Positions 1-64,000 of a stretch of 64,000 bases of DNA are shown here, one piece after another. A program made the translations under genes and the position numbers. The DNA lies in contig OY970067.1 of NCBI GenBank assembly GCA_963705305.1, forward strand, positions 3,904,001 through 3,968,000. Direction: 5' to 3'. The stretch is from an uncultured Methylomirabilota bacterium (lineage in GTDB: Bacteria; Methylomirabilota; Methylomirabilia; Methylomirabilales; 2-02-FULL-66-22). The notes beneath the pieces were generated by a model. The model was given only the letters and a program-made list of their open reading frames with translations. It ran no database searches and was not told the origin of the DNA. Positions within the stretch are counted from its first letter, which is position 1, and every line of letters begins with the position of its first letter.

Positions 1-1632
1 GACCTGGCCGATGCCCGGGAGCACGTGGAGCGGGTGACCCTGTCCGAGGAGGAGCGGTTCGGCCACACCCTCCGGGTGGGATTGCGCCTGGTGGACGGGA
101 TGCTGGCCGACCAGAAGGCCAAGGGCTCGCATGAGGTCCCGGGCGGGGAGGTGTTCCGCCTGTACGACACCTACGGGTTCCCCGTGGACCTGCTGCGGGA
201 TATCGCGGGGGATCATGGGCTGACGCTGGACGAGGCCGGGTTCGAGCAGGCGATGGCGGATCAGCGCGCGCGCGCTCGGGAGTCCTGGGTGGGCTCGGGC
301 GAGGCGGAAATCCCGGCCAGCCTGAAAGAGCTCACGCAGCGCGTCCGGGTGGAGCCCCGCTGGTATCAGGAGACCCAGAGCCGGGCAACGGTCCTGTCCA
401 TCCTGGCGGGGAAGACGCACCATCCGGCGGAGGGCTTGGAAGAAGGGCAGCACGGCCAGGTGCTGCTGGACCGGACTCCGTTTTATCCCGAGGCCGGAGG
501 CCAGGTAGGGGATATCGGGACCCTGACCGCGGACGGGACCCTGGTTGAAGTCCTGGACACGCAGCGACCGGCTCCGACCCTGGTCCTCCACGAAGTCCGG
601 GTGAAGCGGGGACGGCTGCGGGTCGGGCAGACCGTGGAGGCCGTGGTGGATGCCGTCCGCCGGCGGATCGTTTCCAAGAACCACACGGCCACGCACCTGC
701 TCCACGCGGCGCTCCAACAGATCCTCGGGGACCATGTCAAGCAGGCGGGGTCGCTGGTGGCGCCCGATCGCCTGCGATTCGACTTCACCCACTTCAGCCC
801 GCTGACCCCGCAGGAGGTGGACCGGATCGAAGAGCTGGTGAACCAGCAGGTCTGGGCCAATCGCCCGCTCGAGATCGAGGTCATGGACCTGGATGCGGCC
901 ATCGCTCGAGGCGCCATGGCCCTCTTTGGAGAAAAGTACGGCGAGCGGGTCCGGGTGGTGGCCGTTCCGGGGTTCAGCCAGGAGCTGTGCGGGGGGATTC
1001 ATGTGGGGGCCACGGGAGAGATCGGTCTCTTCAAAGTGGTGGGACAGGGGGGCGTGGCGGCCGGCGTCCGCCGGATCGAGGCCGTCACGGGCCCGGGGGC
1101 CTTCCAGTTCGTCAAGCGGGAAGAGCAGATCCTGAACGATGCGGCGGCCCGCCTGAAGGCCCGGCCGCTGGAGCTGGGCGAGAAGGTGGAGCACCTGAGC
1201 GAGACGACGCGCGAGCTGGAGCGGGAGGTCCAACGGCTGCAGGGGCGCCTGGCCGCCGGCACGCTGGAGGATCTGCTGCGGGGTGTCCGGGATGTGGACG
1301 GGATCCGGGTGGTAGGGGGTCCGGTGGACGGGCTGGATGCCAAGGGGATGCGGGAGCTCGGCGACCGGCTGCGGGATCGCGTGCAGAGCGGGGTGGTGGT
1401 TCTGGCCAGCCGGGCCGAGGGCCGGGTGGTGTGGGTGACGATGGTGACCAAGGATCTGGTCCCGCGGCTGCATGCGGGCACCCTGGCGCGCGAGCTGGCC
1501 AAGATTACCGGAGGTGGCGGGGGCGGCCGCGCCGAGGTGGCCGAGGCGGGCGGCAAGGATCCGGGGCGCATTCCGGAGGCGCTGGAGAAGCTTCCCGGCC
1601 TGGTCCGCGCCCAGCTTCGGGCGGCGGACTAG
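1..1632 (+). CDS. alaS: alanyl-tRNA synthetase, C-terminal part (5' end outside window)
   Basis: FRLYDTYGFP, TPFYPEAGGQVGD, editing motifs NHTATHLLH and ELCGGIH, C-terminal GGGGGGR DHHA1 domain; frame is open from the window start. Confidence 0.97.
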   Translation, partial: DLADAREHVERVTLSEEERFGHTLRVGLRLVDGMLADQKAKGSHEVPGGEVFRLYDTYGFPVDLLRDIAGDHGLTLDEAGFEQAMADQRARARESWVGSGEAEIPASLKELTQRVRVEPRWYQETQSRATVLSILAGKTHHPAEGLEEGQHGQVLLDRTPFYPEAGGQVGDIGTLTADGTLVEVLDTQRPAPTLVLHEVRVKRGRLRVGQTVEAVVDAVRRRIVSKNHTATHLLHAALQQILGDHVKQAGSLVAPDRLRFDFTHFSPLTPQEVDRIEELVNQQVWANRPLEIEVMDLDAAIARGAMALFGEKYGERVRVVAVPGFSQELCGGIHVGATGEIGLFKVVGQGGVAAGVRRIEAVTGPGAFQFVKREEQILNDAAARLKARPLELGEKVEHLSETTRELEREVQRLQGRLAAGTLEDLLRGVRDVDGIRVVGGPVDGLDAKGMRELGDRLRDRVQSGVVVLASRAEGRVVWVTMVTKDLVPRLHAGTLARELAKITGGGGGGRAEVAEAGGKDPGRIPEALEKLPGLVRAQLRAAD

Positions 1633-1694
1633 CTTGCGTTGGCGAGGGGCCGCTTCTCGTTTTTGTTGAAGGTAACGGCCCTTAAGTGGTATAA

Positions 1695-2357
1695 ATGAAG
1701 GATTGGACGCACTCAGCCAGATTCCGGGTGCCCGTCGAGCGGGATGGACTGCGATTTATCCTCCCGGCATTGGCCCTCAGCGGGCTGCTGTTCGGCCTGC
1801 GCTTTCCGGGCACGGCGACGGTTGTCCTGCTCCTGGCCGCCTTCGTGGTCTATTTCTTCCGCGATCCGGAGCGGGCGATCCCGCAAGGCGAGCGGCTGAT
1901 CCTGTCCCCCGCCGACGGGAAGATCCTGGCGGTCAAACCGTTTCCGGACTGGAAGGGGCCCTTCGGCGAGTCGCTGATCCGCATCAGCATCTTCATGTCG
2001 GTGCTGGATGTGCATGTGAACCGGGCTCCCTTGACGGCGGTGGTGAACGCCGTTACCCACGCGCCGGGCCGGTTTCGGGCCGCGTGGGGGGAAGGCGCGT
2101 CGGCGGATAACGAGCAGACGCTGACCCATTTCGCCTCGCCGGACGGGGATGTTTGGGTCAAGCAGATTGCCGGGCTGATCGCCCGGCGGATTGTCTGCCG
2201 GCTCCGACCCGGAGACAAGGTCGTCGCGGGGGAGCGGATCGGCCTGATACGGTTCGGGTCGCGGGTGGACGTCATCCTGCCCGCCACCGCAGAGTTGAAA
2301 GTGCGCCGGGGGCAGACGGTCAAGGGCGGAAGCACCGTGCTGGGGGTGATCGCATGA
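1695..2357 (+). CDS. psd: phosphatidylserine decarboxylase (short type)
   Basis: YFFRDPER, SPADG, HVNRAP, autocleavage motif IRFGSRVD; start uncertain. Confidence 0.93.
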   Translation: MKDWTHSARFRVPVERDGLRFILPALALSGLLFGLRFPGTATVVLLLAAFVVYFFRDPERAIPQGERLILSPADGKILAVKPFPDWKGPFGESLIRISIFMSVLDVHVNRAPLTAVVNAVTHAPGRFRAAWGEGASADNEQTLTHFASPDGDVWVKQIAGLIARRIVCRLRPGDKVVAGERIGLIRFGSRVDVILPATAELKVRRGQTVKGGSTVLGVIA

Positions 2358-3154
2358 GGGGCAGCCGGGGGACCATGCGGCGGCGGATGCGGCGGGGAGT
2401 CTATCTCCTTCCCAGCATCTTGACGCTGGGGAACCTGTTCTGCGGCTTCTACGCGCTGGTGGCCGTCTACAATGACGAGTACCTGGCGGCGGCCATCGCC
2501 ATCCTGCTGGCGCTGGTCTTCGACTATTTGGATGGGGGAGTGGCCCGTATGACCGGCGCCACCAGCGATCTGGGCATCGAGCTGGACTCGCTGGCGGACG
2601 TGGTATCCTTCGGGGTGGCCCCCGGCATGCTGGCGTACGTCTTCGCCCTGAAGCCCTTCGGCTGGATGGGCGGACTGGCGGCGTTTGCCTTCGCAGCCTG
2701 CGGGGCCTTCCGCCTGGCGCGTTTCAACGTGCAGACCCGCAGCCTGGACAAGCGGTACTTCGTCGGCCTCCCCATTCCCGCTGCGGCGGGGGTGGTGGCG
2801 GCCTTCGTGCTGTTCATGAAGGAGTCCTCGGCGGTTGTCGTCTTTGGACGGGAGCTGCTCCCGCCGCAAGCGACGGCCGCCGGAGTCTTGCTGGCGATGT
2901 ACGGCCTGGGATTCCTCATGGTGAGCCGGATTCGCTTCCGCAGCATGAAGGGATTGGAGCTGCGCCGGCGCCGGCCCTTCACGGTCCTGACCAGCCTGCT
3001 ACTGGTCCTGTTGATCGTGGCTTCGAATCCCAGTCTTTTCCTGTTCGTCTTCTTCTTGGGGTATGCGCTGTCGGGGATTGTCCGCACGCTGCCGGCATGG
3101 CAGCGGCGTCACCCCGTAGAAACGGCCGAACATCCCGCGCCGGACACCCACTAG
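2354..3154 (+). CDS. pssA: CDP-diacylglycerol--serine O-phosphatidyltransferase
   Basis: CDP-alcohol phosphotransferase motif DYLDGGVAR..G.ELDSLADVVSFG, RLARFN, FVGLPIP; ATGA overlap with psd. Confidence 0.95.
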   Translation: MRGSRGTMRRRMRRGVYLLPSILTLGNLFCGFYALVAVYNDEYLAAAIAILLALVFDYLDGGVARMTGATSDLGIELDSLADVVSFGVAPGMLAYVFALKPFGWMGGLAAFAFAACGAFRLARFNVQTRSLDKRYFVGLPIPAAAGVVAAFVLFMKESSAVVVFGRELLPPQATAAGVLLAMYGLGFLMVSRIRFRSMKGLELRRRRPFTVLTSLLLVLLIVASNPSLFLFVFFLGYALSGIVRTLPAWQRRHPVETAEHPAPDTH

Positions 3155-3184
3155 GACAGTCCGAGCGGTTGAGGGGGCAACGTC

Positions 3185-4729
3185 ATGGCTGATCGGATTA
3201 TCATCTTCGACACCACGCTCCGGGACGGCGAGCAGTCGCCCGGGTGCAGCATGAATACCAAGGAAAAGATCGAGATGGCCAGACAGCTGGCGCGCCTCGG
3301 GGTCGATGTCCTGGAGGCAGGATTCCCTATCGCGTCGGACGACGATTTTGAGGCGGTCAAGGCCGTCGCCCAGCAGCTCAAGGACGGCCCCATCATTGCC
3401 GGCCTGGCTCGGGCCAAGGATCTGGATATCGATCGGGCCTGGGAGGCGCTGAAGCACGCCGAGCGGCCGCGCATCCACACGTTCATCGCCACGTCCGAGA
3501 TCCACATCAAGTACAAGCTGAAGTCCACCCCGGCCGAAGTGCTGGAGGCCACTGTGGCGGCGGTCAAGCGCGCCAAAAACTACACGGATGACGTGGAATT
3601 TTCGCCCGAGGACGCCCACCGGACCGACCAGGAGTTTCTGTGTCGCGTCGTGGAGGCGGCCATCCAGGCGGGAGCGACCACCATCAACATTCCGGACACG
3701 GTGGGCTATGGCCTCCCCTGGGAGTTCGGCGATCGCATCCGCAACCTGATGAATCGGGTGCCTGGCATCGATCGGGTGGTGATGAGCGTCCACTGCCACA
3801 ACGACCTGGGGCTGGGCGTGGCCAATTCGCTGGAGGCCGTCCGGGCGGGGGCCCGGCAGGTCGAGTGCACCATCAACGGGATCGGTGAGCGGGCCGGCAA
3901 CGCCTCGCTGGAAGAGATCGTGATGGCCATCCGGACCCGCAAGGATTTTCTGCATTTCGACACCAACATCCGCGCCGAGGAGATCTACCGCACCTCCAAG
4001 CTGCTGCAGTCCATCACCGGGGTGAGCGTCCAGCCCAACAAGGCCATCGTGGGGGCGAACGCCTTCGCCCACGAGGCCGGCATCCACCAGCACGGGGTGC
4101 TGCAGACCCCCATGACCTACGAGATCATGACGCCGGAATCGGTCGGGGTCCCCAGAAGCCGTCTGATCCTGGGGAAGCACTCTGGGCGCCACGCCTTCAA
4201 GAAGCGCCTGGAGGAGCTGGGGGTCGGGCTGGAGGAAGCGGAGCTGAACGCAGCCTTCGTCCGTTTCAAGGCGCTGTGTGACCGCAAGAAAGAGATCTTC
4301 GATGAGGACCTCCTGGCCCTGGTAGAGGACGAGCGTCTGGCCAACAGCCAGACCTACACGCTCGATCACCTGCAGTTCACGAGCGGGATGAACCTGGTTC
4401 CCACGGCCACGGTGAGACTCCGGATGCAGGACGAGATCTACCAGGAGTCGGGCTGGGGAGATGGCCCGGTCGACGCGGCCTACAAGGCCATCGACGCCAT
4501 TACCAAGATCCCGGGGACGCTGCTCGAGTATCAGCTGCGGGCCATCACCGGCGGGAAGGATGCGCTGGGCGAGGTGACGGTGACGGTGGAGATGGATGGT
4601 CAGCGGGTGGTGGGTCGGGGAAACTCCACCGATGTGATCGAGGCCAGCGTGCGCGCGTACCTGAATGCGATCAACAAGGTCGTGTCCCGCCCGGCGGGCG
4701 CGCCCAAGACGATCACCGAGACAATCTGA
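3185..4729 (+). CDS. leuA: 2-isopropylmalate synthase
   Basis: [32 protein letters not shown]-terminal regulatory domain with GDGPVDA. Confidence 0.97.
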
Positions 4730-4752
4730 TCCGAGCCGGCATCACAGGGACG

Positions 4753-4784
4753 CCGAGGGGGAGACCTGGCGGTCTCCCCCTCGG
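4753..4784 (+). terminator. strong hairpin between leuA and asd
   Basis: CCGAGGGGGAGACC-tggc-GGTCTCCCCCTCGG, perfect 14-bp stem, no clear U-tract. Confidence 0.5.
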
Positions 4785-4845
4785 TATGTCGGGGGCCGTT
4801 CCGGTGGAGCGGGTTCCCCGGCGGGTGCAAAGGAGAGGCATAATC

Positions 4846-5868
4846 ATGCGGAAGGACGGGTACGCGGTGGCGGTGGCAGGGGCGACAGGGGCGGTGGGTG
4901 AGGTGATGCTGCGCGTCCTGGAGGAGCGCAAGTTCCCGGTGGCGCGGATCAAGCCGTTGGCCTCCGAGCGCTCGGTGGGGAAGGAACTGCGCTTCAACGG
5001 GGACACGGTTGCGGTCGAGCAGCTGACCGCGGAGGCGTTCCGGGGTGTGGATATCGCCCTGTTCTCGGCCGGTGCCAGCCGCAGCAAGGAGTTTGCCCCG
5101 GCGGCATGGAACGCCGGCGCCGTGGTGGTGGATAACAGCTCGGCCTTCCGGATGGACCCCGATGTGCCGCTGGTCGTTCCAGAGATCAACGCCCACGCCA
5201 TCGGGCAATACATCCGGCGGGGGATCATCGCCAATCCAAACTGTACGACCATTGTGACCCTGATGGCGCTGGCACCCCTGCACCGGTACAGCCGCATCAA
5301 GCGCGTAGTGGCTTCGAGCTACCAGGCAGTCTCGGGAGCGGGCGCCAAGGCGCTGGAAGAGCTGAAGCTCCAGGTGAAGGCCTGGGCCGCGGGGCAGCCG
5401 CTGAAAGTCGAGGTCTTCCCCTACCAGATCGCCTTCAACGTCCTCCCCCACATCGACGCATTCCTGGAGAACGGCTACACCAAGGAGGAGATGAAGCTGG
5501 TCAACGAGACCCGCAAGATCCTGGAGGACGATCGGATCCTGGTCTCGCCGACCACGGTCCGCGTGCCGGTCTTCACGGCGCATTCGGTCTCGGTGCACGT
5601 GGAAACCGAGGTGAAGATCACGGTCGAGAAGGCCCGCGCCCTGTTTGCCGGCTTCCCGGGCCTGAAGCTGCAGGATGATCCAGCTGATCGGCAGTACCCC
5701 ATGCCGCTCTTTGCGGCGGGCCAGGATGACTGTTTCGTGGGCCGGATCCGCGAGGACCTGGCCGTCTCCAATGGGTTGAACTTTTGGGTGGTGGGCGACC
5801 AGCTGCGCAAGGGTGCCGCGCTGAATGCGGTCCAGATCGCGGAACGGTTGATCGAGCAGTATCTCTGA
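4846..5868 (+). CDS. asd: aspartate-semialdehyde dehydrogenase
   Basis: GATGAVG, DNSSAFR, ANPNCTT, QAVSGAG, LRKGAALNAVQIAE; RBS AGGAG upstream of ATG 4846. Confidence 0.97.
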   Translation: MRKDGYAVAVAGATGAVGEVMLRVLEERKFPVARIKPLASERSVGKELRFNGDTVAVEQLTAEAFRGVDIALFSAGASRSKEFAPAAWNAGAVVVDNSSAFRMDPDVPLVVPEINAHAIGQYIRRGIIANPNCTTIVTLMALAPLHRYSRIKRVVASSYQAVSGAGAKALEELKLQVKAWAAGQPLKVEVFPYQIAFNVLPHIDAFLENGYTKEEMKLVNETRKILEDDRILVSPTTVRVPVFTAHSVSVHVETEVKITVEKARALFAGFPGLKLQDDPADRQYPMPLFAAGQDDCFVGRIREDLAVSNGLNFWVVGDQLRKGAALNAVQIAERLIEQYL

Positions 5869-5909
5869 GGTGCCGTCGGCTGCCTTCCCGGGCAGGATGC
5901 CGTCTTCTC

Positions 5910-6644
5910 ATGCGCCGACTCAAGCTGGTCCTGGAATACGACGGGACGGCGTATCACGGGTGGCAGGTGCAGCCCGGCCTGCCGACCATCCAGGGGATGC
6001 TGCAGGATGTCCTCGGCCGGCTGGCCGGTGTGTTCGTGCCGGTGACGGGGGCGGGCCGCACGGATGCGGGGGTGCACGCGCAGGCGCAGGTGGCCAGTTG
6101 CTCACTGGACGTCGCGTTGGACGGTCCGACGATCGGGCGTGCCCTCAATGCCGGCTTGCCCCGCGACATCGTGGTCCGGGAGGTGGAGGAGGCCGCAGCC
6201 GATTTCGATGCCCGCCGCTCGGCCCGCGCCAAGACCTATCGGTACACGCTGCTCCAACGCGCCTATCCTTCGGCCCTTCTCGGGCGGTACAGTCTGTACG
6301 TGCCATACCCTCTCGATATGGCGGCTATGTCCGAGGCCGCAGCCTGTGTGGTGGGCACCCACGATTTTTCGGCCTTCCGGGCGGGGACTTGCCGGGCGGC
6401 CTCGCCCGTCCGGACGATCCATGCCGCCCAGTGGAGACGCGAGGTGGACTGTTGGCATTTCGAGATCAGCGGCAACGCGTTTCTGCAACATATGGTCCGC
6501 ATCATCGTGGGAACGCTCTTGGAGGTGGGACGGGGGAAGCGGCCGCCATCCTGGGTGGCGGAGGTCCTCGCCGACCGCGACCGTCGCCGGGCGGGGAAGA
6601 CGGTTCAGCCGCACGGCTTGTGCCTGGTGGAGGTGCAGTACTGA
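5910..6644 (+). CDS. truA: tRNA pseudouridine(38-40) synthase
   Basis: YDGTAYHGWQ, GRTDAGVHA, GTHDFSAF, FLQHMVR. Confidence 0.96.
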   Translation: MRRLKLVLEYDGTAYHGWQVQPGLPTIQGMLQDVLGRLAGVFVPVTGAGRTDAGVHAQAQVASCSLDVALDGPTIGRALNAGLPRDIVVREVEEAAADFDARRSARAKTYRYTLLQRAYPSALLGRYSLYVPYPLDMAAMSEAAACVVGTHDFSAFRAGTCRAASPVRTIHAAQWRREVDCWHFEISGNAFLQHMVRIIVGTLLEVGRGKRPPSWVAEVLADRDRRRAGKTVQPHGLCLVEVQY

Positions 6645-6713
6645 CCCGGCTCGCAGCTGGGCTGCGGACCGGCACGGGCGGCCTCGGCCGCATCCGAGAG
6701 GGAGGCGCACGCG

Positions 6714-7592
6714 ATGTCCGGTATCCTCATTGTCGACGACGAGCCAGCGAATCTTGACCTCTTGGAGTGCATTCTGCAGTCGGCCGGTCACGTGGTCCGA
6801 ACCGCCTCCGGAGGGATTCCCGCCCTCCAGATGGCCAGGGAGATGGTGCCGGACCTGGTCCTGTTGGATGTCATGATGCCGGGAATGAGCGGTTTTGAAG
6901 TCTGCGCAAGACTGCGAAATGACTTGCTGACCGCGCGGGCGCCCATCGTCTTCGTCACGGCCATGGGGGAGTTCGGCCAGCAGGAGCAGGCAGCAGCCTG
7001 CGGGGCCGACGATTTTCTATTCAAGCCGGTTCAGGCGGCGGAAGTCCTGTCCAAGGTGGAGGCCAGCCTGGCGCTGAGGGCTCTTCGCGGGGAGATGAAT
7101 CAGCTCCTCGGCAGGCTCCACGCGCTGGAGTTGGAGCGGCACGCGCATCGCTGCCGAGCCTTAGCGCGTGTGGGAGCGGATCGAGGGCCGGCGCGGCCCG
7201 CGGACGGCGCCACCGAGTCCGCGGTGGTGCTGCTGGCTGCCGAAGGGGCGGAGCGCGACTTCTATGCCGCGCTCCTGCGGACGCGCGGGATCCGGGTGGT
7301 GGAGGCGTCGGGCGGCGCCGAGGGGTTGGCCTTGGCGAGCCAAGGCACGGCGATGGTCATCATGGATCTCTGGCCGGAGCCGCAGGCCGCTCTGGCCGCC
7401 CTCCTCCAGCTCCGGCGGCAGTCGCGGGAGCTTCCCGTCGTAGTCTTGGTTCCCTCGCCCGACGCGCCGGAGGCGATTGCGGCACTGGAAGCGGGGGCCG
7501 ACGATTGTTTCGCAAAGGGCTTGCACCACGATCGGTTGCTGGTCGCGGTCCGTCGGGCGCTCCGGCGTCCCGTCCCGCCCCGTCCCAACTAG
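6714..7592 (+). CDS. response regulator with two receiver domains and no output domain
   Basis: [20 protein letters not shown], followed by a second degenerate REC domain (VIMDL..GADD). Confidence 0.85.
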
Positions 7593-7681
7593 CCAACGCA
7601 GCCCGATCCCATCGACGCCCCGGCCTTGCCAAGGCGGGATGCGCGTGCTACATAAGGTCGAATTGCAACCGGAGGGTATCC

Positions 7682-10303
7682 ATGCCACGGGGGTATGACT
7701 TCGCCAGCATCGAATCGAAATGGCAAGGCGTCTGGGAAAGAGACCGCGCCTTCGCCGTGCCTGAGGATCCGGAGCGGCCGAAATACTACTGCCTGGAGAT
7801 GTACCCCTATCCTTCGGGCAAGATCCATATGGGCCATGTGCGCAATTACTCCATCGGGGACGTGGTGGCCCGCTATCTGTCGATGCGAGGCTACAATGTG
7901 CTCCATCCAATGGGATGGGATGCGTTCGGGTTCCCGGCGGAGAATGCCGCCTTCGAGCACGGCGTGCACCCGGCCCGCTGGACCTTGGACAACATCGCCT
8001 ACATGAAATCCCAGCTCCGACGCATGGGCTTCTCCTATGACTGGGAGCGTGAGGTCACGTGCTGTCTTCCGGAGTACTATCGCTGGAACCAGTGGTTCTT
8101 CCTGAAGCTCCTGGAGCGCGGGCTGGCCTACCGGCGGCGCGCTCCGGTGAACTGGTGCGAACGTTGCCAGTCGGTGCTGAGCAACGAGCAGGCGGAAGGC
8201 GGCGTCTGCTGGCGGCACACCGACACCCCGGTGGTGCAGCGGGAGCTGGAGCAGTGGTTCCTGAAGATCACCGCCTACGTGGAAGAGCTGCTGGCGGATC
8301 TCGAGGCGTTGACGGGCTGGCCCGAGCGCGTCCGGGTCATGCAGCGGAACTGGATCGGCAAGAGCGTCGGGGCGGAGGTGGATTTCGGCCTGGAGCGGGG
8401 CGGGGCCATTCGCGTGTTTACCACCCGCCCGGATACGCTGTACGGCGCCACCTTCATGGTGCTCGCCCCCGAGCATCCCCTGGCCTCCCAGCTGGCAGCC
8501 GGCACGCCCGAAGAGGCGGCGGTGGCCGCTTTCGTGCAGCGCATGCGGCGCGCCGACAAGGCGGTGCGGCTGGATGTGACCACCGAGAAGGAGGGGGTAT
8601 TCACCGGGGCGTACGCGGTCAATCCCATGACGCGCGAGCGCATCCCCATCTGGCTGGCGAACTTCGTGCTCCTGGAGTATGGCACCGGAGCCATCATGGC
8701 GGTGCCAGCCCATGACCAGCGGGACTTCGACTTCGCCACCAAGTACCACCTGCCCATTCGGATCGTCGTGCAGCCGCCGGAAGGGACCGCCCCCCAGGGG
8801 CGGTTGGAGGCGGCCTTCGAGGGCGAGGGCGCCCTGGTGGCCTCGGGCCGTTTCAGCGGCCTGCCCAGCGCGGAGGGCAAGGCAGCCATCTGCGATTTCC
8901 TGGAGGCGCAGGGCCTCGGCACGCGGGCGGTCAACTACCGGATCCGCGACTGGCTGATCTCCCGGCAGCGCTACTGGGGGACCCCCATCCCCGTCATCTA
9001 CTGCGAGGCCTGCGGCGTCGTGCCCGTGCCGGAGCGCGACTTGCCGGTGATCCTGCCCCCGGACGTGGCCATCACCATGGCCGGCGGCTCGCCCCTCGAG
9101 CGGGTGGAAGGCTTCGTGCGCACCACCTGCCCGACCTGCGGCCGGCCGGCGCGGCGCGAGACGGACACCATGGACACGTTCGTCGACTCCGCGTGGTACT
9201 TCCTTCGATTCACCAGTCCGCACGAGGCGTCGCGCCCCATCGATGCCGACAAGGCACGCTACTGGATGCCGGTGGATCAGTACATCGGCGGCATCGAGCA
9301 CGCGGTGCTCCATCTCCTGTACGCGCGATTTTTCACCAAGGTCTGCCGCGATCTCGGGCTCATCGGCGTGGGCGAGCCGTTCGCCAACCTGTTGACGCAG
9401 GGGATGGTCTGCAAGGAGACCTACCGCTGCCCCGAGCACGGATACCGCCTGCCGGGGGAGGTGGACGCGGAGGGGCGTTGCCGGGCTTGCCGGCGCCCGG
9501 TGGAGGTCGGTCGGACGGAAAAGATGTCCAAGTCCAAGCGGAACGTCGTGGATCCCGACGACCTCCTGGAGCAGTACGGAGCGGACACCATCCGGCTGTT
9601 CTCCCTGTTCGCCGCCCCGCCGGAAAAAGATCTGGAATGGTCGGACGAAGGGGTCCAGGGATCATTCCGCTTTCTCAACCGGGTCTGGCGACTGGTCGAG
9701 GAGTGGGCCCCCGCCGTTCGTATGAGCCCGGGCGTCGTCTGGACGACGGACAGCCGCAGCCAGCCGGTGCGGGGCCTGCGGCGGATCACCCACCAGACCA
9801 TCGCCCGGGTCACACGCGACCTGGAGGACGCATTCCACTTCAACACCGCACTGGCGGCGCTGATGGAGCTCCAGAACGCCTTGGTCCGCTTTCAGGAGCA
9901 GTTCCCGTCGCCGTCCGGCGATCCTGGAACCGTCCCGCCGGGATCGGGAGACCGGCTGCTGGCCTTTGCCGAGGGGCTCACGACCCTCGTCGTGCTGCTG
10001 GCCCCCTTCGCGCCGCACCTGGCGGAGGAGCTGTGGGAGATGCTGGGGCACCGCCAGAGCGTCTTCCGGCAGTCATGGCCCCGGGCGGATCAGGATCTGG
10101 CGCAAGACGAGAGCGTGGAGGTGGTGCTGCAGGTCAATGGCAAGGTCCGCTCCCGGCTCCAGGTCCCGCAGGGGGCGGGTGAGGATGGGCTGCGGACCCT
10201 GGCCCTGCAAGATGCGCGGGTGGTGCAATGGATCGAGGGGAAAAGCGTACGCAAGGTGATCGTGGTGCCGGACAAGCTGGTCAACATCGTCGTCGGATCA
10301 TGA
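7682..10303 (+). CDS. leuS: leucyl-tRNA synthetase
   Basis: [17 protein letters not shown] editing motif, [28 protein letters not shown]. Confidence 0.98.
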
Positions 10304-10845
10304 GGTCGAGCGTGATCGGCGGCCCGCGCCTGTCGCGTCGCTCGGCGCTGCGCGTCCTCGGTCTCCTGGGCTGCGGCGGCTGGCTGGCGGGCTGCGGCTA
10401 CCGGCTGCAGGGAGCGGGCGGGTCTCCCGCCATTCGCCTCCTGCACGTGGGCGCGTTTTCCAATGGGACCTTCAAGGCGGGCCTCGACGGGGCCGCGGGG
10501 GCCGCGGTGCTGCGCGCGCTCCGGTTGGATGGGCGCGTCCGTCTGGTGGAGGAGCCGGCCGCCGAGGCGGTTCTGACGGGTCGGGTGACGGCCTATGAGA
10601 ACGATGCTATCACCTTCGACCCATCGGATATCGGGCGACGGTTTCGGGTCCGCGTCACCATGCTGGTGACCGTCACCGACCGGCGCAGCCCTGCGGAGGG
10701 GTTCAAGGAGCAGATTTCGGCGGAGGCGTTCTATACGACCGGCGCGGATGTGGTGCAGACGCGGGCGGCCGAAGACGACGCCGCGGCCCGGGCAGTGCAG
10801 GAGTTGGCGACGCGCGTTCTGGCTCGGCTGACGGAGGACTTCTGA
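10300..10845 (+). CDS. lptE: LptE-family lipoprotein
   Basis: lipobox LAGC followed by GYRL; conserved position downstream of leuS; ATGA overlap. Confidence 0.8.
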
Positions 10846-10956
10846 CGGGCGGGATGATCCTGCGGCCACGCCAGTGGCCGCGGAGCGAGAGGCGGTCCGC
10901 CGGCCTGGGGGGCGATGCCCGGGCCTCCGATCGGCCCGGCATCGCCGGGGATCGAC

Positions 10957-11235
10957 TTACGAGGACGCGGACGTGGTCAGCTGATTCAGCCGCCGCATCA
11001 GGCGCGACTTGTGCCGGGCGGCGGCATTTTTGTGGAGAATACGCTTGCTCACGGCGCGATCCAGGATGGGCGTGGCCTCTCCCAGCGCCTGCGCTGCCGC
11101 TTCCGCCTGCGCTCCCTCCAGGGCGGTGCGGACGCGCTTGAGACTGGAGCGCAGCTTACCCTTGGAGGCACGATTGCGCTCCGTACGCCGGGCGGTGCGT
11201 CGCAGGTCCTTGATCGACGATTTGATGATCGGCAT
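10957..11235 (-). CDS. rpsT: 30S ribosomal protein S20
   Basis: MPIIKSS.K..R....RN, ILHKNAAARHKSRL. Confidence 0.96.
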   Translation of the reverse strand: MPIIKSSIKDLRRTARRTERNRASKGKLRSSLKRVRTALEGAQAEAAAQALGEATPILDRAVSKRILHKNAAARHKSRLMRRLNQLTTSASS

Positions 11236-11300
11236 GCAGTCTGCTCCTTTCTCGAAAACTCGCGCTCCGGCCCATCTGCGGGCGGGGCGGAAACCCTCTT

Positions 11301-11329
11301 CTTGTAGAGGAGTGGATGGGGGATGTCAA
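11301..11329 (-). promoter_or_regulatory. sigma70-type promoter for rpsT
   Basis: TTGACA-17nt-TACAAG on the minus strand. Confidence 0.55.
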
Positions 11330-11384
11330 GGAAATTCTTGGACCTTCCGGTCGAAAGCGGCCTCTCAAGCCTGACGGGAAACGT

Positions 11385-12989
11385 GTGAGCGCGCAGGGCG
11401 GCTCCGTGCGCCAGATCGCCTCGGCCGCCGGCGTCGTCAGCCTGGCGACGCTGGCCAGCCGGGTCCTCGGCTTTGTCCGCGATATGGCGCTGGCCTGGCT
11501 ATTCGGCGCGGGCATGATGGCCGACGCCTTCTTCGTGGCATTCCGGATTCCCAGCACCCTGCGGGAGCTCTTGGGTGAGGGTGCCCTCTCCGCGGCGTTC
11601 ATTCCGACCTTCACCCGGACTTCCACCCGGGAGGGGCGAGACGCCGCATGGGGGCTGGCGTCGGCCGTCATGGGAACCCTCATGGTCGTCCTGGCGGCCG
11701 TCACGACCCTGGGGATCCTCCTGGCTCCGATCATCGTCCATGTGCTGGCGCCGGGCTTTGCGGCCGATCCCGCCAAGGTCCTCCTCACGATCCGGCTCTT
11801 GCGGATCATGTTCCCCTACATTTTCCTGGTCGGGCTTGCCGCGCTGTTTATGGCCATTTTGAACTCGCTCGGCCATTTCCTCACCCCGGCCCTCTCCCCC
11901 ATCATGCTCAACCTGGCCATCATCCTGGCCGTCCTGCTGGTGGCCCCCCGGGTGAGCCATCCCATCGTCCCCGTGGCGGTGGCGGTGGTGGTGGGCGGCG
12001 CCGGGCAGCTCTTGGTGCAGCTGCCCGCGGCGCTGGCGCGGGGCTGGCGGCCTCGATTCCAGGTGGCGCCGAGGGATCCGGGGGTCCGACATATCGGCCG
12101 GCTCATGCTGCCCGGGGTGCTGGGGCTGGCGGTCACCCAGGTCAACGTCTTCGTGGGGACGCTGCTGGCCTCGTTGCTCCCCCAGGGAAGCGTGGCGGTG
12201 CTGACCTATGCCTTCCGGCTGGTCCAGTTTCCCATCGGGGTGGTGGGTGTGGCCATCGCCACGGGCGCCCTGCCGGTCATGGCCGCGGCCATGGCGCGTG
12301 ACGCCCCCGAGGAGATGCGGCGCGCCCTGCAGGACAGCCTGCGACTGGCCCTCTTCCTGGCCCTTCCCGCCATCGTGGGGCTGATTGTGTTCGGGGCCCC
12401 CATCCTGCATGTCCTGTTCGAGCGGGGCGCCTTCACGCGTCCGGTGACTCTGTTGACGGCCAAGGTCCTGACAGCATATGCCGTGGGGCTGGGATTTTAC
12501 GTGGCCAACCGGATCCTGGTTCCCGCCTTCTACGCCATGCACGATACGTGGTCTCCCGTGCTCCTGGGAATAACGGCGGTCGGGATCAACATCGGCGGCA
12601 GCCTCCTGCTCATGGGGCCGCTGGGTCCGGCCGGTCTGGCCCTGGCGACGGCGATTGCCTCGGCGGGAAATTTCACGCTGCTCCTGACGCGGCTACAGCG
12701 GCGCATCGGCTCCCTGGATCTGCGGGCGCTGGCGCATGCGGGGATCAGGGTGGCAGCGGTCTGCCTGGCCATGGCGACGTGGGGGCTCTTGACGCAGCAT
12801 TGGTGGGGGGTGATGGAGGTCCCGACCATACGCATCAAGCTCCTGCGCCTGTTTGGCGAAATGGTCGGGGCCGTCGCCGTTTTTGTGCTGGGAGCCTGGG
12901 TCGCGGGGTGCGAGGAGCTGCGCTGGGCGGTCGCCCTCCTCCGTGGACGCCGCAATCGGCGACGGCTCGCTCCGGGCAAGACGGGATGA
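11385..12989 (+). CDS. murJ: lipid II flippase MurJ (MviN)
   Basis: SRVLGFVRD, AFRIP..LRELLGEGALSAAFIP, RLVQFPIG, FERGAF; many TM helices; start approximate. Confidence 0.96.
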   Translation: MSAQGGSVRQIASAAGVVSLATLASRVLGFVRDMALAWLFGAGMMADAFFVAFRIPSTLRELLGEGALSAAFIPTFTRTSTREGRDAAWGLASAVMGTLMVVLAAVTTLGILLAPIIVHVLAPGFAADPAKVLLTIRLLRIMFPYIFLVGLAALFMAILNSLGHFLTPALSPIMLNLAIILAVLLVAPRVSHPIVPVAVAVVVGGAGQLLVQLPAALARGWRPRFQVAPRDPGVRHIGRLMLPGVLGLAVTQVNVFVGTLLASLLPQGSVAVLTYAFRLVQFPIGVVGVAIATGALPVMAAAMARDAPEEMRRALQDSLRLALFLALPAIVGLIVFGAPILHVLFERGAFTRPVTLLTAKVLTAYAVGLGFYVANRILVPAFYAMHDTWSPVLLGITAVGINIGGSLLLMGPLGPAGLALATAIASAGNFTLLLTRLQRRIGSLDLRALAHAGIRVAAVCLAMATWGLLTQHWWGVMEVPTIRIKLLRLFGEMVGAVAVFVLGAWVAGCEELRWAVALLRGRRNRRRLAPGKTG

Positions 12990-13095
12990 AAACCGGCGCG
13001 CTCCTGTATTGCGTGATGGGAGGCGTCGGCGAGGAGCGGGAAGAGGATTCGGCCGTTAACCCTTTGCGAGTAAAGCCTGAACCCTCATTTTGCGG

Positions 13096-13124
13096 TTGAC
13101 GCTCTAGGCCTTAAATGTTACAAA
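13096..13124 (+). promoter_or_regulatory. sigma70-type promoter for the ilvB operon
   Basis: TTGACG-17nt-TACAAA with TG extension. Confidence 0.6.
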
Positions 13125-13236
13125 ATCAAGCTCACGACCCGACCCCTAGGTCCGCGAGTGGACGGCCGGGCGGGCGCCGGACAGCAACAGGGGCCTCCGG
13201 GAGGGACCCTCCCGCAGGCGTGAGGGGGGATTGGTT

Positions 13237-14970
13237 ATGCGACTGACGGGCTCCGAGATTTTTTTGAAGTGTCTCCAGGCGGAAGGTGTGCAGACCATCT
13301 TCGGCCATCCCGGCGGTGTCCTGCTGCACGCCTACGACGTCCTGAGCGAATATCCCCTACGACACATCCTCTGCCGCCACGAGCAGGTGGCTATCCACGC
13401 CGTCGAGGGATTCTACAAGGCCAGCGGCCAGACAGGAACGGCCTTGGTGACCTCCGGACCTGGGGCCACCAACACCATCACCGGGCTCACCGACGCCCTC
13501 ATGGACTCCATGGCCATCGTGGTGTTCACGGGCCAGGTGCCCACCGCGGTCATGGGCTGTGATGCCTTCCAAGAGGCGGACGTGGTGGGGACCACCCGCA
13601 CGTGCACCAAGCACAACTTCCTGGCCGCCAGGACGGAAGAGCTGCCCCGCGTCATCAAGGAGGCGTACTACATTGCCCGCAGTGGTCGGCCGGGCCCCGT
13701 CCTGGTGGATCTGCCCAAGGACATCATCATGGGCAGGGCGGAGTTCAAGGAATACCCGCGGGAGGTCGCCATCCGCGGCTACAACCCGTCGGTGAACGGG
13801 CACATGGGGCAGATCAAGAAGGCGGTCGAGCTCATCGCGGCGGCCAAACGGCCGGTGATCTATGGCGGCGGCGGGATCATCCACGCCGACGCCTCGGTCG
13901 AGTTCACCGCGCTGGTGAACCTCACCCGGATCCCGACCACGCTCACCCTGATGGGCCTGGGGGCCCTGGATACCTCGCATCCCCTCTGGTTGGGGATGCT
14001 GGGGATGCACGGGACCTACACCGCCAACATGGCCATGGCCCACGCCGATCTCATGATCGCCATCGGCGCCCGCTTCGACGATCGGGTCACCGGCAAGCTG
14101 TCGGAGTTCGCCAAGAACTGCCAGATCATTCACATCGACATCGACCCCACCTCCATCCGGAAGAACGTGCATGTGGACGTGCCCATCGTGGGGGACGTGA
14201 GGCGGGTGCTGACCCAGTTGAACGCCGCCGTGCAAAATGTGGAGCGCGATTGGGCGAAGGATCTGGCAGAGTGGTGCGGCCAGATCGCCGAGTGGCAGCA
14301 GGAGCATCCCCTGACCTATCAGCAGACGCCGGACGGGAAGATCAAGCCGCAATTTGCTATCGAGGAGATTTACAAGGCGACCGAAGGGCTGGATCCCATC
14401 GTCACCACGGGGGTCGGCCAGCACCAGATGTGGGCGGCCCAGTACTACCGGAGCCACGGCCCGCGGCGCTGGATCACATCGGGGGGGCTGGGGACCATGG
14501 GGTTCGGCTTTCCCGCGGCCATGGGGGCGCAAGCGGCGTTCCCCAACCGGCTGGTAATCGACATCGACGGGGACGGCAGCTTCCAGATGACGATGCAGGA
14601 TCTGATCACCTGCGTCCAGTACGACCTGCCGGTGAAGGTCTTTCTGATCAACAACCAGTACCTGGGAATGGTCCGCCAGTGGCAGCACCTCTTCTACGGG
14701 AAGAATTACTCGCAGGTGGACCTGGCGGTCCAGCCCGACTTTGTGAAGCTGGCTGAAGCGTGCGGGGCCGTGGGGCTTCGGACGCAGCGCCCGTCGGACG
14801 TTCGGCCCATGATCGAAAAGGCCATCAGCACCCCGGGGCCCGTGGTGGTGGATGTCCAGTGTGAGCGGGAAGAGAACTGCTTCCCCATCATCCCAGCGGG
14901 CGGGGCCATCAGGGACATCATCGAGGCGGGCCAGCCGGTTCCCGAGAAATTCTTCCAGGGCTGGCGCTGA
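13237..14970 (+). CDS. ilvB: acetolactate synthase large subunit
   Basis: RHEQ, TSGPGATN, AFQEAD, GRPGPVLVDLPKD, TPP motif GDGSFQM..NN. Confidence 0.97.
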   Translation: MRLTGSEIFLKCLQAEGVQTIFGHPGGVLLHAYDVLSEYPLRHILCRHEQVAIHAVEGFYKASGQTGTALVTSGPGATNTITGLTDALMDSMAIVVFTGQVPTAVMGCDAFQEADVVGTTRTCTKHNFLAARTEELPRVIKEAYYIARSGRPGPVLVDLPKDIIMGRAEFKEYPREVAIRGYNPSVNGHMGQIKKAVELIAAAKRPVIYGGGGIIHADASVEFTALVNLTRIPTTLTLMGLGALDTSHPLWLGMLGMHGTYTANMAMAHADLMIAIGARFDDRVTGKLSEFAKNCQIIHIDIDPTSIRKNVHVDVPIVGDVRRVLTQLNAAVQNVERDWAKDLAEWCGQIAEWQQEHPLTYQQTPDGKIKPQFAIEEIYKATEGLDPIVTTGVGQHQMWAAQYYRSHGPRRWITSGGLGTMGFGFPAAMGAQAAFPNRLVIDIDGDGSFQMTMQDLITCVQYDLPVKVFLINNQYLGMVRQWQHLFYGKNYSQVDLAVQPDFVKLAEACGAVGLRTQRPSDVRPMIEKAISTPGPVVVDVQCEREENCFPIIPAGGAIRDIIEAGQPVPEKFFQGWR

Positions 14971-14981
14971 GGGAGGGGGGC

Positions 14982-15545
14982 ATGACCGACTCAAAGCACT
15001 ACCGAAAGCACACCCTCTCCATTTTGGTGGAGAACCGCCAGGGGGTCCTGGCCAAGATTGCCTCCATGATCGCTGCCAAAGGCTACAATATCGACAGCCT
15101 GTCCGTGGCGGAGACGCTGGATCCATCGGTGTCGAGGATGACGATCTCTCTCCACGGCGATGAGTGGGTGATCGAGCAGGCGGTGAAGCAGTTCCACCGG
15201 CTGATCGATGTGATCAAGGTGGTGGACTTGACCGACGAGGAGCACGTCAGCCGCGAGATGGTGTTCATCCGGGTCAGTGCCGAGCCGCAGAATCGGGCGG
15301 AGATCCTGCGCATTTCCGAGATCTTCCGCGGTCGGATCGTGGATGTCACCCCCTCCACCTATACGCTGGAGATCACCGGGGAGACCCGCAAGGTGGGTGC
15401 CGTTCTCGAGCTCCTGCAGCCGTTCGGGGTCCAGGAGATCGTCCGCAGCGGCACCCTGGCCATCGCGCGGGGAAGCAAGACCCTGTCCCGGCGGGAAGAG
15501 GGACGGCTGCGGGTGGCCAGTCGCACGCAGGCACTTACAGAATGA
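14982..15545 (+). CDS. ilvN: acetolactate synthase small (regulatory) subunit
   Basis: ACT domain [19 protein letters not shown]; directly follows ilvB. Confidence 0.95.
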
Positions 15546-15558
15546 AACGAGGAGATCC

Positions 15559-16557
15559 ATGGCCAAACTCTACTACGACAAAGACGCAGATCTGGGATTG
15601 CTCAAGGGAAAGACGATTGGGATCATCGGCTACGGCAGCCAGGGCCACGCCCATGCCCTGAACCATCGGGACAGCGGGCTGGAGGTCATGGTGGGACTGT
15701 ACAAGGGCAGCAAGTCCTGGGAGAAGGCCAAGAGCGAGGGCCTACGGGTGGGGACCGTGGCCGAGACCGCCGAGGCGTCCCACCTCATCATGGTCCTGCT
15801 CCCCGACCAGACGCACAAGCAGGTCTACGAAGAATCCATCGCTAAGGCGCTGCGGCCGGGGAAGACGCTGATGTTCGCCCACGGGTTCAACATCCACTTC
15901 AACCAGATCGTTCCCCCCCCGGACGTGGATGTTTCGATGATCGCCCCCAAGGCCCCGGGCCACATGATGCGACAGGTCTACACGGAAGGATCGGGTGTGC
16001 CCGCCCTCCTGGCGGTGCATCAGAATCCTTCGGGGAGGGCCAAGGAGATGGCTCTGGCCTATGCCAAGGGGGTGGGGGCCACGCGAGCGGGAGTGCTGGA
16101 GACGACGTTCAAGGAGGAGACGGAGACCGACCTGTTCGGTGAGCAGACGGTTCTCTGCGGCGGTGTGTCGGCCCTGGTCCAGGCGGGATTCGAGACACTG
16201 GTGGAGGCGGGCTACCAGCCGGAGTCGGCCTACTTCGAGTGCCTGCACGAGCTGAAGCTCATCGTCGACCTGATGTACCAGGGCGGGCTGGCCTACATGC
16301 GCTACTCGGTCAGCGACACCGCCGAGTACGGCGACTACTCGCGCGGGCCGCGGGTGATCGGCGAAGCCGTGAAGGCGGAGATGCGCAGGATCCTGGCGGA
16401 GATCCAGGACGGACGCTTCGCCCGGGAATGGATTTTGGAGAACCATGCCGGTCGGCCGAGCTTCTATGCCATGCGCCAAAAGAACGCGGTGCACCCCGTG
16501 GAGATCGTGGGGAAGGAGCTCCGCGGCATGATGAGCTGGCTGAAGGCCCGCCAGTAA
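15559..16557 (+). CDS. ilvC: ketol-acid reductoisomerase
   Basis: [28 protein letters not shown]. Confidence 0.98.
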
Positions 16558-16573
16558 GAGGACCGACCGCACC

Positions 16574-16972
16574 GTGCAACGCGCAGCAACGGCCAAGCGG
16601 GATCGCGAGCCATGGAATCAGGGGCCCCCGGGGAAGATTCATCTCGGGGCCCTGCTGCTGATCTTGATCCTGGCTGGGGCGGTCTTCCTGGGGATCAAGT
16701 TCGTCCCTCCCTACTGGACCTATTTCAGCATGCAGGACATCGTGGGGGACGCGGCCATGAGCGCCGCTCAGCCGGGGCGGGAGACCCGCGCAGGCGCCGA
16801 CCTGATGCAGGCCGCCCAAGCGCTGGGGCTGATGATCACCGAGGACGATATCGACATCTCGAAGGACGAGTCCGGGGTGGTCGTCCGGGTCGAGTGGGAC
16901 GCTTTGGTCGATCTCCTGGGGTATGATTACACCCTCCACTTCCGGATCGAGAAACGTGCCTCCACTCCCTGA
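16574..16972 (+). CDS. DUF4845-like single-TM membrane protein
   Basis: N-terminal hydrophobic helix followed by K.VPPY. Confidence 0.6.
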   Translation: MQRAATAKRDREPWNQGPPGKIHLGALLLILILAGAVFLGIKFVPPYWTYFSMQDIVGDAAMSAAQPGRETRAGADLMQAAQALGLMITEDDIDISKDESGVVVRVEWDALVDLLGYDYTLHFRIEKRASTP

Positions 16973-16979
16973 CCCCGGC

Positions 16980-17996
16980 GTGGAACGACAGCCGGCCCCG
17001 CCGCGCACCCCCCTGGCGATCATCGCTGGCCCGACGGGCGCGGGGAAATCCGCCCTGGCGCTCCGCCTGGCCGACCGCCTGCCGGCGGAGATCATTGCAG
17101 CCGATTCCATGCAGGTGCGTCGTGGATTCGACGTGGGCACGGGGAAGCCGTCCCTGCTCGAGCGCCGGGCCGTTCCGCATCACCTGGTGGACGTGTGCGG
17201 TCCCGCCGACGAGTTTTCCGCCGGGGAGTTTGCTGCGCGCGCCCATGCGGCGGCGGCGGCGATTCGAAGTCGCGAGCGGGTGCCGATCCTGGTGGGGGGA
17301 ACCGGACTGTACCTGCGAGCCTTCCTGAAGGGCCGGCTGGGCGGGACGGGGGCGGACCCCGCCATTCGATCCCGGCTGCGGCGTCAGGCCGAGACGGAGG
17401 GGTGCCGGGCGCTGCATGACCGGCTTGGTCGCCTGGACCCGGCGACGGCCGACCGGATTCATCCCGGCGACCTGCTTCGGACCGTCCGGGCGCTGGAGCT
17501 GTGGGAGCGCACCGGGCAGCCGCCCTCGACCATGCGGCCGGATCTCTGGGAGCCGCCGCGGATCCCCGTCTCGCTGTTTCTGGTGCTGGATCGCGAGCGG
17601 ACAGAGCTCTACCGCCTCATCGACCAGCGCGCCCGCCGGATGTGGGAGGGGGGGCTCCTGGAGGAGGTCGGCGCGCTCCTGGCCGCCGGCTATCCCCGCT
17701 CGCTGCGGGCTCTCCAGGCCCTGGGGTACCGGCAGGCCCTGGCGCACCTGGAGGGACGGCTGACCTCGGAGGAGGCTCTCCACTGCATGCAGCGGGCGAC
17801 GCGCAATTACGCCAAGCGGCAGCTGACCTGGTTTCGCCGGGAGACGGCGGCCGAGTGGCGCCTGGTGCGAGGATGGGATTGGGTGGAGCCGCTGGCCGAG
17901 GAGCTCGCCGGTCGTCTCTCGCCGTCGCCGGCCGGCCGCCTCGACCCCCTGGCGGCCTCAATGGCGGTCCACACCGAGGGGGATCCCCGAACGTGA
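16980..17996 (+). CDS. miaA: tRNA dimethylallyltransferase
   Basis: GPTGAGKS, DSMQV, VGGTGLY, TRNYAKRQLTWFR; start approximate. Confidence 0.96.
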   Translation: MERQPAPPRTPLAIIAGPTGAGKSALALRLADRLPAEIIAADSMQVRRGFDVGTGKPSLLERRAVPHHLVDVCGPADEFSAGEFAARAHAAAAAIRSRERVPILVGGTGLYLRAFLKGRLGGTGADPAIRSRLRRQAETEGCRALHDRLGRLDPATADRIHPGDLLRTVRALELWERTGQPPSTMRPDLWEPPRIPVSLFLVLDRERTELYRLIDQRARRMWEGGLLEEVGALLAAGYPRSLRALQALGYRQALAHLEGRLTSEEALHCMQRATRNYAKRQLTWFRRETAAEWRLVRGWDWVEPLAEELAGRLSPSPAGRLDPLAASMAVHTEGDPRT

Positions 17997-19411
17997 CTCC
18001 GACGGTCCCGGCGGCGCGGGCTGTGCGCGCATGGCGCCTCCATCCACCCGACGGACTGACGGGCCGAGTGCGCGTCCCGGGGGACAAGTCCATCTCCCAT
18101 CGGAGCCTGTTGCTGGGAGCCCTGGCGCAAGGAATTACCGAAGTTCGAGGCTTCTTGCGCAGCCAGGACTGTCTGGCCACCCTGGATGCGCTCCGCCTCC
18201 TGGGCGTGGAGATCGCCGAGGAGTCCGACGAGAGTCTGCGTGTCGTCGGAAACGGGCCGGAAGGCCTCCGGGAGGCGGGGAATGTCCTGGATGCCGGCAA
18301 CTCGGGGACCAGCCTCCGGCTGTTGGCCGGAGTCCTGGCGGGTCGGCCGTTCTGCAGCGTGCTGACGGGGGATGCCTCGCTACGCAGGCGCCCCATGCGA
18401 CGCATCGTGGAACCTCTGACCGCCATGGGGGCCACCATCCTGGGGCGGGACGGGGGCAACTACCCGCCGCTGGCCATCCGCGGCGGGGCGCTGTCCGGCA
18501 TCGCCTGGGACTCGCCGGTCGCCAGCGCCCAGGTGAAGTCGGCGGTGCTGCTGGCGGGCCTCCAGGCGCGCGGAGAGACGCGATTCAGCGAGCCCTACAT
18601 CTCGCGCGACCACACGGAGCGGATGCTGGCCGCATTCGGGTATTCTCCCCATCGGCGGGGCAGCACCGTCTGGCTGTCGGGGCCGGCAGCGCTCAGGGCG
18701 GCGTCGCTCACGGTCCCCGGCGATCTTTCCTCGGCGGCGTTTTTCCTGGTGGCGGCCGCGGCATGGCCGGGCAGCCAGCTCACGCTTCCCGGGGTCGGGG
18801 TGAATCCAACCCGGACCGGGATCCTGGAGGCCCTGCGCCGCATGGGCGCGACGGTGCGCCAGACGGAGCCTCGGCTGGAAGCGGGAGAGCCGGTGGCAGA
18901 CCTGACCGTCTTGGGGGCGCGGTTGCATGGCATCGAGATCGATGAGGCCATGATCCCCCGACTGATCGACGAGATCCCCATCCTGGCGGTGGCGGCCGCG
19001 CTGGCCGAGGGGGAGACCGTCATCCGGGGTGCCGGAGAGCTTCGAGTCAAGGAAGTGGACCGGCTGGCGGCGCTGGTGGGTGAGCTTACCGCGCTGGGGG
19101 TCGCCATCCGTCCGGCGGGAGACGGCCTCTGCATTGCCGGAGGGCGACGGTTGCGCGGCGCCGTCGTCTCCAGCCGCGGCGATCACCGGATGGCGATGAG
19201 TTTGGCCATCGCCGGGCTTTTTGCGGACGGAGAGACCAGCGTGTGCGACGTTGACTGCGTGGACACGTCGTTCCCGAGGTTTGCCGCGCGGTTGGCCGAC
19301 GTGGCGTCGGGCTGCGGCCTCTGCGAGGTCACCGGCACGGAGGCGGAGGGCGCTCCCTCGCCCGGGCGATGGACGGAGGCTGACGAGACGCCGCAGGGGG
19401 GGCGGCCATGA
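17993..19411 (+). CDS. aroA: 3-phosphoshikimate 1-carboxyvinyltransferase
   Basis: [42 protein letters not shown]. Confidence 0.97.
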
Positions 19412-20104
19412 GCCGGTCGCGCGATCGACTCGTCATCGCCATCGACGGCCCGGTCGGCGCCGGCAAAAGCACGGCCGCCCGCCGTCTGGCCAAGGCCCTG
19501 GGCTGCCTCTATATCGACAGCGGGGCGATGTACCGGGCAGTCGGCTGGAAGGCGCTTCGGGCCGGTATCGAACTGCATGACGACGCGGCGCTGAATCGAC
19601 TGGTGGCTACAACGGATGTGCAGGTGGTCCAGGGGGACCCGGGACCGCGCGTGCTGGTGGATGGGATCGAACGTCTCGGGTGAGCTGCGAACGCCCGTCA
19701 TGGACGAGGCCGCGTCGGTGGTCTCCACGTGCGCGGGGGTGCGGGAGCGGCTGGTGGCACTACAGCGGGGCATGGCCGAGGCAGGTGGTGTGGTGATGGA
19801 CGGACGAGACATCGGCACGGTCGTCTTTCCGAATGCCGACCTCAAATTCTTCCTGGATGCCGACGTGACGGTGCGGGCCGAGCGCCGCCGGCAGGATCTG
19901 GTGCGGGCCGGAAAACCGGCTGAGCTTGCGGCGGTCCGGGACGAGGTGGTTCGCCGGGACGCGCGCGATCGCGGGCGCGCAGTATCCCCGCTGCAGCCGG
20001 CCCCCGAGGCGGTCCGGATCGACACGACAGCGCTGGACGCGGACGCGGTGCAGCAGGCGCTCTTGTCCGCAGTGGCGAGATTTCTGGGGCGGGATAACTC
20101 GTGA
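19408..20104 (+). pseudogene. cmk: cytidylate kinase, split by a one-base insertion near 19670 (probably a sequencing error)
   Basis: [13 protein letters not shown] and DSGAMYR in the first frame; VMDGRDIGTVVFP in the second; removing one A at 19670/19671 gives ..[12 protein letters not shown].. Confidence 0.9.
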
Positions 20105-20203
20105 ATTTTTGAGGAGATACGGAATTTTTCTCTTGCCATCTTCCGCTCGCTCCGTGTATGATGCAGCCTCCTTGCTGGCCCCAGGCACAGGGGGGGGCGG
20201 GGG

Positions 20204-20833
20204 ATGATGTACACCCTGGGTTACCATCTGTGCCGGTGGATCGCCCGGACGTTTTTCGACCTCCGGGTGGAGGGCAGCGAGTGCGTGCCCTCGTCGGGAG
20301 CGGTCATCCTCGCACCCAACCACGTCAGCTACGTGGATCCGATTGTGGTCGGGGTGTCTGTGTCGCGACGCGTCCACTTCATGGCCAAAAAGGAGCTGTT
20401 CCGGAACCCTCTCGCAGCGTGGGTTCTCCGCGGTGTGCAAGCCTACCCGGTCGTTCGGGAGCGCGTGGAGCCGTCCACGCTGAAGCACACGCTCTCGCTG
20501 CTGTCGGCCGGACAGGTTGTCCTGATCTTCCCGGAGGGCACGCGAGGAGACGGGCGGACGCTGGGACCCTCGAAGGTCGGGATCGCCGTCGTGGCGGCGC
20601 GCTCTGGAGCCCCGGTCGTCCCGGTCTTCCATTGGGGGACCGAGACAGTTCTCCCGCGGGAGGGAGGCGGCATCCGCCGGGCGCCGCTTCGCGTCCGGAT
20701 GGGGCCGCCGATCACATTTCCGGGGGGCGACGTCGGCAACCGGGACGCCCTGGAGGCGTTTGGGCGGAAGCTCATGGAAAGGGTGTCCGCCCTGCGTCCT
20801 GCCGGGGAGGGGTTGACAGAAGAGTCCAACTAG
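20204..20833 (+). CDS. plsC: 1-acyl-sn-glycerol-3-phosphate acyltransferase
   Basis: NHVSYVD, FMAKKELF, FPEGTR. Confidence 0.92.
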   Translation: MMYTLGYHLCRWIARTFFDLRVEGSECVPSSGAVILAPNHVSYVDPIVVGVSVSRRVHFMAKKELFRNPLAAWVLRGVQAYPVVRERVEPSTLKHTLSLLSAGQVVLIFPEGTRGDGRTLGPSKVGIAVVAARSGAPVVPVFHWGTETVLPREGGGIRRAPLRVRMGPPITFPGGDVGNRDALEAFGRKLMERVSALRPAGEGLTEESN

Positions 20834-20932
20834 GCGGCGTGGCCGCCTTATCGTCATCCGCCGACGCACCACGAGCTGGGGTGCGTGTTGCGGAGCCAAT
20901 TCATGGCCGCGAGCAGGAGGGAGTCAGGTCGC

Positions 20933-22645
20933 ATGCTAGAAGAGTTGGTCCATTCGGATGTGACTGAGGACGGGGATCCCGAGGGGCTGGAAGGCTCGGG
21001 ACCTTCCGCAGAGATGCGGGAGATTTACGAGGAGAGCTTCCACGATATCGTCGAGGGCGATATTGTGAAAGGCACCATCCTGGAGATCAAAGACGATGTC
21101 GCGCTGGTCGACATCGGCTACAAATCAGAAGGACTCATCCCTCTCCGGGAATTCCGTACCCCCTCCGGTGAGATCGTCGCCAAGGTGGGGGATGTTGTCG
21201 ATGTGTACCTGGAGCAGAAGGAAGATACGGAAGGGCTCATCGTCCTTTCGCGGGAGAAGGCCGAGAAGATCAAGATCTGGGAGGAGCTCTCCAAGGTTTA
21301 CGAGAAGGGCGAGCCCATCAGCGGAACCATTCTGGGTCGCACCAAGGGCGGCCTCATCGTGGATATCGGTGTGCGGGCCTTCCTGCCGGGGTCGCAGGTG
21401 GATCTCCGCCCGGTGCGCGACCTGGACAAGCTGATCGGGAAGGCCTTCCCGATGAAGATCATCAAGCTGAACCAGAAGCGGGGCAATATCGTCCTGTCGC
21501 GTCGCGAGCTGCTGGAGGAGGAGCGCAAGCACCTCAAGGAGCAGACGCTGGCCGAGCTGGCGGAAGGTAAACGGATCAAAGGCAAAGTGAAGAATATCAC
21601 CGAGTACGGCGCCTTCGTCGACCTGGGCGGGCTGGACGGACTGCTGCACATCACCGATATGTCCTGGGGGCGCATCGGCCATCCCTCCGAGCTGTTCCAG
21701 GTCGGGGATGAGATCGAAGTGGTCGTCCTGAAGTTCGACCGGACCAACGAGCGGGTTTCCTTGGGGTACAAGCAGCGGCTGCCCGATCCGTGGGAGGCGG
21801 TGGAGCAGCGCTATGCAGTGGGGACCAAGCTCACGGGTAAGGTTGTGAGCCTGACGGACTACGGCGCGTTCGTGGAGCTGGAGGAAGGCGTCGAGGGGCT
21901 GGTGCACATCTCGGAGATGTCCTGGACCCAGCGCGTCAAGCACCCGTCCAAGGTCGTGGCCATCGGAGATACGGTGGAGGTGGTCGTCTTGGACGTTGAC
22001 CGCAACAACAAGCGCATCTCCCTGGGCATGCGGCAGGCGGAGCCGAATCCCTGGAACTTCATCGAAGAACGGTATCCCGTGGGCACGCGGGTCGAGGGGC
22101 GCGTCCGAAACCTGGCGGATTTCGGCGCCTTCGTGGAGCTCGAGGAGGGAATCGACGGCCTGATCCACATCTCGGACATGTCCTGGACCAAGCGCATCCG
22201 CCATCCCTCGGAGATTCTCAAGAAAGGGGAGAAGGTAGAGGCCATCGTCCTGCACGTGGACAAGGTCAATCACCGGATCTCCCTGGGGCTCAAGCAGATC
22301 CAGCAGGATCCCTGGCAGTCCAGCGTGCCCGAGAAGTATCGGGTGGGAATGGACGTGCAGGGTAAGGTGATCCGCCTCACCGACTTCGGCGCGTTCGTGG
22401 AACTCGAGGATGGCGTGGAAGGACTGCTCCACGTGTCGGAGCTATCTCACGAGCGAGTGAACAAGCCCGAGGACGTGGTGCAGGTGGGCCAAGAGCTCAG
22501 CTTGAAGGTCATCAAGCTCGATCCGGAGGAGCGCAAGATCGGCCTCAGCCTGCGGGCCTATCTGGAGGAGCAGCACGAAGAGGTCGGGGATGACGACGGG
22601 GGGCGGGGTCGCGGACGACGCCGGCGAGATGAGGCGGAGCAGTGA
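20933..22645 (+). CDS. rpsA: 30S ribosomal protein S1
   Basis: repeated S1 domains (YGAFVDL..GLLHITDMSW and similar), DIGYKSEG, AFLPGSQVD. Confidence 0.98.
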   Translation: MLEELVHSDVTEDGDPEGLEGSGPSAEMREIYEESFHDIVEGDIVKGTILEIKDDVALVDIGYKSEGLIPLREFRTPSGEIVAKVGDVVDVYLEQKEDTEGLIVLSREKAEKIKIWEELSKVYEKGEPISGTILGRTKGGLIVDIGVRAFLPGSQVDLRPVRDLDKLIGKAFPMKIIKLNQKRGNIVLSRRELLEEERKHLKEQTLAELAEGKRIKGKVKNITEYGAFVDLGGLDGLLHITDMSWGRIGHPSELFQVGDEIEVVVLKFDRTNERVSLGYKQRLPDPWEAVEQRYAVGTKLTGKVVSLTDYGAFVELEEGVEGLVHISEMSWTQRVKHPSKVVAIGDTVEVVVLDVDRNNKRISLGMRQAEPNPWNFIEERYPVGTRVEGRVRNLADFGAFVELEEGIDGLIHISDMSWTKRIRHPSEILKKGEKVEAIVLHVDKVNHRISLGLKQIQQDPWQSSVPEKYRVGMDVQGKVIRLTDFGAFVELEDGVEGLLHVSELSHERVNKPEDVVQVGQELSLKVIKLDPEERKIGLSLRAYLEEQHEEVGDDDGGRGRGRRRRDEAEQ

Positions 22646-22786
22646 GTCGGAGATCGTCCCCCTAACCGGTCGGCTGCTTCGATCATCCCGTCACCGCCGA
22701 TGCGGGCGAACCCCGGGCAGATGTCGGGCGGCTGGCGGTAGACAGATGCGGAGCGGCGGGGTGCGGTGGCACAGGAGGTGGTTTCC

Positions 22787-23068
22787 ATGACCAAGGCCGA
22801 TCTTGTGGAAAAAGTCGCTGCACAGGTCAACTTGACCAAGAAGGACACGGAAGTCGTCATTGATAGCATTTTCAACAGCATCTCTCAGGCGCTGGCCGCA
22901 AAGGCCGATGCCAAGGTTGAGCTCCGCGGTTTCGGCAGCTTTCGAGTTCGTCGACGCCGAGCCAGGCAGGGGCGGAATCCGCAGACGGGAAAGCCGGTCC
23001 AGGTCCCGGCGAAGCGGGTCCCGTATTTCAAGCCAGGCAAGGAGCTGAAGGCTCTCGTCGATTCGTAG
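22787..23068 (+). CDS. ihfB: integration host factor beta / HU-family DNA-binding protein
   Basis: MTKADLV, VELRGFGSF, GRNPQTG, PYFKPGKEL; position after rpsA. Confidence 0.88.
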   Translation: MTKADLVEKVAAQVNLTKKDTEVVIDSIFNSISQALAAKADAKVELRGFGSFRVRRRRARQGRNPQTGKPVQVPAKRVPYFKPGKELKALVDS

Positions 23069-23089
23069 CCACGCATTCCCAGGGCATCC

Positions 23090-23116
23090 AGCAGGGCGCG
23101 AGGTGCCCTGCTTTTT
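23090..23116 (+). terminator. intrinsic terminator after ihfB
   Basis: AGCAGGGCGC-gag-GTGCCCTGCT followed by TTTT. Confidence 0.7.
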
Positions 23117-23140
23117 CATTCCGCACGACGCACGAGGTGC

Positions 23141-25049
23141 GTGGGTCGGTACGCAACCATGCGGAGGATCTTGGAACGCCCGGCGGACCTGAACCCGCGC
23201 TTCGTCGAGGGTACGGCCCAGGAGTTGGAAGAGCTGTTCGGGTCCCCCCTCCCGGAGCTGCCCGGGGGCCAAGTCGGTACCGGAGAGACCCAGGCCCCGC
23301 TGGTGGATCTCTACCCGGGGCTGCGGAGCAGCCTCCGGGAAGCCGTGGATTTCATCTATGGGCGTCTGGTGGCCAAGGCGACCCCCAAGGAGATGGCCGA
23401 GTTCGACCGGGAAGGCGGCGAAACCCCGTTCGCCCGGGCCGAGCAGGTCTTGGAAACGCTGCTGACGACCATCCTTGAGCAGGAGCGTCGCTTGGGGCTG
23501 CTCAATCTGTTCTGGCTGGCCCACTCCAAGGACGCCGCCGACCTCTTCCACGAGCACTTCTCGAATCCCGGCACCAAGATCAACATCAAGTATCAGATGT
23601 TCCCCTTGATCCGGGGGATCTACCGCAACGCTTACAGCCGGGTGGTGGCCCGCATGCGCGGCCGGCAAGGAAACATGCTGCGCCGGAATCTCGGCGCGGA
23701 CTTCAACGGCAGCCTCATCGATTCCATCATCGATGATCTCTTCCCCCTGACAGAGGTCAGCCTGAGCCGGCTGAATCTTTCCGAGGCGCTGACCGAGAGC
23801 AACAAGCGGTTCCGCCTGACGTTCCGAGAGTATCGCGAGATCTACGCCGTGTGCCGGGAGCGCTTGCGGGAGGGCATCCAGCGGCGCGAAGCGCGGCTCC
23901 TGGATTTGCTCCGGCGCCATCTTCCCTCGATCCGGCCGGAAGCCTGCGATGACGAGCGATCGGCAACGCGGGTCCTCTTCAACAGCGCGGTGCTGCGCTG
24001 GCTGCTCAACGATGTCGCCGGCGTCGGATCCAAGCTGGCAGACAACAAGGTGCTGAGCTCCAGCCTGGGACCCCGGCGGGACTGGAGCGACCTGTTGCAG
24101 GACTACTACGATCTCGTCCGGGCGATCAAGCGGAGCGAGATCGTCGATCTGCTGCGCCAGAGGGTTACGCTGGTGGGGCCGCAGCACGATGAGCTGGAAA
24201 TGCGGGCCAGATACGATGAGGGCCGCCTGTTCCGTTTCCATCCCGATTCCGACGTGATGAAGCTGGCGCGGAAGGTGACGGTCATCTTCGCGGACCTGCG
24301 CGGGTTCACCCGAACCTCCGAGGGCGGGGTCTCCGAGCAGGAGCTGACCCAGCGCCTTTATGCGGTCTTCGACCCGCTGGCGGCGATCGTGGAGCAGCAT
24401 CACGGTCGCATCGACAAGTTCACCGGCGACGGTGTCATGATCACCTTCGGCCTAGAGGGGGTCGGCCGGGATGATGAGCTGAACGCCCTGCGGACAGCGC
24501 TGGCCATCCGGCAGATGACCGGAGAGCTGCGGGCGACGGGGCGAACGCAGTTCGAGATGGGGATCAGCGTGCACACCGGGCGGGCGCAGATCGCCCACTT
24601 TGTTCTGGACGACCGGAACATGGACCGGACGGTCATCGGCCGGAACGTGAACATCGCCGGGCGCCTCTCCGGCTCGGGCAAGACTCAAGCGGGGGCATTC
24701 GAAGGGGAGGATGTGGTGGAGGCTGCGTCATCGACACGGGCGTCTAAAGGGGCGACCCTCGACGTTCTGGGTGGACGAGGACGGCACCCTGTACAATACC
24801 GGCATCGTCGTCAGCCAGGACACCGTCGAGGCGGTGCTCCAGCGAGTGGAGGCTGAGCCGCTGGCGGGCGAAGCGGGCCGCGGGCATCGCTTTCCGGACG
24901 CCGTGCTGGGAAAAAACCTGTTGCTAGAGTATGTGGGCGATGCTAAATTCAAGGGGATAGGCCGCTCGATTGCCATCTACCGGCTGGACCTGGAGGACGC
25001 CAGGCCATCCTCGCCGTCGCCGGCGCCCGTGAGTCGGACGTCCCGATGA
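23141..25049 (+). CDS. class III adenylate/guanylate cyclase with a large unrecognised N-terminal domain; frameshift near 24765
   Basis: IFADLRGFT, IDKFTGDG, GISVHTG, TVIGRNVNIAGRL; the cyclase C-terminus (IVVSQDT..KFKGI..IYRL) continues in the +1 frame to 25049. Confidence 0.85.
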
Positions 25050-25537
25050 CTTCCACGCTTTGGGCTCCCTGGCGTATGGCCTACATCACCGGCGCGCGCC
25101 GCCGTGGCTGCTTGCTGTGCGAGATTTTGCGCGAGGAGAACGATCGGACAAATCTGGTGCTCCACCGAGGACCTTTGACGTACGTGGTCATGAACCTCTA
25201 CCCATACAACAATGGCCACCTCATGATCGTGCCATCCCGGCACTGCGCGGACGTGTCCGATTTTTCCCCCCAGGAATCCCTGGAGATCATGCAGGTGACT
25301 CAGGCCTGCACCCGGATACTCCGGCGGGCCCTCGGCGCAGAGGGCTTCAACGTGGGATTCAACCTGGGGAAGGCGGCCGGCGCGGGGATCGCCGACCATG
25401 TTCACTTGCACGTCGTCCCCCGCTGGGCCGGGGACACAAATTTCATGCCGGTCCTGGCGGAAACAAAGGTGATGCCGGAGTACTTGGAGTCGACGTACGA
25501 CAAGCTGGTTCCCCTCTTCCAGGAGCAGGGGAGGTAA
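25046..25537 (+). CDS. HIT-family nucleotide hydrolase/phosphorylase (Ap4A type)
   Basis: LWAPWR, NLYPYNNGH, HVHLHVVPRW. Confidence 0.93.
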   Translation: MTSTLWAPWRMAYITGARRRGCLLCEILREENDRTNLVLHRGPLTYVVMNLYPYNNGHLMIVPSRHCADVSDFSPQESLEIMQVTQACTRILRRALGAEGFNVGFNLGKAAGAGIADHVHLHVVPRWAGDTNFMPVLAETKVMPEYLESTYDKLVPLFQEQGR

Positions 25538-25547
25538 GGAGGGCCCC

Positions 25548-26033
25548 ATGCTCATCAAGATGACCGTCCGCGGCATCGCGCTGGACCCCATCACGAATAT
25601 GCCCATCATCATTCTCAAGGACGTGGACGAGCGAAAGGCCCTTCCCATCTGGGTCGGCATTTTTGAAGCCAACGCCATCGCGCTCGAGCTGGAAAAGGTG
25701 TCGACCCCCCGCCCCATGACCCACGACCTGCTCAAGAGCATTCTGGACGGGCTGGGCGTCAGCGTACGCCAGGTGGTGGTCAACGACCTCAAAGACAACA
25801 CCTTCTTCGCGGTGATCGAATTGAGTCACAACGGGACCGCGGTCAATATCGACGCGCGGCCCAGCGATGCCATCGCGCTTGCCCTGCGGGTCAACGCTCC
25901 CATCTTTGTCACGGAGAGCGTGGTGTCGCAGGCCAAGAGCGTCGAGATCGCCGAGGAGAAGGAAGAAACCGACAAGTGGAAGGAGTGGCTGGAAAACCTC
26001 AAGCCCGAGGACTTCGGAAAGTACCGCATGTAG
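25548..26033 (+). CDS. bifunctional nuclease family protein (DUF151)
   Basis: LPIWVGIFEA, PRPMTHDL, IDARPSDAIALA. Confidence 0.93.
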   Translation: MLIKMTVRGIALDPITNMPIIILKDVDERKALPIWVGIFEANAIALELEKVSTPRPMTHDLLKSILDGLGVSVRQVVVNDLKDNTFFAVIELSHNGTAVNIDARPSDAIALALRVNAPIFVTESVVSQAKSVEIAEEKEETDKWKEWLENLKPEDFGKYRM

Positions 26034-26052
26034 CGTTCGCGCCGCGACGCGT

Positions 26053-26091
26053 CGTCCGGCCATCCTTGCGGATGGCCGGACGTTCTTTTTT
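26053..26091 (+). terminator. intrinsic terminator between convergent genes
   Basis: CGTCCGGCCATCC-ttgc-GGATGGCCGGACG followed by TTCTTTTTT. Confidence 0.85.
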
Positions 26092-26150
26092 GGTCCCGCG
26101 GCAGGGCGACGACGCCGTCCGAACGGGCGGCAGTTGGACGCGGGCGGGCG

Positions 26151-27128
26151 CTACCGACCGATCACCTCGGGGTTCACCAGGTGGGGAGGACGCTGCCCGC
26201 CGAGGCCTGCGATGCAATTCTGCACCGCCACCATGACCATCCGCGCTCTGGTCTCGACCGAGGCGCTGGCGATGTGCGGGGCCAAGACGACGTTTTTTGC
26301 CCCCAGCAGCGCCCGGTCGATCTTCGGCTCTCTTTCATAAACGTCCAAGCCCGCCCCGGCAATCTTTCCCTCTTTGAGCGCCTGCACCAGCGCCTTCTCG
26401 TCCACCACGGGGCCGCGGGCGGCGTTGATGAGGATGGCCGTCCGCTTCATCAGTGCAAATTCCGCGTGGGACATGTAGCGGGTTGTCTCGGGGAAGAGCG
26501 GGATGTGCAGGGAGACGAAATCGGACTCCCGCAGCAGCGTGCGCTTGTCCACGTACATCACACCGTAATCCCGTTCGGTGCTTTCGTCGATCCGCTGGAC
26601 ATCGGTGTAGATCACTCGCATGTCGAAACCCTTGGCGCGGCGAGCCACTCCCCTTCCGATTCGGCCGAACCCCACGATCCCCAGGGTCTTGTGGTGCACG
26701 TCGCACCCCAGGAAGTGCATGAGACTCCAGCCGGCCCACTTTCCCGAGCGGAGAAACTTATCCGCCTCGACGACCCGGCGAGCCGTCGCCAAAAGCAGGG
26801 TCCAGGTGAAATCGGCGGTGGTGTCGTCCAGCACTCCCGGGGTGTTGGTGACCATCACCCCGCGGCGTGTACACGCCTTGACATCGATGTTGTTGTACCC
26901 GACCGCCACGTTGCTGAGGATCTTCAATTCCGGACACTGCACCAGCAGGCGCTCGTCGATATTGTCGGTCACGACGATGAGGGCGCCCGCCTTGCCTTGC
27001 AGCTTCTTTACCATCTGGGGATGGCTGAGGGCGGCGTCCCGTTGGTTGGATTCCACTTCAAAATGTTTTCCCAATAAGGCCAGTGCCTCTTCAAACACCT
27101 TCCGCGTGACCAAAACCTTCGGTCGCAC
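26151..27128 (-). CDS. D-2-hydroxyacid dehydrogenase (glyoxylate reductase / D-glycerate dehydrogenase)
   Basis: AVGYNNID, TNTPGVL, GFGRIG, INAARG, LDVYEREP, PHIAS; RBS AAGGAGG. Confidence 0.93.
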   Translation of the reverse strand: MRPKVLVTRKVFEEALALLGKHFEVESNQRDAALSHPQMVKKLQGKAGALIVVTDNIDERLLVQCPELKILSNVAVGYNNIDVKACTRRGVMVTNTPGVLDDTTADFTWTLLLATARRVVEADKFLRSGKWAGWSLMHFLGCDVHHKTLGIVGFGRIGRGVARRAKGFDMRVIYTDVQRIDESTERDYGVMYVDKRTLLRESDFVSLHIPLFPETTRYMSHAEFALMKRTAILINAARGPVVDEKALVQALKEGKIAGAGLDVYEREPKIDRALLGAKNVVLAPHIASASVETRARMVMVAVQNCIAGLGGQRPPHLVNPEVIGR

Positions 27129-27181
27129 TGGAACCTCCTTTCGAGCGCACATCTACCGTAATATAGCTCAGAATGGGTGTG

Positions 27182-27210
27182 AATTTATGTATGCGCCAAT
27201 ACCCTGTCAA
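27182..27210 (-). promoter_or_regulatory. sigma70-type promoter for the dehydrogenase
   Basis: TTGACA-17nt-TAAATT on the minus strand. Confidence 0.6.
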
Positions 27211-27341
27211 GCACTTTCTGGAAGGAAGGCCCATTGCAATGGCAGCTCCTGGCAGTGTCCAGGGAGGTGTGCAAGGGCGTAACGCCTTGTCACGGTTGAA
27301 CCACCCGATCCCGGTAAGCCTTCTGCAGACCTGAGGTTGGC

Positions 27342-27370
27342 TTGACACCCCCCGCCCCGGATGATACAAA
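27342..27370 (+). promoter_or_regulatory. sigma70-type promoter for the rtcA fusion
   Basis: TTGACA-17nt-TACAAA with TG extension. Confidence 0.6.
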
Positions 27371-27445
27371 ATGCCAGTCTTTCTCCGAAGATACCTGGTG
27401 GCGGGGATCCACCGGACGCGGGGGCGGTGAAGTGGGGACAAAAGA

Positions 27446-29020
27446 ATGACCCACCGGATGCGCGCAATCGATGGCGGTCAGGGAGAGGGCGGCGGCCAGA
27501 TCTTTCGTACTGCCCTGGCTCTGGCGTCGATCCAGGGTGTACCGGTTGAGATCAGGAATATCCGGACCCAGCGACCCGTTCCCGGCCTCCAGGCCCAGCA
27601 CCTGGCGGCGCTTCGGGTGCTGCAAGACATCAGCAGGGCGCAGGTGACAGGCGCCGAAATAGGATCTCAACGCGTGACGTTCATCCCCGGGACTCTCCAG
27701 CCGGGCGAGTACCGGATCGATGTGGGAACGGCGGGCGCAGTCGGCCTGGTCTTGCAGGCGATCGTCCTGCCGCTGTCCCTGGCGGCCGGCCCGTCGAGGG
27801 TCCGGCTCACGGGTGGCACCCATGTTCCCTGGAGTCCGTCGGCGGACTACCTGCGGGATGTCCTTCTGCCGGCCCTGCGCACGATGGGGATCCGGTCGGA
27901 GATGCAGATTCGGCGGTGGGGCTTTTATCCCAAAGGGGGAGGCGAGGTGACGGTCGAGATCGAGGGGGGTGCCCAGCTGCGACCGCTGACGGCGGTCCGT
28001 CGAAGCCAGGCGCTGCGTGTCCGGGGCGTCTCCGCGGTGGCGAATCTGCCCCGGGAAATCGCCGTGCAGGAGGCCGAAGATGCGCAGCGGCAGCTGGAGC
28101 GGGAAGGGTGGACGGCGGATATCCAGGTGAGCGAAGTGCGGGCAGCGGACGAGGGGAGCTTTTTGACGCTGGTGGCGGACGGTGGGGGACTTCCTGCAGG
28201 CTTTTCGGCGCTCGGGGGGCGCGGCCGATCCCCCGGCGAGCTGGCCAGCGCAGCCGTCAGGGCATTCCTGGAGTTCGCCAAGAGCGAGGCGAGCTGCGAA
28301 CCCTACCTGGCGGACCAGTTGGTCCTGGCGATGAGCTTGGCTCGCGGGACATCCCGGATAACGACGTTGCGGATCACCCCGCATCTCCTCACCACCATCC
28401 AGCAGGTTCAGCATGTGCTGGGGTGCCCCGTGGAGGTCAGAGGCGACGAGGGGAGCCCGGGAACGGTGACGATCGAGGGGGTCGGCGGCGCCGCCGCTGC
28501 CGGCGCCGCGCGCGCAAGCCGCCCGGTGGCGCAGCGGCCCCAGCCGCCAGCAGGAGCCGGCGGGGGATCCTCCGTCCGCAAAGCCGCGGCGGCGGATGTT
28601 CCCGGCATGCAGCGGCTGCTGGCCCACTTTGCCGCACGCGGCGAGGTGCTGCCACGGACGCTGAATGAACTGTACCAGCGCCTGCGGGATTTTTTCGTGT
28701 GCGATCTCAACGGGGAGATCATCGGCATCTGCGCGCTGTCGATTTACTGGGAAGATTTGGCCGAGGTCCGCTCTCTGGCCGTTCAGGGGGCGCATGCCGG
28801 AAAGGGCTTGGGCAGCATGCTGGTGGAGGCCTGCGTGGCCGAAGCGGCGGCGTTGGGCATTCGCCGCGTCTTTGCGCTGACCTACCGGCCGGGGTTTTTC
28901 GAGAAGCTGCATTTCCATGTCATCGACAAGCAGGAGCTGCCGCAGAAGATCTGGCAGGATTGCTTGAAATGCGCCAAGTTTACCTGCTGCGACGAGGTCG
29001 CCCTCATTCGGGAAACGTAG
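27446..29020 (+). CDS. rtcA: RNA 3'-terminal phosphate cyclase fused to a C-terminal ArgA-like GNAT acetyltransferase
   Basis: GEGGGQIFR, PGL..QHL, GGTHVPWSP, GFYPKGGG, YLADQL, catalytic-His motif PHLLT; then VRKA..LPR..LAEVRSLAV..GKGLG..FALTY..LPQKIW.DC. Confidence 0.9.
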   Translation: MTHRMRAIDGGQGEGGGQIFRTALALASIQGVPVEIRNIRTQRPVPGLQAQHLAALRVLQDISRAQVTGAEIGSQRVTFIPGTLQPGEYRIDVGTAGAVGLVLQAIVLPLSLAAGPSRVRLTGGTHVPWSPSADYLRDVLLPALRTMGIRSEMQIRRWGFYPKGGGEVTVEIEGGAQLRPLTAVRRSQALRVRGVSAVANLPREIAVQEAEDAQRQLEREGWTADIQVSEVRAADEGSFLTLVADGGGLPAGFSALGGRGRSPGELASAAVRAFLEFAKSEASCEPYLADQLVLAMSLARGTSRITTLRITPHLLTTIQQVQHVLGCPVEVRGDEGSPGTVTIEGVGGAAAAGAARASRPVAQRPQPPAGAGGGSSVRKAAAADVPGMQRLLAHFAARGEVLPRTLNELYQRLRDFFVCDLNGEIIGICALSIYWEDLAEVRSLAVQGAHAGKGLGSMLVEACVAEAAALGIRRVFALTYRPGFFEKLHFHVIDKQELPQKIWQDCLKCAKFTCCDEVALIRET

Positions 29021-29068
29021 CGATCCAGGGGGTGGACGTTCCGGTGGGTCCGGCCCATCGGAGAGCCG

Positions 29069-29362
29069 ATGATGAGCAAGCGGTGCGAGAAGTGCGGGCG
29101 AGAGATGCCTGACGGCAGTCTGGCCTACGAGGTCAGGATCCAGGTGCTGGCCGATTTCGACGGCCATCTCTCCGAGGCGGAGGCGACCCGGGAGGAGACC
29201 GATGCCCGGTTGCGTGAGGTGCTGGCCCAGGCGGCGGAGCACGATCCGGTGGCCCTGATGCGGGAGGTCTACCATGCGGAGCAGCACCTCCTCTGCCCGG
29301 GCTGCCGGGATCGCTACCTGGCCAATCCGCTGAACCTGCCGCACCCCGACGAGCGGGCATGA
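29069..29362 (+). CDS. small CxxC...CxxC zinc-binding hypothetical protein
   Basis: CEKC near the N-terminus and LCPGC near the C-terminus; RBS GGAG. Confidence 0.7.
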   Translation: MMSKRCEKCGREMPDGSLAYEVRIQVLADFDGHLSEAEATREETDARLREVLAQAAEHDPVALMREVYHAEQHLLCPGCRDRYLANPLNLPHPDERA

Positions 29363-29608
29363 AAGGCCGCATGCCGTGCGCCGCTTGGCCCCCCTCGCCG
29401 CTGGAACTGGCGGCCGATGCCCGCTGCGGCGTGGGCAAGTCGGCTCACGATCGGGACGGGGGTCCGGCCGGCCGTCGGTCCGTGTCGGGGGTCTCGCCGC
29501 AGAGAGATTATCGATGGAGGCGGGCGGAGGGGGTCCGGATCTTCGTGGTGACGGGTGAGACGGACAGGCAGGCCTCCCCGGCGGCGGAGGGGCACGAGGA
29601 GACACCGC

Positions 29609-30145
29609 ATGGCTGACGCGGAACAAGAACTGGTGGATCGCCTCAAGGGGGCCGCAGCCTCGCCGGCCAGCGAGCGTCGGGGGAAGATCCTGGAGGTGTT
29701 TGTAGGGGCGGTGCGCGAGGCGCTCCACCTCAAGCCCGATGAAGTGGCCGTCCTCCTGCTCAGCGCGGATCGCACGATGCTGCATTTCATCTATCCGCCC
29801 GCCTTGGCCGAGCGGGGAAGAAACGCGTTCCCGCTTATTGTTCCCAGCGTCGCGGGGCAGGTCGTGCGCACCGGCAGGGGCCTGCTGACGAACGAGATGC
29901 GGGACACGCCCCGGCTGGCCTTCTACGAGCGTGTCCGCAGCACCGAGTCCGATCCCCTCGAGATCCGAAAGCTTCTGGCGGTCCCCCTGCGCAACGCAGA
30001 GGGGAAAGCGGTCGGGGTCGTCGAGGCCAGTCGTCGCGGCGCCACCCACGCCGCCAGCGGTCCGAATTTCCTTCCAGAGGATCAGCTCCTCCTGGAGCGT
30101 CTGGTCGGCACGGCATCCCCGCACCTGATCGAAGCGCTCGCATGA
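29609..30145 (+). CDS. stand-alone GAF-domain protein
   Basis: SVAGQVVRTG, LLAVPL, VGVVE, F..ED..LL; RBS AGGAG. Confidence 0.75.
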   Translation: MADAEQELVDRLKGAAASPASERRGKILEVFVGAVREALHLKPDEVAVLLLSADRTMLHFIYPPALAERGRNAFPLIVPSVAGQVVRTGRGLLTNEMRDTPRLAFYERVRSTESDPLEIRKLLAVPLRNAEGKAVGVVEASRRGATHAASGPNFLPEDQLLLERLVGTASPHLIEALA

Positions 30146-30408
30146 GCGGCAGCCTTCCCGTCCGGATGCGTGTGTGGAACGTCATGGGACGCTGATGCCT
30201 GTCGGGAGAGTCGGGACGCTCAAACCAGCCGGCGGGCTGGCCCTCCTCCGGCGCAAGGGGCATCGGCACAGGTGGAGTGCTGGATTTCAAGCCGCCCTGC
30301 GGGATAGCTGAAGGATGGAAGCGAAGCGGCGGGCCGGCACGGTGTCGCGCCGCCTCGGGCGCCCCGAAACCGAAGCGCACCTTTTCACGGAGTGCGGAGG
30401 GATGGCGT

Positions 30409-30855
30409 ATGCGACCGCTTGCGATGGGATTCGGCGTCCTGCTCTTCTATCTGGCCGTGCCCGGTGTGATCGGGGCGGCCGAACTCTCCCCCGGGCGATA
30501 TCAGATGTTTACGGTGCCCGGGCAACAAACATGGCTGTTCCTGCTGGATACGGCCACGGGCTGCACCTGGCAGTTGGGCCAGAATCCGGAGACCAAACGA
30601 CTCACCTTTGTTGAGACCGACGTGGAAAACCTCCATTGGACTTGGGGAGGAGGCGCCCAAGGGCGGATCGCCGAGCGGATCGATGCCTCGAATCTCCCGG
30701 AGGATCAGAAGCGCACGCTGAAGCGGGAACTGCAGCAGACGGCCTGCGGATGGTCCCCGGTGGTTCAGACGCCGGCCCCATCGGCGGCGTCTCCCCAAGG
30801 GCCGGGAGGCGGGACACCGGCGCCGGCGGTGGGGCTGGCACCCAAGACCCCCTAG
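30409..30855 (+). CDS. exported hypothetical protein
   Basis: signal-peptide-like N-terminus; GRYQ..FLLDTATG.TWQ; Pro/Ala-rich tail. Confidence 0.65.
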   Translation: MRPLAMGFGVLLFYLAVPGVIGAAELSPGRYQMFTVPGQQTWLFLLDTATGCTWQLGQNPETKRLTFVETDVENLHWTWGGGAQGRIAERIDASNLPEDQKRTLKRELQQTACGWSPVVQTPAPSAASPQGPGGGTPAPAVGLAPKTP

Positions 30856-31140
30856 CGGCCGATTTCGAGGGGGGGGGAATCGTCGGGAGAGCGGCGAGAA
30901 TCCGGGGGGACCGATCCCGGCGGGAGGCGATGCTTTTGCCTTGACAAAGGTTCGGAGCATGCTCAGCATTCGCCCATTATCTGCGGAGGAGGGGTGCGAT
31001 GCGGACGCGTGTCTCTCTCGCGACGATGGGAGCCCGAAGCGCGCGCGAGAGGCGGTCCGCCGGTGCGAAGGACACTATGGGCTCCGGCGGTGATCTCGGA
31101 GGATCGGGCAGGGTGTCGGCAGACTGATTGGAGAAGTGCT

Positions 31141-31833
31141 ATGACCCAGGGGTCGCTGGATCAGGCGATCCGCATGCTGCAGGGCGTTCCGTTCTTCGCG
31201 GGACTTTCCAACCAGGAGATGGAGCCTTTGGCCTCCGCGTGCCGGCTGCGCTCCTATCGCCGGAGCGAGGTGATCTTCCACCGGGATGATCCCGCGGATA
31301 CCATGCACATCGTGCAGGGGGGGCAGGTCCGGATCGTCCTTCATTCCACGAAGGGGGACGAGATCGTCCTGGCGCTATTCCATCCCCGGGATTTCTTCGG
31401 CGAATTGTCCCTGCTGGATGGTCTGCCCCGGTCCGCCACCGCCGTTGCCATGGAGCCGACCGTGACCTTGACGCTGGGCCGGGCCGAGTTTCTTCACATC
31501 TTGGCCACCAGCCCTCGGATGACCCGGGAGGTGATCGATGCTCTGGCCGCCCGCCTGCGCCACACCAATATCCTGCTGGGCGATTCGATCTTCCTGGGGG
31601 TCGGGGCAAGGCTGGCCAAACGGCTGCTCGAACTGGCGGAGGCGCAGAAAGGGGCGCGCGATCAGGACGCGGTGCGGGTGACCCAGGCGGAGCTGGCCAC
31701 CCTGGTCGGCGCCAGCCGGGAGACGGTGAACAAGGAGCTGCGCGCACTGGAGGCGCGCGGCGCGGTCCGTCTGTCGCGAGGGAGAGTTCACATTCTGCAC
31801 CGGGAGAGCCTGCGACCTCCGGGCAACTGGTGA
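31141..31833 (+). CDS. Crp/Fnr family transcriptional regulator
   Basis: cNMP-binding motif FFGELSLLDGLPRSATA; HTH TQAELATLVGASRETVNK. Confidence 0.93.
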   Translation: MTQGSLDQAIRMLQGVPFFAGLSNQEMEPLASACRLRSYRRSEVIFHRDDPADTMHIVQGGQVRIVLHSTKGDEIVLALFHPRDFFGELSLLDGLPRSATAVAMEPTVTLTLGRAEFLHILATSPRMTREVIDALAARLRHTNILLGDSIFLGVGARLAKRLLELAEAQKGARDQDAVRVTQAELATLVGASRETVNKELRALEARGAVRLSRGRVHILHRESLRPPGNW

Positions 31834-31859
31834 GGGGTCGCACCGGGGCCCGGCGCGCC

Positions 31860-31889
31860 TTGACACCGCGCGAGTCGGTATGCTACAAG
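31860..31889 (+). promoter_or_regulatory. putative sigma70-type promoter upstream of the Na/Pi transporter
   Basis: TTGACA-18nt-TACAAG with TG extension. Confidence 0.45.
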
Positions 31890-31916
31890 CTCTTCGGGAG
31901 GACGGCCGCAATGTGG

Positions 31917-31953
31917 AGAGGCCAGGTTGAGCATTCAATCTGGCCTTTTGTTT
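31917..31953 (+). terminator. intrinsic terminator-like hairpin
   Basis: AGAGGCCAGGTTGA-gcat-TCAATCTGGCCTTT followed by TGTTT. Confidence 0.7.
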
Positions 31954-32071
31954 CTCCAGTGTCCGGGCGACGGATGAGCGAGGTGGGCGAAGTGGGGGGT
32001 GGCGCAATGCGGGAGGCTCGGCCGGCGACCGGCGGCCGGGGGCACCGGCGCATCGACAGGACGAGCCGTCC

Positions 32072-33685
32072 ATGAGCAACATCATGCTGCTCACCCTCTT
32101 CGGGGGCATGGCGCTGCTGCTCTACGGGATGCAGCTGGTGGGGGAGGGTCTGCAGCAGGCCGCCGGCGGCAGAATGCGGCAAATCCTCAGTTCGATCACG
32201 AGCAATAGTGTGAAGGGCATGATGGTGGGGGCGTTCATCACGGCAGTCATCCAGTCGTCCAGCGCCACCACGGTCATGCTGGTCGGCTTCGCCAGCTCGG
32301 GCTTGATGGAGCTGCCCCAGACGATCGGCGTCATTCTGGGGGCCGACATCGGAACGACCTTCACGGTCCAGCTCATCGCGTTCCAGATCTTCGACTATGC
32401 GCTGCTCCTAGTGGGCGCAGGCTTTCTGCTCACCTTCATCTCCCGGCGCCGGATGATCAAGTATGTGGGGCAGGCCCTTCTCGGCTTCGGCTTCATCTTC
32501 TTCTCGATGAAGGTCATGTCGGACGCCATGGTGCCGTTGCGGGATAGCGACCTGGTGAAGACGCTGCTGGTCTCATTGGGAAGCCAGCCGCTCCTCGGCA
32601 TCATCGTGGCGGCTACCTTCTCGGCGCTGGTCCACAGCTCCGCCGCAACCATCGGTCTCGCGATCACCCTCTCTCTGCAGGACCTGCTGCCCCTGTCGGC
32701 CGCAATCCCGGTGATCTTGGGGGCCAATATCGGGACCTGCGCCACGGCTCTGGCCAGCTCGATCGGCACCAAGGCAGAGGCCAAGCGGGTTGCCATGGCC
32801 CACATCTTCTTCAAGGTGCTGGGCGTGCTAATATTCCTGCCGTTCATCGAGCCCTTCTCCCGGCTCGTGCGACTGACGGCGGCTGATGTCCCGCGCCAGA
32901 TCGCCAACGCGCACACCCTCTTCAACGTCGCCCTGACCATGCTGTTCCTGCCCTTTGCGCCGCTGATGGCGCGGCTGATTTCCGGCCTGGTGCCCGTCGA
33001 CCGGGAGGGGGACAGCCTCTTCAAGGCCAAGTACCTGGATGATCACATCCTGGATACCCCCGCCCTGGCGCTCGGGCAAGCGACGCGGGAGGCACTGCGG
33101 ATGGCCGACATCGTCTCCGAGATGCTCGGCAAGACCGTCCGCGCCTTCACGGCCGACGATCCTGAGCTCATCGACTCCATCGAGGAGCAGGACAACCAGG
33201 TGGATACTCTCGACCGGGAGATCAAGCATTATCTGACGAAGCTCTCGCAACAGAGCCTCACCGACGAGCAGAGCAAGCGGGAGATCTCCATCCTGTCGTT
33301 CGTGAACAACATGGAGAACATCGGGGACATCGTCGACCGAAACCTCATGGAGCTGGCCAAAAAGAGGGTCAATAAGGGCGCCCACTTCTCCGAGGCGGGG
33401 ATCCAGGAGATCACGCTTCTGCACAAGAAGGTGCTGCAGAACCTGGAGCTGGGCATTGCTGCGTTCGCCAGCAACGACCCCGCCTTGGCCCAGCAGGTGC
33501 TGGAGCGCAAGCTGGAGGTGAGCCAGACCGAGCGTCGATTCCGCCAGGCGCACATCGAGCGGCTGCACGCAGGGTACCGCGAGTCGATCGATACCAGCGA
33601 GATCCATCTGGACGTGCTCACCAATCTCAAGCGAATCAACTCCCACGTCACCGCCGTGGCCTACCCCGTCCTGGAGAGCGCCTGA
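32072..33685 (+). CDS. Na+/phosphate cotransporter with C-terminal PhoU domains
   Basis: two QSSSAT / HSSAAT..GA[DN]IGT repeats, QIANAHTLFN, PhoU-like ENIGD. Confidence 0.93.
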   Translation: MSNIMLLTLFGGMALLLYGMQLVGEGLQQAAGGRMRQILSSITSNSVKGMMVGAFITAVIQSSSATTVMLVGFASSGLMELPQTIGVILGADIGTTFTVQLIAFQIFDYALLLVGAGFLLTFISRRRMIKYVGQALLGFGFIFFSMKVMSDAMVPLRDSDLVKTLLVSLGSQPLLGIIVAATFSALVHSSAATIGLAITLSLQDLLPLSAAIPVILGANIGTCATALASSIGTKAEAKRVAMAHIFFKVLGVLIFLPFIEPFSRLVRLTAADVPRQIANAHTLFNVALTMLFLPFAPLMARLISGLVPVDREGDSLFKAKYLDDHILDTPALALGQATREALRMADIVSEMLGKTVRAFTADDPELIDSIEEQDNQVDTLDREIKHYLTKLSQQSLTDEQSKREISILSFVNNMENIGDIVDRNLMELAKKRVNKGAHFSEAGIQEITLLHKKVLQNLELGIAAFASNDPALAQQVLERKLEVSQTERRFRQAHIERLHAGYRESIDTSEIHLDVLTNLKRINSHVTAVAYPVLESA

Positions 33686-33755
33686 TGCCTGGAGAGGCAA
33701 GGTCGCCGCGCTCCGGACCGGAGCCTGGCCTGCGACGGGGAGCAGGGGCGGCCTG

Positions 33756-34677
33756 ATGGCGCGGCGACCCACAGAGCAATCCGCAGCGCGACGGCGCTCC
33801 CCGCGCGCGGCCGCGCGAGGGAAATCGTCGTCATATCGGATGGGACCGGGCGGACCGCCGAGATGGTCGTGCGCGCCGCCCTGGTCCAATTCCGCGGGGC
33901 GGACGTGCAGATCCGCGTCCTCTCCCAGGTGCAAACCGCAGAGGGGGTGCGCCGGGCGGTCCGGGAGGTGGCGGAGAGCGGCGGGCTCGTCGTGCACACG
34001 CTGGTCTCCTCGGAGCTGCGGAATCTGATGCTCACGGAAGGCCGGGCGCGAGAGGTTCCCACCATCGACCTTTTGGGACCCCTCCTGCTGCGGCTGGAGG
34101 ACCTGATCCAGCTCCAGCCACTCGCCAGGCCCGGGTTGTTCCGCGAGCAGGATGCGGAGTATCGCCGCCGGTTCGAGGTCGTCGAGTTCACCGTCAGACA
34201 CGACGACGGACAGGATCCCCACGGCCTGCCGCTGGCGGATCTCGTGTTGGTCGGAGTCTCCCGCACCTCCAAGACGCCGCTCAGTATGCTGCTGGCATGG
34301 CGGGGCTTGCGGGTGGCCAATATTCCGGTGGTAGATAACCTCCCGCTGCCGGAAGAGGTGGCGCGCCTCGATCCGCATCGAGTCGTGGCGCTCACGATCA
34401 AGGCCGATCGGCTCTTGGAGCTTCGCCGCTCCCGGCTGCAGCAGATGGAGACTCCCCGAAATTTCCTTACGCCGATCCGCGGCAGATCTGGATGGAACTG
34501 GACTACGCCCAGCGCCTCTTCTCGCGCTATGGGTGGCCGGTGGTGGATGTCACCGACAAGTCATTGGAAGAAGCAGCAGGGGAGGTGCTGGTTCTGACCG
34601 GAGTGGAGCAGGCCTCGTCCCGCGCAGCCGGACGGCCGAGCGGCCTGCCGCCGGCGTGGCGGCGCACGTCGGAGTGA
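33756..34677 (+). pseudogene. ppsR: PEP synthase / pyruvate-phosphate dikinase regulatory kinase-pyrophosphorylase (DUF299), two apparent -1 frameshifts
   Basis: IVVISDGTGRTAE, HDDG, ADLVLVGVSRTSKTPLS, VANIP; C-terminal YAD..ELDYA..WPVVDVTDKSLEEAA in another frame. Confidence 0.85.
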
Positions 34678-34760
34678 CCCGCGCAGCGCGGAAGCCGATC
34701 CCCGCCTCCCGCGTGACCGGCTTGACGTGGCTGCCAGGGCCCCATCAAGGAGGGGCGATC

Positions 34761-34994
34761 ATGACCATCAGCGCCTACTTGTTCATCGAGACGAGCCTGG
34801 GGAAAGCGACGGGGGTGGCGGAGAGCCTGTGTGCACTGCCGGGTGTAAAGATGGCGCACGCGGTGACGGGCACCTACGATGTCATCGCGCTGGTCGAGGC
34901 GGCGGATCTCGCCACGTTGGGCGAGCTCGTCAGCACCCGCGTCCATCGCCTGCCCGGCGTGCTCAAGACCATCACCAACGTGGTTGTGAAGTGA
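34761..34994 (+). CDS. stand-alone Lrp/AsnC ligand-binding (RAM) domain protein
   Basis: AYLFI..HAVTGTYDVIA..GVLKTIT; RBS AAGGAGG; no HTH. Confidence 0.88.
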   Translation: MTISAYLFIETSLGKATGVAESLCALPGVKMAHAVTGTYDVIALVEAADLATLGELVSTRVHRLPGVLKTITNVVVK

Positions 34995-35078
34995 CGCGCG
35001 GACGCGCGGCGCGGGGCGGCGGTCGAGGGCGATGCAGGGGCCCCGGGGCGGCGCGGGGCGGCGCCGAGAGGAGCAGCC

Positions 35079-36083
35079 ATGGAGGCCCCCTACCTCCGGA
35101 AGGATCCGGTAACGCAGCGCTGGGTCATCATCGCGCCGGACCGCGCCGAACTTCCCGCCGGCGTGGAGCGGCGCGGCGTGGACCCTCTCCCCGCGGAGGT
35201 GTGCCCGTTTTGCCCGGGCAACGAAGATCGGACGGGAGGGGAGATCTACGCGGATCGCGAGCCGGGGGAGGCGAGCAGTCGATCCGGCTGGCGCGTGCGG
35301 GTCGTCGCGGACCAGCTGCCCATCCTGCGCATTGAGGGGGGATTAGGGCGGAACGCCGAGGGGATGTACGACGGCATGAGCGGCATCGGGGCCCACGAGA
35401 TCGTGATCGAGACCCCCCAGCACGCGCAGCACTGGGCCGGCCTGGACCTGCCCCAGGTCGAGCGTATTCTTCGCGCTGTCCAATTGCGCAGCATGGACCT
35501 CCGAAATGACCCTCGGTTCCGCCAGGTGCTCTGGGCCAAGAATCACGGTCGGGTCACCAGCCCCTTCCAGCATCCGCATTCACATGTGGTGGCCACCCCC
35601 TTTGTACCCCGGGCGATCGAAGAGGAGCTGAAGGGCTTTGAGGAGTATGCGCGATGGAAGGAGCGCTGCGTTCTCTGCGACATGGTCAAGCAGGAGATGC
35701 AGGACGCCCGCCGGATCGTCTTGCACGAGGAGGGCGTCCTCGCCTTCGTGCCCTTTGCCGCCCGGTTCCCCTACGAGACTTGGATTGTTCCCATCGCCCA
35801 TGAACACGATTTTGGCCGGACGGCCGCCGAGACTGTCCGCGCCCTCGCTCGCATCCTTCAGGAAATCCTCCGGCGTCTGCGAGAGGCGCTGGACGACCCT
35901 CCCTACGCGCTCGTTTTGCACTCGTCCCCCCTGGGAGAATTTTTCCGTGAAGAGTATCACTGGCACCTGGAGCTGGTGCCGCGGCCCCTCCTCGGCCTGG
36001 GCCTGGAATGGGGAACGGGGGTCTACATCAATCCCGTTCCCCCCGAGCAGGCGGCATCAGTCGTCCAGGCGGCCCGGGAGTAG
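35079..36083 (+). CDS. galT: galactose-1-phosphate uridylyltransferase-like protein
   Basis: LRKDP...WVIIA, CPFCPGNE, GAHEIVIE, HPHS, PFAARFPYE, YHWH. Confidence 0.88.
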   Translation: MEAPYLRKDPVTQRWVIIAPDRAELPAGVERRGVDPLPAEVCPFCPGNEDRTGGEIYADREPGEASSRSGWRVRVVADQLPILRIEGGLGRNAEGMYDGMSGIGAHEIVIETPQHAQHWAGLDLPQVERILRAVQLRSMDLRNDPRFRQVLWAKNHGRVTSPFQHPHSHVVATPFVPRAIEEELKGFEEYARWKERCVLCDMVKQEMQDARRIVLHEEGVLAFVPFAARFPYETWIVPIAHEHDFGRTAAETVRALARILQEILRRLREALDDPPYALVLHSSPLGEFFREEYHWHLELVPRPLLGLGLEWGTGVYINPVPPEQAASVVQAARE

Positions 36084-36118
36084 CGGCCCGGCCCGCTTTC
36101 CGCCGCCGCGCAGGACGG

Positions 36119-36147
36119 TTGACGCTCGCGGATACGTGCTGTAGGCT
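36119..36147 (+). promoter_or_regulatory. sigma70-type promoter for the PPIase
   Basis: TTGACG-17nt-TAGGCT. Confidence 0.55.
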
Positions 36148-36295
36148 CCAGCCCGTCCCCCGGGGAGGTGTGTCAGGCTGCGCGCTCTGCCGATCAGTGG
36201 GTGCGGCGGCAGGGGACGGGGGTGGGATCGACCGGCGATCCCGGGCGGCGGGCCGTGTGCGGGGCCGGTCGGGGGCGAGAGAAAGCGAGGTGGGC

Positions 36296-37141
36296 ATGCG
36301 CGCCTGGGCGGTAACGGTAGCAGGGCTTCTGCTGGTGGCGGCGGCCGGAGCGTCCGCCTGGGCTGCGGATGCTCCCGCCCCAGAACCGGAATCAAGTCTG
36401 GTGCTGGCCCGCGTGAACGGGGTGGCGATCACCTACGGCGATCTCAAGCTGCGGGTTGAGATGTTGGGACAGGCAAGCGACTCCCTCCCGCTGGAGCGGC
36501 GACGGGAGCTTCTGCGCGCCCTGGTGCGCGAGGAGATCCTGGCGCAAGAAGCGGACAAGGTTAAGCTGAGCGAAGAGCCGGCGATCAAGGAGCGGTTGGA
36601 GGAGTTGCGCCGCCAGGTGGTCATTGAAGAACTGTTGAAACGGAACGTGGCCTCCCGGGTCCAGATCGGTGATGCCGACCTGCACCGCGCCTATGACGAG
36701 AATACCGAGATGTTCACCATCGAGGAGGTCGGCGCCAGCCACATCATGGTGAAGACACAGGCCGAGGCGGAGGCGATCCGGCTGGAGCTCCTGGCGGGCA
36801 AGGACTTTGCCGAGCTGGCCAGGGCCACCTCGCAGGATACGGGCAGCGCCGCCAAGGGGGGCGATCTCGGGATGCTCGGGCGCGGGCAGACGGCCCCCGA
36901 ATTCGAAGAGGCTGCCTTCGCGCTGAAGGAGGGGGAGATCAGCCAGGTGGTCAAGACCGAATTCGGCTACCACATCATCAAGGGCGGAAAGCATACGCGG
37001 GTCACGCGCCCATTCGAAGAGGTCAAGGACCAGCTCCGGCAGATGCTGATGCAGCGCAAGCAGCGAGAGGCGCTGCTCGCGTACATGGGCGAGCTGGAGA
37101 AGGCGGCGAAGACGGAGATCTACGAGGACAGGCTGCAGTGA
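36296..37141 (+). CDS. exported PpiC/parvulin peptidyl-prolyl isomerase
   Basis: signal peptide; ASHIMV, FAELA..SQD.GSA.KGGDLG, PEFEEAAF, FGYHII. Confidence 0.93.
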   Translation: MRAWAVTVAGLLLVAAAGASAWAADAPAPEPESSLVLARVNGVAITYGDLKLRVEMLGQASDSLPLERRRELLRALVREEILAQEADKVKLSEEPAIKERLEELRRQVVIEELLKRNVASRVQIGDADLHRAYDENTEMFTIEEVGASHIMVKTQAEAEAIRLELLAGKDFAELARATSQDTGSAAKGGDLGMLGRGQTAPEFEEAAFALKEGEISQVVKTEFGYHIIKGGKHTRVTRPFEEVKDQLRQMLMQRKQREALLAYMGELEKAAKTEIYEDRLQ

Positions 37142-37326
37142 GATTTTCCCGGCTTCGCCTGATGGCCTTGCCGGCATCGGTGCTGGCGTTCGTGGCGGCG
37201 GCATTCCAGATGCGCGGGGTTCGCTGGGGGCTGGGGGGCGCGTTCGGCCGGCTGGACGGCAGGCTGTTCTTTTGGGGCGGGGTGGCGCTGTTCTTCCTGG
37301 CTGTCTGGGGCCGGCCTGGCACCTGA
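37138..37326 (+). CDS. small two-TM hypothetical protein
   Basis: GTGA overlap with the PPIase stop; two hydrophobic segments. Confidence 0.45.
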   Translation: MRFSRLRLMALPASVLAFVAAAFQMRGVRWGLGGAFGRLDGRLFFWGGVALFFLAVWGRPGT

Positions 37327-37782
37327 GGCCGCAGCTGCCCGTCGGAGACGGGCAGGGATGGCCGCCGATCCGATCGGGATCGGTGAGCCCTCGACCATTG
37401 CACGCAGCCGGAGGTGCCGGCGCGGATGCGGAATCTCATGCGGGGGAAGCGGTGGGGCCGGCCCCCATGGACAGCGGGTCGCCGCCCCCCTCGTCGGCGG
37501 ATCGAGACGAATGTCCGCTCCCCGGCATCTGCCGGAGCTGTTCTCTCCTGAGTCTCCCGCTTCCTGCCTCTTGCCCGCCCAGCTCTCGCGCAGGTGCCCG
37601 CGGACTCCGCCCGGCTCTGGCAGCGTGCGGCCGAGATCGGCCGGGCAGGGCGAGCGGTCTGGTGGAACCCCGTCACGCGCCGGAGATCCCTCGGCGCTGA
37701 GGCAGACCCGACGGGGCGAGGGGATGCGGCAGGTGGAGGCGGAAAGGGGCCGTGGAGGGGGCTCGCGATGGGCGGGAAAATG

Positions 37783-37818
37783 CGTCACGCCGCGGTTTCC
37801 GGAAACCGCGGCGTGACG
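37783..37818 (-). terminator. perfect 36-bp palindrome, likely terminator of tRNA-Leu
   Basis: CGTCACGCCGCGGTTTCC|GGAAACCGCGGCGTGACG, followed by CATTTT on the minus strand. Confidence 0.75.
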
Positions 37819-37829
37819 GGTGGCTTTCC

Positions 37830-37916
37830 TGGTGCCGAAGGGGAGACTCGAACTCCCACGGGGGAACCCCCACTACGCCCTGAACGTAGCGCGTCTACCA
37901 GTTCCGCCACTTCGGC
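37830..37916 (-). tRNA. tRNA-Leu(CAG)
   Basis: GCCGAAG acceptor stem..CTTCGGC-ACCA; anticodon arm CTACG-TTCAGGG-CGTAG; long variable arm; GTTCGAGTC T-loop; 87 nt. Confidence 0.97.
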
Positions 37917-37925
37917 GTGCCATTC

Positions 37926-37954
37926 TTTTTAGAGTTTTCGAGGTGAAAAGTCAA
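37926..37954 (-). promoter_or_regulatory. promoter of tRNA-Leu
   Basis: TTGACT-17nt-TAAAAA on the minus strand. Confidence 0.55.
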
Positions 37955-38030
37955 CCGAAATTCGGGAGCGCCGATTCCCCCGCACTCGCGGGCGGGGCAG
38001 GCGCACGCCACGCGGCTGGAGGGGCGAGCG

Positions 38031-38867
38031 GTGGGGGAGGCACGGATCATCACGCTGCTCACCGACTTCGGGCAGGGTGAGCCTTTTGTTGGAATCATGA
38101 AGGGGGTCATTTTGGGCCGCTGCCGCGAGGCGACGGTGGTGGATCTGACCCACCAGATTCCGGCGTTCGACATCTTGGGGGCCAGCTTTCTCCTCCAATC
38201 CGCCATGCCCGTCTTCCCGCCAGGCTCGATTCACGTGGCCGTGGTGGACCCGGGGGTCGGCGGCCAGCGCCGGCCGCTGGTGGCCGAAATCGGCGATCAG
38301 CTGTTGGTGGCCCCGGATAACGGGATCCTTACGTACCCCCTGGCCGAGCAGGAGGGGGCGATCGTCCGAGAAATCACCGCTGCGGAGTATTTCCGCCACC
38401 CGGTCAGCACCACGTTCCACGGCCGGGACATCTTTGCATCCGTGGCCGGTCACCTGGCCGCGGGGCTGGCGCCGGAGCGGCTGGGGCCGGTTATTCACGA
38501 CCAGGCGCGCTTGCCGATTCCCCGCGTGTGCACCCCCGAGCCGGGCCAGCTTTCAGGGTGCATCCTCTGGGTGGACCGCTTCGGCAATTGCATCACCAAC
38601 ATCCGGCGGGAGGACGTGGAGGGACTGGTCCGCTCCGGAAAGCAGGGCGGCCAGCTGGCCCTGAATGGAGAGCCGGTGGGACCGCTGGTGGGCTGCTTCG
38701 CGGATGCCGGTCCGGGGGGCTGCGGGTGCGTGATCGGCAGCGCCGGCCGTCTGGAGCTCTTCTGCAATCAAGGCGACTTCGCCGGCCGCCGGGGACTCCA
38801 GGCAGGGATGGATGTTCGCCTCGAGATGGTGGCCGATCCAGCGCCGCGGCAGCCGCGAGGGAGATAA
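38031..38867 (+). CDS. SAM hydrolase / chlorinase-fluorinase family (DUF62)
   Basis: ITLLTDFG, VVDPGVG, APDNG, STTFHGRDIF, VDRFGNCITN. Confidence 0.93.
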   Translation: MGEARIITLLTDFGQGEPFVGIMKGVILGRCREATVVDLTHQIPAFDILGASFLLQSAMPVFPPGSIHVAVVDPGVGGQRRPLVAEIGDQLLVAPDNGILTYPLAEQEGAIVREITAAEYFRHPVSTTFHGRDIFASVAGHLAAGLAPERLGPVIHDQARLPIPRVCTPEPGQLSGCILWVDRFGNCITNIRREDVEGLVRSGKQGGQLALNGEPVGPLVGCFADAGPGGCGCVIGSAGRLELFCNQGDFAGRRGLQAGMDVRLEMVADPAPRQPRGR

Positions 38868-38990
38868 GGGGCGGCGTCATCGATTTTGATTGAAAAGCGG
38901 CTCCGGTTCGCTACCGTATGGGGCGCCCATGGGGCGGGGCCCGGCGGCCCCTGGGCGGGGTCGAACCGCCACAATGTGCATGCGTGATCC

Positions 38991-39284
38991 GTGAAAGACA
39001 GACCAGACGGACCGGCCCGCCAGAGAGACGCGGATCAGCCCGCGAAGTTTCTCGATCTGGTGCTCATGCTCGGTGACAGCGCGCTGGCTCATCTGGGAGC
39101 CGGCCCGGGTGCCGCCGAAGGTGGGGCCGGCGTGGATGTGGAGCGGGCAAGGCAGGCAATCGACCTGCTCGATCTCCTGAAACAAAAGACGGCGGGCAAC
39201 CTGACGAGCCAGGAAGCCTCGGTATTGGACGCAGTCCTGTTCGATCTGCGCATCCGCTTTGTCAATGTGGTGAAGAAGCCATGA
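38991..39284 (+). CDS. DUF1844-domain protein
   Basis: ALAHLG..ARQAIDLL.LL..KT.GNLT..E..L..LR..FV. Confidence 0.8.
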   Translation: MKDRPDGPARQRDADQPAKFLDLVLMLGDSALAHLGAGPGAAEGGAGVDVERARQAIDLLDLLKQKTAGNLTSQEASVLDAVLFDLRIRFVNVVKKP

Positions 39285-41419
39285 GGCGGTGTTGGGGGCG
39301 GGCAGGCTGCATAGCGATCCTGGGCTGCTGTCTGGCGATGCTCGCCCGTCCGGCGGCGGCTCTCCAGATCGCTCCGACGCTCGAGGTGCAGGAGGCACAT
39401 GCGCTCCAGCAGCGCATTCTGACGGCGCTCCCCCAGCTGGCGGCGCGGCAGCCCCGCGATAATTCCCGGCTGTCTCCTGAGATTCTCCGCCAGCTCCAGG
39501 AGCGCATGGAGACCCTCCGGACGCAGGAGGCGGACAATCCCTTTCTGGACTGGGCGGAAGGGGTGATCCTCCAGCAGACGGACGACCCCGGTTCCGCGCG
39601 GACGGCGTTCGAGCGGGCGGCAAAGGCAGCCGGATCCCGTTTTCTGGTTCACTGGCTCCTCTGGCAGGATTTCCTGGCGCGCTCGCTAGACGAGGCGGCG
39701 GTTCAGGAGGAGGCGCGGCTGCAGGAGATCATGGTCAGGTGGGGGCTCTCCCGGTTCCCGCTCCTCTCGTCGGAGCTGATCCGGTACGCGGGCGAGGCAA
39801 TGGATTCCGGCGATGCCGATCGGGCCTTTATCCTCTACGGGCGGGCCGCGTCGTACACCCCCGAGATGCCCCGCGCGCTGATCGGCCTGGCTGCGGCTAC
39901 CTGGCAGGCGCACAAGCTTCGCTTCATGGAGGCGGGGTGGGACGTGCTGTGCGGCCTAGCCCCGGCGCTGCGCACGGGGATCGCCCGTTCGTACCTCAGC
40001 CGAAACCTCCTGCTGAGCCTGACGGTAGCCTGGCTGGCTGTCCTGTGCCTGGTCGCGGGGATCTTCGGGCTGAAGACCCAGCCCCTCTTCGCCCATGAAG
40101 TGCTGCGCCACGGGGTCATTCGGGTCGCGCCAGAGGCGAGGTTCGGCCTCGGCCTCTTGCTGTTCCTCCTGCCCCTGGCCCTCGGGCTGGGCCTCGTGTG
40201 GACCGCCGTCTGGGCGATGCTCGTCTCGGCCCCCTTTCTCACGCGGCGCGAGGGGCTGCTGGTGTCCGCCCTCTTCGTGGGTCTGGCGATCATGCCCATC
40301 GGGTACCGGTGGATCGCCACCGGCCACCTGCGGGCCTCCTCGCCGCATCTCGCCCTGGCGCAGGCGGTGGAGCGGGGGGAGCGCGGGGAGGGTCTGGTAG
40401 GCGGGTTGCGCCAGTGGAGCCAGGAGGGGCCCGACAGCGGGCTCGCCTCCTATTACCTCGGGCTGGTGTTGAAGCGTCGGGGTGACCTGGAGGGCGCCCA
40501 GGCCGCCATGGCGAAGGCGGGACAGGAGCGGCCGAGGGCGGCCTTTGTCCAGGTGGGATTGGGGAACCTGGATTTCCTGCAGGGGCGTGTTGCCGATGCG
40601 GAAGCGGCCTATCTTCGCGCGGTTGACCAGGGACCTCCATCGGCAACCGTCCAGATGAATCTGGCCCAGGTGTATGCGCAGCGGATGCAGCTCGATCAGT
40701 ATGACCTCGCCGTGGCCAGAAGCCTCAAGTTGGATCCGCACATGTTGAGCACGGTTTCCCGGTTTCACGCCGCCGGGGTGACCGGCCTGGTTTCCGACGA
40801 GAGCGTTCCCTGGGACGTGCTGGCGGGGGCGGTGACCCCCCCGCCTGCGGCGATCGAAGAGGTCGCCGAAGGGCTTTGGGGGTCCCCGCTTCGCGGGATC
40901 CGGCTGCCCGTGCTCCCCGGAGTGGCGGCGGGTCTCCTGCTGATCTTCTGGGGGTATCGCTTCGCCCGGAGGGAGAGCCTGCCCGCACGTCACTGCGAGG
41001 AGTGTGGCCGGATCTTCTGCGGCACGTGTCGGACCAGCGCGAAAGAACGGCGCTACTGCCCCCGCTGTGCCGGATCCGGTCAGCGGGAGGGGGTGGCTGC
41101 GGTGGTCCGAACGCGCCGACTCCGCGAAACCGAGGAATGGCTGGCACGGGAGCAGACGCGCACCGAGGTCCTGGGGACCCTGCTGCCGGGCGGGAGCGAT
41201 TTGTATTCCGGCCGGCTGCTTCCCGGCTTCCTCTTGTGCCTGGCGGGCGTTTGGATCGCTCTGGAGGGATTGCTGCTTCCCGCCCTGACGCCAAGCCTGC
41301 GGTTGCCGTCCCCGCTGCCGTGGACGATCCGGTGGCTGGCGGCGTTGGCGGTCTTGAGTGGGCTGTATTTCGTGTCCCGGCGTCGCTGCCGGCAGAAACC
41401 GGAACCGCAGATGCCATGA
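39281..41419 (+). CDS. multi-TM TPR protein with a CxxC-CxxC-CxxC zinc finger
   Basis: signal peptide, TM bundle, TPR-like helices (YYLGLV, GLGNL), CEECGRIFCGTC..YCPRC. Confidence 0.75.
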   Translation: MRRCWGRAGCIAILGCCLAMLARPAAALQIAPTLEVQEAHALQQRILTALPQLAARQPRDNSRLSPEILRQLQERMETLRTQEADNPFLDWAEGVILQQTDDPGSARTAFERAAKAAGSRFLVHWLLWQDFLARSLDEAAVQEEARLQEIMVRWGLSRFPLLSSELIRYAGEAMDSGDADRAFILYGRAASYTPEMPRALIGLAAATWQAHKLRFMEAGWDVLCGLAPALRTGIARSYLSRNLLLSLTVAWLAVLCLVAGIFGLKTQPLFAHEVLRHGVIRVAPEARFGLGLLLFLLPLALGLGLVWTAVWAMLVSAPFLTRREGLLVSALFVGLAIMPIGYRWIATGHLRASSPHLALAQAVERGERGEGLVGGLRQWSQEGPDSGLASYYLGLVLKRRGDLEGAQAAMAKAGQERPRAAFVQVGLGNLDFLQGRVADAEAAYLRAVDQGPPSATVQMNLAQVYAQRMQLDQYDLAVARSLKLDPHMLSTVSRFHAAGVTGLVSDESVPWDVLAGAVTPPPAAIEEVAEGLWGSPLRGIRLPVLPGVAAGLLLIFWGYRFARRESLPARHCEECGRIFCGTCRTSAKERRYCPRCAGSGQREGVAAVVRTRRLRETEEWLAREQTRTEVLGTLLPGGSDLYSGRLLPGFLLCLAGVWIALEGLLLPALTPSLRLPSPLPWTIRWLAALAVLSGLYFVSRRRCRQKPEPQMP

Positions 41420-41471
41420 ACCACGGGGGGGAACTGCCGCAGTTCCGCCCCCCGCTATATGAGGCCGACCG

Positions 41472-42647
41472 ATGGCGCTGGAAGGCACGTTTCGCGACTT
41501 CCATATCGCCGATGTGATGCAGCTGATCGGGCTGCAGCGGAAGACGGGAACCCTGCTTCTGGAGGGAGAGGAGGATTCCCTGACCCTGCTCTTCCAGGAC
41601 GGGGCCATCGTGGCCGCCCAGTCCGCCCGCGCGCCCTGGGAGCAGCGACTGGCCCGCACGCTGGTTCGCAGGGGCCTGTTGACGTCCAGCCACTACGACC
41701 AGGTGCTGGCGGCGCAGCGCGAGACCGGCCACGCGCTCGGGCCCCTGCTTGTGGAACGGGGGCTCGTGCCCGCCAAAGAATGGGAGGCTCTTCAGACCAT
41801 CGAGATAGAGGAAGCGCTCTACCGTCCGTTCCGCTGGCGGACCGGCCGCTACCGCTTCATCTCCCAGGCCGCCGTCGAGATTGCGGGGGGACGGGTGGGG
41901 CCCATCGGCGCCGAGGCCCTCCTGATGGAGGGGCTGCGCCGCGCGGATGAATGGCCGCTGATAGTGGAGCAGGTCCCCGGGGCCGGGGCGGTGTTCCGCC
42001 TGGCGACCCGTGCGGGGAAGCTGCGCCCCAGTCAGATCAGCGAGGCCGAGGTGAAGATGCTGAGCCTGGTGGACGGAAAGTCCACTGTGCAGGAGCTTGT
42101 CGAGGCCAGCGGTCTACGCGAGTTCGAGGCCTGGCAGGGCCTGGCAAACCTGGTGAAGGCGGGAGCCATTCAGGTGGTCGCGCCGGTTCCCGCATCCTCG
42201 CCGGCGGTCGCGCAGGCCGCCCCCCCGCCGCGCCCGGCTCCCGGCCTTGCCCTGGGGGCGTCGCCGCCCTGGGTCGGACGGGCAGCCTGGGGGTTGGCGG
42301 CGCTCTGGCTCCTGTTCGCGGCGCTAGTTTTCCGCGTGGACCCGCTCGGTGTGATTCCGCTGTCGGGCGCTCCGGCGAGATCCTTGAACCAGGTGCGCGT
42401 TCTCCGCGCCCAGCGCGAGCTGACCGAGCTCGTCGGCGCACTGGAGCGATACACCATCCTGACGGGTGTGGTTCCTACCAGCCTGGATGCGCTCGTGGGG
42501 GCGGACGGATCGCTGCTGGACCGCTTGCGGGACCCCTGGGGCCATCTGTACCTGGTGCGTCCGGCCGGAGGGAGTTTCAGCGTATTGAGCACCGGACCGG
42601 ATGGACGCACGGGCACTCCGGACGACGTCATTCTCACCGACGACTGA
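41472..42647 (+). CDS. DUF4388 (PATAN-like) protein with a TM helix and a C-terminal GspG-like pseudopilin domain
   Basis: MALEGTF.DF.IADVMQLI...RKTGTL, LLMEGLRRADEW; C-terminal DPWG..Y..S.GPDG..GT.DD. Confidence 0.8.
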   Translation: MALEGTFRDFHIADVMQLIGLQRKTGTLLLEGEEDSLTLLFQDGAIVAAQSARAPWEQRLARTLVRRGLLTSSHYDQVLAAQRETGHALGPLLVERGLVPAKEWEALQTIEIEEALYRPFRWRTGRYRFISQAAVEIAGGRVGPIGAEALLMEGLRRADEWPLIVEQVPGAGAVFRLATRAGKLRPSQISEAEVKMLSLVDGKSTVQELVEASGLREFEAWQGLANLVKAGAIQVVAPVPASSPAVAQAAPPPRPAPGLALGASPPWVGRAAWGLAALWLLFAALVFRVDPLGVIPLSGAPARSLNQVRVLRAQRELTELVGALERYTILTGVVPTSLDALVGADGSLLDRLRDPWGHLYLVRPAGGSFSVLSTGPDGRTGTPDDVILTDD

Positions 42648-42674
42648 CGGGTGGCGGGTTGACGGGTGGCGGGT
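42645..42674 (+). repeat. perfect 15-bp tandem duplication upstream of the protease promoter
   Basis: TGACGGGTGGCGGGT x2, immediately followed by TTGACA. Confidence 0.9.
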
Positions 42675-42703
42675 TTGACACCCCTCCCTGTGTGTGTTAG
42701 AAA
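42675..42703 (+). promoter_or_regulatory. sigma70-type promoter for the DegQ-like protease
   Basis: TTGACA-17nt-TAGAAA with TG extension. Confidence 0.55.
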
Positions 42704-42744
42704 GGAGCGTCCTGGTCACCCGTCGCGCCCGGGCGGAGGTCCCT

Positions 42745-44211
42745 GTGCGTTTCCGAGCGTCCCGATCGGTATCATACCTCCTCGTCATTCTGGTCGGCAT
42801 GCTCTTGCGGCTCCCCCCGGCGCTGGCCGCTGGCGATGCATCCGGCGTGCTGCAATCGCTCCAGGAGGCATTTGTCCAGGTGGCCCAGGCCGCCAAGCCG
42901 GCCGTCGTCAATGTCGCCACGACACAACATCCCCGGGCGCTTGAGCCTCGCCGCGGCCCCCAGATTCCACCCTCCTTTCGGGGCCCCTTCCGCGAATTCT
43001 TCGGCGAGGACTTCTTCAATCAGTTCTTCGGAGAGCAGCCTCAGCGAGAGCGGCGCAGTCTGGGGTCGGGCGTCATCGTCGACAAACGGGGCTACATCCT
43101 GACGAACAACCATGTCATCGAGCAGGCGGATCAGATCGAGGTGCGTCTGTCGGACAATCGAAAGTTCCAGGCCTCCGTGGTCGGGAAGGATCCCAAAACC
43201 GATCTGGCGGTTATCAAGATCGATGCCGCGGGCGATCTGCCGGTGGCCACGCTCGGCAACTCGGATATGATCCGCACCGGCGAGTGGGCCATCGCCATCG
43301 GAAACCCGTTCGGGCTGGACCAGACCGTGACCGTGGGGGTGATCAGCGGGGTGGGGCGATCCGACGTCGGCATCACGACTTACGAGGATTTCATCCAGAC
43401 CGACGCCTCCATCAATCCCGGAAATTCGGGGGGACCGCTGGTCAACCTGCGGGGGGAGGTGGTGGGGATCAACACCGCCATCGTGGCCACGGGGCAGGGC
43501 ATCGGGTTCGCCATCCCCATCAACATGGCGCGAAGCGTCATGGAGGCACTCATCGCCAAGGGGAAGGTGACCCGGGGATGGCTGGGCATCGGCATCCAGG
43601 AGCTGACGGACAACCTGGCAGCCCAGTTCGGGGTGAAGCCGGGGGACGGGGTGCTGGTGGGGAGCGTCATGAAGGATGGCCCCGCGGAGCGCGGCGGGAT
43701 GAAGGTCGGGGATATCGTGCAGGAATTCGGGGGAACGAAGATCTCCGGCGTCCATCAACTCCAGCGCGAGGTCGCGCAGCGGCCGGCGAATTCTTCCGTT
43801 CTGGTAACGGTCCTGCGGAGCGGGCAGCCCGTGGCGCTTAGCGTCGTTCTGGGCGAGCAGCCCGGGGAGATGACGGCGGGTCGGGCGGTGGGGCCGGAGC
43901 CGAGCCCGGCGCCGGTCGAGCCCGCTCAGCGCTTCGGCTTGCACGTGCAGGACTTGACCCCCGCGCTGCGAACGCAGCCCAAGCAGCCCGCCCTGGAGGG
44001 CATCCTGGTGTCGGGGGTGGAAGATGACGGTCCCGCGGCGCGGGCTGGCATCCGGACTGGGGACGTCATCACCGAGGCGAACCGCACACAGGTGCGGAGC
44101 ACTCGAGACTTTGCCGAGATCCTCAGCCGCCTGCCGGGAGACGCCAATCTCCTGCTGCTGGTGCAGCGGGAGGGCAGCTCCCGTTTCGTTGTGCTGGTCC
44201 CCAAGGGGTGA
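42745..44211 (+). CDS. Do/DegQ family serine endoprotease with two PDZ domains
   Basis: GSGVIV, TNNHV, DLAVIK, IQTDASINPGNSGGPL. Confidence 0.96.
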   Translation: MRFRASRSVSYLLVILVGMLLRLPPALAAGDASGVLQSLQEAFVQVAQAAKPAVVNVATTQHPRALEPRRGPQIPPSFRGPFREFFGEDFFNQFFGEQPQRERRSLGSGVIVDKRGYILTNNHVIEQADQIEVRLSDNRKFQASVVGKDPKTDLAVIKIDAAGDLPVATLGNSDMIRTGEWAIAIGNPFGLDQTVTVGVISGVGRSDVGITTYEDFIQTDASINPGNSGGPLVNLRGEVVGINTAIVATGQGIGFAIPINMARSVMEALIAKGKVTRGWLGIGIQELTDNLAAQFGVKPGDGVLVGSVMKDGPAERGGMKVGDIVQEFGGTKISGVHQLQREVAQRPANSSVLVTVLRSGQPVALSVVLGEQPGEMTAGRAVGPEPSPAPVEPAQRFGLHVQDLTPALRTQPKQPALEGILVSGVEDDGPAARAGIRTGDVITEANRTQVRSTRDFAEILSRLPGDANLLLLVQREGSSRFVVLVPKG

Positions 44212-44277
44212 TCGTCGGGACCGTAGCTGCCTCGCCTGTCGCCCCGTCGCGCGTCCCGTTTCCCTCGTGGAGACCTG

Positions 44278-45135
44278 ATGCCTCGGCACACAGGATCGTT
44301 CTATGAGGAAATCAGCGACGATACTCTGGCGGCATACATTCGGCGGATCGTCCGAATTCCGCTCCTCAGCAAGGAGGATGAGCTTCAGCAGGGCACGCTG
44401 ATCCAGCAGGGGGATGAGCGGGCGTTCCGGAAACTCGTCGAGGCCAACCTGCGGTTCGTCGTCAAGGTGGCCATGCGGTACCAGGGGTGTGGCCTGGCCC
44501 TCCTGGACCTCATCAATGAGGGGAATCTCGGCCTGCTCGAGGCGGCACGGCGGTATTCGCCCGATCACGATGTCAAGTTCATCACCTACGCTGTATGGTG
44601 GATCCGGCAGTCCATCATGCAGGCGCTGGCGGCGGGCGGGGGAGCCGTTCGTCTGCCCATCCGGAAGGCGCGTCTGGCGTCGAAGATCCGCGAGGCGCGC
44701 GCGGATCTCACCCAGGAGCAGCAGGAAGAGCCGACGGAAGCGGCATTGGGCGAGGCCCTGGATCTCAAGCCGGGAGAGGTCGAGGATCTGCTGCGAGGGA
44801 TGGGTCCCCAGACCTCCCTGGATGACGAGAGTCATATCGGCGAGCACCTTGACCTCCAGCTGTCGCGGCGGAGCGTGATCCCGCCCGCCGACCAGGAGCT
44901 GATCAGACACGCCTTCCGGGAGGAGATCGAGCGCATCCTCAGCCACCTCAAGCCGCGAGAGCGCGAGGTCATCGAGCTGCGGTTTGGGCTGGGGAAGGAA
45001 GAGCCGCAGACCCTGGAAGAGGTCGGCCGGCGGCTCAAGCTGTCCCGCGAACGCATCCGCCAGATCGAGGAGCGCGCCAAGCAAAAGCTGAAGTCGATGG
45101 CGCGCAGCCGCGAGTTGAGGGAGTTCTTGAGTTGA
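44278..45135 (+). CDS. RpoD/RpoS-family sigma-70 factor lacking region 1.1
   Basis: LVEANLRFVV, DLINEGNLGL, KFITYAVWWIRQ, TLEEVG..LSRERIRQIE. Confidence 0.93.
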   Translation: MPRHTGSFYEEISDDTLAAYIRRIVRIPLLSKEDELQQGTLIQQGDERAFRKLVEANLRFVVKVAMRYQGCGLALLDLINEGNLGLLEAARRYSPDHDVKFITYAVWWIRQSIMQALAAGGGAVRLPIRKARLASKIREARADLTQEQQEEPTEAALGEALDLKPGEVEDLLRGMGPQTSLDDESHIGEHLDLQLSRRSVIPPADQELIRHAFREEIERILSHLKPREREVIELRFGLGKEEPQTLEEVGRRLKLSRERIRQIEERAKQKLKSMARSRELREFLS

Positions 45136-45163
45136 GTGCTAGGGAAAAGGAATCAGGGACGTG

Positions 45164-46165
45164 ATGAGCCAGGGCAGCGCGGCATCCCATTTTTCCCGCG
45201 TGTTGATCGTGGATGATGCCGAGGCCATGCGGCTGGCTCTGGAGGATTGTCTCCGCCTTCAGGGCTACGAGGTCGTGGCGGCCGCCTCGGGCCGCGAGGC
45301 GCTGGACCTTCTGCGGTCGCAGCGCTTCGATCTGTTGCTCACCGACCAGGCCATGCCCGGGCTGTCGGGGTTGGAGCTCACCGAGGCGGTTGCCCGCATC
45401 CATCCCGACATCCCCATCGTCCTGCTCACCGGGCACAGTGATATCGAGCTGGCCAGGGACTCGCTCCGGCGCGGGGCCAGCGACTTCGTCACCAAGCCCG
45501 TCAACATCCGCGAGCTCCCCATCCTGATCGAGCGAAATCTGACCCGCCGCCGCCTCGAGGTGGCGCGCCTGAAGGAGCGGGAGGCCCAGGTGCTATTCGA
45601 AGCCATCAAGGCGCTGGCGTCCGCGGTGGACGCTAAAGATCCGTATACCGCCCGGCATTCGATGCAGGTCACCCGCCTGTCGCTGGCGCTGGCGGATGCG
45701 GTGGCCCTCCCCAGCGATGACCGGTACGTCCTGGAGCTGGCGGCCTGGATGCATGATGTGGGCAAGATCGGCGTGCCGGATCATATTCTCACCAAGCCGG
45801 CCCCCCTGACCCCCAAAGAGCTCGCCGTGATGAAGATCCATCCGGTGAAGGGGGGAGAGATCGTCGGACAGATCGAGGAGCTGGTCTTGGTGGCCGATGT
45901 CATTCGGCACCATCACGAGCGGATCGACGGGGACGGCTACCCGGACGGGCTGCGGGGCGAGGCCATCCCTCTGGCCTCCCGTGTCATCTTCATCGCCGAT
46001 GCCTTCGACGCCATGACCGCCAATCGGAGCTACCGAATGGGTCTGGGGCGGGATTATGCCATGGCGGAGCTGGTTCGGCAGGCCGGCAGCCAGTTCGACC
46101 CGGACCTCGTGAGGGCGTTCGTGAATTCCGTGGACGTTGCCGCGATCCTGGATGGCCTCACCTGA
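45164..46165 (+). CDS. response regulator with an HD-GYP phosphodiesterase domain
   Basis: REC (LIVDD, LLTDQAMPG, KP); DPYT.RHS, HDVGK, HHHERIDGDGYP. Confidence 0.93.
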   Translation: MSQGSAASHFSRVLIVDDAEAMRLALEDCLRLQGYEVVAAASGREALDLLRSQRFDLLLTDQAMPGLSGLELTEAVARIHPDIPIVLLTGHSDIELARDSLRRGASDFVTKPVNIRELPILIERNLTRRRLEVARLKEREAQVLFEAIKALASAVDAKDPYTARHSMQVTRLSLALADAVALPSDDRYVLELAAWMHDVGKIGVPDHILTKPAPLTPKELAVMKIHPVKGGEIVGQIEELVLVADVIRHHHERIDGDGYPDGLRGEAIPLASRVIFIADAFDAMTANRSYRMGLGRDYAMAELVRQAGSQFDPDLVRAFVNSVDVAAILDGLT

Positions 46166-46535
46166 CCGTCGCGCCTTCGGCGGTGCGGCTCCTCCTTCGG
46201 TTTGCCCGCGCTTGTCGCCTTCTTGCCGGCTCCATTCCACGTCGAGTCATCGATCCTGGCCGAGCTCTCCGTGCGTCACGCGCCGCCTCCGTCGGCTGCG
46301 GTCCGGGGAAAGCCCTTGGTGCCCTTTGTGTGCTTTGATATACTTTTTCACGGTTGAGGAAGGTGCGGGGACGAAGTGGGAGCGGCTGGCCGAGGAGGAG
46401 TGGGACCTGCCAGACAATTTACGCGAGCAGGCCCGGAGGCCCCGAAGGGGGAGGGCTGTGTTGGGGGACGGTCGGCCAGCCCGGCAGACATTGCCGCCTT
46501 GCCCCGGGACAGGGCGCAGCCGGACGACGGCGCCT

Positions 46536-46772
46536 AGCAGGCCGCTGAAAAAGGCCCATCTGCGGAGACCCGTCCCTCGGACGGGTACCCCGCGCGCTCG
46601 CGCGGCGCTGCGACGTACGTGTGAGTACGCCTCGCGCCTGCACCCATCCTCACGGATGGGTACCCGGCGCGCCGCCTTGCTGTTCGACAGGCTCACGGTC
46701 CCGAGCGAAGTCGAGGGACATCTGGACCTTTTTGAGCAGCCTGGGCGAAGAGGAGTTTTTCAGGATCCTGCT
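46536..46772. mobile_element. MITE-like element with IS5-like ends and a nested hairpin insert
   Basis: left end AGCAGGCCGCTGAAAAA vs reverse complement of right end AGCAGGATCCTGAAAAA (14/17); internal hairpins; no transposase. Confidence 0.7.
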
Positions 46773-46790
46773 GGGCTGCGGCGGGGAGGG

Positions 46791-47504
46791 GTGTGCACCG
46801 CGTGGGCGGCCGCCTGTTGGATTCTTCTTTCATGCGTGGCCGGGGAGCCCCGGGCGGCCACGGAGGATCCCTCCCTCATCCAGGCGCGGCGCCAGATGGT
46901 GGTCCAGCAGCTCCGAGGGCGCGATATCCGCGATCCGCGCGTCCTGGAGGCGATGGAAAAGGTCCCGCGCCATCTCTTCGTCAGCCCGTCGCTCGTATCC
47001 CAGGCCTACAGCGACCAACCCCTCCCTATCGGAGAAGGCCAGACCATCTCCCAACCCTACATCGTTGCCCTCATGACACAGCTTCTCGAGCTACGCGGCA
47101 GCGAGCGCGTCTTGGAGGTGGGGACCGGGTCGGGGTACCAGGCGGCCGTGCTGGCCGAGGTGGGGGCGGAAGTCTACACCATCGAGATTCGCCCGGATCT
47201 GGCGGCCAGCGCGGCGCGGCGCTTGCGCGCGCAGGGTTACGGGCGCGTGAGGGTGCGAGCGGGAGACGGATATCAAGGATGGCCGTCGGCAGCCCCCTTC
47301 GATGCGATCCTGGTGACGGCGGGGGCGACCCGCATTCCCCGGTCCCTGATCCGCCAGCTCAAAGAGGGAGGGCGCCTGGTCATCCCCGTGGGGACTCAGC
47401 CGGGCTTCCAGGAGCTGGTGGTGGGCCGGAAGGAGGGAGGATCGCTTGCCACGCGCTCCGTGGCGCCGGTGCGCTTTGTTCCCTTGAAAGAGCCGCCGCC
47501 CTGA
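46791..47504 (+). CDS. pcm: protein-L-isoaspartate O-methyltransferase
   Basis: VPRHLFV, GQTISQPY, VLEVGTGSGYQAA, GDGYQGW..APFDAI, VRFVPL; start approximate. Confidence 0.95.
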   Translation: MCTAWAAACWILLSCVAGEPRAATEDPSLIQARRQMVVQQLRGRDIRDPRVLEAMEKVPRHLFVSPSLVSQAYSDQPLPIGEGQTISQPYIVALMTQLLELRGSERVLEVGTGSGYQAAVLAEVGAEVYTIEIRPDLAASAARRLRAQGYGRVRVRAGDGYQGWPSAAPFDAILVTAGATRIPRSLIRQLKEGGRLVIPVGTQPGFQELVVGRKEGGSLATRSVAPVRFVPLKEPPP

Positions 47505-47664
47505 GTCCCACGGCCTCGCCGATGGCCGGCGCGCACAGCGAGGCTCCATCCCGGCGCCGCTCCCCGGATGTCACGCCGGTGCGCCGTGCTTCCACAGCGA
47601 TGCGCTGCGATTGCGGCGTCCGCGCGGACCGCGCATATTGTTGCATGCTGTGAGGAGGGGGTCT

Positions 47665-48720
47665 ATGGCCAAGCCGTTCGCCGTGGAACTGGTTGAGGGC
47701 CAGCCGGTCACGGCCTTCTTCCTGATCAAGCACATCCAGCTTCGCCAGCGGCGGACGGGGGAGCGGTATCTGACCCTGGTTCTTGCCGACCGGACCGGCG
47801 AAGTGGCGGCCGTCATGTGGGAGGGCGCGGAAGGGGCGGCGGAAGCGCTGGGGGAAGGGGATATCGTCAAGGTCCAGGGCCTTCTGGGGACCTACCAGCG
47901 CGAGCGACAGATCACCGTCAGCCGATTACGGAAGGCGCTGGCCGAAGAAGTCTGCCCGGAGGATTTCCTGCCGCGCAGCGAATATGATCCGGCGCAGCTC
48001 CTGGACCGGCTTCGAGCGGTTGCCGCCTCCATACGGCAGCCTCACCTGCGTCGCCTGCTGGCCGCCCTGCTGGCAGATGAGCGACTGACTACGGCCCTGG
48101 TCGCCGCCCCGGCGGCCAAGAGCATCCATCATGCATTTCTGGGCGGCCTGCTGGAGCACACCGTCTCGGTCGTGGGCCTCTGCGAGCGGTTGGCCGAATA
48201 TTATCCGGCCCTGGACCGAGACCTCTTGCTGGCCGCGGCGATCCTGCACGATCTAGGGAAGACGCGCGAGTTATGCTGGGAACGGACCTTCGACTACACG
48301 GACGCAGGCCGGCTGCTGGGCCATATTGCGTTGGGCGCATTTCTGGTGGAGGAGCGGATCCGCGCCGTTCCCGACTTCCCAGACGAGCTGGCGCAGCGGC
48401 TGCTACATTGCATCCTCAGCCACCACGGGGAGCTGGAATGGGGATCGCCCAAGCGGCCCAAGACCCTGGAGGCGATCGTCTTGCACCATGCCGAGAATCT
48501 GGACGGCAAGATCAACGGATTCCTCACCTTCGCCCGCCGGTACCCCGATCCCCAGCATCCGGGCTGGACGCAATACAACAAGGCACTGGATCGCTTTCTG
48601 TACTTCGGCCGAGAGACCCCGGAGGGGGAAGAGGAAGCTCTCGACGCCCCTTCCGCCCAGGAGGGGGCCGGAGCAAGTCCGCCGCCCCCGCGAGACGCCC
48701 ATGATCCCGTTGAGGGATAG
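47665..48720 (+). CDS. YhaM-like OB-fold + HD-domain 3'-5' exoribonuclease
   Basis: YL.L.L.DRTGE, PAAKSIHHAFLGGLLEHT, LHDLGK, SHHGELEWGSP. Confidence 0.9.
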   Translation: MAKPFAVELVEGQPVTAFFLIKHIQLRQRRTGERYLTLVLADRTGEVAAVMWEGAEGAAEALGEGDIVKVQGLLGTYQRERQITVSRLRKALAEEVCPEDFLPRSEYDPAQLLDRLRAVAASIRQPHLRRLLAALLADERLTTALVAAPAAKSIHHAFLGGLLEHTVSVVGLCERLAEYYPALDRDLLLAAAILHDLGKTRELCWERTFDYTDAGRLLGHIALGAFLVEERIRAVPDFPDELAQRLLHCILSHHGELEWGSPKRPKTLEAIVLHHAENLDGKINGFLTFARRYPDPQHPGWTQYNKALDRFLYFGRETPEGEEEALDAPSAQEGAGASPPPPRDAHDPVEG

Positions 48721-49405
48721 TATCCCCACACGCCGGACGCCGGTGGTGACCTATCTGATCATCGGTCTCAATACGTACGTGTTCTTCAAAGAGTACCTGC
48801 TCGGCGGCTGGGGCAGCCAGCGGTTTATCTTCTATTACGGCCTGATTCCCTGCGGGGTGACCGGAGCCTGCGAGATCGTCGGGCGGGCGTTCAGCTCCGA
48901 ACTCACGCTACTGACCTCGATGTTTGTCCATGCCGGGTTCCTCCATTATGCTGGCAACATGCTGTATCTTTATATCTTCGGCAATAACATCGAGGACTCC
49001 ATGGGGAGGCTCCGCTTCGCGCTGTTTTACCTCATCTCCGGACTGGGGGCCGCCTTCGCGCAGATCCTGGTGAACCCGGCCTCGCGCATCCCGATGGTCG
49101 GGGCCAGCGGCGCCATCTCGGGGGTGCTGGGGGCCTACCTGCTGCTCTTTCCCCGCGCACGCGTGCTGACCCTCATCCCCCTCGGATTTTTTACCCAGCT
49201 CATCGAGATCCCCGCGATGATCGTGTTGGGATTTTGGATCATCGTCCAGATGCTGAACGGCCTTGTGACCTACAATTTCGAGGGGGGCGGCGTGGCGGTA
49301 TTCGCCCATATCGGCGGCTTCTTTGTCGGCATGCTGCTGGTGGGGCTCTTCAAGAGGCGAGGGGTCCCGTGGGGCTGGCAGCGGCGACGGATCTGGATCG
49401 GTTAG
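48701..49405 (+). CDS. rhomboid intramembrane serine protease
   Basis: MIPLRD, SMFVHAG..H..GNM, VGASGAISG, AHIGG. Confidence 0.93.
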   Translation: MIPLRDSIPTRRTPVVTYLIIGLNTYVFFKEYLLGGWGSQRFIFYYGLIPCGVTGACEIVGRAFSSELTLLTSMFVHAGFLHYAGNMLYLYIFGNNIEDSMGRLRFALFYLISGLGAAFAQILVNPASRIPMVGASGAISGVLGAYLLLFPRARVLTLIPLGFFTQLIEIPAMIVLGFWIIVQMLNGLVTYNFEGGGVAVFAHIGGFFVGMLLVGLFKRRGVPWGWQRRRIWIG

Positions 49406-49510
49406 CGGCGTTCGGCATCCTGGTGGCGAGGATTGCGGATCGGGGCCAGCTGCGAGACTCGGCTGGTGTTCCTCGGCCGGACGCGTGCACGGGGAGCAGG
49501 GACGGCGGCT

Positions 49511-49888
49511 ATGGTGCGTCTGACTCGGGAGGATTTCGAAGCGCTGGTATCCCAGGCGGTTGACTCCCTGCCGGCGAGATTTCTTCAACACCTGGAGAAT
49601 GTCGAGATCGTGGTGGAAGATCGCCCGACTGCCGAGGATCTGGAGCTGGCCGGGATCCCCCTGGGGGGAACCCTGCTCGGTCTGTACCACGGGATTCCCC
49701 AGAACCAGCGCGGCAGCTGGTACGGGAATGTTCTCCCGGATAGAGTTGTGATCTACCAGAGGTCGATCGAGGCGATCGCCGGGACAAAGGCGGATGTCCG
49801 TCGCCAGGTTCGTATTACGATCATGCACGAAATTGGACACTACTTCGGCCTTCAGGAAGACGAATTGGCGGATGCGGGATACCAGTGA
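49511..49888 (+). CDS. zincin-like metallopeptidase family protein
   Basis: LLGLYHGIP, PDRVVIY, HEIGHYFG. Confidence 0.88.
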   Translation: MVRLTREDFEALVSQAVDSLPARFLQHLENVEIVVEDRPTAEDLELAGIPLGGTLLGLYHGIPQNQRGSWYGNVLPDRVVIYQRSIEAIAGTKADVRRQVRITIMHEIGHYFGLQEDELADAGYQ

Positions 49889-50257
49889 GGCCTCTGAAGT
49901 TTCTGGGCTATTTCGAGATTGAGCACGGATTCCTGCCGCAACCCCTCGTGCCGTGCCTGCCTCATCGGAACGCCTTTTGTGATCATCGGCATGAGATAGA
50001 TCCGAATTTTGAGACGAGTTTAAATTTCAAGGCAATAAACTTTTTTATATGATGAATTAGATTCGATTTATTTTATAAGCAGCTGAAAATACAACATAAA
50101 TTATTATAGGATTAACAACGAATCATAACCCGCTGAGAAAAGGGTTGAGAGAGTCCGGTCATGGCCCGACAGCAATGGATGCAGGGGGCTCATGAGAAAT
50201 GGGATTGACGGGACGGAGGTCGGGGTCGCGTCAATGGGCTCCAAGGGGTGCGGCGGG

Positions 50258-50286
50258 TTGACAGGGAACGTTCGTGCCAGTACACT
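50258..50286 (+). promoter_or_regulatory. sigma70 promoter for thrC
   Basis: TTGACA-17nt-TACACT. Confidence 0.7.
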
Positions 50287-50312
50287 CCACCGAATCGTGA
50301 CTTCGTTCGAGG

Positions 50313-52172
50313 ATGGAAATGCAGCGCGGAAGAAAGAACGGAACCGCCTTCTACGAGCTTCGGTGCATCTCCTGCGGGAAGAAGGTTCGGGAGACGGAGA
50401 GCAGCACCCGCTGTCCGGACTGCCGGCGGCCGTTGGCCGTCCAGTATGATTACGACTACATTCGCTCCCGGCTGAATCGCTACTCTCTTCGCAACTCTCC
50501 GATCAAGGCCCTGAAATATCTCGATTTTTACCCCCTCTTGAATCTGGACCTCGTGGTGTCCATGAACGAGGGAGGGACTCCCCTGTATCGGTGCACCCGC
50601 CTGGCAGAGCGTTTGGGTCTCCGGTATCTGTACATCAAGAACGAGGGGGCCAATCCCACGGGGGTGTTCAAGGACCGTGGCAGCTTGGTCGAGCTGACCA
50701 AGGCGAAAGAGCAAGGGGCGCAGGCGGTTTGCGTGGCCTCCACGGGAAACATGGCGGCCTCCGTGGCGGCGTACGCTTCGGTGGCCGGGATTCCGTGCTA
50801 TGTGCTGGTGCCTGAGGGTACGCCGATCGGAAAGCTGGCGCAGGCGCTGTCGTATGGTGCGCGCTTGCTTCAGGTGCGGGGAACGTACAATGATGCCGCC
50901 CGCCTCACCGAAGGCATGAGCGAGCGGCACGGCTTTTACCTGGCCGGCGATTATGCGTTTCGGGTGGAGGGACAGAAATCCCAGGCCTTCGAGATCATCG
51001 AGCAGCTGGACTGGAGATCTCCGGCTGCCGTCATCGTTCCGGTGGGCTGTGGAACGAATATTGCGGCGCTCTGGAAGGGCTTCAAGGAATTCTACGAGCT
51101 GGGGCTGATCGATCGGCTGCCGCGCATGATCGGCGTTCAGGCGGATGGATGCGCACCCATCGTTTCGGCTTTCCAGCACGGCGCAGATCAGGTCGTGCCG
51201 GTGGAAAAGCCCTATACCGTCTGCTCGGCGGTGGCGGCGGGGGATCCCGTGGACGGCGCCAAGGCGCTGGCGGCGCTGCGCGAGTCCGGCGGCTGCGCCG
51301 TGGTCCTTACCGACACCGAGATCCTGGAGTCCCAGCAGCAGCTCGCGCACCTGGAGAGCGTCTTCGTAGAGCCAGCGGGGGCCATTCCGATCGCCACCCT
51401 TCCCACTCTTCTCATGTCGGGCCGAATCCGTCCCGACGAAGAGATCGTCTGCCTGGCGACGGGGAATGGGCTGAAAGACCCCAGGGCGGCACTGCGGGTC
51501 CTACCCTCACCGGCTACCATCGAGCCGACGATGGCGGAAGTGGATAAGTTTCTCAGACTCCGATTGTACGAGATCCGGGCGGCGGGAGCGCGGGACGGGA
51601 AGCGAAGCCTCTTTGCCCAGATTCCCAGCCAGCGCCAGGTAGTCGAAACCGTTCGGCAGGAGCTGGGTGTCAAGCTGACGTTGGAGATCGCCCAGCGAGT
51701 CACCGCGCTGGTGACCGATTTTGTCAAGAAAGGCAAATCTACGACCAAGGGCGACCTCCAATATATTGTCGAGAATGTTCTGAAGGCCCTGTCAGAGCAG
51801 GCTCCGATCCTGCAGGTGGAGGATTTCCGCGTGACGACCTCGCTCAAGGGGCAGGCCGAGGCGAAGGTATGGATCGTTTTCGACGGCGAGCGGGTCCAGG
51901 CCGAGGCGGCGGGCGTGGGTCCGGTGGACGCGGTTGTCGGTGCGCTGAAGCGAGCTGCCGAGGGCCGGGGGAAACTGTTTGTCGAGTTGGTGGATTTTCA
52001 GGTCGAGATTAACTCTCCGGGCACGGATGCGTCGGTCGAGACCACGATCACCATGAGGGACGGCAAGAATACCCGTGTAGTGGCCACCGGGACCTCTCCG
52101 GATGTCATCGTGGCCTCCGTGAATGCATTTGTTGAAGGATACAACGCCCTGTGGGCGCGCCAGAAATCGTGA
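50313..52172 (+). CDS. thrC: threonine synthase with a C-terminal LeuA/CimA-type allosteric module
   Basis: N-terminal CxxC..CxxC, PLP-Lys motif NPTGVFKDRG, ASTGN, VPVGCGTN, TGNGLKD; C-terminal GVGPVDA..GTSPDVIVASV.A. Confidence 0.9.
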   Translation: MEMQRGRKNGTAFYELRCISCGKKVRETESSTRCPDCRRPLAVQYDYDYIRSRLNRYSLRNSPIKALKYLDFYPLLNLDLVVSMNEGGTPLYRCTRLAERLGLRYLYIKNEGANPTGVFKDRGSLVELTKAKEQGAQAVCVASTGNMAASVAAYASVAGIPCYVLVPEGTPIGKLAQALSYGARLLQVRGTYNDAARLTEGMSERHGFYLAGDYAFRVEGQKSQAFEIIEQLDWRSPAAVIVPVGCGTNIAALWKGFKEFYELGLIDRLPRMIGVQADGCAPIVSAFQHGADQVVPVEKPYTVCSAVAAGDPVDGAKALAALRESGGCAVVLTDTEILESQQQLAHLESVFVEPAGAIPIATLPTLLMSGRIRPDEEIVCLATGNGLKDPRAALRVLPSPATIEPTMAEVDKFLRLRLYEIRAAGARDGKRSLFAQIPSQRQVVETVRQELGVKLTLEIAQRVTALVTDFVKKGKSTTKGDLQYIVENVLKALSEQAPILQVEDFRVTTSLKGQAEAKVWIVFDGERVQAEAAGVGPVDAVVGALKRAAEGRGKLFVELVDFQVEINSPGTDASVETTITMRDGKNTRVVATGTSPDVIVASVNAFVEGYNALWARQKS

Positions 52173-52230
52173 TCCGGGCTTGCGATTCACCAGGGGTCAC
52201 GAGCGTGCCTGGGGAGGCGCAGGGGTAAAA

Positions 52231-52258
52231 CGGGCCGGGAATTTAGACTCCCGGCCCG
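52231..52258 (+). terminator. hairpin after thrC
   Basis: CGGGCCGGGA-atttagac-TCCCGGCCCG; weak U-tract. Confidence 0.45.
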
Positions 52259-52463
52259 CGCATTTACGGGCCAGGTGTGCCCGCATTTTCCGGGCCGCTG
52301 CGGCACGGCAGTCTTCCTAAGAAAATGGCATGCTTTCCGCATCACGCTCATATGGGGCCTGCGGTTCCCCCGGTCTTGCAGTCGTCCTGGGCGGGAAGCC
52401 GGGAGGCGCCCGGTACGGTATGTTCGGGAGATCGGGTAGAGCTTCGGAGCGGTGCGCTGTCCA

Positions 52464-52472
52464 TGATATAAT
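52464..52472 (+). promoter_or_regulatory. extended -10 promoter for ruvX-mltG
   Basis: TG-A-TATAAT. Confidence 0.55.
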
Positions 52473-52580
52473 AACCCGGCGGCTGGAAGGGCCGGCCGGC
52501 GGCAGGGGCAGAGGTCCGGGACGCGTGTCGGGAGGATCGGCCGCATCTGGCGGGATCCGGTTGCGGCAGTCAGGGAAGTT

Positions 52581-53018
52581 ATGGGAAAGATCTTGGCCAT
52601 CGACTGGGGACGCGCCGTCCTGGGGCTGGCGGTCAGCGACGAGCTTGGATTCAGCGCCCATGCGGTGGCCAGTCTGCCGCGATCCGGCGATGCCGAAGAT
52701 CTCCAGGCGATCGCCGCGTACGTGCGCAGCCTGGGGGTTGAGACGATCGTCGTCGGCCACCCGAAGAACATGGATGGAACGGTGGGTGCGTCGGCAGAAG
52801 CCGCGCAATCCTTCGCAGGGCTCTTGCGCGAGCGGCTGGGCCTGCCGGTGCATCTGTGGGATGAACGGCTCAGCACGCTGGCGGCGCAGCGGGCGCTGGC
52901 AAGCGCGGGGAAGCGGGGGCGCGCCCAGCGGGCGCTCGTCGACCAGGTGGCGGCGACAATCATCCTCCAGGGATACTTGGATCGTCAGCGACTGACGCGC
53001 GAGCGAGGAGAAGTCTGA
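52581..53018 (+). CDS. ruvX: YqgF/RuvX pre-16S rRNA nuclease
   Basis: ILAIDWG..GLAVSD, VVGHP.NMDG, WDERLST, VDQVAA.IILQGYLD. Confidence 0.95.
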   Translation: MGKILAIDWGRAVLGLAVSDELGFSAHAVASLPRSGDAEDLQAIAAYVRSLGVETIVVGHPKNMDGTVGASAEAAQSFAGLLRERLGLPVHLWDERLSTLAAQRALASAGKRGRAQRALVDQVAATIILQGYLDRQRLTRERGEV

Positions 53019-53021
53019 CGC

Positions 53022-54050
53022 ATGCCTAGCGTTCTGTCCGAGCGCCTGCGGGGCTTCTGGCCGATTTTCCTGGCCCTCCTGCTGACCGCCGTCGGCGTCC
53101 GGACCTACCTGCAGACCGTCCCGATCCGGCCCCCCGGTGTCGATGGGACCGCCCGACGGGTTATCTATATCAAGCCCAAGACCGGCGTCCAGGAGATCGC
53201 CCGCACGCTCCGCGAGGAGGGGGTGGTCCGGAGTTCGTGGGCCTTCATGGCACTCGCCTACCTCCAGGGCTCGATGACGCGCCTCCACGCCGGGGAGTAC
53301 GAGTTCAGCGTGGGGATGCCGCTTCTGGATGTCCTGCGGAAGCTGGAAGCCGGACGGGTGATCACCCACCAGGTCACCATTCCCGAAGGGTTCACCGCCC
53401 AGGATATTGCGAACCTCCTCGCCAGCGAGCAGCTGGTGGATCCCGATCGATTCATGGCGCTGGTGCAGGACGGCCAGTTCGTGGAAAGCCTGGGCCTGCC
53501 GGGCGAGACCCTCGAGGGCTATCTCTTTCCCGACACCTATCGTCTCACGCGGGGGATGAGCGAGGAGGAGATCCTGCGCCTCATGGTCGCCCGCTTCCGC
53601 CAGGCCCTGCCGCGCGATTTCGCGGCGCGGGCGGAACGCCTGGGGCTGGACGTTCACGAGGCGGTGATCCTGGCCTCGCTGATCGAGAAAGAGGCCACAT
53701 TGAACAGCGAGCGGCCGGTCATTGCCGCGGTCTTCTATAACCGGCTGCGGCGGAACATGCCGCTGCAATCCGACCCCTCTGCGGTCTATCGCGTCTCGGG
53801 GAGCAAGCGCTACGTCACCGCGCGGGATCTCCAGCAGGAAAGCCCCTACAACACCTACCTGCACACCGGGCTGCCTCCCGGTCCTATCGCCAATCCGGGG
53901 CTGGCCTCCCTGCTGGCGGCGGCCAATCCGGCCCATACGTCCTATCTCTATTTCGTTGCCAAGAACGACGGATCGCACTATTTTTCCCACACGCTGGATG
54001 AGCATGCGCGAGCCGTCCGTCTGTACCAGGGGGCCGAGAAGGGCCGCTAG
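53022..54050 (+). CDS. mltG: endolytic transglycosylase
   Basis: TIPEG, EGYLFPDTY, LASLIEKE, NRL...MPLQSDP, SPYNTY..GLPPGPIANPG. Confidence 0.96.
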   Translation: MPSVLSERLRGFWPIFLALLLTAVGVRTYLQTVPIRPPGVDGTARRVIYIKPKTGVQEIARTLREEGVVRSSWAFMALAYLQGSMTRLHAGEYEFSVGMPLLDVLRKLEAGRVITHQVTIPEGFTAQDIANLLASEQLVDPDRFMALVQDGQFVESLGLPGETLEGYLFPDTYRLTRGMSEEEILRLMVARFRQALPRDFAARAERLGLDVHEAVILASLIEKEATLNSERPVIAAVFYNRLRRNMPLQSDPSAVYRVSGSKRYVTARDLQQESPYNTYLHTGLPPGPIANPGLASLLAAANPAHTSYLYFVAKNDGSHYFSHTLDEHARAVRLYQGAEKGR

Positions 54051-54133
54051 GGCGCGGGCTCGGCGGAGATCGGGAGGCGAAGTCTCTGGCCGCAATTCAC
54101 CGGACGAGGATGCTGCGAGGGGCGGAGGGTTGG

Positions 54134-54892
54134 ATGAAACGAGTGACCGGGGTCATGCTCCTGGGGTTGCTGCTGGCGGCGGTGGCCGCCTGTACCGGAC
54201 CGGAGGCCGAGCGGGACAAACAGGGGTCGGGCCAGCTCCATTACGACATCGGGGTGGGCTCGCTGGCCGAGAATAATCTGAGCAAGGCCATCGATGAGCT
54301 CCGGGCGGCGGTCCAGGCGGATCCGCGCAACGCGCGATACGACTATGCGCTGGGCAACGCGTACTTGCGAAACCAGCAGGCGGACCAGGCCATCCTGGCA
54401 TTCCGGAAGGCCGTGGAGCTGGATCCGCGCCTGTCCGACGCGTACGACGATCTTGGCGTGGCTTATATGATGCAGGAGAAGTGGGATCCTGCCATTGACG
54501 CGTTCCGGAAGGCCCTGGCGAACCCGCGCTATCTGACCCCCGACCGAACCTACATGCATCTGGGCACGCTCTACTACATCCGCAAGCAGTACGAGCTGGC
54601 GGATGAGATGTTTCGGAAGCTGCTGGATATTGCGCCGCAGTCCCCGGACGCCCATTTCTGGCTGGGGCGGACCTTCCTGGCGCAGGGCAAGTTGAAAGAG
54701 GCTCAGGACGAGCTCCAGAAAGCGATCGGGATCGACGGGATGGTCCCCATCTTCCATCTTGAATTGGGGGCGGCGCGCATGCGGGCCGGCAACGCGGCGG
54801 GAGCTCGGACGAGCTTCGAGCGCGTGATCGAGCTCAGCCCGGCGAGCGTCGAAGCGGCTCAGGCCCGGCGCTACATGCAAGAGTTGAAATAG
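54134..54892 (+). CDS. TPR lipoprotein (PilF/PilW-like)
   Basis: lipobox VAAC; tandem TPRs; ALANPRYLTP. Confidence 0.8.
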   Translation: MKRVTGVMLLGLLLAAVAACTGPEAERDKQGSGQLHYDIGVGSLAENNLSKAIDELRAAVQADPRNARYDYALGNAYLRNQQADQAILAFRKAVELDPRLSDAYDDLGVAYMMQEKWDPAIDAFRKALANPRYLTPDRTYMHLGTLYYIRKQYELADEMFRKLLDIAPQSPDAHFWLGRTFLAQGKLKEAQDELQKAIGIDGMVPIFHLELGAARMRAGNAAGARTSFERVIELSPASVEAAQARRYMQELK

Positions 54893-54981
54893 GCGGTCCC
54901 TCCGACGCCGCCGGGGGCGCGCCTCCTGCGTGACAGGTGCTCCCCCGGTCAGATGGTGCTGAAGGGCAGGGAGAGGGCGGC

Positions 54982-55494
54982 GTGGGCAGGGACGCGGGGC
55001 GACAATCCGGATGGTCGGACCACCTCGAGCGGCTGGCACGAATCATCCCCGGCCTCGGCCGGTACCAGGACCGTGAGGGCCTCCGCGAGACCGACAAGCG
55101 GGTCCGGACGCATCTCGCCGACCGGCTCGACGACACGAGGCGCGTTCTGGGCGAGAGCCAGCGACGCGTGGCGGAGGGGCGCAATCTGGATCGCGTACCG
55201 GCCATGGAGCGGATCGGCCGCCGTCTGGGGACCCTGGCCGACCGCATCCGCTACGCCAGCTACGGCTTCGCCGGCGTCTTCGATCTGCAGAAGGTCCGGG
55301 AGACCGAGCTTCTGTCGCTGCACCGGCTCGACGTTGCGCTGGCGGACGCCGCCCCCGTCCTGCAGGAGCGTATCCGGGGACTGGCGGCGGCCGGGGAGTC
55401 TGGTTTCCCGGAGGCCCTGCTGGCAACCGAGGAGGCATTGAACCAGTTCGAGGAAAAGCTGGATCGACGCGAGCGGGCGGCAGGCCGCCTGTAA
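54982..55494 (+). CDS. helical hypothetical protein, first gene of the SPFH operon
   Basis: IPG.G.YQDRE..RETDK..R and IRYASYGFAG.FD; coiled-coil-like; RBS GGAGAGG. Confidence 0.75.
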   Translation: MGRDAGRQSGWSDHLERLARIIPGLGRYQDREGLRETDKRVRTHLADRLDDTRRVLGESQRRVAEGRNLDRVPAMERIGRRLGTLADRIRYASYGFAGVFDLQKVRETELLSLHRLDVALADAAPVLQERIRGLAAAGESGFPEALLATEEALNQFEEKLDRRERAAGRL

Positions 55495-55506
55495 ACGGGA
55501 GGTCCC

Positions 55507-56652
55507 ATGAGCGTGGCCCTGGAAGTCATCGAGTGGTTGGATCCAGACGGTCGGCTGCTCGTGCACCGCTTTCCCGAGGAGGGCTCCACGGACATCAAGA
55601 TGGGGGCCCAGCTCATCGTCCGCGAGAGCCAGGCCGCCGTCTTCTTCCGCGACGGCAAGGGGCTGGACGTCTTCGGCCCTGGCCGCCACACACTGTCCAC
55701 CCTGAATCTCCCGATTCTCACCCGGCTGCTGAGCCTCCCCTGGGGTTTCACCAGCCCGTTCCGGGCCGAGGTCTACTTCGTCAACTTGCGGGTCTTCACC
55801 GAGTTGAAGTGGGGCACCCAAGAGCCGGTGGCCTTCAAAGACAAGGAGCTGGGCCTGGTCCGCCTGCGGGCCTTCGGCATCTTCACGGCGCGCGTCACCC
55901 AGCCTCTCCTGTTCGTAAATACGCTGGTCGGCACCCAGGGTGCCTACACGTCGGATCAGATAGACACCTATCTCCGGGAGGTGATCGTCTCGCGGCTGAA
56001 CGACTTCCTGGGCGAGCACATGGAGACGATCCTTCAGCTGCCGAAGCAGTACGATGAGATCGGTGCGGCGGTGAAGGCGCGGCTGCAGGACGACTTTCAC
56101 CGCTACGGGCTGGAGTTGATCGATTTCTTCATCAATGCCATTACGCCCCCTCCCAACGTCCAGCGGATGATGGACGAACGCTCCGGAATGGCCGCGGTGG
56201 GCAACCTGGACGACTTCATGAAATACAAGGCCGCCAAGGCGCTGGGAGATGCGGCGGCGGGCATCGGGAGCGGGGGGGCCGGTGCGGGCGGGGCGGGCCT
56301 GGGGATGGGGGCCGGTCTGGGATTCCTGCTGCCCGGGATGCTCTACCGAACGCTGCGACCCGAAGACGCGGACCCCCAGCGCATCCAAGAGCGCGGCACG
56401 GTCAATTGCCCCAAGTGTCATGCCGAGGTTCCATTGACGGGACGCTTCTGCCCCGCCTGCGGGAACCAGATGGTGGTGGCCAACAAGTGCCCTCGCTGTG
56501 GCGAGAACGTGACCGCCGAAGCGAAATTCTGCCCCGCCTGCGGCGTGAATTTGAAAGAGACGTTCGCCTGTCCCCACTGTCGCGCGACGCTTCCGCCCGG
56601 AACGAAGTTCTGTCCGAGCTGTGGTGAATCCGCGGTTCCACCGGCGCCGTGA
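55507..56652 (+). CDS. SPFH/Band-7 (YdjI-like) protein with C-terminal double zinc ribbons
   Basis: QLIVRESQAAVFF.DG, GPGRHTLST.NLP, SPF.AEVYFVN, KWGT; six CPxC motifs. Confidence 0.9.
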   Translation: MSVALEVIEWLDPDGRLLVHRFPEEGSTDIKMGAQLIVRESQAAVFFRDGKGLDVFGPGRHTLSTLNLPILTRLLSLPWGFTSPFRAEVYFVNLRVFTELKWGTQEPVAFKDKELGLVRLRAFGIFTARVTQPLLFVNTLVGTQGAYTSDQIDTYLREVIVSRLNDFLGEHMETILQLPKQYDEIGAAVKARLQDDFHRYGLELIDFFINAITPPPNVQRMMDERSGMAAVGNLDDFMKYKAAKALGDAAAGIGSGGAGAGGAGLGMGAGLGFLLPGMLYRTLRPEDADPQRIQERGTVNCPKCHAEVPLTGRFCPACGNQMVVANKCPRCGENVTAEAKFCPACGVNLKETFACPHCRATLPPGTKFCPSCGESAVPPAP

Positions 56653-57392
56653 AGATTCCCTGCCCCCAATGCGGGGGCGAGGTCGTGCCCCAGGAGGCCG
56701 CAGGATTCGTCGTCTGCCCCTTCTGCGGCACCGGCCTGGTGCTGGACCTGACCGGCGTCCGGCGCCACTTCCTGTACCGCCCCCGCCGGGCCGTGGCGGA
56801 TGTGCTGCCCCTCCTGCGGCGCTGGTGCGATGCGCACGCGTTTCCGCGCCTCTCCTCGCTTTCTTCCCCCCGCCTCACCTATTATCCGTTCTGGCGCTAT
56901 GAAGGTCGGGGCCGCCCCAGGCTCATTCCGGGTTGGACGACGCTGGAAGGGCGGTGGACGGCAGTTGCCGCACCCGAGGCAGAGCAGGTGCTGTTCGACC
57001 CCTCGAGCGTGGGCGGGGCGCGCGTGGTGGAGGCCGATGTCGCCGAGCTCGCCGCACGCGCGCGCCTTTCGGGAACGGAGGATGCGGGGGCCGGCGACCT
57101 CGTGCACGTGCCCTTTTACGAGCTGACGTTCGCAATCGGCGACAGCCGGATGGACGCCGCCCTGGACGCTTGTTCGGGCCAGGTCTATCCTAGGCAGCTT
57201 CCGCCCAATCTCGATCCCCGGGGGGGAGGCGGCCGGGGGGGCGCTGACCTCTGGACGGGCCTGCTGGGGTTCGCCGTGATGGTGCTGGAAGCGGTGATTT
57301 TCCCCACCACGTGGAGCGCCGCCGTGGCGGTCGGGCTCACCGCATGGGCGTTGTACTGGCTGCTGGCCTGTGCCGACGCGGGAGCGGCCTGA
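56649..57392 (+). CDS. Zn-ribbon membrane protein (YdjG-like)
   Basis: CPQCGG..CPFCG, YYPFW, VPFY, DACSGQV, two C-terminal TM helices. Confidence 0.75.
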   Translation: MKIPCPQCGGEVVPQEAAGFVVCPFCGTGLVLDLTGVRRHFLYRPRRAVADVLPLLRRWCDAHAFPRLSSLSSPRLTYYPFWRYEGRGRPRLIPGWTTLEGRWTAVAAPEAEQVLFDPSSVGGARVVEADVAELAARARLSGTEDAGAGDLVHVPFYELTFAIGDSRMDAALDACSGQVYPRQLPPNLDPRGGGGRGGADLWTGLLGFAVMVLEAVIFPTTWSAAVAVGLTAWALYWLLACADAGAA

Positions 57393-57465
57393 CCGCTGCC
57401 TCGGCCGCCCCCGGGCGCCGTCCGGGGGGCTTCCGTGCACACGAGGGAAAAAGGACGGGACGACC

Positions 57466-58524
57466 GTGGGGCTCAACCATCTCGGATGCCCATCCTGCGG
57501 GGGGACGCTGACCGTGGCCGAAGGCCAGCGGACGATCCGCTGCGCCTACTGTGGGGGCGAGCACCTGGTCCTCGTTCCGGGGGCGGTTCCTCGTTACGCT
57601 GTGTCCCCGGAGATCGATCGGGAAGGTGCCCGCGCCGCAGCGGAGCAGGTCCTGCGCCGGCCGGTCCTTCCCCGTGCCCTGCGACGGCGGGGGCGGATCC
57701 AGGAGGTGGCGCTGTGCTACGCCCCCTTCTACGAGTTCACCGGGACCCGCGTCGGGACCTTCCGCCTCCAGGTGGCCGAGCGGCGGCCGACGCGGGACCC
57801 GGCAGCCGATGAGCCCGACCCCGCGCAGCGGCTCCAGGAGGTACCGGCCGAGCGGACCGACACGCGGGTTATCCAGCAGGGGTATCTCCGGGTGGAGCCC
57901 GCCTGCAGCCTGCCGGAGCTGGGGACGGCTCGGATCCCGCTGGCAGAGCTGCGTCGCGGGCGCCGGCCGGTGGGCCTGGAGCCGTTCGACCTGGTGGAGC
58001 TCCAGCGCCGGGCCGTGGTCTTCGCCCCGACCCAGCCGATGACCGGCTTCGTCGAGGACTCCCAGCGGCACATCCAGGCCGCAGGGGACAAGACGCGGAT
58101 GGTCGAGGGCCAGGCCAAGGTTCTCTACTATCCCGTCTGGCAGGCCCGCTATCGCTACCAGGGCCGCCCCTACGAGATTGCCGTTGACGGGGTAAGCGGG
58201 GCGGTCCTGGCCGCCCGGGTCCCGCGGAGCATCGGGCTCGCGACGGCCCTGGCGGTGGGCATCCTGGCGGTGGGCGCCCTGTGCGTCGGCCGTCCGGCCC
58301 AGGCCTTCGCACGGCGCATGGCCATCCTGGGAGGCACAAGCGGTCGGCTTTTCGGATGGGTAGGCTGCCTGGGATGGGTGCTCCTGGGCGGAGCGGTCGT
58401 CTGCGTCGTGGCCTGGACTGCCTGGAAGGTGGCCGGGCGGGGCGGCGACCTGTTCCTGGACGAAGGGCCAGCCCCCCCTCCGTCGGACGTGACGCCAGGG
58501 GGCCGCGAGCCCGGACAGAGCTGA
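57466..58524 (+). CDS. Zn-ribbon membrane protein (YdjG-like)
   Basis: CPSCGG..CAYCG, YAPFY, YYPVW..YRYQGR.Y..VDGVSG, C-terminal TM helices. Confidence 0.78.
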   Translation: MGLNHLGCPSCGGTLTVAEGQRTIRCAYCGGEHLVLVPGAVPRYAVSPEIDREGARAAAEQVLRRPVLPRALRRRGRIQEVALCYAPFYEFTGTRVGTFRLQVAERRPTRDPAADEPDPAQRLQEVPAERTDTRVIQQGYLRVEPACSLPELGTARIPLAELRRGRRPVGLEPFDLVELQRRAVVFAPTQPMTGFVEDSQRHIQAAGDKTRMVEGQAKVLYYPVWQARYRYQGRPYEIAVDGVSGAVLAARVPRSIGLATALAVGILAVGALCVGRPAQAFARRMAILGGTSGRLFGWVGCLGWVLLGGAVVCVVAWTAWKVAGRGGDLFLDEGPAPPPSDVTPGGREPGQS

Positions 58525-58525
58525 C

Positions 58526-59185
58526 ATGGACCAGCCGACGATTTTGCCTCTCCGCTGCCCGGGGTGCGGCGACCTGCTTCTCGGGCTCCAGCACGACGCG
58601 GTGTTCTGGTGCCGGGGCTGCGGCACCCCCCAGGAGGTCATCGGTACAGAGCTGGTCGGGCGGCGGGGCAGCCGGGCGCGGGCGGATGCCGAGCCGGCCG
58701 ACCGGATCGTGCACTTGCCCATATGGGCGCTTCGCGTGAGCTACACGCTCCAGTGCGAGGATCGCCAGCGTGCGGCCCTGATGCGGCAGGTTCCTCCGAT
58801 CGAGTGGGTGTACGTCACCGGCTTCATGCTGCATAATGCCTGGTACTTCGGGGATCCGGGGATGGTCTTCACCGAAAAGCGGGTGACCCTGCAACCGCCG
58901 GAAGCCGCGGACAAACCGCAGCCGGCGATCGGATGCACGCGCGGCCTAGAGGCCGCCCGGGACTACGTGGAGCCCCACCTGCTCGCCATCATCGATCGGC
59001 GGGTGGATGTCGCGGGGCTCACGCTGCAGTGGAATGTGAGCGACGCCGTCCTCTGGGCGGTGCCGTTTCACGACGAGGGGAAGATGCTACGGGACGCCAT
59101 TGTGGGCTGGCGCTTCCCGGCGGCGGCCGTGACCGGCATCGGGTCCATCCGGGGCCATGCCGGGGGCGGCGGCGATGCACGATGA
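58526..59185 (+). CDS. Zn-ribbon hypothetical protein
   Basis: LRCPGCG..FWCRGCG, LPIW, WAVPF; ATGA overlap with rlmN. Confidence 0.72.
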   Translation: MDQPTILPLRCPGCGDLLLGLQHDAVFWCRGCGTPQEVIGTELVGRRGSRARADAEPADRIVHLPIWALRVSYTLQCEDRQRAALMRQVPPIEWVYVTGFMLHNAWYFGDPGMVFTEKRVTLQPPEAADKPQPAIGCTRGLEAARDYVEPHLLAIIDRRVDVAGLTLQWNVSDAVLWAVPFHDEGKMLRDAIVGWRFPAAAVTGIGSIRGHAGGGGDAR

Positions 59186-60225
59186 CGACCACGCGGGCGG
59201 ATCTGGTCGGTCTCCTGAGCTCGGAGATGGAAGAGCTCCTGGCAGAGCTGGGAAAGCCGCGCTACAAGGGGCGGCAGCTGTTCCAGTGGGTGCATGCGCG
59301 CCGGGCCGTGGCTCTCGATAGTATGACGGATCTCTCCAAGCCGCTGCGGGTCCTCCTGGCAGAGCGCGTCAGCATCGGCCGCCCCGAGCCGGTGCGGGGC
59401 CAGCGGGCCGGGGACGGCACGCGGAAATTCCTGCTTCGCCTGGCGGACGGGGAAGAGATCGAAAGCGTCCTGATCCCCGACGAGGGCCGCCTCACCGCCT
59501 GCATCTCGACCCAGGTCGGCTGCCCTCTGGCCTGCCGCTTTTGCCTCACGGGTCTCATGGGAATGCGGCGGAATCTGCGGGCGTCGGAGATCGTCGGCCA
59601 GGTTTTGTGCCTGCAGGACCAGCTGGAGGAGGGGGAGAGGATCTCGAACATCGTCCTGATGGGGATGGGAGAGCCGCTTCTGAACTTCCCCGAGGTCGAG
59701 CGCGCAATTCTGATTCTCTGCGATTCTCATGGGGCCGATTTCTCGCCGCGCCGGATCACCCTGTCCACCGCCGGGCATGTCCCCGGCATCCGGAAGCTGG
59801 CCGCGTCCAATCTGGGGGTCAACCTGGCGGTGTCGCTGAGCGCCACGACCGATGCGGTGCGCGATGCCATCATGCCGATCAACAAGCGCTGGTCCCTGGC
59901 AGAGCTGCTGGAAGCCTGTCGTGCCTATCCGATCCCCAGCCGGCGGCGCCTCACGTTCGAGTACGTCCTGCTGGATGCTGTGAACGACTCGCCCGAAGAC
60001 GCGGGGCGGCTGGTCCGGCTGCTGCACGGCATTCGCTGCAAGATCAACCTCATCCCCCTGAACGCCTCCCCCGATCTTCCCGACCGGCCCCCGCCCCCGG
60101 CGCGGGTGGCGGCCTTCCAACAGGTGCTCCTGGATAAGGGCTTCACAGCCACGGTCCGGGAGAGCCGCGGTTGGGAGATCTCCGCCGCCTGCGGTATGCT
60201 CCGCATCGACCAGGGCAAAATATGA
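59182..60225 (+). CDS. rlmN: dual-specificity RNA methyltransferase RlmN
   Basis: DGTRKFL, CISTQVGCPLACRFC, MGMGEP, FEYVLL, ISAACG. Confidence 0.97.
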   Translation: MTTTRADLVGLLSSEMEELLAELGKPRYKGRQLFQWVHARRAVALDSMTDLSKPLRVLLAERVSIGRPEPVRGQRAGDGTRKFLLRLADGEEIESVLIPDEGRLTACISTQVGCPLACRFCLTGLMGMRRNLRASEIVGQVLCLQDQLEEGERISNIVLMGMGEPLLNFPEVERAILILCDSHGADFSPRRITLSTAGHVPGIRKLAASNLGVNLAVSLSATTDAVRDAIMPINKRWSLAELLEACRAYPIPSRRRLTFEYVLLDAVNDSPEDAGRLVRLLHGIRCKINLIPLNASPDLPDRPPPPARVAAFQQVLLDKGFTATVRESRGWEISAACGMLRIDQGKI

Positions 60226-60635
60226 ACCGCCAAGACGCCAAGGCCTTCAAGGTCGAGCCAAGCAAGGATGTGGACGAACTAGCTCGATCGGTGATCGGGG
60301 CAGCAATCGAGGTGCATCGGCACCTTGGGCCGGGGTTTCTCGAAGGCGTATACGAGGAAGCGCTCGTAGTTGAACTGAGTCTCCGCTCGATCCCCTTCGA
60401 AAGACAGTTGCCCGTCCCGGTTCACTACAAGACGCACCGTGTGGGGAAAGGGCGTGTCGACCTGCTGGTGGGAGGTGAGCTTCTGGTGGAGTTGAAGGCA
60501 GTCGATGCGCTTGCTCCGATCCATAAAGCGCAGGTGATTTCGTATCTTAAGGCTATGGGATTGCATCTTGGTCTGCTCATCAACTTCAACGCATCCGTCC
60601 TCAAAGATGGAATACAACGAATTGTCCTTTCCTGA
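60222..60635 (+). CDS. GxxExxY protein (PD-(D/E)XK nuclease fold)
   Basis: IGAAIEVH..LGPGFLEGVY, RVDLLV..LVELKAV, AQVISYL, GLLINF. Confidence 0.93.
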   Translation: MNRQDAKAFKVEPSKDVDELARSVIGAAIEVHRHLGPGFLEGVYEEALVVELSLRSIPFERQLPVPVHYKTHRVGKGRVDLLVGGELLVELKAVDALAPIHKAQVISYLKAMGLHLGLLINFNASVLKDGIQRIVLS

Positions 60636-60669
60636 TCTAGCCCATGGAATCCTTGGCGCCTTGGCGGTT
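60225..60669. mobile_element. putative GxxExxY element bounded by 19-bp inverted repeats
   Basis: AACCGCCAAGACGCCAAGG (60225-60243) and CCTTGGCGCCTTGGCGGTT (60651-60669), 18/19 reverse-complementary. Confidence 0.65.
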
Positions 60670-60684
60670 GTTCGTAAGTATTCC

Positions 60685-60713
60685 TTGACTCTCCATGGGA
60701 GTTTTCGTAGTAT
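60685..60713 (+). promoter_or_regulatory. promoter of tRNA-fMet
   Basis: TTGACT-17nt-TAGTAT. Confidence 0.7.
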
Positions 60714-60718
60714 ACCTC

Positions 60719-60795
<77 letters not shown>

Positions 60796-60804
60796 AATAA
60801 AATC

Positions 60805-60839
60805 AATGGGTTACGCGAATTTCGCGGAACCCATTTTTT
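60805..60839 (+). terminator. tRNA terminator overlapping an IHF-consensus site (60801-60813)
   Basis: AATGGGTT-a-CGCGAA-t-TTCGCG-g-AACCCATT followed by TTTT; AATCAATGGGTTA fits WATCAANNNNTTR. Confidence 0.75.
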
Positions 60840-61451
60840 GTTGGAAAATGCCCAGCCGGCCCATGTTCCGTTTCTTCCTGCTTGTGAATTTCTGAGTCGG
60901 GGTCGCGAAACAGTACTGCCATAGCCCGTAGGCAATTAACGGGTACCGTCAGCGCCGATCGCCACGGCACCATAGGCTCGCCCAGCTGCCCACCTCACGT
61001 CTTACGAATTGCGGGGGCAACACCCGCCATCCTTGAAGAAAAAGTTGAGGGCGGTTCTTTTTCCTGCAAACCCAGGCCCCATATCCTTCACCCACAGTCT
61101 CCTTACAAGGCTGCTTTAGCTCTTACCCAAACATCTCCCTGAGCTCCTGCCATAGTTTTTCAGGATCATCACATAGGTCGATCAAGCTAACTCCAAGACT
61201 ATGCGGGGACCTTCCGCGACGACGGCCGAAGGCCGTGTGCTACAAGGGCTTAGTTTTCAGCGGTCATGCCGATCTCGGCATGACTGATGAAGCCTGGTCA
61301 CTTTCAACGTGGCGCTTCCAGCCTTGCGGCTACCGGGTGGAGGCTGTCCCGCTGCTCGGCCGGAAAAGCGCCAAGAAGGGCCTCACCGTGGAGGAAGGGG
61401 AAGCGGTGTGCAGCCGAGGAGACTGCCCGATTCTCTCGCCCACGATCGCTC

Positions 61452-61508
61452 CATCCACCGGACATCCACCGGACAGCTATTGACAGGCGCGCACGAAACC
61501 GATAGGTT
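61452..61508 (+). promoter_or_regulatory. promoter preceded by an 11-bp tandem repeat
   Basis: CATCCACCGGA x2 (61452-61473), then TTGACA (61480)-17nt-TAGGTT. Confidence 0.55.
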
Positions 61509-61644
61509 CAACCAGTACCTCGTCTCCTGTGAGCGGACCCCCGGAAGAGGTGTCGCCAAAACTTATAAACACAGCAACGTATGACCCCGAAAACAGTGTC
61601 TGAGTTCTGTAGTTTGCGTGATCGAGAGGAGGAGGGGCTACCCC

Positions 61645-64000
61645 ATGCCGAGCCTACTTCGCCTTCTGATCCTCGAAGACAGTCCGACTGACGCCGGGGT
61701 GATGGTACGCCACCTCCGGGAAGCCGGCTACGCCCCCGACTGGCAACGGGTGGAAACTGAGGCGGAGTTTCTCGCCCACCTCGAACCCAACCTCGACCTT
61801 CTCCTCATCGACTACACCCTGCCGGACTTGAAGGGCCGTCGGGCGCTAGAGATCCTGCGCGATCGAGGCTGGGAGATTCCGTCTATCATCGTCACCGACA
61901 CCGTCAGTGACGAGAGCGCGCTCGAATTCTTGCAGCTCGGGGCGGTTGACTACCTTCTCAAGGATCGCCTGACCCGTCTCGGCGCAGCCGTCCGACGTGC
62001 CCTCGCCCAGCGGACCACGCAGCGCGAGAGGGTAGCGGCCGAAGCAGCCTGGCAAGCGAGCGAGGCCCGCCTGCGCTTCCTCGCCGATGTGGTGGAGAAA
62101 AGCTCGCAGCCGTTCGAGGTCGGCTACCCGGATGGGCGCGTGGGGATCTGTAACGCCGCGCTATGCACGCTACTCGGATACAGCCAAGCCGAATTGCGGG
62201 CGCTGGACTGGTCGCGCGATCTGACTCCGCGCGAATGGCGAGTATCCGAAACAGAGCGGCTGGCCGAATTACGACGCACGGGGCAACCGGTGCGCTACGA
62301 GAAGGAGTGCCTCCGAAAGGATGGCTCGCGCATCCCGGTGGAAGTTCTGGTGCATCTCGCCCGCGATGCCGCCGACAGCCCACCCTATTACTACGTGTTT
62401 CTCACCGACCTCACCGAACGCAAGCGGGCAGAGCAAGCCACGGCCGAGCGCACACGCCAACTCGAAGCGGTCCACGCCAGCACAACGCAGATCACCCAGG
62501 AGTTAGGCCTCTCCACTCTTTTGCATCTCATCATCTACCACGCGACGGAGTTGACGCGCGCCGTTTCGGGGGTGGTCTACCTCTGGGACGGAGCGGCGCA
62601 AAGCCTTTCGCCACGGGCCTGGCGCGGCTATGGGGACTGGGTGGGGAGCGTGCATCTCGCACTTGGCCAAGGTCTTACCGGGGTCGTCGCAGAACGCCGC
62701 CAGGGGATGATCATCAATGATTACCAGACCTCGCCGTATGCACACCCGCTCTTTCTGGCACGGACCGGGATCACCGCCGCTGTTGCAGAACCCCTCCTAT
62801 TCAAGGACAGGCTCATGGGTGTTATCGTGGTCAGCGGTGAGGGGACTGGCCGACGCTTTACGGAGCAGGATCGCAGCATCCTCGCGCTCTTCGCCGCCGC
62901 TGCGGCCATCGCTATCGAGAATGCGTGGCTGTTCGCCACAGAGCAGGAGCGGTGGATGCAGGTTGAGGCGGTCCGGACCGTCTCTGTGGAGATTACTCGC
63001 GAGCTGGACCTCACCGCCCTGCTCCGGCTCGTGACGCAACGCGCTGTCGAGCTGTTGGCGGCCACCTCGGGAACGCTGTTCCTGTGGCAGAGCGAGGCCC
63101 AGTTGCTCGCCCCGCGGGCCCAGTATGGCCTTGGCGACTGGCCGGCGGATCTGCCCTTGCGGCTCGGTGAGGATGTAGCCGGGGCGGTGGCCGAACGGCG
63201 CGAGGGTTTGATTGTCAACGAGTACCGCACGTCTCCGTACGCGCTTCCGGTTGTCCTGGAGCACAGCGGGGTCACTGCCGTTGTCGCCGAACCATTGGTA
63301 TACTGGGATCGACTCCTGGGAGTCATTGCGCTCAGTGATCGAAGGCCGGGCCGCTCATTTACGGAGGGCGATCGCCGCCGCCTCCGCCTCTTCGCCTATC
63401 CCGCCGCCATCGCGATCGAGAACGCGAGACTCTTTCAATCCCTGAGCGATCAGCGAGCGCTCCTGCGGTCTCTGAGTGGTCGGCTTGTCGAGACGGCCGA
63501 AGGCGAGCGACGGCAGCTGGCGCTGGAGCTCCATGATCAGGTCGGACAGAAGCTGACGGTGCTCGGCCTTAACCTAGGCATCCTGCGGACACATCTGGCC
63601 GACCCTGGAAATGTCACGCTCCTCCCCCGCCTGGATGACTCGATGAAGCTTGTTGAACAGATCGCCGAGCGTATCCAGGACGTCATGGTCGAACTGCGGC
63701 CGCCCGCGTTAGACGAATTCGGCCTCATGGCCGCGCTCCGGTGGTATGGGAAGCAGTTCGCCTCTCGATCCGGGATCGGCACCCAGGTCAGGGGCGAAGA
63801 GCCCTTGCCCCGCCTGAGCCCCTCGGTCGAAATCGCCCTCTTCCGCATCGCCCAGGAGGCCATGACCAACGTCGTCAAACACGCCCAGGCGACCCAGGTG
63901 TCCGTGGTTCTGGAGACGGAGGAGCACCGGGTGCGGCTGAGCATTGCCGACGACGGGGTCGGTATCCGTACAGCGCAGTCACTTGGGGCCAACCGCCAAC
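61645..64000 (+). CDS. hybrid sensor histidine kinase REC-PAS-GAF-GAF-HisKA_3-HATPase (3' end outside window; not in the ORF track)
   Basis: manual translation from ATG 61645 (RBS GGAGGAGG): LLILEDS..LLIDYTLP..GAVDYLLK; RKDGSRIPVEV..DLTERK; two GAF repeats ending AIAIENA; ERRQLALELHDQVGQ; QEAMTNVVKHA; IADDGVG. Confidence 0.92.
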   Translation, partial: MPSLLRLLILEDSPTDAGVMVRHLREAGYAPDWQRVETEAEFLAHLEPNLDLLLIDYTLPDLKGRRALEILRDRGWEIPSIIVTDTVSDESALEFLQLGAVDYLLKDRLTRLGAAVRRALAQRTTQRERVAAEAAWQASEARLRFLADVVEKSSQPFEVGYPDGRVGICNAALCTLLGYSQAELRALDWSRDLTPREWRVSETERLAELRRTGQPVRYEKECLRKDGSRIPVEVLVHLARDAADSPPYYYVFLTDLTERKRAEQATAERTRQLEAVHASTTQITQELGLSTLLHLIIYHATELTRAVSGVVYLWDGAAQSLSPRAWRGYGDWVGSVHLALGQGLTGVVAERRQGMIINDYQTSPYAHPLFLARTGITAAVAEPLLFKDRLMGVIVVSGEGTGRRFTEQDRSILALFAAAAAIAIENAWLFATEQERWMQVEAVRTVSVEITRELDLTALLRLVTQRAVELLAATSGTLFLWQSEAQLLAPRAQYGLGDWPADLPLRLGEDVAGAVAERREGLIVNEYRTSPYALPVVLEHSGVTAVVAEPLVYWDRLLGVIALSDRRPGRSFTEGDRRRLRLFAYPAAIAIENARLFQSLSDQRALLRSLSGRLVETAEGERRQLALELHDQVGQKLTVLGLNLGILRTHLADPGNVTLLPRLDDSMKLVEQIAERIQDVMVELRPPALDEFGLMAALRWYGKQFASRSGIGTQVRGEEPLPRLSPSVEIALFRIAQEAMTNVVKHAQATQVSVVLETEEHRVRLSIADDGVGIRTAQSLGANRQ

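Follow-up and report, generated by a model that had tools for sequence, protein, structure and literature searches.

The GxxExxY gene lying between rlmN and a tRNA-fMet gene in the window (a stretch of 64,000 nucleotides from an uncultured Methylomirabilota bacterium) forms with two short inverted arms a 445-bp block, and sequence comparisons support the reading of gene and arms as a mobile cassette. The block is probably this genome's single gene-bearing member of a family of hairpin-armed cassettes, in each of which a GxxExxY gene would be enclosed by a pair of inverted arrays where a 7-nt word recurs every 8-9 nt, typically three times per arm. Mirrored arms built of words, insertion as a block and dozens of gene-less look-alikes together make it look like undescribed selfish DNA; no description of such a cassette was found in the literature searched. 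That the nuclease acts on its own arms and on the gene-less copies, in the manner of RAYT genes and REPINs, is given an even chance.

The cassette, as delimited by the repeat finder, consists of arm, gene and arm and occupies positions 60225 to 60669 of the forward strand. The left arm, AACCGCCAAGACGCCAAGG (60225-60243, forward strand), contains two CGCCAAG words 8 nt apart with AAC in front. The right arm, CCTTGGCGCCTTGGCGGTT (60651-60669, reverse strand), starts 16 nt past the stop codon of the gene, matches the reverse complement of the left arm at 18 of 19 positions and carries the word twice at the same spacing. Complementarity continues imperfectly to 33 nt at 79% (60225-60257 with 60637-60669), and the arm pair was the top-ranked inverted repeat within 59900-61100. 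The enclosed gene (60222-60635, forward strand) encodes a nuclease-fold protein of the GxxExxY / PDDEXK_3 type with 137 amino acids plus a stop codon. Upstream is rlmN (59182-60225, forward strand), coding for a radical-SAM 23S rRNA/tRNA methyltransferase with the Pfam domains RlmN_N and Radical_SAM. For its stop codon rlmN uses the left end of the cassette: the ATG of the nuclease-fold gene (60222-60224) overlaps the TGA of rlmN (60223-60225) to give ATGA, and the last base of the stop belongs to the left arm, which also codes for the protein residues N-R-Q-D-A-K. The gene lacks its own promoter. Just beyond the right arm lies a tRNA-fMet promoter-like site, TTGACT-17-TAGTAT (60685-60713, forward strand), followed by a tRNA-Met (CAT) gene (60719-60795, forward strand), which was classed as initiator-type in the initial annotation and anchors the insertion site downstream. 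That annotation had given the ends and size of the unit, the match and word spacing of the arms, the overlap with rlmN and the fit of the unit between rlmN and the tRNA promoter with neither disrupted, and all of these were recovered from the sequence. The unit had also been called less GC-rich than its neighbours; its G+C content is 0.485-0.60 versus 0.625-0.72 across rlmN, and low G+C runs on downstream to about 61300. A Pfam search of the unit and its neighbours gave no DDE, HUH or tyrosine recombinase, as had been stated, and no other ORF with a transposase or recombinase domain. The reported lack of a clear target duplication also held, none being seen by eye at the unit ends in seven related loci, whose divergence prevents filled and empty sites from being compared base by base.

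The same site was compared in related genomes. The rlmN gene was present in 29 of 31, and a tRNA gene adjoined it at 18 of the 28 loci scanned (19 tRNA genes in total), with a TTGACA-type box ahead of the tRNA at all 16 displayed loci that have one. A search for an empty site, proposed earlier, found six in sister genera used as outgroups, where rlmN leads directly to the promoter with only 53-96 bp of promoter sequence and its reading frame continues across the tRNA promoter. In members of the genus, the site is occupied by an intact gene in G007 and G011, gene starts at contig ends in G001 and G016, truncated genes in G010 (residues 100-137) and G004 (residues 1-63), and gene-less hairpins in G012 and G015. 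Inheritance of the gene at this site without arms had been named as an alternative; relatives with the gene also have the arms. On this comparison the loci show that the block entered the 3' tail of rlmN in an ancestor of the genus, bringing a new stop codon, and that in some species it later degenerated into truncated genes and gene-less hairpins. Compared with G007, the cassette gene has diverged to about the same extent as rlmN (76% versus 74%); the gene has been resident since the genus ancestor with no recent move. This parity means long vertical residence under purifying selection, which is not obviously explained by pure selfishness.

The protein matches PF13366 (E 7.3e-42, 142.9 bits, cut-off 22) and TIGR04256 (E 1.8e-42, 144.4 bits, cut-off 35). 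PDDEXK_3 is its sole Pfam match and forms one compact domain; neither Pfam nor the AlphaFold2 model gave an extra DNA-binding domain. The model has a pLDDT of 92.9, with the first 13 residues disordered. The motifs G38-x-x-E41-x-x-Y44, D80, E90-L-K92 and Q104-x-x-x-Y108 are conserved in 56 aligned sequences, in which G38, E41, Y44 and the catalytic D80, E90 and K92 are each invariant or at least 90% conserved. Best structural matches were the BpuSI nuclease domain (Z 7.9), Cas4 SSO0001 (7.8), HsdR (7.2) and Hjc (6.8), and the top Foldseek match was Cas4 (E 1.7e-3). Family matches, conserved residues and structural matches agree with the PD-(D/E)XK fold, D..ELK and QxxxY assigned initially; judged from the model, the fold is a generic one in which no single subfamily stands out. 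A sequence search of the PDB gave no match up to E 1, a PHROGs search gave no match, and the PADLOC defence models gave a faint Cas4 match for this protein (E 0.0042) and none for the second GxxExxY copy of the genome. The large GxxExxY/PF13366 family is spread over many bacterial phyla, reaches at least one archaeon, and is mentioned by name only in passing in the literature searched. We know of no function for it.

Inverted repeats around the homologues were scored with +1/-2, on which scale the repeat of the window cassette reaches 16. A bracketing inverted repeat scoring at least 13 was present at 58 of 80 close homologues of the window protein and at 59 of 80 homologues of the second copy, a sample seeded solely from inside the domain. 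The enrichment that had been proposed as a check was thus found at 117 of 160 loci, compared with 3 of 308 shifted control window pairs. Two subfamilies are distinguished here: A-type, that of the window's gene with its CGCCAAG word, and B-type, that of the second copy with its CGCAGAT word. Of the 79 A-type loci, 64 had at least two words in each arm, as did 50 of the 80 B-type loci, and cross-checks with the non-cognate word gave 0/80 and 0/79. The commonest layout is three plus three words with a period of 8-10 nt, the window cassette having two per arm. Many A-type loci have the start codon within the left arm, and the gene is always central in the palindrome. Word pairs in A-type cassettes are identical in 61% of comparisons within an arm and 62% between arms, compared with 14% between cassettes; by these counts the words of any one cassette are shown to stay alike. 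The hosts of these homologues belong to at least 19 named phyla, and unrelated hosts can harbour close relatives. Taken together, the homologous loci show that gene and arms travel together across phyla and that the word is specific to the protein subfamily. Word type tracks the protein tree (43 changes versus 73-83 in shuffles); host phylum does so too (49 versus 76-90), and the tree test therefore cannot separate co-inheritance from co-adaptation.

Gene-less copies were sought in this genome, as had been suggested. The doublet CGCCAAGNCGCCAAG occurs 118 times versus 8 times for its mirrored control. The nhmmer search gave 131 arm sites, in 47 gene-less pairs and 37 solo arms, and the A-type gene is present in only one of 48 A-type paired hairpins. 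The window cassette is the sole A-type arm pair spaced 300-1000 bp genome-wide. Intergenic positions account for 45 of the 47 gene-less pairs, and orientation relative to the neighbouring genes was the same in 14, opposite in 15, convergent in 10, divergent in 5 and undetermined in 3. Gene-bearing and gene-less arms share a left/right asymmetry, the spacer being A in the left arm and G in the right one. Among 20 long gene-less copies the mean column identity is 71%, the mark of old and diverged sequences. Gene-less copies have TTCGAA 8-mers nested at their centres or in their arms, and a 20-nt palindrome is nested in 4 of the 20 long ones. The left-arm form CGCCATG-A-CGCCAAG stands at at least 24 of the places listed in genome G000 versus 3 with CGCCAAG; among the places listed in G012, the CGCCATG form has 2 versus 27, a pattern of master copies that differ by lineage. 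These copies show that arm pairs lacking the gene but built of the same words multiplied in intergenic DNA, with variants specific to lineages. Apart from the second gene copy itself, B-type arms occur in this genome as a single gene-less pair and perhaps one solo arm.

Across the order, arm enrichment is restricted to this genus and G020. These arm-enriched lineages are those with GxxExxY genes, apart from one 47%-identity match in G065; the other 43 genomes gave no protein match and have at most 8 doublets each. Further afield, a Calothrix genome has 256 doublets versus 0 for the control and three genes, and a Westiellopsis genome has 36 versus 0 and one gene.

The initial annotation had proposed a selfish element with a layout like RAYT/REP units whose nuclease recognises its own repeats. 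The insertable, selfish-looking unit of gene and arms and the likeness in layout are supported, while three results count against recognition of the repeats by the nuclease: the similar arms of PF05635 genes, the arms kept by G018 and G032 with no intact cognate gene in the assembly, and the rlmN-like divergence of the gene. As a mechanism, the unit would act at the DNA level, like a RAYT gene and its REPINs. The nuclease may be expressed through translational coupling to rlmN, bind the word arrays of its own arms and of gene-less copies, and nick or cut at the arms, perhaps on extruded hairpins. Cutting could permit excision and re-insertion, or copying mediated by repair, and the arms may also fold in the transcript, hide the start codon and keep expression low. 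Several observations weigh against a nuclease-driven unit. Genes for PF05635, a four-helix-bundle protein without a nuclease fold, bear similar arms, and four genomes keep arms without an intact cognate gene. The few B-type copies, the rlmN-like divergence of the cassette gene, the old and diverged state of the gene-less copies, the absence of a target duplication visible by eye in the seven diverged loci and the lack of an extra DNA-binding domain point the same way. If the nuclease does act on the arms, the cassette would be a second answer to the RAYT/REPIN way of life, reached by a different mechanism, and could yield small nucleases that recognise words in a simple, modular manner. Otherwise, the architecture shared with the four-helix-bundle cassettes would point to another mover of hairpin cassettes, rRNA intervening sequences included. 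A wider proposal is offered tentatively, as one that is rather more doubtful: GxxExxY proteins may be the enzymes of an undescribed cross-phylum class of mobile DNA, each subfamily reading its own 7-nt word, set out in inverted arrays with about three words to an arm, and mobilising its 0.45-kb cassette together with large populations of gene-less hairpins. Were this true, it would provide a function for a large family and account in part for the surplus of heptamer repeats long noted in bacterial genomes. In combination with the four-helix-bundle cassettes, it would also suggest a way in which ORF-bearing rRNA intervening sequences may have arisen. Because the gene is tied to a defined DNA architecture, with a clean empty site and a gene-less population, the function of the family is directly testable.

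The arrays might alternatively be a generic hairpin carrier, like the ORF-bearing intervening sequences of 23S rRNA, moved or copied by a host function on hairpins or cruciforms or by another enzyme, with GxxExxY and PF05635 genes among several small cargo genes. The nuclease would then ignore the arms and may have a role in defence or repair that pays for the upkeep of the cassette. In this genome, inverted arrays built of different 7-8-nt words bracket three of the four PF05635 matches, the fourth having no more than a 15-nt G-rich inverted repeat, so that the arm architecture needs no nuclease cargo. Arms are abundant in G018 (93% complete; 55 doublets versus 6 for the control), which gave no GxxExxY match, in G032 (98% complete, 7 contigs; 54 versus 8), where only a 47%-identity match with a stop codon was found, and in G012 and G015 (91 and 95 doublets), where the A-type gene was not found. 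The gene has stayed intact throughout the divergence of rlmN, which is what a gene that serves the host would do, and size and shape resemble the Coxiella intervening sequence of 428-444 nt with its 28-bp terminal stem and loop ORF (PMC4990558). However, each protein subfamily keeps to its own word across phyla, whereas a host-driven carrier should be uniform within a host, and within the order arm enrichment is limited to lineages with GxxExxY genes. The stretches between and beside the arms gave no further candidate enzyme, and the search for defence families returned only the faint Cas4 match. This passive role for the gene is considered unlikely, at roughly one chance in a handful or slightly better.

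It is improbable that the gene-less hairpins are homing targets, in which the nuclease cuts a cognate hairpin and repair installs the gene at its centre. The constant central position of the gene would agree with this, the subfamily-specific words would suit a recognition site, and the palindromic modules nested in gene-less copies suggest that hairpin centres are insertion sites. Yet the single gene-bearing hairpin among 48 would mean very inefficient homing, and arms of 19-30 nt offer little homology for repair. The start codon inside the left arm at many A-type loci makes arm and gene one unit rather than target and insert, and the decay series at the rlmN site runs from gene to gene-less hairpin.

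Similarly low is the probability of an element acting as RNA, with a transcript stem cut by RNase III or hiding the start codon, which would insulate or regulate the gene, and with dispersed copies that stabilise or terminate transcripts and are not mobile. The predicted fold of 60205-60690 (MFE -183.1 kcal/mol, z -2.29) pairs the AUG-containing left arm with the right arm, and the gene, with its overlap of the rlmN stop, lacks a separate promoter. Excision by RNase III is on record for the similarly built Coxiella intervening sequence (PMC4990558). Arm mismatches comprise 74 G-U-type, 81 A-C-type and 109 other for A-type cassettes, and 53, 78 and 145 for B-type cassettes; 41-53% are non-wobble and there is no sense-strand excess of G-U, which argues against a conserved RNA stem. 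Gene-less copies have no orientation bias, the consensus fold of the 20 long ones gives weak structure with almost no covariation (covariation term -0.28), and Rfam matched nothing except a tRNA at six loci with gene-less copies. Insertion, cross-phylum spread and lineage-specific bursts would be left unexplained by RNA function alone. Lastly, a chance inverted repeat beside an ordinary, vertically inherited gene, to which the short arms (19 nt) and the residence of the gene since the genus ancestor would be agreeable, is refuted by the bracket enrichment, the doublet excess and the subfamily-specific words.

The preferred reading, a mobile cassette with its gene-less copies, was compared with known systems. 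REPINs are REP doublets that form hairpins and are associated with REP-associated tyrosine transposases (Bertels and Rainey 2011; PMC3116915, PMC3337134). These systems have one or few enzyme genes flanked by cognate repeats, tens to hundreds of extragenic, hairpin-capable inverted gene-less doublets with singlets alongside, and repeat groups paired with enzyme lineages, all as in the present case. The cassette differs in that its enzyme is of the PD-(D/E)XK type and not an HUH/Y1 transposase, its arms are made of 2-4 short words with an 8-10 nt period where REP is a single palindrome, gene and arms occur in at least 19 named phyla, and several genomes keep the arms without the gene. The intervening sequences in 23S rRNA of Coxiella burnetii and Leptospira bear ORFs, and their terminal inverted repeats close a stem; they share with the cassette a block of about 430-445 nt with a closing stem, one small loop ORF and no transposase, and a start region that can be sequestered or removed at the stem (PMC4990558). 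Unlike these, the cassette lies between rlmN and a tRNA gene and not in helix 25 or 45 of 23S rRNA, carries PF13366 instead of S23p/PF05635, has arms built from repeated words, and shows a mismatch pattern that does not support a conserved RNA stem.

Bacterial MITEs are short, gene-less copies bounded by inverted repeats in intergenic DNA and are derived from parent insertion sequences. The gene-less copies resemble them in their lineage-specific bursts and in their apparent origin through internal deletions in a unit with the gene, as seen in the decay series. The cassette differs from MITEs and insertion sequences in having no DDE, HUH, serine or tyrosine enzyme, no target duplication visible by eye in the seven diverged loci, and a gene-bearing form of just 445 bp. 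I-Ssp6803I is a PD-(D/E)XK homing endonuclease of a cyanobacterial tRNA-fMet intron, likewise a small enzyme encoded inside a selfish insert. The cassette, however, has no intron or intein context, and its protein has no sequence match to a solved structure and only generic fold matches (Z 7.9 or less). The tRNA-fMet neighbourhood common to both is probably a coincidence.

No public read run covers the stretch (best share 0.14); four runs yielded mostly tRNA of other organisms and one identical 261-nt contig (depth 2.1), with no joints, which is too little to bear on excision. The stretch of 85.3-90.3 kb between distant A-type arms was considered as a possible location of a transposase and was rejected, as it contains ligA and genes for an SH3 protein and an M48 peptidase; the arms occupy successive spacers. 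When inverted word arrays were counted de novo from exact 7-mers or 6-mers, 6-7 regions emerged versus 2-3 in mirror controls. One of these, with the word CCGGCAC, was a false positive inside a histidine-kinase gene. The census was too strict, yet it recovered both GxxExxY cassettes.

The GxxExxY reading frame (137 codons) starts with the ATG at 60222-60224, which overlaps the rlmN stop codon TGA (60223-60225), and ends at 60635. The cassette of 445 bp (60225-60669) is bordered by a left arm, AACCGCCAAGACGCCAAGG (60225-60243), and a right arm, CCTTGGCGCCTTGGCGGTT (60651-60669), each holding two CGCCAAG words 8 nt apart. One arm is the reverse complement of the other except at one of the 19 positions; a repeat finder ranked the pair as the top inverted repeat within 59900-61100 and extended it to 33 nt (79%). 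A promoter-like site, TTGACT-17-TAGTAT (60685-60713), lies 3' of the right arm, followed by tRNA-Met(CAT) at 60719-60795. Position and layout of the inverted repeat were thus confirmed as first described in the initial annotation, as was the lower G+C content of the unit: 0.485-0.60 in the cassette versus 0.625-0.72 over rlmN, with the low level continuing downstream to approximately 61300. A domain search among the neighbors of the cassette identified no transposase or recombinase, in agreement with the same source.

The genome (5.65 Mb, a single contig, 66% G+C) carries another GxxExxY gene, which shares 45% identity with the copy in the window and likewise lies inside an inverted repeat, but of another word, CGCAGAT every 9 nt. 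The subfamilies of the two proteins are here called A (window) and B (second copy). For each copy, 80 loci of relatives from species-representative genomes were scored by the best ungapped inverted match between both flanks. A score of at least 13 was reached by 58 of the 80 A loci, a sample that may be biased because one of its six seed peptides lies within the arm-encoded N-terminus, and by 59 of the 80 B loci, for which every seed peptide was placed inside the domain. Among the controls for the B test, pairs of windows shifted by 600-900 bp, 3 of 308 reached this score. The enrichment of inverted repeats around GxxExxY homologs, for which a test had been suggested, therefore exists, and chance is excluded as the origin of the repeat. 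Two or more C[GA]C[CAG][AG]AG words are present in both arms of 64 of 79 A loci and of none of 80 B loci; two or more C[GA]CAGAT words in both arms of 50 of 80 B loci and of none of 79 A loci. The most frequent layout has three words per arm, recurring every 8-9 nt (A) or 9-10 nt (B). The A words vary between cassettes (CGCCAAG, CGCAGAG, CACAGAG, CGCAAAG and others). For two A words, identity is 0.61 if they share an arm, 0.62 if they stand in opposite arms of the same cassette, and 0.14 if they come from different cassettes; the words of one A cassette change in concert. Among the hosts of the 136 typed loci, 19 named phyla are represented. Word type tracks the protein tree (43 changes versus 73-83 in shuffles), but host phylum behaves likewise (49 versus 76-90), so that co-inheritance and co-adaptation are not distinguished by this test.

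Allowing at most one mismatch, the doublet CGCCAAGNCGCCAAG occurs in 118 places of the genome, compared with 8 for the mirrored control; the matches form convergent pairs with conserved outer flanks. Arm profiles located 131 arm sites, consisting of 47 pairs (109-222 bp) and 37 unpaired (solo) arms, so that the gene-less inverted-repeat pairs suspected elsewhere in the genome were found. All 47 pairs have the same polarity (left-type/right-type), and 45 of them are intergenic, with ends that often overlap the stop codon of a neighbor by 2-7 nt. Inner lengths cluster at approximately 30-50, 107-115 and 137-140 nt. Short copies have TTCGAA 8-mer runs at their centers. Long copies contain a diverged inner module (71% mean column identity), for which neither a convincing consensus structure nor an Rfam match was obtained. 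Among A-type arm pairs spaced 300-1000 bp apart, the GxxExxY cassette stands alone, and more widely spaced arms enclose housekeeping genes; gene-less pairs relate to gene-bearing cassettes as 47 to 1. The spacer base is A in left arms and G in right arms, whether gene-bearing or gene-less, and this shared asymmetry points to a common descent of both. Four of 20 long gene-less copies (L258, L259, L261 and L272) carry the same nested 20-nt palindrome, of the type ACCCAACGC-GAG-CGTTGGGT, substituting for the right arm's first word; elements thus seem to nest in one another.

The rlmN-tRNA locus was located via RlmN in 29 of 31 related genomes. In six loci of other genera of the order, the tRNA comes 53-96 bp after rlmN, with nothing but the promoter in between and no arms; this is the empty site that had been sought in relatives. 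One of the six (L131) belongs to an unpublished genome (G026), and the other five suffice for this result. As read from the sequence, the rlmN frame of outgroup locus L135 crosses the tRNA-fMet promoter and stops inside the -10 box, and that of outgroup locus L133 has no stop within the stretch inspected. The cassette was therefore inserted into the 3' tail of rlmN, bringing along a stop codon new to this gene. An intact gene with arms is present at the locus in the window's genome (G000) and in G007 and G011, and gene starts lie at contig ends in G001 and G016. Truncated genes inside arms were found in G010 (residues 100-137) and G004 (residues 1-63), and gene-less hairpins of the same arms in G012 (116-bp spacer) and G015 (210 bp). 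In G007 and G011 (L119 and L121) the spacer between rlmN and the tRNA has been enlarged to 703 bp and 1312 bp, respectively, by several gene-less elements, in tandem or nested, of the related word type GAACCGCCACGGCGCCA, which flank the intact gene on both sides. A CGACAG/GATAG-type array occupies the rlmN end in G003 (L126) and G018 (L128), with its inverted counterpart ahead of the tRNA promoter; in G008 (L114), G013 (L122) and G014 (L120) only the left-hand run occurs. Within a single genus, the same site thus hosts arm families of two unrelated kinds. RlmN identity within the genus is only 70-76%. As the GxxExxY protein of G007 is 76% identical to that of the window and its RlmN 74%, the insertion is as old as the ancestor of the genus. 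Selection has maintained the gene in some lines of the genus, and others have lost it.

The same doublet was counted against a control in 66 genomes of the order. Enrichment is confined to the window's genus and G020 (30 versus 13); the remaining genera have at most 8 doublets. Of the 20 further genomes in the genus, 18 have the GxxExxY protein; outside the genus it occurs in G020 (at 63% identity) and G065 (at 47%), and the order's other 43 genomes gave no match. This co-occurrence of arms and gene is coarse, the genomes being kin and not independent, and it breaks down inside the genus. Genomes with enriched doublets are, for instance, G002 (181 versus 12 in the control), G015 (95 versus 22), G012 (91 versus 26), G018 (55 versus 6) and G032 (54 versus 8). 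G018 has no GxxExxY match at all, G032 only a 47% match with a stop codon, and in G012 and G015 no A-type gene was found. Two genomes with truncated genes show no enrichment (G004, 20 versus 38; G010, 31 versus 30). Among the places listed, G000 has the left arm as CGCCATG at least 24 times and as CGCCAAG 3 times, and G012 has it as CGCCATG 2 times and as CGCCAAG 27 times; variants that differ in this way between lineages speak for bursts, each from a single master copy. Well beyond the phylum, 256 doublets (versus 0 in the control) and three family genes are present in the Calothrix record of L066, and 36 doublets (versus 0) and one family gene in the Westiellopsis record of L074.

The window protein is assigned to PF13366/PDDEXK_3 (E = 7.3e-42) and to TIGR04256 'GxxExxY' (E = 1.8e-42). 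Across 56 sequences, residues D80, E90-x-K92, E41, E51, Q104 and Y108 show little or no variation. The structure is predicted with confidence (pLDDT 92.9, pTM 0.85), with the arm-encoded residues 1-13 disordered. No solved structure was matched by sequence. By fold, the nuclease domain of BpuSI (Z 7.9), Cas4 SSO0001 (7.8), CinB (7.5), HsdR (7.2), Hjc (6.8) and a splicing endonuclease (approximately 6) were matched, and the protein is on this prediction a generic PD-(D/E)XK domain with no single prominent relative. In the literature searched, nothing was found on the function of GxxExxY, PF13366 or PDDEXK_3, nor any description of a nuclease paired with palindromic or heptamer repeats; a paper on TAACTGA heptamer repeats makes no mention of a nuclease in the part available. 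REPIN/RAYT systems and ORF-bearing rRNA intervening sequences (IVS) are the closest described systems.

The best-supported reading, which we give about even chances, is that the cassette, compact and hairpin-armed, is or was mobile as DNA in a RAYT/REPIN-like layout, and that its words, specific to the subfamily and maintained in concert, are probably the sites recognized by the cassette's own nuclease. The main rival, less probable, takes the arms for a generic IVS-like carrier that something else moves, the nuclease being a passenger. Three of the four matches to PF05635 (four-helix bundle, '23S rRNA IVS protein') in G000 lie inside inverted short-word arrays: 622706-623020 (arms of CAGCnnT), 4381295-4381609 (AACGTnn) and 2769593-2769760 (GTCAACnn), all on C1, outside the window; around the fourth (C1, 4399950-4400264) there is no more than a G-rich inverted repeat of 15 nt. 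The architecture is therefore common to cargo without a nuclease fold. The arms also outlive the gene in several relatives, and the B-type copy is almost without gene-less partners. From the initial proposal of a selfish RAYT/REP-like nuclease element, the mobile-looking, hairpin-armed layout stands; the PF05635 arms and the arms outliving the gene speak against the nuclease as its driver. Homing into hairpin centers is improbable, and more so than the passenger explanation. A purely RNA-level role is just as doubtful: in the predicted RNA fold of 60205-60690 the arm-arm stem closes and buries the AUG (MFE -183.1 kcal/mol, z -2.29), and pairing of the arms in RNA may happen, but mismatches in 62 A-type arm pairs (74 G-U-type, 81 A-C-type, 109 other) and 65 B-type pairs (53, 78 and 145) show no sense-strand G-U excess in either subfamily. 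Gene-less copies are indifferent to the direction of transcription, their orientation relative to the flanking genes being the same in 14 pairs, opposite in 15, convergent in 10, divergent in 5 and undetermined in 3. The arms thus appear to be conserved for their words and not for RNA pairing.

Upstream of rlmN, three successive ORFs of 247, 384 and 219 aa (56649-59185, plus strand) each begin with CxxC...CxxC zinc-ribbon-like motifs; none matched a Pfam family above the cut-off, and the first gave only weak TFIIB-type zinc-ribbon matches. Directly 3' of the tRNA, a 15-nt hairpin, perfect but for one position and followed by a T run (60805-60835), looks like the tRNA terminator, although it was not listed by a simple terminator scan. 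The next approximately 780 bp (60840-61617) have a lower G+C content (0.50-0.58) and ORFs of at most about 90 codons, and lead to a hybrid histidine kinase with the domains REC-PAS-GAF-GAF-HisKA_3.
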